Source of the DNA: Blastocladiella emersonii ATCC 22665
Lineage: Eukaryota > Fungi > Blastocladiomycota
NCBI GenBank assembly: GCA_025594325.1
Contig: JANHCV010000005.1
Location: 1,550,001-1,614,000, forward strand
DNA length: 64,000 bases
Direction: 5' to 3'
Part shown: positions 1 to 64,000 of the stretch, piece by piece
Layout: each line of letters opens with the position of its first letter
Numbering within the stretch: the first letter of the stretch is position 1
Program-made: the position numbers and the translations under genes
The notes under the pieces: generated by a model
The model's database searches: none
What the model was told of the DNA's origin: nothing
What the model saw: the letters and a program-made list of their open reading frames with translations, nothing else

Positions 1-166
1 GCAGCGAAAGTTTGTCTCCGGCTCCACGTGAGGTGAGCGAGACAGCAAACGGCTGACTCCCTCGCGCGCGGCGCGACGCGACGCGACGCGACGAAGAAAG
101 GGGAAGGAGAGAGGGCGACGGTCTAGTTATTTGATTGAGCGGACGAGGACAGGTGCAGGATAGGGA

Positions 167-2115
167 TCATGGGTGGTGGTGGAAGCCGTTGGTTGATGCT
201 GTTGGCGCGCCGGCTGGTCCGTGGACCGCATCAAGCAGATCTACACGGCGACTTCGGTCAGCACACGCCCACCGCGCTCGCTCAATCCCAGTCCCACCGA
301 ACCGAACGTACCGCGTGACTGGTAGAAGAGAATGTACGCGGACGACGACGCGGACGGCGGCCCCGCGGCCTCGGGGTCTCCGAAATACTTGGCGATGTGG
401 GCCTCGGTGACGAGCTCGACCGTGTCGTCGTCGAACAGGAGCCACTTGTCGGCGGACCGGATCAGCGCCACGTAGTGGCCGTGGTTCGGGGTCCCGCCAA
501 TGTGCACGACGATCGCGAACAGGTCGTACTGGCGGTCGGTGCCCTCCACGTCCTACAGCCCGAAGTGAGCGAGGGCGAGGGCGGGGAAGGTTCTCCCAAA
601 AAAAAAAAGCGTACCGAGTTGAAGAGGCGCAGCTCGGTCGGGAACACGACGCGGTGCATGAGCTTGACGTGCTTCTGCTGCTGCTCCATGAACTTGAACC
701 GCTTGAGGTGCAGCGCCATGACGAGCGGGAGCTTCTTGATCTTCATCCTACGGCCATGCTTCGCGTTAGTGTCATTCTCCAATCGAGCCAAGCGCACACG
801 TACGATCGCTCGGCCTCCTGCAGCCCCGAGCACGTGTCGCAGTAGAACTTGTCCTTGTGGCACATCATCTCGCTCTGCGAAAAGTTCCACAGGCACGACG
901 CGATCGACGAGTTGGCCTCGACGTCAATCGACAGGTCGAGGAAGCACTCGCGCGTCTGCGTGGTCGCCTCGCACGTCAGGCACCGCGTCTCGGTCGCGAG
1001 CTCGCCCTCGAACAGCTCGTGGATCCACGTTTTCTGGGTTGCGCCGGTGGCAGCGCTGCTGGTGGACCCCGTGTGATGGCTGCTGGCGTCGCTCGTGGTG
1101 CCGTTGGCGGCGGGCGCGGTCGCCTTTTTCTCGGCGACGAGGATCTCGGCGAGCGCGTTGAGCAGGTAGTTGAGGAACTCGTGCGCGTCCTGCTGCTGCG
1201 TGGACCGGAAGACGACTACACACAAACACGCGCGCGCGCATCTCGTGTCAGCAGGACCCACGGTGAAAGAGAAGACCCGCAACCGTACTGTTCTCCTTCT
1301 TGACCTTGTTCACAAACCCCTTGGGCCCAATCACGCCCGTCCGCTTCTTCTGGGCTGCGACGCCGCGGAACAGCTCCTTGAGGTGGCCGAGCAGCGTGTC
1401 GTCGAGCGCCGTGGTGATGTTGACGGTGCCCGAGCTGAGCATGCTGCGCGGCAGGCTCGGCGTGGACTTTTCTTTCGTCTGCGCCGCCGCGGGGGTGGCG
1501 GTGCTCGAGCCGAGTTTCGCGCTCGCGGTGCGCTTGCGCAGGAGGTTCGGGCTGCTCAGCGGCGACCCGTTGCGCGACGGCGGGCCGCTCGTTGCCGCGT
1601 CTTCCTCCGCTAGGGCGGGGGTGGAGGCAGCAGCGGGCGCGTGCCGCACATGGTGGCTGTCGACGTCAGCAAACGCGGCGGCGGGCAGGTCGGCGAGCGT
1701 CTTGAGCGCCGGGTGGTGCAGCACCGCGTCCCGGAAGGGGCGGCAGAAGTAGAGCGCCTGGATGACCGAGTTGCAGTAGCTACGCGACACGATGGCGGCG
1801 GCGGGTCAGGGTACCTGCACTCTGCGCCATCATCAATCGCGGGTGCCGTACCATGTGTTTCCAAACTAGGCGATGCGACGTGGCGCGTCAGTCCATGCGA
1901 TCGCGGCCATCTAGCGACCACCGCGGAAGCGTACGTTCTCGAGGCCAAAGTACCGCTCGGTGCCCTCGATCTCGCCGGGCGACGTCGGCGGGCCCGCGGC
2001 TGCGGCGGCCTTGGACGACGACTACGGGTCGCGCGCGCGGATCATCATCAGTCCGCGAGTCCATCCATCGGGCGGGCAAGCGCGGACAACGGACGTTGCC
2101 GAGCCACTTGAACAT
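167..2115 (-). CDS. Ubiquitin C-terminal hydrolase, USP12/USP46 (CreB)-like, multi-exon
   Basis: Spliced exons give [32 protein letters not shown] (Cys box), [22 protein letters not shown] and [23 protein letters not shown] (His box); GT-AG introns join the track ORFs 1248..1790, 743..1282, 462..896, 241..549 and the end of 167..445. Confidence 0.92.
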
Positions 2116-2417
2116 TGCGGGCCACTGCTGCAGGTTGGTTGTTGATGCGTTGAGTTGGAGAAATCGCACTCCCTCACAGAGGGTTTGGGGGAGGCGCAGG
2201 AAGGAGAGAAGCAGAGCGGAGAAGAGAAGCAAAACGGAGCGCCACGCCACGCGCCGATCCACGCGGGCCCATGCGTCACCTGACGCGCCGCGCCGCCGTC
2301 TCGCCCCGTTCCCGCTCCGCGCCGGTCGGCCGTCTCACACCGGGGTGCTCCCAACCCCCCCCCCCTCACATACACCTCACACCTCGCAATCTTTGCAACC
2401 TGCTGCAACCGCCAACC

Positions 2418-2998
2418 ATGGATCACTCGAAACCAATGCACGCGCGGCCGGCGCACGCGCGCGTCCCGACCGACGAGAACCGAGCGCCGACGACGCCAGG
2501 CCGGCTGTTCGGCGCTGCCAAAACGCTTGGGGTCAAGAGCGACCCGGTTACGGCGTCGTCTTCCTCGACTTCGTCGCCGTACCGCCCGACGCCGCAGAAG
2601 GCGGTCCTGGTCGCCCCCACCAGCAAGGTCCGCTGCTGCTCTGCACTCACCAGCGTCAGTGGTGAATTCGACTCACCCTCCCCTCAACCACGTAGCCACC
2701 AGCGGACACCCAGCTCGCCGACTTGCTCTCGCGGATCACGCTGCTCGAGACGCAGCTCGCCGCGTCATCCGAAGCCGAGTCGCTCCTCCGCGCGCAACTC
2801 GCCGACGCGATCGACGACCAGGAGACGCTGGCGCTGGCGCTGGCGCAGGAGCGCGCGGACCTGGCCGACTGGCAGGCGCTGGCGCGCGACGCGGTCGCTG
2901 AGAACGATGCGTTGCGCGCCAAGCTCGTCGAGATGGGCGTGGATCCGGACACCGTCGTGGTCCACGAGGCCGAGCCAGGAGAAGATGCTACCGAGTGA
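2418..2998 (+). CDS. Small hypothetical protein with C-terminal coiled coil (2 exons)
   Basis: MDHSKPMH...APTSK spliced (gtccgc..acgtag) to PPADTQLADLLSRITLLETQL...LRAKLVEMGVDP; strong GC3 bias and heptad pattern. Confidence 0.7.
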
Positions 2999-3078
2999 AA
3001 TAAACCATGATTTGACTGCGAAATAAAGGTTAAAGGTCTAGTATTAATGGTAGGTAATCAATCAACGACGACAATCAA

Positions 3079-3711
3079 TCAGAGCCGCAGCAACCGCGCG
3101 AGCGCATCCCCACCGGCCCGGGCCAGCACCGCGTGCGCGTCGCACACGGCCTCGACGTGCGCGAGCAGGCGCGCGGGCGGGCACCAGAGCCGGTGGCTGA
3201 GCGTCTTGATGAACACGCGCTCCATGGTCAGGATATCGCGCGCCGAGTACACGCCGCAGATGGCCGCGAGCGTCGCAGCGGATGCCGCCGACAGCGACCC
3301 ACTCGAGCTCGCCGAGTCCGTCGACGCGACCGACGACCCGGACGGCAGGACGGGCGGATCGTCGCTCATCTTGGTCGCGAGCAGGAGCGCGGCGAGAAAC
3401 ACGCGGTGCGGGGTGTCGCGGCGGCACTGCGCGCGCGACCCCTGCAGCGCCGCCAGGAACTGCGCCAGGTACACGTCCGCGACGGCGAGCGTCGGCAGCG
3501 TGGTGCCCGTGATGCGCACGAGCCGCCGGATGAACACGCGCAGGTCTGCGGGCGCCGCAGGGGAGGTGTCGCCCAAATCGGCGGCGAGCGAGGACGCCGG
3601 GAACGCCTTGTGCAGCTGGTCGGCCAGGTGGTCGGTCCAGCACGCGGGCACCGCGCCGTGCAGCGCCGCGAGGTCCGACGCGACGGTCGAGGTGGTGGTG
3701 GTGGAGATCAT
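3079..3711 (-). CDS. Pho80/Pcl-family cyclin
   Basis: Cyclin-box-like FIRRLVRITGTTLPTLAVADVYL..PHRVFLAALLLATKMSDD..DILTMERVFIKTLSHRL; first in-frame ATG at 3711. Confidence 0.8.
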   Translation of the reverse strand: MISTTTTSTVASDLAALHGAVPACWTDHLADQLHKAFPASSLAADLGDTSPAAPADLRVFIRRLVRITGTTLPTLAVADVYLAQFLAALQGSRAQCRRDTPHRVFLAALLLATKMSDDPPVLPSGSSVASTDSASSSGSLSAASAATLAAICGVYSARDILTMERVFIKTLSHRLWCPPARLLAHVEAVCDAHAVLARAGGDALARLLRL

Positions 3712-6141
3712 GATGCTTGGTGGTGGAGATGGTTTAGAGCTTGATGGTGGAGGTATTGGTGCTGTTGGGTACTCGATTCGCGGCGACTGCGACGCGTACG
3801 ACGACAGGTACGACGGCCAGGGGCGAGGGTTTCGAGGCGGGGGCGGCGGCAGCGGGCGTGGCGGCGGCAGCAGCAAGGTGCGAGGTTACGGGCGCCATTC
3901 ACTTGCGGGTGAGGGAAGCGAGGTACGGGGGCAGGAGGAGCCAAGGGCGGGGGACGGATGGAGCGGGATGGGCGGGCGCGGACACGAAATGCGTGTGTGG
4001 TGCTTGGGTGGCGGCAGACGCAGCGGTCGGTCGCGTCGATCAGTCGGTGGCGGTGGTGGGGGCGGGGAGCGCCAAGGACCGCAGCGAGTTGTTGGAGTTG
4101 TTGATGAAGAGTGGATTCACACACACACACGCTCGAGCACAGCCAGACGGGACGAGGCGAGAGTGGGGTGGGGACGGACGGACGATGCAGACTAGGTCGA
4201 GGAGGCGACGGAGTGTGCAGCGTGCGCGCGCAAGGTTCGGGTTCGGGGGGATCAAGGGCAGGGAGCAACGAGGCAGGAGTGCGGGGTCGCGACGAGGTCG
4301 ACAAGGTTCACGGCAACAGGGCGAGCAGTGTGGTTGTTCAGGGCGAGGGATTTACTGACGGGCGGCCATCTCGGGCAGACGCGGGCAGCAGATTCGAGGC
4401 AAAGAGGAGAGCGTGGTGGTGGGGTAGTGGATGAGGTGCAAGGCCGCGGGCGGACTGGACGGCGCAGAGACGAAGTGTGAGTGGTCGGCCGAGATGAAGT
4501 GAGGTCGAATTCGGCGGTCCGAGGTGCTGCAGCGGACGACGAGGGCGGCAGGAGTGCGTTGCCGCAAGTGAGGACGGGGGGAGGGGGGCGAGCCCCGCTT
4601 TAGAGGCGGGTCGATGACGACGAAAGCGACGACAAGCGACGCGCCGGCCGAGAATCACGAGCAGCAGGACAACAGCCAGCCCGGGGCTTGCCGCCGAGCC
4701 GACCGAACACTGCGATTCATCATCCGCCGCCACCACCGCCGCCGCGGCCGCAGCGGGGCGCCGCGTCGGCGTGGGGGTGGGCGCTGCGCGTGCGCGCCGC
4801 GGGCTCGGTCGGCCGCTCGCGCGCGCGCGCGGACATTTCACGCGGGGCGCGCGAGTGCGCAGCAGCGTGGGAGCGCGGGCGCCGCGAACCACGAGCGAGC
4901 GAGTGAGCACTCACGCGGGCGTGCGCCGGCGCCCCGGCGAGCTGGGATGGGAACCCGTGCCGCTTGGCGTGGCCATCGTCGCCGTCGTCATCCACGTCAC
5001 ACACAGCTGGCCACCGTGGGCCACCGCGCTGCACGGCCCCGGGAAGGCCGAATTCCCCACTCGGGCGCTTCGTCATCGTCGGCTGCGTCACCGCCAATCG
5101 TCCCCGCGGCGCGGCGGGCGAGCGCGGACGTTGCACGGCACCCGACACCGCACTCGTCGTCGTCCCTGAGCAGCACCAACCTCGGGCGCGGAAGGAGGGA
5201 GGGTAGAGCGTGCGTACCAGGCAAGCAAGTGCGGGCGGTCGGCGGACGTCGAGGAGCGCAGAGCAGCGGCAACAGCAGCAGGGCGGGGAGAGGAGGGTCG
5301 TCTAGCGAGGTCTATGGGACGGGACGAGGCCGGCGGTGGTCGGGGCGTCGGGTCGGGTCGGTCGGTCGGTCGAAGAGCAGCGATCACGCTGGCGTCGGCG
5401 ATAAGGGAGAGCCGCGGAGGGAACGGGGACGGGGACAGGCCAGAACGGACGGGAGACGGCGAGGTGGGAGACGCCGGCCTTAAGAGAGCGCTGGCTGCTC
5501 CTCCTCGTCCGCGGTGACGGCGACGGCCGGGTGCGGGTGATGTTGATGTGCTGCTCCGCGTGCGGGTCGGGGCGCCACCGGCCCGTTCGAAGCGGCCGTG
5601 ACTTGGCCCGCGTTTCACGAGGGCGGCCGATGAAACCAAGGGGGCGCAGCGCGCTCCTTTTCTCCAAATCCAGCGCGCGCTCGTCGCAGGGTCAGGCCGA
5701 CCCATGACCAGCGGACCGTGGTCGCCGTCGAGTTTGCACGCGAGCAATTCGTGGCCGTGATGCGCCACCTGACCTGCCCCCGCGAGCCACGGTGCGCGTG
5801 CGGACGTTTCGCCCCCAAAGCGCTCACGTGGATTCGCGGCACGTCAACGCACGCCACGCGTTCCCCGCACTTTTCTTACGAGGTAAGCCTTGCCGAGAGC
5901 GGACGTCATGGTTCCGCGGCGACGGCGCGTCGCAGAACCATGGGGTCGGTCGGCCTCGTGGCGCGCGCGCGCGGGCGGTCACATGTTTTCGCGGCGCGTC
6001 TCGCACCGAGCTGGAGACACCCGACCCCGCGCCACGCTTTCCGCGCTCTCATCCCTTGCCGATGAGCTCGGCTCTTGAGACCAGCTCTCTCCATGCAAAT
6101 CGCCTCCAATGTAACCCCCTCGATGAGACTGCGCGCAAGAA

Positions 6142-7200
6142 ATGCTCGCGCCATGGCTGATCCCACTCGACACAATCGTCGAGGGCAACTCGGCCGTCCT
6201 CAACGGCAACACGCCCATGTTCCTGGCCATCCACTGCGCCGCCATCGCGGTTAACCTCGCCTCGGTCGCGTCATCGTTCCTCGTCGCCCTGCACGTCCTC
6301 GGCTTCGCGCGGATCCCGCAGTGGATCCTGCCGACGGCGGGCGTCAGCGTCGTCCCGCGGCACGGCCTGATGCACCACGATATCTCGACGCGTTTGTCCT
6401 TCTACCTCGCCGTGGCCAGCATGGTCTTCTCCGGGTGGCACACGCTCGACCACCTCTACCTCGTCGCCTACCAGCGGATCCCGCCGCGCTCCATCTCGGT
6501 CCCGCTCGGCATCGTCCAGGGCGTGTCGTTCGGGTACCAACAGCTGCTCAGCTTCTGCGCGTCCGCGTACACGTACGTGCTCGTGTGCCGCGGCAAGCGG
6601 ATCCCGCTCGGCCGCTACGACTGGAAGCTACACTTCTACTGCCTCCTGAACATCGCCGTCTGCCTCGCCATCACCGTCTCGCTCGACGGGTACGGGTTCT
6701 CGGGGTACTACTGCCTGTGGAACATCCACTCGCCCGGCGGCGCCGTGTCGCTGTGCTTCGGCGTCGCGCTTTCGCTCGTCAACGCGCTGTCAACGATCAT
6801 CGGCCTCGCGCACGTCCGCCGCGCGGTCCGCGCCGCCGCGGCGACCATCCAGAAACCGCGCCAGTTCGAGTCGGCCCGGCTCCAGGTCGCGTCGCGGTGT
6901 TTGGTGGGAATGATCAACGTCGCCGCGTTTCTGCACATGCCGCGCGCTGCGACCCTCGTCCTCGTCGCCGGGTTCCACCTGGCCGGGTACCTCGAGCCCG
7001 TCTCGATCCTCTTCGTCTCGCTCTCGGCCAACTCGGCCGGGCTCGCCGACGCCCTCGTCTACCTCCACAACCAGAGAATCAAGGCCCAGGCCGCGGTGTA
7101 CGGCGCGGGCCGGTCCACGGGTGTGCTCGGAAACACCACGGCGCAGCTCCCGCTCAACGAGGGGCAGTCGACGACCGATTCAAATTTTTGGAATGATTAG
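6142..7200 (+). CDS. 7TM GPCR-like receptor (Git3/cAMP-receptor-like), array copy 1
   Basis: About seven hydrophobic segments; DIS(T)RLSFYLA, GRYDWKLHFYC, GYYCLWN, NSAGLADALVYLHN motifs; intronless. Confidence 0.75.
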   Translation: MLAPWLIPLDTIVEGNSAVLNGNTPMFLAIHCAAIAVNLASVASSFLVALHVLGFARIPQWILPTAGVSVVPRHGLMHHDISTRLSFYLAVASMVFSGWHTLDHLYLVAYQRIPPRSISVPLGIVQGVSFGYQQLLSFCASAYTYVLVCRGKRIPLGRYDWKLHFYCLLNIAVCLAITVSLDGYGFSGYYCLWNIHSPGGAVSLCFGVALSLVNALSTIIGLAHVRRAVRAAAATIQKPRQFESARLQVASRCLVGMINVAAFLHMPRAATLVLVAGFHLAGYLEPVSILFVSLSANSAGLADALVYLHNQRIKAQAAVYGAGRSTGVLGNTTAQLPLNEGQSTTDSNFWND

Positions 7201-7474
7201 AGACCGGTTCTTATCGCGTATTTCTGTCTCGCCTTGAAACTCCCGCGGCTGCATTTGAACTCGCGAGCTGAGCCACGGTTTGACACTCCACCTCGAGTTG
7301 CGAGACAGATCACATGTTTTCGCCTCGCGTCTCACGTCTCGCGCGAGACACACGCCATCGTGTGCCCCGGCTTTCGGCCGTCCAACCGGGCACCTTGATC
7401 GCCGCGCACGGGGGCACTCGGTTCCGATTCTCTTCGCACACCAATGAAATTGATACTCTGCGTACACGTCCGAG

Positions 7475-8554
7475 ATGGAATCGCCATGGCTGATCGAGGT
7501 CAACAAGCTGAACGTCGGCGACTCGGCCGTCCTCGGCGGCAACCTGCCGATGTTCCTGCTGATCCACTGGGTCGTCATCGCCATCAACGCCGCGTCGGTC
7601 CTTGTCGCCTTGTTCGTCGCCCTCCACGTTCTCGGGTTCACCTTGTTCCCCGATGGATCCTCCCGTCGCCGCGCGTCAACGTCGTTGCGCGGCACGGCAT
7701 CATGCAGCACGACATCTCGACGCAACTCTCGTTCTATCTCGTCATGCATGCATGATGCACATGATGCGTGATGACCAGCCTGATCTTCTCGGGATGGCAC
7801 ATCCTCGACCACCTGCTTCTCGTCACGTACGCGCGATTTCCCCGACGGACCATGACGTTCCCAATCGCCCTGGTCCAGGCCATCGAGTTCGGGTACCAAC
7901 AGTTGATGAGTTTCTGCACGTCAGCATACACCTACGTTCTCGTATGCCGCAGGAAACGGATCCCGCTTGGCCGCTACGACTGGAAACTACACGCGTTCTG
8001 CATCGCGTACCTCGTCGTGTGCGTGTCCATCACACTCGCCATGGACGGCTTCGGGGTTTCGGGCTACTCGTGCCTGTGGAATATCAAGACGCTCGGCGGC
8101 ACCGTCTCGCTCTTCTTCGGCGTCGCGCTCTCGATCACGAACGCGATGATCACGATCGTCGGCCTCGCGTACGTCCGGCGCGCGGTCCGCGCCGCGGCCG
8201 CGGGCGTCAAGCGGCCGGGCCAGTTCGAGTCGACGTGGCTGCAGGTCGCGTCGCGGTGTCTCGTGGCCATGATCAAGGTCGCCGCGTTCCTACACCTGCC
8301 GCGCGACGACGCTCATCATCGTCGCGGGGTTCCTGCTGGCGGGCTACGTTGAGCCGGTCTCCATTCTCCTTGTCGCGCTCACGACCAACTCGGCGGGCTT
8401 GATCGACGCTCTCGTGTACCTCCACAACCATCGGCTCAAGGCACAGGTCTCAGGGCATAATTGGTCTGGAGATACGTTGGGTGTTGGTCGATTGACTGGG
8501 ATGCCGCTTCAAGACGAGCAGTCGGCCGGCGACTCGAGCTTTTGGAACGATTGA
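7475..8554 (+). pseudogene. 7TM receptor copy 2, disrupted
   Basis: Colinear with copy 1, but has a -1 frameshift in the C-run at ~7648-7651, an ATGC-rich insertion with two in-frame TGA at ~7744-7770, and a -2 frameshift at ~8300; ends DSSFWND*. Confidence 0.8.
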
Positions 8555-8786
8555 TGTGCCATAAAACCGTGCTATTCGTTTGTTCCCTGCGGGTGCGATC
8601 GATGCCGCCCAACCGCTGTTCTTGTCTCGCACCTCGTGTCTCGCGTCCGCGCGAACGCGTCCCTTTTTTGACGCGTCCACAGGCAGGGCCAACCATGGTT
8701 TGATCACAATGCTACACTTTGAACGGGCGAACCTTGAATGAATACCACTTGATGCATCGCGTAACTCTAGCGTGGCCGGACGCACC

Positions 8787-9836
8787 ATGAACTCACCATG
8801 GCTCATTGACATCAGCCAGCTCGCCGTGGGCAGCTCGGCGGTGCTGAACGACAACCAAATCATGTTCTTCCTGATGCACTTCTCAGCAGTCGCGCTCAAC
8901 TTCTCATCGGCCGCCTCATCGCTGCTCGTCGCGCTGCACGTATTTGGCTTCAGGGCAATACTGAGCTCGATCTTGCCCTCTACTCGCAGCGGGCCAACCG
9001 GCAGCTTCATGGACCACGATATCTCGACGCGTATCTCGTTCTATCTTGCGCTCGCAAACCTCTCTTTCGGCGCCTGGCATCTCGTCGACCATGTTCTGCT
9101 AGTTGCATCGCCCCAAATCCCGCCAGCTTCGCTCGCATTCCCGCTCGCCTTGATCGAAGGGATCGCGTTCGCGTACCAACAGCTGATCAGCTTCTGCGCT
9201 TCGGTTTACACGTACCTCCTCGTGTGCCGCGGCAAGCGGCTGCCGCTCGGCGACTACGACTGGTACCTGCACACGTTTTGCCTCGCGAACATGGCCGCGT
9301 GCGCGTCGATCGTGCTGCCGCTCGACGGCTACGGGTTTTCGGGCTACTTTTGCTTATGGAACGTCAAGTCGCTGGGCGGCGTCATCGTGCTCCTCCTCGG
9401 CGTTGCGCTCACGCTCGCCAACGCGTTTTCAACGATCGTCGGCCTCGCACACGTCCGCCGCGCGATCGCGTCGGCCGCATCCACGATCCGAAAGCCGGGC
9501 CATTTCGAAGCCGCGCGGCTCAAGGTCGCGTCGCGCTGCCTGGTCGGCATGATCCGCATCGCCTCGCTGCTCCACCTACCACGCGCGATCTGCCTCGTCA
9601 TCATCGCTGGGTTTCACCTCGCTGGTTACATTGAGCCCGTCTCCATGCTGGCATCTGCCGTGTTGGCCAACTCGGCGGGGCTCGTCGACTCGTACGTCTA
9701 CATTCAGAATCAAAAGCTCAAGGCGCAGGCTGCTGGATCGGCGGGCAAGTCGGGTAGTACGCCGGGCCGGTCGTCGGCGCAGCCCCAGTCGAACGAGCAG
9801 GAGTCGGTGGACGACTCGCATTTTTGGCAGGAATAA
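8787..9836 (+). CDS. 7TM receptor copy 3
   Basis: Intact ORF paralogous to copy 1 (DHDISTRISFYLA, GDYDWYLH, GYFCLWN, NSAGLVDSYVY). Confidence 0.78.
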   Translation: MNSPWLIDISQLAVGSSAVLNDNQIMFFLMHFSAVALNFSSAASSLLVALHVFGFRAILSSILPSTRSGPTGSFMDHDISTRISFYLALANLSFGAWHLVDHVLLVASPQIPPASLAFPLALIEGIAFAYQQLISFCASVYTYLLVCRGKRLPLGDYDWYLHTFCLANMAACASIVLPLDGYGFSGYFCLWNVKSLGGVIVLLLGVALTLANAFSTIVGLAHVRRAIASAASTIRKPGHFEAARLKVASRCLVGMIRIASLLHLPRAICLVIIAGFHLAGYIEPVSMLASAVLANSAGLVDSYVYIQNQKLKAQAAGSAGKSGSTPGRSSAQPQSNEQESVDDSHFWQE

Positions 9837-10230
9837 GATGAGCGTGTTTGATTGGTTGGTGATGAGCATTTGTCGTCCTGGAGACAATTTTTATCGGTCT
9901 GCGAAGTCCAGAGCATCAATCCTTTCATCACACGCCGCGTCTCGCACGACGCGTCTCGCAGCACGTGATTTATGCGACGCGTTCGCGGTGACGATCGAAA
10001 CTCGATGCATTGAAGCAAGATCTTCCTGCAGCTCAATCGCGGACCAATGGTGAGACATGTCTCGCACACCGTGCCTCATGTTCGCAGGCACACGCGGGTT
10101 TCAAAGGTGTGAACAGGAAGGACCGGTTGCCACCCTCGGTTTGGCTCGCAAGCCGCGCAAATGAAGTTGGATCATTCGTTCCAAATATAAACTCGATGCA
10201 TCGGCAACCACCTGCAGACCCGGTCGCACC

Positions 10231-11265
10231 ATGTCAATGTCGTGGCTCATCAATTTCAGTCAGATCGCTGAGGGCAGCTCGGCCGTGCTGAACGGCAACC
10301 AGACCATGTTCTTGCTCATTCACTATTCGGCCATCACGCTCAACGTCTTGTCGGCCGTCTCGTCACTCCTGGTGGCGCTGCGCGTGTTCGGTTATAACGC
10401 CTTCTCAGCTTGGATCCTCCCGGCAGCGCCCAGTAGGACGGATGGCGGCTTCATGGACCATGATGTCCCGACGCGGATCTCGTGTTACCTGTCCCTCGCG
10501 AACTTTGTCTATGGCTCGTGGCACCTTGTCGACCACGTCATGTTAGTTGTTTCGCCCCGCATCCCGCCAGCCTCGGTGACCTTTCCGCTCGCTGTGGTCA
10601 TGACGATTTCATTCGGGTACCAGCAGCTGGTGAGCCTCAGCGCATCCTTGTACTCCTACCTTCTCATATGCCGTGGTAAGCGGTTGTTGCTCGGTGCTTA
10701 CGACTGGTACCTTCACGCGTTCTGTTTCTCACTCATTGGAGCGGGCGCGCTGATTGTCTTCTTCCTCGACGGTTTCGGGTTCACGGGATACTTTTGCATG
10801 TGGAATGTCAACACGCTCGGTGGTGTCCTGCTTCTCGTAATCGGCGCCTCGCTCTCGCTCGCCAACGCGCTTTCGACTATCATTAGCCTTGACCGCATCC
10901 GCCGCACCATCACCGCCGCCGCTTCGATCATCCAAAAACCCGGGCAGTTTGAGGCGGTTCGCCTCCAACTCGCGGCACGCTGCCTCGTCAGCATGATTCG
11001 CGTTAATTCCCTCCTTCAACTGCCGCGCACGATTGCTGCGTTTATCCTTCTCGGGTTTCACTTGTGCGGGTACGTCGAGCCAGTCACGATGCTCGCAACA
11101 ACTTGGTTCGCCAACTCGGCCGGCCTTGTCGACGCGTACGTCTACGTCAAGAACCAAAAGCTCAAGTCGCAGGATGCGGGGAACACCGTTGGCCGCCCGT
11201 TGGCTCAGATTAAACGGAGCGAAGAGCAGACGATTGATGGCGATACGTCTTACTGGAAGGAATGA
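10231..11265 (+). CDS. 7TM receptor copy 4
   Basis: Intact 344-aa ORF with the same motifs. Confidence 0.78.
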   Translation: MSMSWLINFSQIAEGSSAVLNGNQTMFLLIHYSAITLNVLSAVSSLLVALRVFGYNAFSAWILPAAPSRTDGGFMDHDVPTRISCYLSLANFVYGSWHLVDHVMLVVSPRIPPASVTFPLAVVMTISFGYQQLVSLSASLYSYLLICRGKRLLLGAYDWYLHAFCFSLIGAGALIVFFLDGFGFTGYFCMWNVNTLGGVLLLVIGASLSLANALSTIISLDRIRRTITAAASIIQKPGQFEAVRLQLAARCLVSMIRVNSLLQLPRTIAAFILLGFHLCGYVEPVTMLATTWFANSAGLVDAYVYVKNQKLKSQDAGNTVGRPLAQIKRSEEQTIDGDTSYWKE

Positions 11266-11583
11266 AGGACGGGACTTAGTCGTTTGCGGTGTCCCTGAGG
11301 TATCCAATACATACATCGCAATTGTGTCGCTTCAACCTTGTGACTGGTACGAAGGGAGTAAATCATGCGGCGAACGTGGTGTGGTCTTCATCGCGACCGC
11401 GTCTCGCACCCGATGTCCCGCACCGGCTATATCACGTGATTTCGAAACGCGTGGCGCTGTCTCTGCCGCGCCGCCACTTGCCGCGCACGATCATGCGCAC
11501 ACACTAACGAAATCGAGATGTACCCATACTTTGGATGACGCCAACTCTATGCATCAAATAGCCCCTGCGGCGCTGGCCACGCC

Positions 11584-34693: not shown

Positions 34694-37605
34694 ATGTCCG
34701 CTACGCGCTTCACGCTCGGGCCCGCCCCCTTCACGACGCGCACATTTGTGGGCCGTCCCGCCGTCGGCAAGGTCGGCACGCCCGTCCGCGTCGTCGCCAA
34801 CCACTACGCGCTCTCGCTGCTCAACAACATCACCGTGCACCACTACGACGTGGTCATCTCGCCCGAGCCGACCAAGTCGCTCGCGCGCAAGGTGTGGGCC
34901 GAGTGGGAGCGCGCGCACGGCGCCAAGCTCGGCGTCATGGCCGCCTACGACGGCGTCAAGAACCTGTTCGCGCCCAAGCCGCTGCCCCAGGACCACATGC
35001 AGTTCGACGTTGTGCTGCCCGCCACGACCGAGGGCAAGCGCGCCAAGGAGTTCAAGATGACCGTCAAGCTCGCCTCGACCATCAACCGTACGCTCTCTCG
35101 CTCCCTGCGCTCGTCCTCGCCGATCCGCTATTGACTCTCTTTGCGCGTGTAGTGAGCGAGCTGACCTCGTTCCTCGACAAGCGCACCTCGCTGTCCAACA
35201 ACGTCCTGACCTCGATCATGGCGCTCGACGTCGTGTTCCGCCAGTCGCCCCTCAAGCGCATGCTGGTACGCTATCTTCGCGTTTCTCCGTGTCAGAAACC
35301 GACTCTGACACCGCCCATTCTCTAGCCTGCCGGCCGCTCGTTCTTCGACCCGACGTCGCGCCCGGTCGACCTCGGCGGCGGCCTCAACCTGCTGTCGGGC
35401 CTGTTCATGTCGGTGCGCCCGGGCGTCGGCACCATGACGCTCAACACCGACACGGCGTACACGGCCTTCTACAAGCCGCTGCCCATGGTCGAGTTTGCGC
35501 GCGAGGTGCTCGGCCGCGCCATGCCGCCCGCCACCCAGGAGCTCATGCCGCGCGACCTGATCCGCCTCGAGAAGATGGTCCGCCTGCTCGTCGTCGCGGT
35601 CAAGCACCGCGGCGCCCTCAACCCGCGGTTCCGCGTGCTCAAGCTCACGCGCACGTCGGCCGCCAAGACCAAGTTCACGCTGTCGCCGCCCGCGCCGCCC
35701 GCCGAGGGTGCCGCGGCGGCGCCTCCCGCTGGTGCTACGAGCTCGCCGGCCAAGGGCGGCAAGAAGGGCGCCGCCGGCAAGGGTGCCGCGGGTGCTGCTC
35801 CCGCTGGTACCGGTGGCGTCAGCGGGGCTACGGCGGCGCTCGCGCGCCTAACGGTCGGCGGCAAGCCGCGCGAGGTCACGGTCGCCGAGTACTTCGCCGC
35901 GGCCTACAACCTCAAGCTGCAGTACCTGAACCTGCCGTGCCTCGTCGTTGGCACGCCGCAGCGGCAGACGTACCTGCCCATGGAGGTGGCCGTCATCGAC
36001 GCCGGCCAAAAGTACCGCGGCAAGCTGTCCGAGGACCAGACGTCCAACGTCATCAAGATCGCGGCCAAGAAGCCGCTCGAGCGCATGGCGCAGCTTAAGC
36101 AGCTCATCTCGACCACGGCCAACCTCGCGTCGGACCCGTACCTGCAGGCGTTCGGCGTCAAGGTCGCGCCCGAGCTCATGTCGGTGCAAGGCCGGTTCCT
36201 GTCGACGCCCAAGCTGCAGATCGGCGGCAACAAGATGACGGTGCCGCGCGACGGGTCGTGGAATTTCGCCAACGCGCGCGTCGCAGCGGGCGCGCGTATC
36301 TCGTCCATCGGCGTGCTTAGCTTCGCCGACCCGCGGTACCTGCCCGAGGAGCGCGTCGAGGAGAAGATGGACGCGCTGTTCAACATGTGCGAGAAAATGG
36401 GCCTCGTCTTCAACCCGAACAAGAAGACGAAGACGACATACCCGATCCGATCGGCGCGCACGGGCCGCGGCGGGTTTGGGCCCGAGGCCATCAAGACGGC
36501 GCTGTTCGAGATTTACAACGAGACCGAGGCCACGTTCGGGCAACGGCCCGACATCATCGTCGTGATTCTGCCGCGCAAGGAGACGGCGCTGTACGCAGAG
36601 ATCAAGCGCGTCGGCGACATTGAGCTCGGTGTCCCGACGCAGTGCCTCGTCCAGGCCAAGATCGAGCGCGCCAACGAGCAGTATTGGGCCAACGTCGTCC
36701 TCAAGGTCAACGTCAAGGTGCTCGGTGCCGGCGCCGCGGTCCCGGCCACGACCAACTTTTCGCTCGCCCAGTCCAAGTACATTGGCGCAGGCGAGTCGGT
36801 CATGCTCGTCGGCGCCGACGTGTCGCACCCGTCGCCCGGCGCCGGCCACGCGTCGATCGCGTCCATGGTCGCCACCATGGACCCCAAGTGCGCGGGCCGA
36901 TACTCGGCCGAGGTGCGCGCGCAGCCGTCGCGCCAGGAGGAGATTGCGGACGTGCGTGGCATGTTCGCGGCGCTGCTGCGCCGGTACTACCTCGCCAACA
37001 AGAACACGTTCCCCAAGAAGATTATCGTGTACCGCGACGGCGTGTCCGAGGGCCAGTTCGACATTGTGCTCAAGGGCGAGCTCGAGGGCATCCGGTCCGT
37101 GCTCAAGAAGGCGGGCGCGTACGAGCAGACGCGCATCACGTTTATCACGGTCCAGAAACGCCACCACACGCGCTTCTTCGCGACCAACCCGGGCGACAAC
37201 GACCGCTCGGGCAACCTCAAGGCCGGCCTCGTCGTCGACACGGGCGTCACGCACCCGACCGACTTCGACTTTTTCCTGCAGTCGCAGGCCGGCCTGCAGG
37301 GGACCAGCCGCCCGACGCGCTACGCGGTCCTGCACGACGAGAACAACTGGACGGCCGACGACCTACAGCTCTTCACCTACCACCTCTGCTACACATACGC
37401 GCGGTGCACGCGCAGTGTCAGCGTCGCGCCGCCCGCCTACTACGCGCACCTCGTCGCCTTCCGGTCGCGCCACCACCTGCTCTCGTCCGAGTCCATGTCC
37501 GACACGGCGTCCGTGTCCACGGCGCGCTCGGGCGACAAGGACGCGCCCGTCCCCGAGCTCGCCAAGGTGCACGCGAACCTCGCCGCGTCCATGTACTACA
37601 TGTGA
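34694..37605 (+). CDS. AGO: Argonaute (N-L1-PAZ-L2-MID-PIWI), 3 exons
   Basis: VANHY, YDG..NLF, GLFMSVRP, YLPMEV, PTQC, GADVSHP, RQEEI, IVYRDGVSEGQ, QKRHHTRFF, GTSRPTRY, YTYARCTRSVS, PPAYYAHL; two gtacgc..tag introns. Confidence 0.97.
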
Positions 37606-38083
37606 CCGTTCTCTCCCTCTCGTTGATGTTGTTGATGGAAATGAATTTCCTCGTGACGTTGAATCAAGTTTTCCGCTTCGCGTTGATCTCTCCTGTCACT
37701 TCAGCATGCGTGTCATGAGGTGAGTGCACTGGGCGAGTTTTGACCGTAGGGCGGTCAAGGACTTCAAGAGAGCTAGCTGCCATGAAAACTCTCTTGACGA
37801 TGCACGCCCGCAACACTACCGTCGGCACACGCGTCGTTCAAACACACCTGACCCACGTGATATCAAAACGCGTCTCAACAGTTTGGGACACAGTGACGAG
37901 GGAGAACAGAGCGAAGGTGTCGAATATCGTGTATCGAGCTCGGATATGAGGCAGTGAACGGCCACAGGTCCCGATGGTCACTGGGAAACGCAGCTCGCTG
38001 TCGCAAGACTTTGCGCCCCCGCAGCGAAGGACGCAACTGACATGCTATTTACAAAGCAAACAACAAAAATTGGAGGTAAAGTA

Positions 38084-38309
38084 CACTGGCCGATAATGCG
38101 GCCGAACGAGGGTCACCCGGCCCAGTAGGGCAAGGGCACCTCGCAGCTGGGCTCGCTGCTACTATTCGAGCCACCGCCCCGCCGTTGACCCCAAACACAG
38201 TGCGTGCTCGTGGTCTTGGCAAAGGAAGTACGGACGTGCGGACACGATGCGTGTCACACGCTCCGACCCAGCTGGTGGATGGTGAGGGAAGGAGGAAGGA
38301 CGGCTTGGA
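38084..38309 (-). ncRNA. Candidate Fanzor omegaRNA scaffold / element right end
   Basis: Non-coding GC-rich tail right after the stop, with several stems: 38267-38274/38144-38151, a hairpin at 38232-38264, 38139-38143/38107-38111 and 38099-38103/38088-38092. Confidence 0.5.
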
Positions 38310-39260
38310 CTACTCGACCGTGGGCGTGGTGCGGCGCTTGCGGTGGTAGCGGTGCTTGGGGCGGGCGGCGGTCAGCGGGTTGCCATCCGCGTCCTTGGCC
38401 TGGCCCTCGAAGATGAGCCGCTTGATGGCGAACGAGAGGATGTTCACGGCCGCGTTGCGGTCACGCTGCACGCGGACGCCGCAGCGACGGCACGCGCGTG
38501 TCTGGTACACCTTCTTGTTCTTCTTGCCGAGCAGGTTGGTCTTGTCGGCCTTGGCGGCGGCGGGGTCGGCCATGGCGCGCGCGGCGCACCACTTGCTCGA
38601 GAAGCTCTCGTCGACGGCGTACACGGTGACGCCGCGCGAGCGCAGCTCCTTGACCATCTCGACCACGGGCCCTTGTTGGCCGCCGAGATCATGCCGAAGC
38701 CCGAGAAGTTGCGGCCGATGAGCACGACGTGGCCGCGCAGCGCGCGGGCGAGGTCGGCCCAGAACGCCTTGCGGCGGCCCTCGTTGGTGAACTTGGTGCT
38801 GTACACGCCGTGGCTGCAGCTCTCCTCGACCTTGGCCTCCATGTACTCGGTGCCGACCCGAGCGACCGCGCGGTGGTCTCCGGCAACGCACGAGTGAGCT
38901 GCATCGCCTGGTACGAGGCCCGCCTTGGCGCGCGGCGCCTTGCGCTGCTCGCGGGCCTGGTCGGTACCGGCGTGGTGGTGGAACTCGCGACTCGACAGCG
39001 ACCGAAACAGCGGCCGAGTCAGGACGACGCGCGAGACCGCCGACCGAATGTACGCCTTGAGCACCTCGGACCACGGGCCGTCGCCGCCGTCGGCCGCCCA
39101 GTACGCGAGGTACTGGAGCCGCCGGAACAGGCGCGCGAGCTCGAACGGCACGACGAAGCCGGTGAGGAAGTCGCGCACGCCAGCGTCGATGACGAACATG
39201 GGCTGGCCGTAGCGGATGACAACCTTCTTCTTGTGCGACTCGATCTTGTCGCGACCGCCG
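38310..39260 (-). pseudogene. Fanzor (TnpB-family RNA-guided endonuclease), C-terminal ~316 aa, one frameshift
   Basis: RuvC-I FVIDAGVRDFLTG (D 39185-39187), LSSREFHHHAG, KFTNEGRRKAF, VVLIG, RuvC-II VYAVDESFSSKWC (E 38607-38609), CRRC zinc knuckle, RuvC-III QRDRNAAVNIL (D 38460-38462); -1 frameshift at ~38668-38671. Confidence 0.88.
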
Positions 39261-39896
39261 GTAGAAGCGGTCGCGGGCCTCGAGCAAAGCATCGACGGAA
39301 CAGTCGACGCCAAGCCAGGCGCGCCAGCAGAGGCGGATTTCGTCCCGAGTCGCTTCATTTACAATTCGAAGGGACGACCCAGTAAGCCAATCTATGTCCA
39401 CGCAAGCGCGCAGCTGCTCGTTCCAAAAGTCGCGAACCTCGGGGTCGAGTACGATCGAGTACCAGAGCTGCCCGACGTAGCGCGTAAGCGTGGACAAGTC
39501 GAGTTTATCGGCTGAAGTGAAAGTGATGGCATGCAGAATGAGAAGGTTGCACGCGAGAACCTCGGACTGCCAGTCATTGAGCGTGAAGAAGAGCGTTGCG
39601 GTGGCGCCCTTTGCTGCGGCCTCAGTCACGGTGCACGCGACTTCGGCCAGATCGCCGCAACCGCACACGAGTGCCTGAAGATCAAGTCGTGTGCAAGGGT
39701 CGTGGTAGAGAAACAACTCACGCGGCGGTAGGCGGCGAAACGGGCGGAAGTTGTCGCCACGACCCCAGCGGTACGGCGTGCGGCACGTCAGCAGGGTCGG
39801 AGTCGGCGCGTCGGGTCTGTCGACGACAATAGCTGAGGTGGTTTGGAATACATTGCTGCCAGTGGCGGGCGCCTTCATTCGCTTCTTTGCTTTCAT
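39261..39896 (-). pseudogene. 3'-truncated DUF4470-family gene
   Basis: MKAKKRMK..LTCR..LVCGCGDLAE..LNDWQSEVLACNLLILHA..CWRAWL, colinear with the first ~215 aa of 42849..45935; similarity stops at EARDRFY. Confidence 0.8.
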
Positions 39897-40218
39897 TGTT
39901 GCGCGCAGGGGGAGAGCGAACGGCTTTGCCAGCGGAGTGCGACTTGTGGTACGCCACACTCTCGATCGGCCTGTCATTCCTCTCAACTTTTGGCCGGTGG
40001 CGCAGCGCGTCGCTCGCAGCCCCACGCCCCGATTCGTCTCGTCCCAACTGACTGTGTGGTTGCGAGAATCAAAGCAGAGCGACGGATTACGTGCGCAGAC
40101 GTGGCCAGTTGGTGTAGGCACGCGTCACAACGGAGGAACTGCGAGCGGGGTCGAGCAACGATTTTGACTATCGAACGAGTTCATGTATGTATTGGTATTC
40201 TAGCCGAAAATGGAGTAT

Positions 40219-41788
40219 CTACAGGGTCGTGGAGGAGGCCGCGGCCAGGGACTCGGCGCGCGAGAGCAAAAAGTAGGGGATCACGCCGAGCGCGATGCAC
40301 GCCAAAGCGAGGGACGAGGACAGCACCATCGCCTCCTGGAAGAAGGGAAAGACGACGAGGAACGTGGACACGAGGGCCATGAGGATCGGGCTGAACGCCG
40401 AGACCTGGAAGCCCGAGAAGTTCGGGTCGCGCTTGAACACATTGCCCGTTGCGCGGTACTTGAGGACGAGCAGGCCGAGCGCCGTGATGCCGTAGAAGGC
40501 CCAGACGGGGTACGAGACGAGGTCGATGATGAACCAGAACGTGTCGCCCTGCGGGATCAGGAGCAGCAGCATCGACATGACAAAGTTGAAGAACAGCGCG
40601 TTGACGGGGGTGCCGAACCGCGCGTTGACGTTGGAGAAGAAGCGCGACGGGTACATGAGGCCGGACTCGCCCGTCGCGTGGCCAACGCGGGACGCGACGA
40701 AGAGCGACACGAAGCAGCACGAGCTGACGCACAGGAAGATGAGCAGCATGACCACGACCTGGCCGGTGGGGCCAAACATGTTGGTCGCCCACTGCGACGC
40801 GATGCCGGAACCGAGCGTCGACATGTCGGCGAAGTTGAGCACGACGAGATACGAGATGTTGGCGAGGATGTAGAGGATGCACACCGTGCTGATGCCCATG
40901 ACCGTCGACCGGCGCACGTTGCGCTCGGGGTCCTTGAGCTCGCTCAGCGACGACGCCAGGCAGCTGAAGCCATCAAGCGACCACAGCACCTTGAACAGCG
41001 CCGAGGCCCAGTCGCCCGGGTTGGTCGTGGTGCCCGCGAAGAGGTGCGCGGCCGAGAAGTTGTCGAGCTGGCGCACGCTCGGCGCGACGCCAAAGAGCAC
41101 GAACATGCCGGTCGTCGAGAAGGCGAGCAGGCACAGCACGGCGATGGCCGTCACGAACGTGATGAAGTTGCCGGCGAGGTTGTTGGACGGGACGCAGGCG
41201 AGCGTCTGGATCACCAGTAGGATCGCGCCGATCATCTTGGCGTAGTACTCGCCGCCGGCGACGTTGGGGTCCTCGGGGAACGTGGCGGGGAACGCCGAGG
41301 CGAGGTACGTGCCCGCCATGACGGCGAGACTCGCGTTGTAGCCGGGGTTGATGAGCACAACACGGGTCCACGAGTACATGATCGCAACGAAACGGCGTGG
41401 CCGGCGGTAGGCCGCGTCGAGGAAGGGCGCGTCGCCGCCCGACACGGTGATGCGCGAGCCCAGCTCGGCGTAGTTGAGCGCGCCCGTGAAGGCGACGAAG
41501 GCGCCGAACACCCATAGAATCAGCGACGGGCCGACCGAGCCGATGATGCCGACGACCTTGCCCGGGTTGGTGAAGATACCGCTTCCGATCATGCCGCTGG
41601 AGAGCGAGGCGGGGGAGCGTTAGCAAATGCTCATAGCACGACCGTGCAAGTAAGCTAACGTACCCGGCGATTAGGGCGGCACCCTGGACCGCGCCGAGGC
41701 TCTTGCCGAGCGAGCACTGCTCGAGCACGCTCTCGGTGACCTTCTTGTCCGAGCTGCTGGCGGTGGGCTGAGGTGTTCTTGGTGACAT
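40219..41788 (-). CDS. APC-family amino acid permease (LAT/Mup1-like), 2 exons
   Basis: GMIGSGIFTNPG, ALNYAELG, GGD..FL, LWSLDGF, ELKDPERN, many TM segments; first exon MSPRTPQ..GAALIAG. Confidence 0.9.
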
Positions 41789-42848
41789 GGTGGCAAGTGT
41801 GATGCGCAAGTGCGGTGGTTGCGGGTGTTGGCTCGCGGGGCGGCCCCGGACTTTTGTAGTCGACGCGGCCATGGATCGTCGTGGGCGGACGCCCGGTCCC
41901 TGGTTCCTCGTCCTCGGTCGATGGATCAAGATGGATGGGAGAGACCCATGACGGGAAGGCGGAGGCGGCGCCGCAGTGATCTGTTTCAGCCCACCGTATC
42001 GGCGAACCGGGGCTGCCGTGCAACGAGCAAGCCACGACGGCTTCTCGGCGAGCCAGTCACTCCGTCGCAGATCATCTGGGCGATGGATCCAGGCCACTGA
42101 GACGCGTGCAACCGCTGGCCATCGCTGCCCTGGCAGGAACCACCCCCGGCCCTTCCTGCGCCCTGTGCCCTGCCCACGTGGTATCGCGACGCGTGCTTCA
42201 TAATCACGTTCGCGGGCTTCTAGATCATCACTTGATGATCCTTGGACGGCTCTGTCGACTGCACGCGCAGAGCGGTAACAGTAGACGGTCCACCGCGCGT
42301 CGACTGTCGCCAGCTTCCAGCTCAAGCGCACCGCCAGCGACAAGACGGCGGCCGCGCCCCAGGATAGGACCACGGCCATCGCGAACAGCAGTGCGCCGCT
42401 CATGGCGGTACAGTTTCTACACGCGGGATGCACCGAGGCGATCCGCAAGGTCGGCGGCCTGTTCCGCCAGTGGATTTCCGTCTCGTTCGTGCTCGTGGCC
42501 TCGTTGCGCGCGACAGCAGCCTGGACCGTGCTTGTGCTCATCGGCAACCAGCCACTCGTCACCGCGCTTCAAGGCGGTCCGCGCCGCGCCCGCACGAACA
42601 AATTTCTCACCGCGAATGAACTTTACGCAGTCGTGTGCCTCGCGTGACACGCGCTCGTCTCCGCGGCGCTCCACGGCGCGAGAACGTATGTTGATCAGCG
42701 AGGCGAGCTCAACACCCGCGACGCGTCCGTCGCGCCCGGCGAGACAAGTTGACGGGCTTGGCAGGCAGGAGCAAGCCACAGCGTGAGACACGTCGGCTTG
42801 CCTTCGCCGGCACGCTGCAACCTCCTCTCCTCTCCCTCGCGATGAACT

Positions 42849-45800
42849 ATGGCTGCAAAGAAGAAGAAGACGAAAGCTAATGGAACTTCCGGCAACAGCC
42901 GGACGCTCGGCTCGCCAGTGCTGACCTGCCGTCCGCGCATCTGCGACGAGCAGTCGGACGTCTTTCGGCCCTGCAACACGGCTCATCCGCGAGACCTATT
43001 GATGTACCACTACGTCGTTGGTGGCGAATCGTTCCGAAAGTACACACCCGATGACTACGGCCATGCCAGCCTCCTGGTCGTTGGTTGCGGCGATCTTCGC
43101 GACCTTGCGCGCACTGTGCAGGACGACCAAGTGAAATTCGGTGCCGCCGACCTTCGTTTCTTGCTCAACGATATCCGCCCCGAGGTGCTTGCGCGCAACT
43201 TGCTCATCCTTCACGCCGTCTCCACGAGCGCCATGGTCGACGAGTCTCTTGCGCGCCACGTTGCTCAGCTTTGGTTCTCGCTGTTCCTCGAGCCCGAAAC
43301 CCGTGCTTTCTGGGAAGCCAATATGCGTGCCTGTCTCGACGTGGACTGGGCCGAGTCTTCCGCGGCTTCGCTCTCGACCTTTGACGACGAGACGCTGCGC
43401 GCCGTACGCCACTGCTGGCGCTCGTGGCTCAACGTCGGCTGGTCCGTCGAGACGCTCCTCGAACATCGGACGCGGTACATCGAGTCGCATTGGGACCCGG
43501 CCATTCGCGACGCCACCGCGAAGCACCTTGCGCAGGGCTACGTCGAGCGGAATCTGGCGCGCTTCGGCAAGCACTTGGCGCGGGCGCGCGCGAGCCGGAT
43601 CGCGTGCACGGCCGAGCGCCCCGCCACCGACCGCACCTTTGCGGTCAACCCCGCCTCCGTTTCGGCAGCAGTTGTCAACCCGACCTTCCTGCTCGCTCGC
43701 GCCAATGGCACCGTGTACTACGCGGTGCCGGATCTCGCTCTTCCGTTCGAATCGCTCGACATCAACGTCACGACCGAATCGCCCGACTTGCGCTTGCTCG
43801 ACGACGTTTGGGACTGGACCACGGCCCTTCATGCGGCCTTTGGTCGCGACGCGAGGCCTCGGCACAAACTGTCGGTCGCGGTCGGCCACGCGGTTTGCTT
43901 CATGGAACAGCTCGCAGCGGACCCGGAACAGCGCTTTGACGTTGTGGACACGAACAACCTCCAGGACTCGGTCGGCCTGCTCAACGTCCTCGTTCACTCA
44001 ACCGCGCTCCTCAAGCCTTCACACCGCTTTGGGCCTGGGGGCCCAGTTATTTTCACCTACTCGACTCGCGCCGCTCAAATCGCTTCTGGCCAGAAAGCGT
44101 ACCTGGATGCGGCGACTGGACTTCCCACTGAGTTGTTCCAAACGCTTTTTGGTGTTGGGCTTCTCGAGCAACCTGCGGACGGAGACTGGATAAACCTTGT
44201 CAGCCATTTCTATGATCACGACGAAACCGTTCATCAGCGCGTCCAGTACTTGAGTTTCTCCCAGCTCGCGTCCCCGACAGTTCCTATCTCAATTGCAAAC
44301 TCGCCCTTCCTTCGCGAAGCTCTCATCCGTTGCGCAGCTCACTTCGACGCATCGCCGCCGGGTATGTCATCCTCGCTCACGGCGAGTAACCGCGGCGGAC
44401 TCACTGACACTCGAGTAACTGCTGTAGCCGCTCCTTACGGCAACTGCGCGATTATCCCGAAGCTCATTGCGGTTGCGCTTGCAGCGGGCCGGCTCACTTG
44501 GTCGGGGGCCAAGCAGGCCGCTTCGCCCTCAACGAGCTTACCACCTGAATTCTGGACGAAGCTTTTCGATTCGATGCCGTGCAGCCAGGTCGAGATGTCG
44601 AACGCTGTTTCGCTCTTTGGCCTCGAAGAGAAGAGTGACGGCAAGCAGCACGTTTGTTTTGAGTTCAACTTGCCACTTGATGACAACGCGACGGCCAGGA
44701 CGCCGCCGCCGCCGTCGTACTTGACGGCCATCGTCACGGCTCGCGATCAATCTTATCAATTCAGTTCGCTCGTCTTCGAGCTGTCGCCATCCGACTCGCG
44801 GGTTGCGCTCGTCAAGCTCTTCATGTCGCAGCACCTTGCGCGACGCTTCGCCGCCGGCGCGAATGTGAGCTTCCATCGCCAGTTTGTGGTGGTCCCAGGC
44901 GTCCATGCTCAGCCGAGCGAGCTTCTTGGCGGTCTGCCCGTTCCGCTCTCGTCAGCGGTCGTGACGCGAGTCCCATGTAATACCTTCCACGCGTTGGCTC
45001 GCGGCGTTCTGGCTTCTCGCAAGCCGCCAAAGGGTGCACCAAAGACCCCGGTGTTGCTCCCGGTCACGCACGCTGCCGACTTTCCTGATCGAATTGAGCT
45101 CACTCTGGCCATTCCGAAGCGCGAGATCAATGCTGCCATCAAGCGAGCTTCGGCAAATGGTGAGAGGGCAGCCTTTGGGGCTGCCGGGATCTCAGTCGGC
45201 AGCACCAGCGTTGTCGAAGTGCTCTACTTCCTTCCGTCGCGTGTGATCATGTCTGACGTTGTCGTTTCGCGGGCCCAACGTTCAGTTCTTGTCGTTCTCA
45301 AACGGGCACTTGGTCGAGGCTACTTTGAATCTGGTATCTTTTGTATGCCGCCCAGGGTTGGGCGCATCAAGAAGTGTCGGGTTACTGATCTCCCGATGCA
45401 GCTTGCCCTCAATCAAACTGTTTCCACCGAGATTGGTGATGCCTTCGCGGGGACGGAAGAACATGCTCTCGCCAAGCTTACTCTTGAGTTGTTCAAGGCT
45501 TTGTTTACCTCGGCGGCCGACCCGGTCACGCGGCTCATCGAGATCAAGTCGAGCAGGGACGAGGATGTGCTCGCCGTCATTATTCCCAACAATCTGGCGC
45601 TTGCGCCGCCGGCGGGTCCCGGGCTCGCGCCGATCCCGGTCATCGAGTGCTCCCTGGCTCACGCGCCCAAGTTCTATCTTGGGTCGTACAACAAACCCAC
45701 CCCCGATCCTCCGATTTTACTCTCGACAGCGAGGGATCACTTCCCTGCCGCTGCAGTGCGGTCGCTCACATTTGAGTCAAGTGACGACCATTTTCATCAG

Positions 45801-45935
45801 ATCTGTCTCTTCTTTTCCTTTGGGTCTCCAACACTCTCCGCCCCACCCTTGGATTCTCGCTTCCCGCCCGAATTCTACGCGCGCCTGCAACCCAACCTCA
45901 TCGACTTGCGGATCCTCCCCTTCACCCCGATCTAG
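42849..45935 (+). CDS. DUF4470-domain protein (1028 aa)
   Basis: LLVVGCGDLRDL, FLLNDIRPEVLARNLLIL, FDVVDTNNLQDSVGLLNVLV motifs typical of DUF4470 proteins; single long ORF. Confidence 0.72.
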   Translation: MAAKKKKTKANGTSGNSRTLGSPVLTCRPRICDEQSDVFRPCNTAHPRDLLMYHYVVGGESFRKYTPDDYGHASLLVVGCGDLRDLARTVQDDQVKFGAADLRFLLNDIRPEVLARNLLILHAVSTSAMVDESLARHVAQLWFSLFLEPETRAFWEANMRACLDVDWAESSAASLSTFDDETLRAVRHCWRSWLNVGWSVETLLEHRTRYIESHWDPAIRDATAKHLAQGYVERNLARFGKHLARARASRIACTAERPATDRTFAVNPASVSAAVVNPTFLLARANGTVYYAVPDLALPFESLDINVTTESPDLRLLDDVWDWTTALHAAFGRDARPRHKLSVAVGHAVCFMEQLAADPEQRFDVVDTNNLQDSVGLLNVLVHSTALLKPSHRFGPGGPVIFTYSTRAAQIASGQKAYLDAATGLPTELFQTLFGVGLLEQPADGDWINLVSHFYDHDETVHQRVQYLSFSQLASPTVPISIANSPFLREALIRCAAHFDASPPGMSSSLTASNRGGLTDTRVTAVAAPYGNCAIIPKLIAVALAAGRLTWSGAKQAASPSTSLPPEFWTKLFDSMPCSQVEMSNAVSLFGLEEKSDGKQHVCFEFNLPLDDNATARTPPPPSYLTAIVTARDQSYQFSSLVFELSPSDSRVALVKLFMSQHLARRFAAGANVSFHRQFVVVPGVHAQPSELLGGLPVPLSSAVVTRVPCNTFHALARGVLASRKPPKGAPKTPVLLPVTHAADFPDRIELTLAIPKREINAAIKRASANGERAAFGAAGISVGSTSVVEVLYFLPSRVIMSDVVVSRAQRSVLVVLKRALGRGYFESGIFCMPPRVGRIKKCRVTDLPMQLALNQTVSTEIGDAFAGTEEHALAKLTLELFKALFTSAADPVTRLIEIKSSRDEDVLAVIIPNNLALAPPAGPGLAPIPVIECSLAHAPKFYLGSYNKPTPDPPILLSTARDHFPAAAVRSLTFESSDDHFHQICLFFSFGSPTLSAPPLDSRFPPEFYARLQPNLIDLRILPFTPI

Positions 45936-46420
45936 CGCTCTTGGGTCCCGTGGTGCTGTTTCCGGTGTTCGGGCGTTTTGCTATGAAGTTAATACATGTT
46001 CGCTGTTTACGTAAGTTAAGCGTGTGCAAGGACCGTCGTGCTCGTGCTTTTCGCAGTCGCGGTGGAAGACGGATGGGGCGTTCAGCATCAGCCGGCCAGC
46101 ATCGTGGACGCGCGCGTCTCTCTTCGCGTGATTCTCGGGCTCGCGTTCGCGGCGCTCCACGAGGCTCAAGAACGCGTCAGCGGCTCCCGCATCACCGTCG
46201 TTCGCGTACCCGCTGAGAAGTGTTAAATCTTGGGCCTTTATGAGTTGAGTTGAGCTGGTTTGGCGGCCGGCGCGGTCGTGTCGAAATCGACGCATCGGCC
46301 GCTGCGAGACGAGTTGATGTGTTTGACAGGTCGCCACGCGACTTGCGAGCGGGTGCAAACTCGGCTGCACTTGGCCGGTGCGCCCGCGTTTCCGACCGCA
46401 GCTCCCCACCTCACAGAACC

Positions 46421-49400
46421 ATGGGAGCAAAGAAGAAGACGAAAGCTAATGTAACTACCGGCAAAGGCCGCGGACCTGCGCCGCCGCCGCCTGTCGACGA
46501 CGTGGGGCCGCCCTCAGGAGAGCAGCTCCCGCCGCCGCCCCTGACCTGTCGTTCGCGCACCTGTCACGAGCAGTCCGAGGAATACGCTCCCTATAGCCCG
46601 GCGCACGCGCGAGACCTTCTCATGTACGACGTCCCGTCGACGACTGAGCCGACACAGGTGCTCGCCCTAGCGTGCTGCGACCTCCGCGACGTTGCGCGGA
46701 CGGTCGCCGATGCGCGCACCAAGGATGACACGCGCGCGATTCACTTCTTGATCAACGACATTCGCCCCGAGGCGCTCGCTCGGAATTTGCTCATCTTACA
46801 CGCGGTCACCGAGCACGAGTCGGACGACGGCGAGCCGCTTTCTCGGCACGTTGCTCAGCTCTGGTACTCGCTCCTCCTCGAGCCCGAAACTCGCACTTTC
46901 TGGAACGGTCAGCTGCGCGCCTGCCTCGATCGCGACTGGACCGCCTCGTCCGCGGCTTCACTCTCGTTCTTCAACACGGACACTCTGCTTGCTGTGCGCA
47001 ACTGCTGGCAGTCATGGCTCAACGTCGACTGGTCTCTCGACACCCTGTTCGAGCAACGGGCACGGTACGTGCAGTTGCAGTCCCACTGGAGCTCAGTCGT
47101 CCGCGAAACGAACAGCACGACACTTGGCAAGTTCTACACCGAGCGCATGCGAGCTCGATTTGGCGAACATCTGACGCGGTCGCGCGATAGCCGCATCGCG
47201 TGCCTCGTCGAGCGCTTCGCCGCCGACCAGACGTTTGCCATCGACCCCGCCTGCACCGCTGCGCTTCTTGTCAATCCGACCTTTCTTCTCACGCGCGCCG
47301 ACGGAACCGTGTATTATGCCTTTCAGACTACTGCGCTGCCCTTCGAGTCGCTTGATGTTTACGTGGCTTCCGAGTCGCCGGAAGCGCGCTTGTTCGAGGA
47401 GGTCCGGGATCGGGTTGCAGCTCTTCGTGCAGCGTTTGGCCGCGACGCACAGCCCCAGCACCAAGTTTCTGCTGCTGTCGGCCACGCTATCCGATTCATG
47501 GAATTACTCGCCGCCGACCCCAAGATGCGATTCGACGTCATTGACACGGTCCGTCTTCAGGACTCGGTCGGACTGCTCAACGTGCTCGTCCACGCCTCGC
47601 CACTTCTCAAGCCGGCGCCTTGCACGCCGCAACGCCCGCATATCCTGTCAATGTCGGCCCTTCCTGGGACCGTTGGTCTCTCACGCGCTTTATATTTGGC
47701 TTCCTCGACGGGGCTCCCAATTGAATTTTTTTGCAACGCTTTTTGGGATTGGCTTGCTCGAGCTCCCCGAAGACGGGCACTGGCTTAACCTCGTCACAAA
47801 CCACGTCCAGTACAGCGATGCGGTGCACCAACGCGTTGAATACTTTTGATTTTACAAGCTTCCCGCGCCGACTGTTCCGATCTCGATTCGGCGGTCCCCG
47901 TTCCTCATTAATGCGCTCCTCACCTGCGCCACGACACTCGACTCACCCTCAACGCTCCGTGCGGTTATTTCATGTCAACTATGTGCCATGCACGGTCACT
48001 GACGCTGAGAGCGCATTGTAGTTGGTACGTACAGCACCGGCGCCGTCCTGCCAAAGCTGGTTTCGTTCGCGCTCGCCGCCGGCCGCATCGTGGACTCGGG
48101 CGCTGTTCCGACTTGGTCGCCGTCCAAGTGCTTCACCATTACGCTTTGGCCGATACTTCTGGAAGCGATGCCTCGCACTCGCCTCGAGACCGAAGTTACC
48201 TTGGCCCTCTACGGCGTGGGCCACAGCGGCAAAACCCATCAAGGCAGCTGTTTCGAATTAACGCTCCCGCTTGGCAACAGTGCTTTTCTCCACCCTTCGT
48301 ACTTGAGCGTCGAGATCGCGATTGATGGCAAAACGCTCCAGCTCAACTCCATCAATGTCGAGACGCTTCCACTTGAACCTCGAAGCGTGCGCATCAAGTT
48401 TTACCTCACTGACGATGTTGCCAAGTTGGCTCAAAACGCCTCGCTTGGCGTTTATCGCGATTTCATCTCCACCCTTGGTGACCGTGGTCCGACTCGCGAG
48501 CTGCTTGGCGGGCAGCTCGTTCCGTTTTCCTTGAAGAAGGGAAGCGAGAGTGGACTAAAACGCATGTGCCATGACACAGCGATTACTCCAACTCTCCCCC
48601 TCACTCGAGCACTTTCCTCGCTGACGGCAACTCCAGTTCCAACGAACGCGTTCCTTGGTCCCGCTCGCGGTATCTTTGCGGCTCGCGACCCGTACGACGC
48701 GGTGCTGGACAAGCTGACTCTTCCGGTCGCTCACGCCGCTGATCACATGGATCGCGTCGAACTTACGCTTACCATTCCGCCACGTGCACGCTTCTCCACG
48801 ATTGAGCAGCCCGTCGGGCCAGAGGTACCGCCTAGCCGCGGTGCAGTCGCGCTCATGATTTGCAACCGTGGCCGCAGCGAGTCCCAGGTGATGTGGTTGC
48901 CGTCGCCCGTGACCATTGCAAGTATCAACGTCTCGCGCGCCACACGCACGGTCCAAATCGTTCTCAAGCGCATTCTCGGGGCTGCACGCAGGCAGGCGGG
49001 GCTCGTGCGCCCGCTGCCCAGGTTTGGGCGTGGGAGAACTTTCCTCCCGAGCGAGCTTCCCATCCAACTTGCGCTCAAACGCATCGCGGGACTTGGGATC
49101 GGCGACATGTTTCAAAACCTTGTATCTCGGCGACCTGTTCATTTCGCGATCGAGACGATCAAGACCATCTTTGATCTGGCCGCGGACCCGACCACGCGTC
49201 TCATCGAGGTTTCTATGCAGGAATCCGGGCTTGTCATTGGACTTGTGATTCCGCGGCAGCTCATTCTTCTCCCACCCGCGGGTCCAGGGATCGAGCCGAT
49301 TCCGGCGCTCAAGTGCGCCATCGCCTTTGCCCCTCACGCCCAACCGCTGTTTCCAGCGGCCCTCGCACAGCTTTCCGCTTCCGCCGTTGGCTCCGTCAAG

Positions 49401-49622
49401 TTCCAGACGAGGGACAACGCGATCATATTCGCGGAACTTTGCGTCACCATTCTCACAGGGACGGGAAGCCGGCCCGCCCCGACCACCGATCCGCACTTCC
49501 CGGCCGAAGTTTATGCGCTGCTGCAGCCCCATCTCCCAAGACGATGCTCCTGCCATTTGCCCCGGTCCGACACACCTGATCCATCCAATATTTGCCTCCT
49601 TGATTGTACCCGACCCCTCTAG
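46421..49622 (+). pseudogene. DUF4470-domain paralog, disrupted
   Basis: Colinear with 42849..45935; +1 frameshift in the T7 run (~47726-47732), in-frame TGA at 47847-47849, probable intron ending at ~48020. Confidence 0.72.
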
Positions 49623-49997
49623 CTTGTTGATGAACAAATGCGATTTGTTAACTTATCATCGTACCCCTGCGACTGCGTCCGCGTGCGCTTTGGAGCGATT
49701 TGGGGTCGCGGTGATCATAACATGTGATCACCCAGACGAGGCCATGTTCGAGAGAACTGCGCGTGCCGCACACGTTTTGAGAGCGCTATACACTGATGAT
49801 AACTTTGGCTCGAAAAAAAAAAAACTTTATGGAGGTTGACGATGCTTGTTGCTACGTAACGCACTTCGAGGGCTTCGCAACGCGACGCGACGCGACGCTT
49901 GGATTGTTCATGAGGTGCATGGGGACAGAACGAAGCGGGGCGAGGTTTGGCAACGACAACAACAAATCAAATTAGAGGGCAGGGTGCACGCGCACGA

Positions 49998-51850
49998 TTA
50001 CACGTCGAGATCAAACAGCTTAAACGCTTCGGGGGCGATTCGCTCAAACTCGCGGACAAGCCAACGGGCGTCCAAGTTCCGTTGGCAGCCATTTGCGACC
50101 AAGACACGGATGAAGAGAGCCAACACCTCGGGAACTGGGAATCGGTCGAGCGCGCCGTCGGGAATAAAGAACACGATGCCCACTGGAACGCGTCTCACAC
50201 CACGGTTCGGGTCGAGATCGTTTCGCGGTGTAGCAAAGGCTTGCGGTGGATCGCTCTCAAACAAGAGACAGAGGCCAAGCCGGGTGGAGGCCTTGTGATC
50301 GCAGGAGCAAGCGGGCTGATGTCGCGACACGAGGCTATCAGAAACACCGAACTCACCCAGCTTCATTCAAACGTCGTCAACGGAGGAGACGAGAGGCGCC
50401 AGGTGACCAGGGGAAGTAACGCCTCCACGAGATCGCGCCAAGCCGGTTGCGCTGTAATGGGACAGCGGGGGCAAAGGTTTACATCCGCGTCGCACAAATA
50501 CTTGAGCCAAGTGTAAGCACCGGTAGGTCCGCCATCGAGGGGCTCAAGCAAGGCGTAGACCGCAACGCGAAGGAACATGTATGCGGCACCAGTCGCGTCA
50601 ATGGCATTTAAAAGCCGATCCCTGGTATCCTCCTTCGCGTATGCATGAGCAAAAAGCCTCGTCAGATCAAGCGAAGACGACCAGATATGTTTTTCGTCAT
50701 GGGGCGACGAGTCAAACAGCGCGAGAGGTATCACGAGCCTGCCCTGCTTGTGTCACATAGGAATCGAGATAGCGGCTCCTGGGTGTCCTCGGAGTCAGCT
50801 TCACGGCAGTACTCGCTAATGAAATCGACCAGGTGAAGCGGGCGTTTAAAGCAATACATACTCGGGGAAGCGGGAGAGGATCGCAATGAACGCCGTGTGG
50901 TAGCACAGGGTTGCAGCAGAGTGTACGTAAAGCTGCTGCACAAGCGCTGGCATGGTCGCAACGCGCTCGAGTGTCCAGGCAAAGAAGTCGGCATGGTGAG
51001 GTAAAAGGGTTCTGTTAACGACATGGTCCCGTGCAGCGTAAAGCGCGTAGTCCACCGATGAGACCGTATTGAGCAAGTCGGCGATACTTGATGAGTCTGC
51101 ACCGAATTGCGAAGACTCGGTGATCATCGTAAAACACGGATATTCGTAAAACAGGACGGCCAGGAACGCCATGGCATCGATAAACCGGACCGGAAGCGAG
51201 GGTAAGCTGCCCTCGACGTGTCCCATGGCCAGATCGACGTGATCAAGCGGCAGGGAAACCCACTGCGTGAGTTGCAGCGGTACGTCGAGTACTTGTGGCA
51301 GCTCGGTCGCAATGAAGTCAAGGACTTGTCCAAGGGGCTCGAGCCACGCGTAATAAACGGGAGCAAAGGCGAGTCGGACGAGAGTAGAAAGCGGAGCCGT
51401 CAGAACAGAGTCATGCCGGTCGGAAAAACATGCCAGCAGCTGCTGAGAAAGGAAGTCCGGCTTGACCTGGCTGGGCCGGATCCGGCGGACAAGAAGCTTG
51501 GCCAGGTTCACAAGTACCGCAAACGGCACAAACGCCGGCTCGTAAAGCCCTCCATTATTGCGCACATTTGCTTTCACCTCGGGCGGGTTAAGGTCCAGGT
51601 TCAGTAGGCGAGTCAGGGCGTCCGAACCGCGGGAATCGCAGCAAAGGGCGACAGCGCCAAGGCGACCCGCGACGGATACGGTCCACGAGAAGAAAACTGG
51701 TTCGTCGAGAGAATGGTCGCGTGGAGAGAAGCGGATGCAGCTGCGACCACGGAGCGGGGCTCAGCCATGCAGACAACGGCCCGCACCAGCTCGTCCGCGT
51801 CCGACCGGCGCCGCTGTGACGAAAGCGACCTGGCTCACGAACACGTGCGG
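49998..51850 (-). pseudogene. F-box-like family copy C, multiply frameshifted
   Basis: Pieces in different frames match paralog B: LVRAVVCMAEPRSVVAAASASL, VLDVPLQLTQWVS, PVRFIDAM, CPRCPITAQ, REFERIAPEAF*; start approximate. Confidence 0.65.
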
Positions 51851-52159
51851 ACCCATGATATCCAAACGCGTCCCACTCCCTGTGTTCGCGAACCCCGGTT
51901 TCCGTTTGTTTGAGCTCCTCAAGTACACGATTCTTCAATGACCAGGCGCTATCGGTAAGCAGTTCCGCTAGGAGCCCGCAACCAAGCAGTTGGCAGGTCT
52001 GCGCGGGGGCCCAAATCACAACGCTGGGTCAAGGCAGGAGGAACATGTATAGTTAAACTAGAATTTTTAGAGCGCGCTCGGGCCCAGATCGACGCGTTGC
52101 TCTGATAGCCGTCTCAACGCTTCAACAAACGGAAGGGTGATCGGGGCGGACAAGCATCG

Positions 52160-54417
52160 TTACTGCTTGATATTGGCCATCGTGAACGCTTCGGGAGCGA
52201 CACGCGCAAAGACCTCGGCAAATCGAGGCAGCTTGGCCACCGCACCACTCAAGTGCAGACAGCGAAGGAAGAAAGCCAAGACTTCAGCCGCGGGAACCGA
52301 GTCCAGAGCGGCATCGGGAAGAAAGTCAATCATGCCCATGGCGATAGCACTGCTGGAAACGTCGTCACGCAGCCCGCGCAACGCACGCTGCGGATCATCG
52401 GCGAACAAGACTTGGACGATGCGCTGAAGAGTGGCGGTTGCACAGCAGGAGCACGAATGCTCCGAAGAAATCCCAAACAAGCACTCGACCGCAAGGGTGT
52501 CCCAGTACAGCTTGCTCCACGGCTTGTCGACAGAGTACACAAGCGAGGAGACGTGGGACGGCCCGCTCAAGGCCAAGAGAGTTTCGGCAACCTCGCGCCA
52601 AATTCGCTGCGCGGTGATGGGGCACCTTTTGCAGAGTGCCTGGTCAGTGCCAACAAAGTTGATGCACCATGCGGGCGCGTGAGAGGCGCTGCTGGGCTGG
52701 AAAAGCGCGCGAATCACGATGCGAAGAAATACGTGCGCGGCTCCAGTCTCCTCGATTGATGCCATGAGAGTTTCCTTGGCATCCGGAACCGAAAAAGCGG
52801 ACGCGAGGAGCCAGGTGACGTCGACTGACGCCGACCAGACCAAAGCCTCGTCCTGACACTGCGAGTCAAGGTAGTGCAGGAACTCGGTCGGAATAGCCAA
52901 TTTACCACCGTCGTCCAAGAGTACGTGGAACAGCTCGCCCTCGCGCTCGCGAGGAGCAGGGTCGCGACGGTAAGTGTCAATAAAGTCGGACAGAGTAAGC
53001 TTACAGTCGTCGCCGCCATGAAAACTTGGGACAAGAGCAAAGCGGAAGACATCCCGGCGAATGCCCTCAATGTGACGGATCGAACCGCCTTGTCCGTTCC
53101 GCCACGCTACAATTGGTGGGCTGGGTCAGTCAGGTTCACCCGCGTACGAGGTGCATCCTGATCCGTACCCCTAAGAATCAATTCCTTCCAGGCATCAAGG
53201 GAGTGGCGCGCGCGAAGTCGTTTGACGTAGTCGAATTGTTTGCGAGTAATCGCTGCGCCAAGAATATGGGCCCAGCGTGTCGAAGCAACGAGACCGTGTG
53301 TGTCAAGTAGCTCGAGATCTTCGACAGCAAGGTGGCCGTCCTGCCAGTCCGTGATAAAGTTTCCGAGCTCATCCGGAGTGCTCAGCTTGGGGTCGGGGTC
53401 GATCCCGAGCAGCCAACTGTCAACGGGGAAGTCGCCGATGGTATCGTCAAAGACCAGAGTCGACAGTACCTGATCCGGATAAGCATCAAGCATCGGGATG
53501 AACGCAGCGGGACCCAAGTTAACAGACGAGTGGACGTATACCTTCCAAACGGCATGAGAAATTGGCACTGGCGAACTGTGTTCAATGACCCAGTCAAAGT
53601 GCCGCTTGAAGTGAACGGTAAGCTCGTCATCAAGGATCAGCTCTCGCGCGGCGTGCAGCGCGAATTCCGCTGACGTGGCCGTGCGAAACAGTCCAGCAAT
53701 GTCCGATTTGTCGGCACGGAAGCGAGGATCGTCGACAATCTCCTTGAAAAAGGTCAGCGTGAAGAACGTGGCGGCAGCGTAACAGAGAGCATCGATGAAT
53801 CGGACGGGATGCTGCGGGAGGTCTCGCTCTTCGGGGGCGTAATTCGAGTTGAGGAGGACTGAGAGCCACTCCTCGAGCTTCAAAGTGACGTCGAGTAGAA
53901 CCGGTGCTTCGGTCGCAATGAAGACGATGATTTGGTGAGCAGGGTCAAGCCACTTTTTGAAAAGGAGTGCAACGACAAGGCGAACAAGTGTCGCATGAGG
54001 GCTCGCCAAGATATCGTCCGAGCGATCGGAGAGTGTCGTTCGTAAACGTTGTTGAAGCGCGTCCATACTGAGGCGATTGGTCAAGCTCCGGCGACAGAGG
54101 AGTTTGGCGAGGCTCAAAAAGATGGAGTGCGGGGCTCGGGGCCTCACGGACAAAAGGCGGTCAAGGGCATTATCCAACGGGAGACCATCAGGGCTCAAAG
54201 CGAGAAGACGGTTGACAGTGGACTTGGTCCAAAAGGTGTAAACAGGCTCCTCGTGTGCGAGATTATTGAACGACGCCGAGGCGGCCGCGACAATGGTGCG
54301 CGGCGCCGCGAGACGGAACACAGCGGCGGCGAGTTCGGTAGGGAGCCGAGCTGGTGCGCGGCCGTGTGGCTCTTCATAAGCTTCATGAGCACGTTGCATG
54401 TAGTGATTATGATCCAT
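52160..54417 (-). CDS. Uncharacterised F-box-like family protein B, 2 exons
   Basis: MDHNHY..LPTELAAAVFRLAAPR; intron 53107..53168 at the same position and phase as in copy A. Confidence 0.7.
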
Positions 54418-54802
54418 GGTAGTGGGTTCAGTCGTGTGCGGGGGGAGGACCGGCGGGAGCGAGCGCGCCCAAGCCGATGGCGCCCGAGGCGGCGACTGAG
54501 TGGCGACCAAGGCACACGTGCTGGCCCCCTGATATCGCAACGCGTCTCGCATCCCTTCGAGGAGGCCTGTGATGCATACGCTCAACATTCCCGGCCGGGG
54601 CCGGCTTAAAGTACGGGGATTGCGTGTCATGAACAGTGTATCTCCCTCCGCCCTCGCGTGCGGAACACCTGAAAACCCGATGGGATCAAACTCTCAATCA
54701 TGGATGGGCTCAGGGCAGCTCCCTTGCTCAGGGTCAGCATGGGCTGATTATGAATTCTTCACCGTGTATTTTTTACAAGCCCATCCGAACCGTCTCAGTG
54801 TG

Positions 54803-57070
54803 TTACTCAACCAGACTTGAGATTCGGCCAAGGAAGCGGCACGCGGCCTTGGTCTCGACCACAACGTCCTCGAGTCCGCGGAACTCGGACATGAGCCGCT
54901 TCGCGTACTTGGAGAGGACCGCTCCGCGTTCATGCGCCATGTGGATACGGCCAATCCCGGACCCGCTGTCAGCGCGAGCGCGGCGGCTGAGGATCGCGGG
55001 TGGCGGGCTCGAGCCGTCGCTGTCAGCGAGTTCAGGCACATCATCGTCGGACGACGAAGCAGAAGTGAGGTCGATGGCCGAGTCGTTCGCGCTGTGGTAC
55101 ATCGGGTGCACCTGCTCCACTGGTTCGGGCGCGACTACGTCGTCGCTGATCTCCTCGACAGCCAGCGTCAGCGCGCGAAGCCGGGTGCACGCGCCAAGGA
55201 GCCGTTGCAACGCGACGTCCACCATGGCATCCAGGAACACGACGCCGGTACCGCAGACCTCGAGCACGCGAAGCGACCGCGCCCACTGCCTGGCGAGCGC
55301 GTGAAACGCGGCGCCGTCGACCGCGAGCCCGACCACCTCGAAAGTTCGGAGCAGCGGCGCGCTCGCGCCGATCACCTGGATCGTTTCGACCTCCAACGGC
55401 GCAGGGACGTGGTTGAGCGCGGACACGTGAAGTCGCTGCAGCGACGTCGGGTTGCGACACACGGCGCGGACGAGGCGCTGCGCCGTCTCGCCGCTTTGCG
55501 CGCCGATCAGCTTGACGTCGAGCTCGCGCAGTACGGGCAGCGAGAGTGTGGGAGCGGCAGCCTCAAACTCGGCGGCGAGGCCCGCCGACGGGTAGCTGAG
55601 CTGCAGGCGAGTAAGCGAGTTGCTGAGCGGCGCGATGGCGCGCGAGACGACCCAGCCTTGGACTGGCGGGAGCCACAGGTGCAGGCTCGTCGTGGTCAGT
55701 GGGAGCACCGGAACCGTCGTGCTGGGGTTGGCTATCGTGGCCGACACAGCGCTGCCGCCGCGAGGAGGCGACTGGTACCGCAGCTCGAGGTCGCGCAGGT
55801 GCGGCAGCTGAGCGAGCGCAGCGACCTGGTCGACGGCGTGCTCGTAGTCCGTGTACAGCGACAGCGCGCGCAGGTTCGGGAACAGCTGCGCGACCAGGTC
55901 CGTCGAGCACGCGTGGCGCGGGTCCGGGTGCAGCAGCGTGAGCTTCTCGAGTGTCCTGTTCGCGGCTGGGTGCGCGTCGAGCGTCCACGGCTGGCCGGGC
56001 GTCTCGAGGTACTCGCATTGTGCCAGCTCGAGCGACGTGAGCTGCGGCAGCCACTTGGCGAGCATCGGAAGCAGCCAGTTGTGCACCGACGGCGAGTCGC
56101 CGCCCGCGACGTGCGGCGATCGAGGCACGTAGCACTCGACCGTGTTGAGCCGGAGCTTCGTGAGCGATCCGCCAAACAGCGCGAGCGCGGCGAGGTGGTC
56201 GGGCGCGAACCGGGCCTGCGCGATATCCAGCGACGCAAGCTTTGGGCATCCCGCCGCGAGCAGATGGAACGTGTCGCGCGGCAGGTGCAGGTCGACCATG
56301 AGCGCAAACTCGCGCAGGTGCGGCAGGTGGCCGCGGCCAATGTACCCGAGCAGGTTGATGAGCGCCCACGCCGGGATCAGCTCGATGCAGAGCGACTCGA
56401 GCGACGAGACGGGTTGCGCGGGCGTGATGCGAGGGCCGAGCGGCGGTAACACAGGGTCCTCGCCCTCGGCCGCCTGCGCCAGCTCTGCCTCCGCAACAAC
56501 AGGCCGGGCCGTGCGGCGCCAGAAAATCGGCCGCACCATGTGCAGCAACCGCAGCTTCGGCAGCCCCTCGATGAGCGTGGCCAAGTTGCGCGCGCTGTGC
56601 ACCAGTACGTTTCCCGACGGTGCCTCGACGCCATTACCCGACCCGTCGAGCAGCGCATCGAACGTGAACACGGTGCTCGCCTTGAGCGAGACGAGGTTCG
56701 GGCACTGCAGCGCGCCGGGCAGGGCGAGCTCCGAGTCAGACTCGAGCCGCTCGAGCTTTGCGTGCCCGCGGAACTGCGCCGCGGCAGACTGCAAGGCATC
56801 GACGCGGTCGCTCTTGTTGCGCGGGGCGCCGTTCGCAAACGTCCCGCCCGGCGCGAGGCGGAGGGCGAGCGAGCGCAGGTTCGGGTACTGCTCGAGGATG
56901 TCGGGCAGTGGCGTTTGGGATTGGCGGCAGTGCAGGACGAGCGAGCGGACCGACTGCGAAGCGGCGAGCCAGCGGCGCGACACGGCGCGCGCCTGGCCGA
57001 GGTCCCGCGGCGAGTGGGCGAGGTGCGCCACGATGGCCTCGAGCAGCTCGAGCGCGAGGTCGGATTCCAT
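54803..57070 (-). CDS. F-box/LRR (RNI-like) protein
   Basis: N-terminal LALELLEAIVAHL..ARAVSRRW F-box; repeated LxxLxL units (PNLRSLAL, PKLRLLHM, PHLREFAL, PQLTSLEL). Confidence 0.82.
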   Translation of the reverse strand: MESDLALELLEAIVAHLAHSPRDLGQARAVSRRWLAASQSVRSLVLHCRQSQTPLPDILEQYPNLRSLALRLAPGGTFANGAPRNKSDRVDALQSAAAQFRGHAKLERLESDSELALPGALQCPNLVSLKASTVFTFDALLDGSGNGVEAPSGNVLVHSARNLATLIEGLPKLRLLHMVRPIFWRRTARPVVAEAELAQAAEGEDPVLPPLGPRITPAQPVSSLESLCIELIPAWALINLLGYIGRGHLPHLREFALMVDLHLPRDTFHLLAAGCPKLASLDIAQARFAPDHLAALALFGGSLTKLRLNTVECYVPRSPHVAGGDSPSVHNWLLPMLAKWLPQLTSLELAQCEYLETPGQPWTLDAHPAANRTLEKLTLLHPDPRHACSTDLVAQLFPNLRALSLYTDYEHAVDQVAALAQLPHLRDLELRYQSPPRGGSAVSATIANPSTTVPVLPLTTTSLHLWLPPVQGWVVSRAIAPLSNSLTRLQLSYPSAGLAAEFEAAAPTLSLPVLRELDVKLIGAQSGETAQRLVRAVCRNPTSLQRLHVSALNHVPAPLEVETIQVIGASAPLLRTFEVVGLAVDGAAFHALARQWARSLRVLEVCGTGVVFLDAMVDVALQRLLGACTRLRALTLAVEEISDDVVAPEPVEQVHPMYHSANDSAIDLTSASSSDDDVPELADSDGSSPPPAILSRRARADSGSGIGRIHMAHERGAVLSKYAKRLMSEFRGLEDVVVETKAACRFLGRISSLVE

Positions 57071-57293
57071 TCGCTACGTTCGTTCAGGGCCGAAGTGGTA
57101 TGCTCGGGAGAGAGTTCACGAGCTGCCTCGGTTATGGGCTCCGTGATGGCTGTGGCGCACGTTCAAGGTGGCGCAGCTCAGCCACACCTGAGCAAAGCCA
57201 CTGCGTCCCTGCCCGCTTCGCCGGACGTTTGAGCAAGCATCAACAGAGGGGTTTATTGTATGACGGATAAAGGGAAACTCGGGCCAGCTGTGC

Positions 57294-58180
57294 TCAAACG
57301 GGCGACGCAATCGTGGTGATCTTGGGGCGCGCCGCGTACGCTTGCTCCGCCCGCTCGCGCGCGTCGAGCATCTTGCCGTAGACGACGGCGCAGTACCCGG
57401 CGTAGATCTATTGCACGCACGGAGGGTTAGATCGCGTTCATCGCACAGGGAACGTGAAAGTGCCATACGTTGATGAGCGCGATGAAAAGCGTGATCAGCA
57501 CGAACCCAGGGACATGGTACGAGAGGGGCGAGACCTGCTCGAAGATGACAGCGGCGGCGAAGTACAGGATGATGTGGATGAAGAGCCAGCCCTGGAACAC
57601 GCGGAAGAGCGACCGGCGCTCGAACGCAAAGACGCCGAAGCCGAACAGGCAGAACAGCATGCCGAACGAGTACCACACGAGCTGGCCGATTAGCCACGGG
57701 CGCTGCTTCTCCTCGAGCGTCATGAGGATTTCGCGCTCCTCGGGACTCGCTACAGACGGGCATAAAGTCGTCAGCCTCGGCGTTTGCGGTCGCACGAAAG
57801 CGGGCGAACGTACTCCGCGGGTCGGCCAGCGCAATATCCATCGCGTCGGTGATCTTGCCGCCGAGGTATAGCGCAATGTGGATGCCCTCGTAGAGCAGCG
57901 CGGCCATGGTGAAGACGAGGTAGAGGATGAGCCCCGTGCGCATGGACAGGCCGCCGAGGCACCGGCGGCGGTCCTTGAGCGCGTCGTCGATGCTCATTTC
58001 CTTTTGAAGCTGCTGGCGCGACTCGAACCAGCCGCCCGAGTTGGTGGCCGTGGGCGAGTGCGGCGCCTTGTCCTTGGGGAACGGCGGCTCGTGCACCTGG
58101 AACGCCTGCAGCTTGCGCGTCGGCGACGACGACGAGTCGGTGGTCGTCGCGGGCGCGGGGGCGACGGGAGTCGGCGCCAT
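57294..58180 (-). CDS. Hypothetical ~4-TM membrane protein, 3 exons
   Basis: RRCLGGLSMRTGLILYLVF.. followed by three further hydrophobic segments after splicing two GT-AG introns. Confidence 0.65.
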
Positions 58181-58721
58181 GGCTGAAGGTTGGAGGGTGT
58201 TGGTGACGACGACGAGGACGAATGCGAGATAGGACGACGATGCGAGCCAGATCCAGCAGGCTGCAGAGCGAGACGACGACGGTTGATGCGAGAGGGGATG
58301 AAGAGATACAACACTCGGCCAGCGAGTGTGTACGAGTGAAGCGTGTGGGGGAGGGGGAGAGAGGAATCGGAAGGGACGAGCGTTGATGTTTTTGAACACC
58401 TGCGACGAGGTCGGCGAGCGCCACTGAGGCGCGTCGTGGGTGGCTCGCCAATATGCGCAGGCGTAAGCCACGAACTCATGGACTCGGCAGCGGTGTGGCT
58501 CAGCCGCTTGGCACTCGCTCCTATCCGGATATGCGCGATATTGCCGGATGCGAGCCGAGACGATGGCAAGTACTCGGAATATTTGAATGCGATGCCAGAC
58601 GTGATCGGAACGCGCGGGTCGCGTGGAGCGACTTACGGGTCAAGCGAGTCGACGAGTGACGTGACGCCGGCTGGGAGATCGGCGCTCGCTGCACCCCGAT
58701 TGACATCTCATGAATCACGCC

Positions 58722-59497
58722 ATGACGACGCCTCACACTCCCAGCAATGTGATGCAGTTTCTGCACATTGTGAATAACCTCAAGGTCCGGGCCTGGGCCG
58801 CGGGTTCTTCCCTCATGGGCGCGGCACGCGCCGTGCGCGTGTCAGCGGACGCTGATCTCACTGCTGCGGCCGGTCGGCCCGGTCACCGTATAGACGACGA
58901 AGCGGACCGGCTGGGTGCGCCACGGCGTCCCGGCGCCCGAGAGCATTGCGGACCACATGCACCGGATGGGCGTCATGGCGATGCTGATCCAGGACCCGGC
59001 GCTCAAGCGCGACCACTGCATCAAGATGGCCATCGTGCACGACATTGCCGAGTCGCTGGCAGTACGGGGTGCTCCGCGCGGTGTGTGTCTGATCCCACCG
59101 CGAAGACTGACCGCCGCACGCTCGACGCGTGTAGGGCGACATCACGCCCAACTGCGGCGTCTCCAAGGAAGAAAAGTTCCGCCTGGAGAAGGAGGGCCTC
59201 GACCAGCTGTGCGCGCTGCTGGCGCCCGCGTCGATCGCCGAGACGGAGATCCGGTCGCTGTGGCTCGAGTACGAGGAGGGCACGACGCCCGAGGCGCGGC
59301 TGGTCAAGGACCTCGACAAGTTCGAGATGATCGTGCAGGCGTTCGAGTACGAGAAGCAGCACCCCGCGGTCGCACCGCTCGCCGACTTTTTCCGCAGCAC
59401 CATGGGGTACTTTGCGCACCCCGAGGTCAAGGCGTGGGCCGAGCAGCTTTACAAGGACCGCAAGGCGCTGCTCGGGTTTGACGTGTATAACCCGTAG
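58722..59497 (+). CDS. HDDC2: HD-domain 5'-deoxynucleotidase (HDDC2/Ygk1-like), 3 exons
   Basis: LK|TTKRTGW, ESIADHMHRM, VHDIAES.AGDITP, EARLVKDLDKFEM. Confidence 0.92.
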
Positions 59498-59862
59498 AGG
59501 GGGAGGAGAAATGTAGCAACCTTCCGTCCTCAACCACGCGTGGCTGCACCTACGTGTCTCGCACTGTCTCGCACCGCCGCGACGCGTGCGACGCGTCTCG
59601 CACCCGTTCCGCTCCGACCACCTCCACTCCTTGTATGAGACACGCTGTACGGTACGGGGCTGCCTCGGATTCAGGGAACACCACGCCCGCCTGCCCGCGC
59701 CCGCGTTTGTGGCCCAAAAGCGGCAAATGAGCCACGCGTCGTCGCGCGCGTCGTCGACTTCCGGCCCACTACACTAGACACGACACATGCACCTCGAATC
59801 GCGCATAGACTAGCTGCAGCGTCCACTCCGACGCGATCCCACTCCAGAAACCCACACATACC

Positions 59863-61837
59863 ATGTCCACGTCGACCTCCGCCGTCGAGCCGCGGCCGAC
59901 GTTCAGCGTCGAGCTGTCGTCCAAGTCGAGCAGCTCGAGCTACATCAGCGGGTCGCGGTCCACGACGGGCCCGAACCGCAGCGAGTCGTCGTTCCTGTCG
60001 AGCGGCGGCGGCGGCGGCGGCGGCACCCCGCACAGCTCGGTGTCTGCGTCCAACGTGCACCTCTCGCTGCTCGAGACGGACCCGCTGCAGACCAAGCGCA
60101 CGAGCCTGGCGCCGTCCGACACGGGCACGCCGACGACGAGTCTGACGCGGATCCGACGCTCGTTCACGTCGCTACGGCGGTCCTTCTCGTCCGTCGACGA
60201 GCGCGGACCGTCGATCCCGTTCCCCGAGCTGCTCAAGTCCGTGCACCAGGTACATCGCATCGTTCGTCGCATCATCGGTGCGACGCTAACGCGTCTTTCG
60301 GCGGGAATAGGACACGACGTGGAACATGGTCGCCTTCGACACCTTCCTCGAGCAGGTGAACCCGGTACGGTGCCTGCAGACCGAGACGCCCGCCAAGTCC
60401 AAGTTCCACGCCATCACGTCGCTGTTCCGCGACGACGTGGCGTACCACTACAGCTCGCCGAGCACCGGCGACTCGAGCGGCGCGCCGCCTGGATCGCCCG
60501 GCGGCGGTGCACCGCCGTCACCCGCGCCCAGCAAAAAGGAGACGTACGCGAGCATCATGCAGGCGAGCATGTCGAGCTCGGGCGCACTGCCGTCGGTCCC
60601 GCTGCCCATCGACGGCGTGCTCGCCAAGGCCGGGCTCGCGTCGCTCCGCAACGTCAGCGGAAGCTCCATGGACGTGAACCACTCGGCCGCCATGACGCCC
60701 GCGGTCTCCGGGTTCGTCTACGGCACGGGCACGAGCGCCGGCGCCGAGAATGCCGGGTCGGGCTCACCGAAAGCCGGGCCGGGTTCCCCGTCGCCGGGCG
60801 CGTCGAGTCCACGGCCCGGCACCGGCACCGGCGGCGCGCGGTCGCCGACCCCCAGCTCGCCAAGCACCGCAACGCGCGCCGTTGCAGCGGCAGCCGTCTC
60901 GCGGACCAACTCGACGTTGCAGGCGACCTCCCCGGTCCCGCCGACCCTCCGCCTCCTCGTGCACGCCAACAACACGTCGGGCTCGTGCATCCGGTGCAGC
61001 GAGTGCGGGATGATCATGACGGGTACGCCGATGCTGCAGTTCATCCAGCTGGCGATCACGGCGCACGAGGCGAATGCGCTCGAGCAGTCGCTGCACTTTT
61101 TACGGCACGCGCAGGAGGCGGACGCGGCGCACCCGTTCCCCGTGTTCCTCGAGTCCATGTACCTGCGGCACGGGTGGGGGTGCAAGCCCGACCACGCCAT
61201 GGCGTACCAGACGCTGCACCGCGCGCTCATGCTCGCCGTCGACGCGTTCAAGGCGCACCTGCGCGCGCTCGGGAACGGCGGCGGCGGGACCGGGACCGAG
61301 GGGCTCGCCGCGCCGGGTACGGCTCCCGTGGTGGTACCGGAGACGCTGACGCGGCAGCAGCCCGCGAAACCGCCGGCCGAGGCGTCCAAGTACCGCGGTG
61401 CGTCGGCGACGCCGCTCCCCGTGCCGCCGTTCCAGACGAGCTCGCTGCGGTCGGGCGTGGCGCTGGTCCTGTACGAGCTGTCGTCGTCGCACCGGTTCGC
61501 GTGGGGCGTGCGCAAGAACCGCGACCTCGCGCACCAGCTCATGGAGGTGGCGGCCAACATGGGCGACCGCGACGCGTGCGTCGACGTCGGCATGCGCGCT
61601 ATCAAAGACGGGAACAAGCGGCTCGCGGCGCAGTATCTCCGGTGGGCGAGCTTTGGTACGTCGCGCGTGTTTGAAGGGTGGGTGACGGCGGGGATGGCTG
61701 ACTCGCGCGCGGCCGTGTAGCGGGATGGCAAGATTTTGGCATGGGTTGGATATTCAAGGTACGCTCTATGCCGCACTGCTGCTCGAGTCGGCGGAGACTG
61801 ACCGTGCTCTCTCGGCGTGTAGGAAAAATACGACTGA
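59863..61837 (+). CDS. DSF2: Sel1-repeat protein, Dsf2/Nif1-like, 4 exons
   Basis: YLRHGWGC, LYELS..AWGVRKN, AANMGDRDA; spliced C-terminus GMGWIFKEKYD*. Confidence 0.7.
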
Positions 61838-61960
61838 CTGATTGTTTGCCTGATCTCGCTCTTTCGCTTCCACTGAGTCAGAGTCCGCTTGCTCACAGTG
61901 ATCAAGACCTCGAGCCGGTGCCCAGTGCGTCTCTTCTCCCTCTCCACTCACCTTGCGACC

Positions 61961-63739
61961 ATGAATCACCTCCACGAACCAGCGGGCGCGGACCCCGCGA
62001 CCGACCGTACTCCCGCCGTCGTCCTGACGCCACCGGACCCGGACGACTGCAAGTACCCGCTCCCGTTCCACGCGTACGACCCGCACGGCGAGGACGCGCG
62101 CGCGTCGTACCCGGCTTTGACGCTCGTGGAGCAAGAGCTGGCCGCGTACCTGTGCACGGTGCGCGACAAGCTCGACTGGGCGGCCAAGTGGCGGTGCGAC
62201 CCGGCGACGCGCGCGGCGTGGCTGCGCGAGCTGCAGGAGGTCGGCGGCGCGACGCCCACACAGGTCGCGTACATCGCGCAGGAGCTCGATTTCCAGGCAT
62301 CCGAGGACCCGTGGGCCGCGGGGCCTGATAACGTGTTCGCGCTCGACGGCGAGGTCCCCGACGTTGTGCACTACCGCCTGCTCGCAGCGGTTCGCCGGCT
62401 CGAGGTCGCGTCCGCCGCGCGCCCTGACTGGCACCCGGGTACGCGCGGGACGGTGCGCAACCTCGTGCACCCGTCCAACTACCCGCTCGTGTACGGCGCG
62501 ACGCGGGTGCGGTACGCGGCGGCGGACCGCGCGCGGAGTGTTGCCGAGTCGGTGCGGTACTACGGGAACGCGGCCGAGGAGGAGGCGCGGGCGCCGCCGC
62601 CGCCGCCGCGCGAGCGGGCGAACCGGATTGGAACGCCGCCCGACTTCCAGTCGCAGCGGTACCAGTGGCTGCCGAGCGAGGTGCGCGTCAGCGCCGACGG
62701 CGAGGAGGTGAGTGTCCGGTCGTACATCAACGGGCTCCACCCGGAGCGGCACGCGGACGTGTATGAGGTGGTCGAGGGGGTGGTCAAGGTGATGCGGCCG
62801 CTGTTCGAGGCCACGCTCGCGCGGCTCGCGAGCCCGGTTCGGCCGCGGATCGAGTGGAGTGCGTTTGCAACTTTCAAGTAGCGGCGACGGGAACTGACGT
62901 CCGCAAGAGTAGACCGGTGGCAAATGTACCCGCAGCGCAACTGGGGCGACCCGGCGGTCCCGATCCAGGCCGAGGCGCCGCCGGTGCAGCCCGACATCCC
63001 GGCGCGCGTGAGGCTGCAGTCGAGCGCAAAGCGTAGCGCCGAGCTCATGCCGGTCCTCACGGGGCGCAACATGCAGGTGATCGTCAAGCTGGCGACCCTC
63101 TGCCTCACCCCCGAGACGCCGCGGTCGGCGGGCGGCAGCTGGCACGTCGAGGGGATGCTCAACGAGCGGATTGTGGCAACGGGCCTGTACTACTACGAGA
63201 GCGACAACGTGACGCCCGCCTCGCTCTCGTTCCAGTCAGCGGTACGCGCGCCGCCCTTGGTGCCCGACGACCACCGCGGCGCCGCCGCCGTGTTCGGCCT
63301 GCGCCCGCGCGAGCCCGCGGCCGTGCACCGCGGTACGGTCACGACGCACGCGGGCCGCGTCGTGTGCTTCCCGAACACATACGTGCACCAGCTCGGGCCC
63401 GTCGAGCTCGTCGACGCGACACGGCCCGGGTTCCGCAAGGTGCTCGCCGTGTTCCTCGTCGACCCGCAGCACCCGGTCGTGTCGACGGCCATGGTCAGCC
63501 CGCAACCGGCGGGGTGGCTCGCGGACACTGTCGTCGCGGGGATGGCGGCCGACGACGACAAGGAGCCGGTGGTCCCGGCCGAGGTGGTGCGCATGATCGC
63601 GGACCGCGTGCCCGGCAGGATGACCGAGACGGAGGCACGGGCGCACCGCGACGCGCTCATGGCGGAGCGGACGCGCAGCGTGCCGGTCGGCAGGCGCGTG
63701 AGCGCGGTGCTACCCTCGTTCAATCTCTGCGAGCATTAG
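61961..63739 (+). CDS. DUF4246-family protein (putative 2OG-Fe(II)-oxygenase-like fold), 2 exons
   Basis: DWHPGT..VRNLVHPS.YPLVYG, QWLPSEV, SYINGLHP, QVIVKLA, GGSWHVEGMLNERIVAT.LYYY, FPN.YVH, RK.LA.FLVDP. Confidence 0.82.
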
Positions 63740-64000
63740 AGACATTTCCCTCACTGTGAAAACTGATCCACAGAGAGACAAAACGCGAGAAAAGAAAAAC
63801 GCGAGGTGGACAGTCCGTCACGCGTCCGTCAGGTGACGCGTCTCCGTGGAGAACGCGCCGCCACCACTCACCCCCGAGCCGTTCTGCTGCGCCGCCCCGT
63901 CGTCCGCCCCGCTCGGACCCCCGTAACTCGCTGCATCGGCTCCCTCGCGCGCGCCGACTCGCTGCAACTCGTCCAGCTGTAGGTACACGTCCCGGATCCG

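Follow-up and report, generated by a model that had tools for sequence, protein, structure and literature searches.

A very probably dead Fanzor1 copy of a family multiplied in Blastocladiella emersonii, joined to a truncated DUF4470 gene

Does the protein-like sequence that lies across two overlapping minus-strand open reading frames (38310..40121, here frame A, and 38444..39358, frame B) in the genome of Blastocladiella emersonii ATCC 22665 derive from an RNA-guided nuclease, and could it still cut DNA? Fanzor1 is a TnpB-like, RNA-guided RuvC endonuclease of eukaryotes. Its presence in zoosporic fungi, among them Allomyces macrogynus, a blastoclad, has been known since 2013 (PMC3627910). The Allomyces Fanzor1 families, AMa, belong to the same phylum, Blastocladiomycota, and to the same protein class as the sequence described here (PMC3627910, Table 1 of that paper), while a search of the literature returned no paper pairing Fanzor with Blastocladiella. 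Our analysis of the window, the whole stretch of 64,000 nucleotides in which this locus lies, indicates that the minus-strand segment 39263-38043 is very probably a dead Fanzor1 copy, one of a family whose members have multiplied in B. emersonii. The features of the locus are collected in Table 1.

Table 1. Features of the Fanzor1 fragment and of its paralogous loci. Positions are those of the window unless given as L003 coordinates.
Feature	Position	Strand	Basis
Whole Fanzor1 fragment, 5'-truncated, 3' end intact	38043..39263	-	Homology to paralogous loci L001-L006; blastn
DUF4470 gene, N-terminal ~211 codons, truncated at the Fanzor junction; not Fanzor	39264..39896	-	Pfam PF14737, E 3.9e-10
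Frame B coding piece, starting shortly upstream of RuvC-I and ending shortly after the RuvC-II position	38666..39259	-	Translation
Frame A coding piece: alternative Glu, zinc knuckle (TNB), RuvC-III, basic C-terminal tail, stop	38310..38672	-	Pfam, NCBIfam
RuvC-I catalytic Asp (FVIDAGV)	39185..39187	-	Family column DPG/DAG aligns with SpuFz1 D383
Gly at the canonical RuvC-II Glu position (VVLIG)	38714..38716	-	Aligns with Gly of SpuFz1 'VVMGD'
Frameshift site, CCC against CCCC in paralogues; frame A downstream	38667..38669	-	Four-way DNA alignment
Alternative (rearranged) RuvC-II Glu (AVDES)	38607..38609	-	Aligns with SpuFz1 E541
Arg (CGC) in place of the first zinc-knuckle pair's second Cys (CAAC to CAAR)	38577..38579	-	TGC to CGC
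RuvC-III catalytic Asp (QRDRNAAVNIL)	38460..38462	-	Aligned to RD motif of TnpB, Cas12f, LaTranC (PDB searches)
3' tail of about 265 nt, conserved and non-coding, with the end ...GTAAATAGCA	38043..38309	-	Alignment with paralogue tails
Homology start of L006	L003 coordinate 7082		
Homology start of L001	L003 coordinate 7279		
Homology start of L002	L003 coordinate 7400		
Homology start of L004	L003 coordinate 7597		
Homology start of the window copy	L003 coordinate 7748		
Homology start of L005	L003 coordinate 8201		

Translation of the three minus-strand frames showed that the meaningful protein sequence changes frame twice. The upstream part of frame A encodes a DUF4470-like N-terminus and ends at about 39264; frame B then carries GGRDKIES...FVIDAGV...VVLIG...ISAANKGP from 39259 to 38666, and frame A continues with GPVVEMVKEL...AVDES..SKWCAAR...CRRCG..QRDRNAAVNIL up to a stop codon at 38312-38310. 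The original prediction, made from the sequence by itself, had joined the two ORFs across one missing C, and both ORFs and the peptide strings it quoted were recovered in the two frames; the residue positions it named also proved correct. Its account of the long ORF holds for the Fanzor end and was otherwise incomplete, having missed that the upstream part is a separate, truncated DUF4470 gene.

Membership of the TnpB/Cas12 superfamily is carried by the C-terminal end. The piece 38313-38672 matches the Cas12f1-like TNB family of Pfam (PF07282) at 37.5 bits (E 2.6e-9; gathering score 26.3 bits), as do the paralogues, and the frame A C-terminal piece is matched by NCBIfam guided_TnpB (E 9.5e-8). 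These matches bear out the TnpB/Cas12 RuvC layout that had been read from the translated frames, and a profile search for the TnpB/OrfB zinc-ribbon family, proposed as a check, thus gave a hit above the cut-off. The order of residues typical of the superfamily, D ... zinc knuckle ... RD, is present in the fragment. Like ISDra2 TnpB and Cas12f, it has RuvC-I, RuvC-II, zinc knuckle and RuvC-III in that order and a TNB domain above the Pfam cut-off; unlike them, it lies in a eukaryotic host and has Gly where the canonical RuvC-II Glu would stand, the Glu being relocated about 36 residues downstream.

Assignment to Fanzor1 depends on the family to which the fragment belongs. A profile of the family matched SpuFz1 (8gkh, E 1.8e-6) and Parasitella PpFz1 (9cf0, E 5e-5) in the PDB, over a region running from WED to RuvC that contains TDG as well as the RuvC-I Asp, the Gly at RuvC-II and the alternative Glu, whereas TnpB and Cas12f were matched at the TNB end only. 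In the longer paralogues the TDG motif (F.G.I.TDG..V.V) aligns with 'HFEGSITTDGASVSV' of SpuFz1. The Fanzor/pro-Fanzor clade is marked by DPG together with the alternative Glu, and Fanzor1 by TDG in an enlarged WED domain (PMC10711439). The TDG region has been deleted from the window copy, so this Fanzor1 feature is found in the family and is absent from the fragment itself. When the paralogue P0001 was compared with solved structures as a single sequence, only a marginal match to LaTranC was obtained.

Structure prediction points the same way. An AlphaFold model of residues 185-788 of the paralogue P0003, built with a 19-row family alignment, is confident in the RuvC/TNB half only (pLDDT 77-91, against 58 overall). 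The N-terminal half, where the REC2 kinked-helix pair that embraces the heteroduplex in Fanzor1 would lie, has pLDDT below 50, and this region is absent from the fragment. In a Foldseek search of the PDB, ranks 1 to 4 were SpuFz structures (E 9e-6 to 7e-5) with a TM score of about 0.25, the model being weak overall; Cas12f, PpFz, mimivirus Fanzor2, GtFz and TnpB followed. The profile matches to SpuFz1 and PpFz1, TDG included, and the SpuFz structures as best Foldseek hits support the view that the family is Fanzor1, which agrees with the Fanzor1-like character originally proposed; the window copy itself lacks the Fanzor1-specific N-terminal features.

SpuFz1 from Spizellomyces punctatus (PDB 8GKH; PMC10432273) is both the best Fanzor profile match and the best solved structural match, and its host, like B. 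emersonii, is a zoosporic fungus. TDG in WED, DP(G/N) at RuvC-I, Gly at RuvC-II, the alternative Glu, a CxxC...CxxC knuckle and RD at RuvC-III are common to SpuFz1 and the family, although identity in the structural alignment is only about 14%. Compared with SpuFz1, the window copy is missing the whole WED/REC half and is frameshifted. A further difference is that SpuFz1 elements have terminal inverted repeats (TIRs) of 33 bp together with TA duplications (PMC3627910), none of which was found in the B. emersonii copies.

The active site of SpuFz1 was solved as D383, E541 and D606 (PMC10432273), and after correction for the offset of the MBP fusion the RuvC-I Asp and the alternative Glu of the family correspond to D383 and E541. 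Fanzors have Gly or Pro in place of the RuvC-II Glu and use a Glu further downstream (PMC10530073). This signature, an inert residue at RuvC-II with a downstream Glu, is seen in the fragment. In an alignment of 17 family members no variation is seen at the alternative Glu, at the RuvC-III Asp (D739), at three Cys or at one Asn, and the Gly at canonical RuvC-II is nearly invariant; the RuvC-I Asp heads the consensus DPG motif of the family, with an F.G...TDG motif upstream. Alignment to SpuFz1 thus supports a correspondence between the D/E/D residues of the fragment and the Fanzor active site. The claims that all three acidic residues are present and that the active site is of the rearranged Fanzor type, with Gly in VVLIG and a downstream Glu, both stand: the three codons are in place, and the arrangement fits published descriptions (PMC10530073; PMC10711439).

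However complete its acidic residues, the fragment carries three defects: a 5' truncation that removed WED and REC, a frameshift between the RuvC-II position and the alternative Glu, and the loss of a zinc ligand. The similarity to the family sets in abruptly at about 39263, corresponding to residue 481 of the 788-residue P0003, and from there the frame B piece is 93% identical to P0003 residues 481-678. The last 308 of about 788 codons are kept; WED, REC and the family start codon are gone. The Cys-to-Arg change is private to the window copy, the paralogues all reading CAAC in the alignment, and it leaves the C4 zinc knuckle incomplete (CAAR...CRRC) at a Cys that is invariant or nearly invariant across the family. 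A missing N-terminal part, probable inactivity and a first zinc pair reading CAAR, one change (TGC to CGC) from the norm, had all been foreseen. The WED/REC half is needed for holding the guide RNA and the target DNA. Because WED/REC, the reading frame and a zinc ligand have all been lost, this copy would be unable to cut DNA and, judged from its sequence, cannot be an active nuclease.

A search with the C-terminal piece found three proteins of B. emersonii ATCC 22665, each annotated as 'hypothetical protein', at 86-93% identity: P0001 (580 aa), P0002 (446 aa) and P0003 (788 aa). At the DNA level the loci L001-L003 share 92.8-94.3% identity with the fragment over ~1,215 bp (39261-38043, blastn), a similarity far beyond chance. 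An exhaustive phmmer search with P0001 against 1.84 billion representative sequences gave 22 matches, 19 of which were looked up: 17 were from B. emersonii (22-46% identity), one was metagenomic and one was a spurious plant match. The search thus found no close relative outside B. emersonii other than the one metagenomic protein, and its matches form about 20 clusters at 50% identity, nearly all from the ATCC 22665 genome. At least 11 copies of the fragment's own subfamily and about 15 more distant subfamilies occur in B. emersonii, so the fragment does mark a Fanzor family in this genome, as predicted. Pairwise dN/dS between copies is 0.34-0.51, a range that fits the budding of copies from master genes under selection. 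It shows that part of the divergence arose under selection, presumably in master copies, and is silent on the window copy. Among the four copies compared, the one in the window has diverged furthest (dS about 0.10 against about 0.05).

Within the subfamily, truncation at the 5' end is the rule. Ten of the 11 copies are cut at distinct points: besides the loci in Table 1, four more annotated copies begin at P0003 residues 339, 440, 454 and 680, and each runs to the C-terminus. L003 is the sole long copy, and carries a 24-bp in-frame deletion. The longest truncated copy, L006, begins just after the putative intron of L003, and no truncated copy spans this intron. All seven DNA loci end at the same 3' position (about L003 8932-8938), and in the six with aligned termini a common ...GTAAATA(N)GCA lies about 265 nt past the stop codon. 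Summed contig depth climbs towards the 3' end, depth not being the same as copy number.

In Fanzor and TnpB elements the tail specifies the scaffold of the guide RNA and forms the end of the element. In the fragment, the 3' tail is 93-95% identical to the tails of its paralogues, a conservation equal to that of the coding part, and its RNA fold has a z-score of -2.2 against shuffled sequences. Two conserved GC-rich hairpins are followed by a nearly invariant T-rich end; both hairpins, which sit 45-95 nt from the element end, are kept in L004 and L005, which represent a diverged subfamily, and one pair is compensatory. Rfam gave nothing relevant within 37500-40200. In other Fanzor1 elements the omega-RNA scaffold lies at the element 3' end (PMC10711439), and the tail analysed here fits a candidate omega-RNA scaffold and element end.

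Distinct 5' cuts in 10 of 11 copies together with a common 3' end suggest copying that would start at the 3' end and often stop early, and the 5' break of the window copy would then most likely be a birth defect of the insertion. One-ended rolling-circle copying of the Helitron2 type, the mechanism that may have operated here, has a published precedent. CRe-1, 2 and 3 of Chlamydomonas reinhardtii are non-autonomous Helitron2 elements (PMC3627910) that resemble the subfamily in having Fanzor1 as their sole ORF and in that most copies are variably 5'-truncated with intact 3' ends; this '3'-overabundance' of Helitron2-borne Fanzor1 was attributed to one-ended rolling-circle transposition (PMC3627910). 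Truncated CRe copies differ in having 7-19-bp target-site duplications after TTTT, which were not found in the B. emersonii copies. The CRe elements also have Helitron2 terminal repeats and hairpins; the hairpin expected of CRe-like elements, no more than about 30 bp from the 3' end, is not matched here. No inverted match of at least 9 bp, as expected of Helitron2-type asymmetric terminal repeats, was found between the region upstream of L003 and the tail, a weak test as the 5' boundary is undefined, and no RepHel partner was identified for the subfamily. Around none of the copies was there a serine recombinase or other transposase, nor a TIR or a target-site duplication. The truncation pattern is the one observation from which we infer rolling-circle copying.

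The main alternative for the truncation series is an origin through LINE activity. The 5'-truncated copies would then be retrocopies, made by target-primed reverse transcription of a Fanzor transcript. A fixed 3' end combined with 5' truncation of variable extent is the classical signature of LINEs and processed copies, and the conserved 3' hairpins could serve as a recognition site for a LINE of the stringent type. This origin is nevertheless unlikely: in the six of the seven DNA loci that were inspected (L001-L005 and the window copy) the terminus they share carries neither a poly(A) nor a microsatellite tail, the five copies tested have no target-site duplications, no transposase or reverse transcriptase ORF was found flanking L003, and no Fanzor-retroelement association has been published (PMC10711439; PMC3627910).

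It is also conceivable, though distinctly improbable, that the subfamily spreads without a transposase of its own by one-ended copying anchored at the 3' end. One example would be break-induced or synthesis-dependent copying primed at the guide-RNA end after a cut made by Fanzor. If true, such copying would routinely yield 5'-truncated, duplication-free insertions like the one in the window, and would be a new mobility mode for RNA-guided nucleases, distinct from hitch-hiking on Helitrons or LINEs.

Whichever way it was copied, the decapitated Fanzor is joined to a truncated DUF4470 gene. At both boundaries of the fragment (39224-39500 and 38000-38124) Logan contigs run across and show no differences. 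The DUF4470 piece shares 42% identity with a paralogue of 1028 residues encoded at 42849-45935, over that protein's residues 24-210, and the remaining ~800 codons were not found downstream of the Fanzor end. The Fanzor fragment may have been inserted in the DUF4470 gene or joined to it, and the order of events can only be proposed. A link between truncated Fanzor copies (the one in the window and L001) and DUF4470-type genes was considered and is weakened, since the gene upstream of L001 looks complete, small and P0020-like, with a domain that is fused to DUF4470 in one protein only. An exact-product look-up found no protein record for the AGO ORF or the DUF4470 ORF near the locus.

Across the junction runs a continuous ORF of 528 codons, which begins with an ATG at 39896, stops at 38310 and is made up of the DUF4470 N-terminus, ~197 out-of-frame Fanzor codons and the in-frame zinc-knuckle/RuvC-III end. 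Could this be a domesticated chimeric gene, in which the 1-nt deletion was kept as it restored a single ORF? The open stretch of frame A extends from 40121 to 38310, and its out-of-frame stretch 39260-38671 is free of stops in the window where the same frame has one to three stops in L001-L003, an outcome reached in only 3-6% of codon shuffles. However, a single synonymous difference removes the one stop of L002 and L003, so that chance suffices. The middle 197 codons would give an Arg/Pro-rich nonsense peptide, the zinc knuckle would lack one Cys, and no function is known for a TNB/RuvC-III end on its own; the exact-product look-up found no record of a gene with such a product. A domesticated gene is thus very unlikely, and the preferred reading remains that of a dead Fanzor1 copy next to a broken gene.

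The frameshift of this dead copy is the only coding indel private to it in the alignment with three paralogous loci, which read uninterrupted through ...ISAA(N/D)KGPVVEMVKEL.... The paralogues have CCCC where the window has CCC, which confirms the missing C placed in AAG GGC CC[C] GTG by the original prediction, and the frame-corrected sequence has no in-frame stop. Over this site only collapsed multi-copy, high-depth Logan contigs are available (from three DNA runs), and they carry the extra base of the paralogues. These contigs lack the private variants of the window copy, for example that at 38677, and are therefore not representative of the locus and silent on its frameshift. The assembly is based on about 185x PacBio HiFi reads and was polished with Pilon (PMC9730499). 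From this quality we infer that the deletion is genuine in the organism. That the frameshift is instead an assembly or polishing error, and the locus encodes a compact, N-terminally reduced nuclease, is extremely unlikely: the indel does sit in a homopolymer, every contig over the site has the extra base and the corrected frame is open, but the contigs are collapsed and differ at private SNPs, the assembly is deep HiFi, and restoring the base would still leave homology from residue 481 of 788, without WED/REC or the family start codon, and one zinc ligand lost regardless.

Taken by itself the locus is a pseudogene fragment, and its value is that of a marker. As a dead copy it belongs to a Fanzor1 subfamily that is new, divergent and lineage-specific, and it marks a large and very divergent Fanzor1 expansion in B. 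emersonii that is annotated only as hypothetical proteins. B. emersonii is under development as a model organism, and its intact paralogues could therefore supply new compact RNA-guided nucleases. The truncation series is the one feature that merits pursuit: clean, and with a fixed 3' end, it offers a tractable case for how 'solo' Fanzor1 genes move.

The stump of a DUF4470-family gene and the truncated, frameshifted Fanzor1 fragment that adjoins it are read by the same minus-strand frame, which passes from the stump through the out-of-frame Fanzor segment into the in-frame TNB end. This frame has no stops through the out-of-frame segment, and the result is one 528-codon ORF, the middle of which is nonsense. 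When codons were shuffled, the segment came out free of stops in 3-6% of the shuffles. Of the copies compared, that in the window alone is stop-free in this frame, with 1-3 stops found in the paralogues at loci L001-L003.

DUF4470-family genes are clustered in the window (n=3), and at least eight additional annotated members occur elsewhere in B. emersonii. The two ORFs of the broken gene can together be aligned end to end with the intact one.

Fanzor sequence has also been joined to other genes in the annotation. P0001, the annotated protein of L001, is a gene-model chimera of the flanking gene and the Fanzor fragment at that locus, and P0004 is likewise a gene-model chimera, its partner being a coiled-coil gene. 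One large protein, P0022 (1472 aa), has the domain of the L001 flanking gene as an N-terminal fusion to a DUF4470 region.

The Argonaute/PIWI-like gene beside the Fanzor fragment lies tail to tail with it, the 3' ends of gene and fragment being 440 bp apart; no sign of a functional link between the two was seen. The copies L004 and L005 form a sub-lineage, in which ~130 nt of the conserved 3' tail, directly past the stop codon, is exchanged for unrelated sequence. The last ~90 nt of the tail, comprising two hairpins and a T-rich end, is retained in both (72-74% identity).

Features in the window and at related loci of B. emersonii
Feature	Location	Strand	Remarks
Argonaute/PIWI-like gene	window 35407-37605	+	single ORF, 732 codons
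528-codon ORF	window 38310-39896	-	DUF4470 N-terminus, nonsense, Fanzor TNB end
DUF4470-family N-terminal stump	window 39264-39896	-	adjoins Fanzor fragment
DUF4470-family gene, intact	window 42849-45935	+	1028-codon ORF
DUF4470-family gene, broken	window 46250-49622	+	ORFs 46250-47788, 48090-49622
Gene related to P0020 and P0023	L001 5029-6207		upstream of truncated Fanzor copy
24-bp in-frame deletion	L003, homologous to window 38654-38631
3' tail region, sub-lineage	L004 6183-6312
3' tail region, sub-lineage	L005 4407-4547

Among the copies of the subfamily, the longest is that at L003 (P0003, 788 aa). It has lost 24 bp, in frame, from the stretch that separates the RuvC-II position from the alternative Glu, and its gene model requires a putative intron, accompanied by a frame change, near L003 7020-7093. 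Outside B. emersonii, a search of 1.84 billion representatives found a sole relative of this Fanzor1 family, P0024/P0039, a metagenomic protein of 590 residues from an 11-kb contig (ENA and Logan metagenome contigs), in which the TDG motif is kept, as is the alternative Glu.
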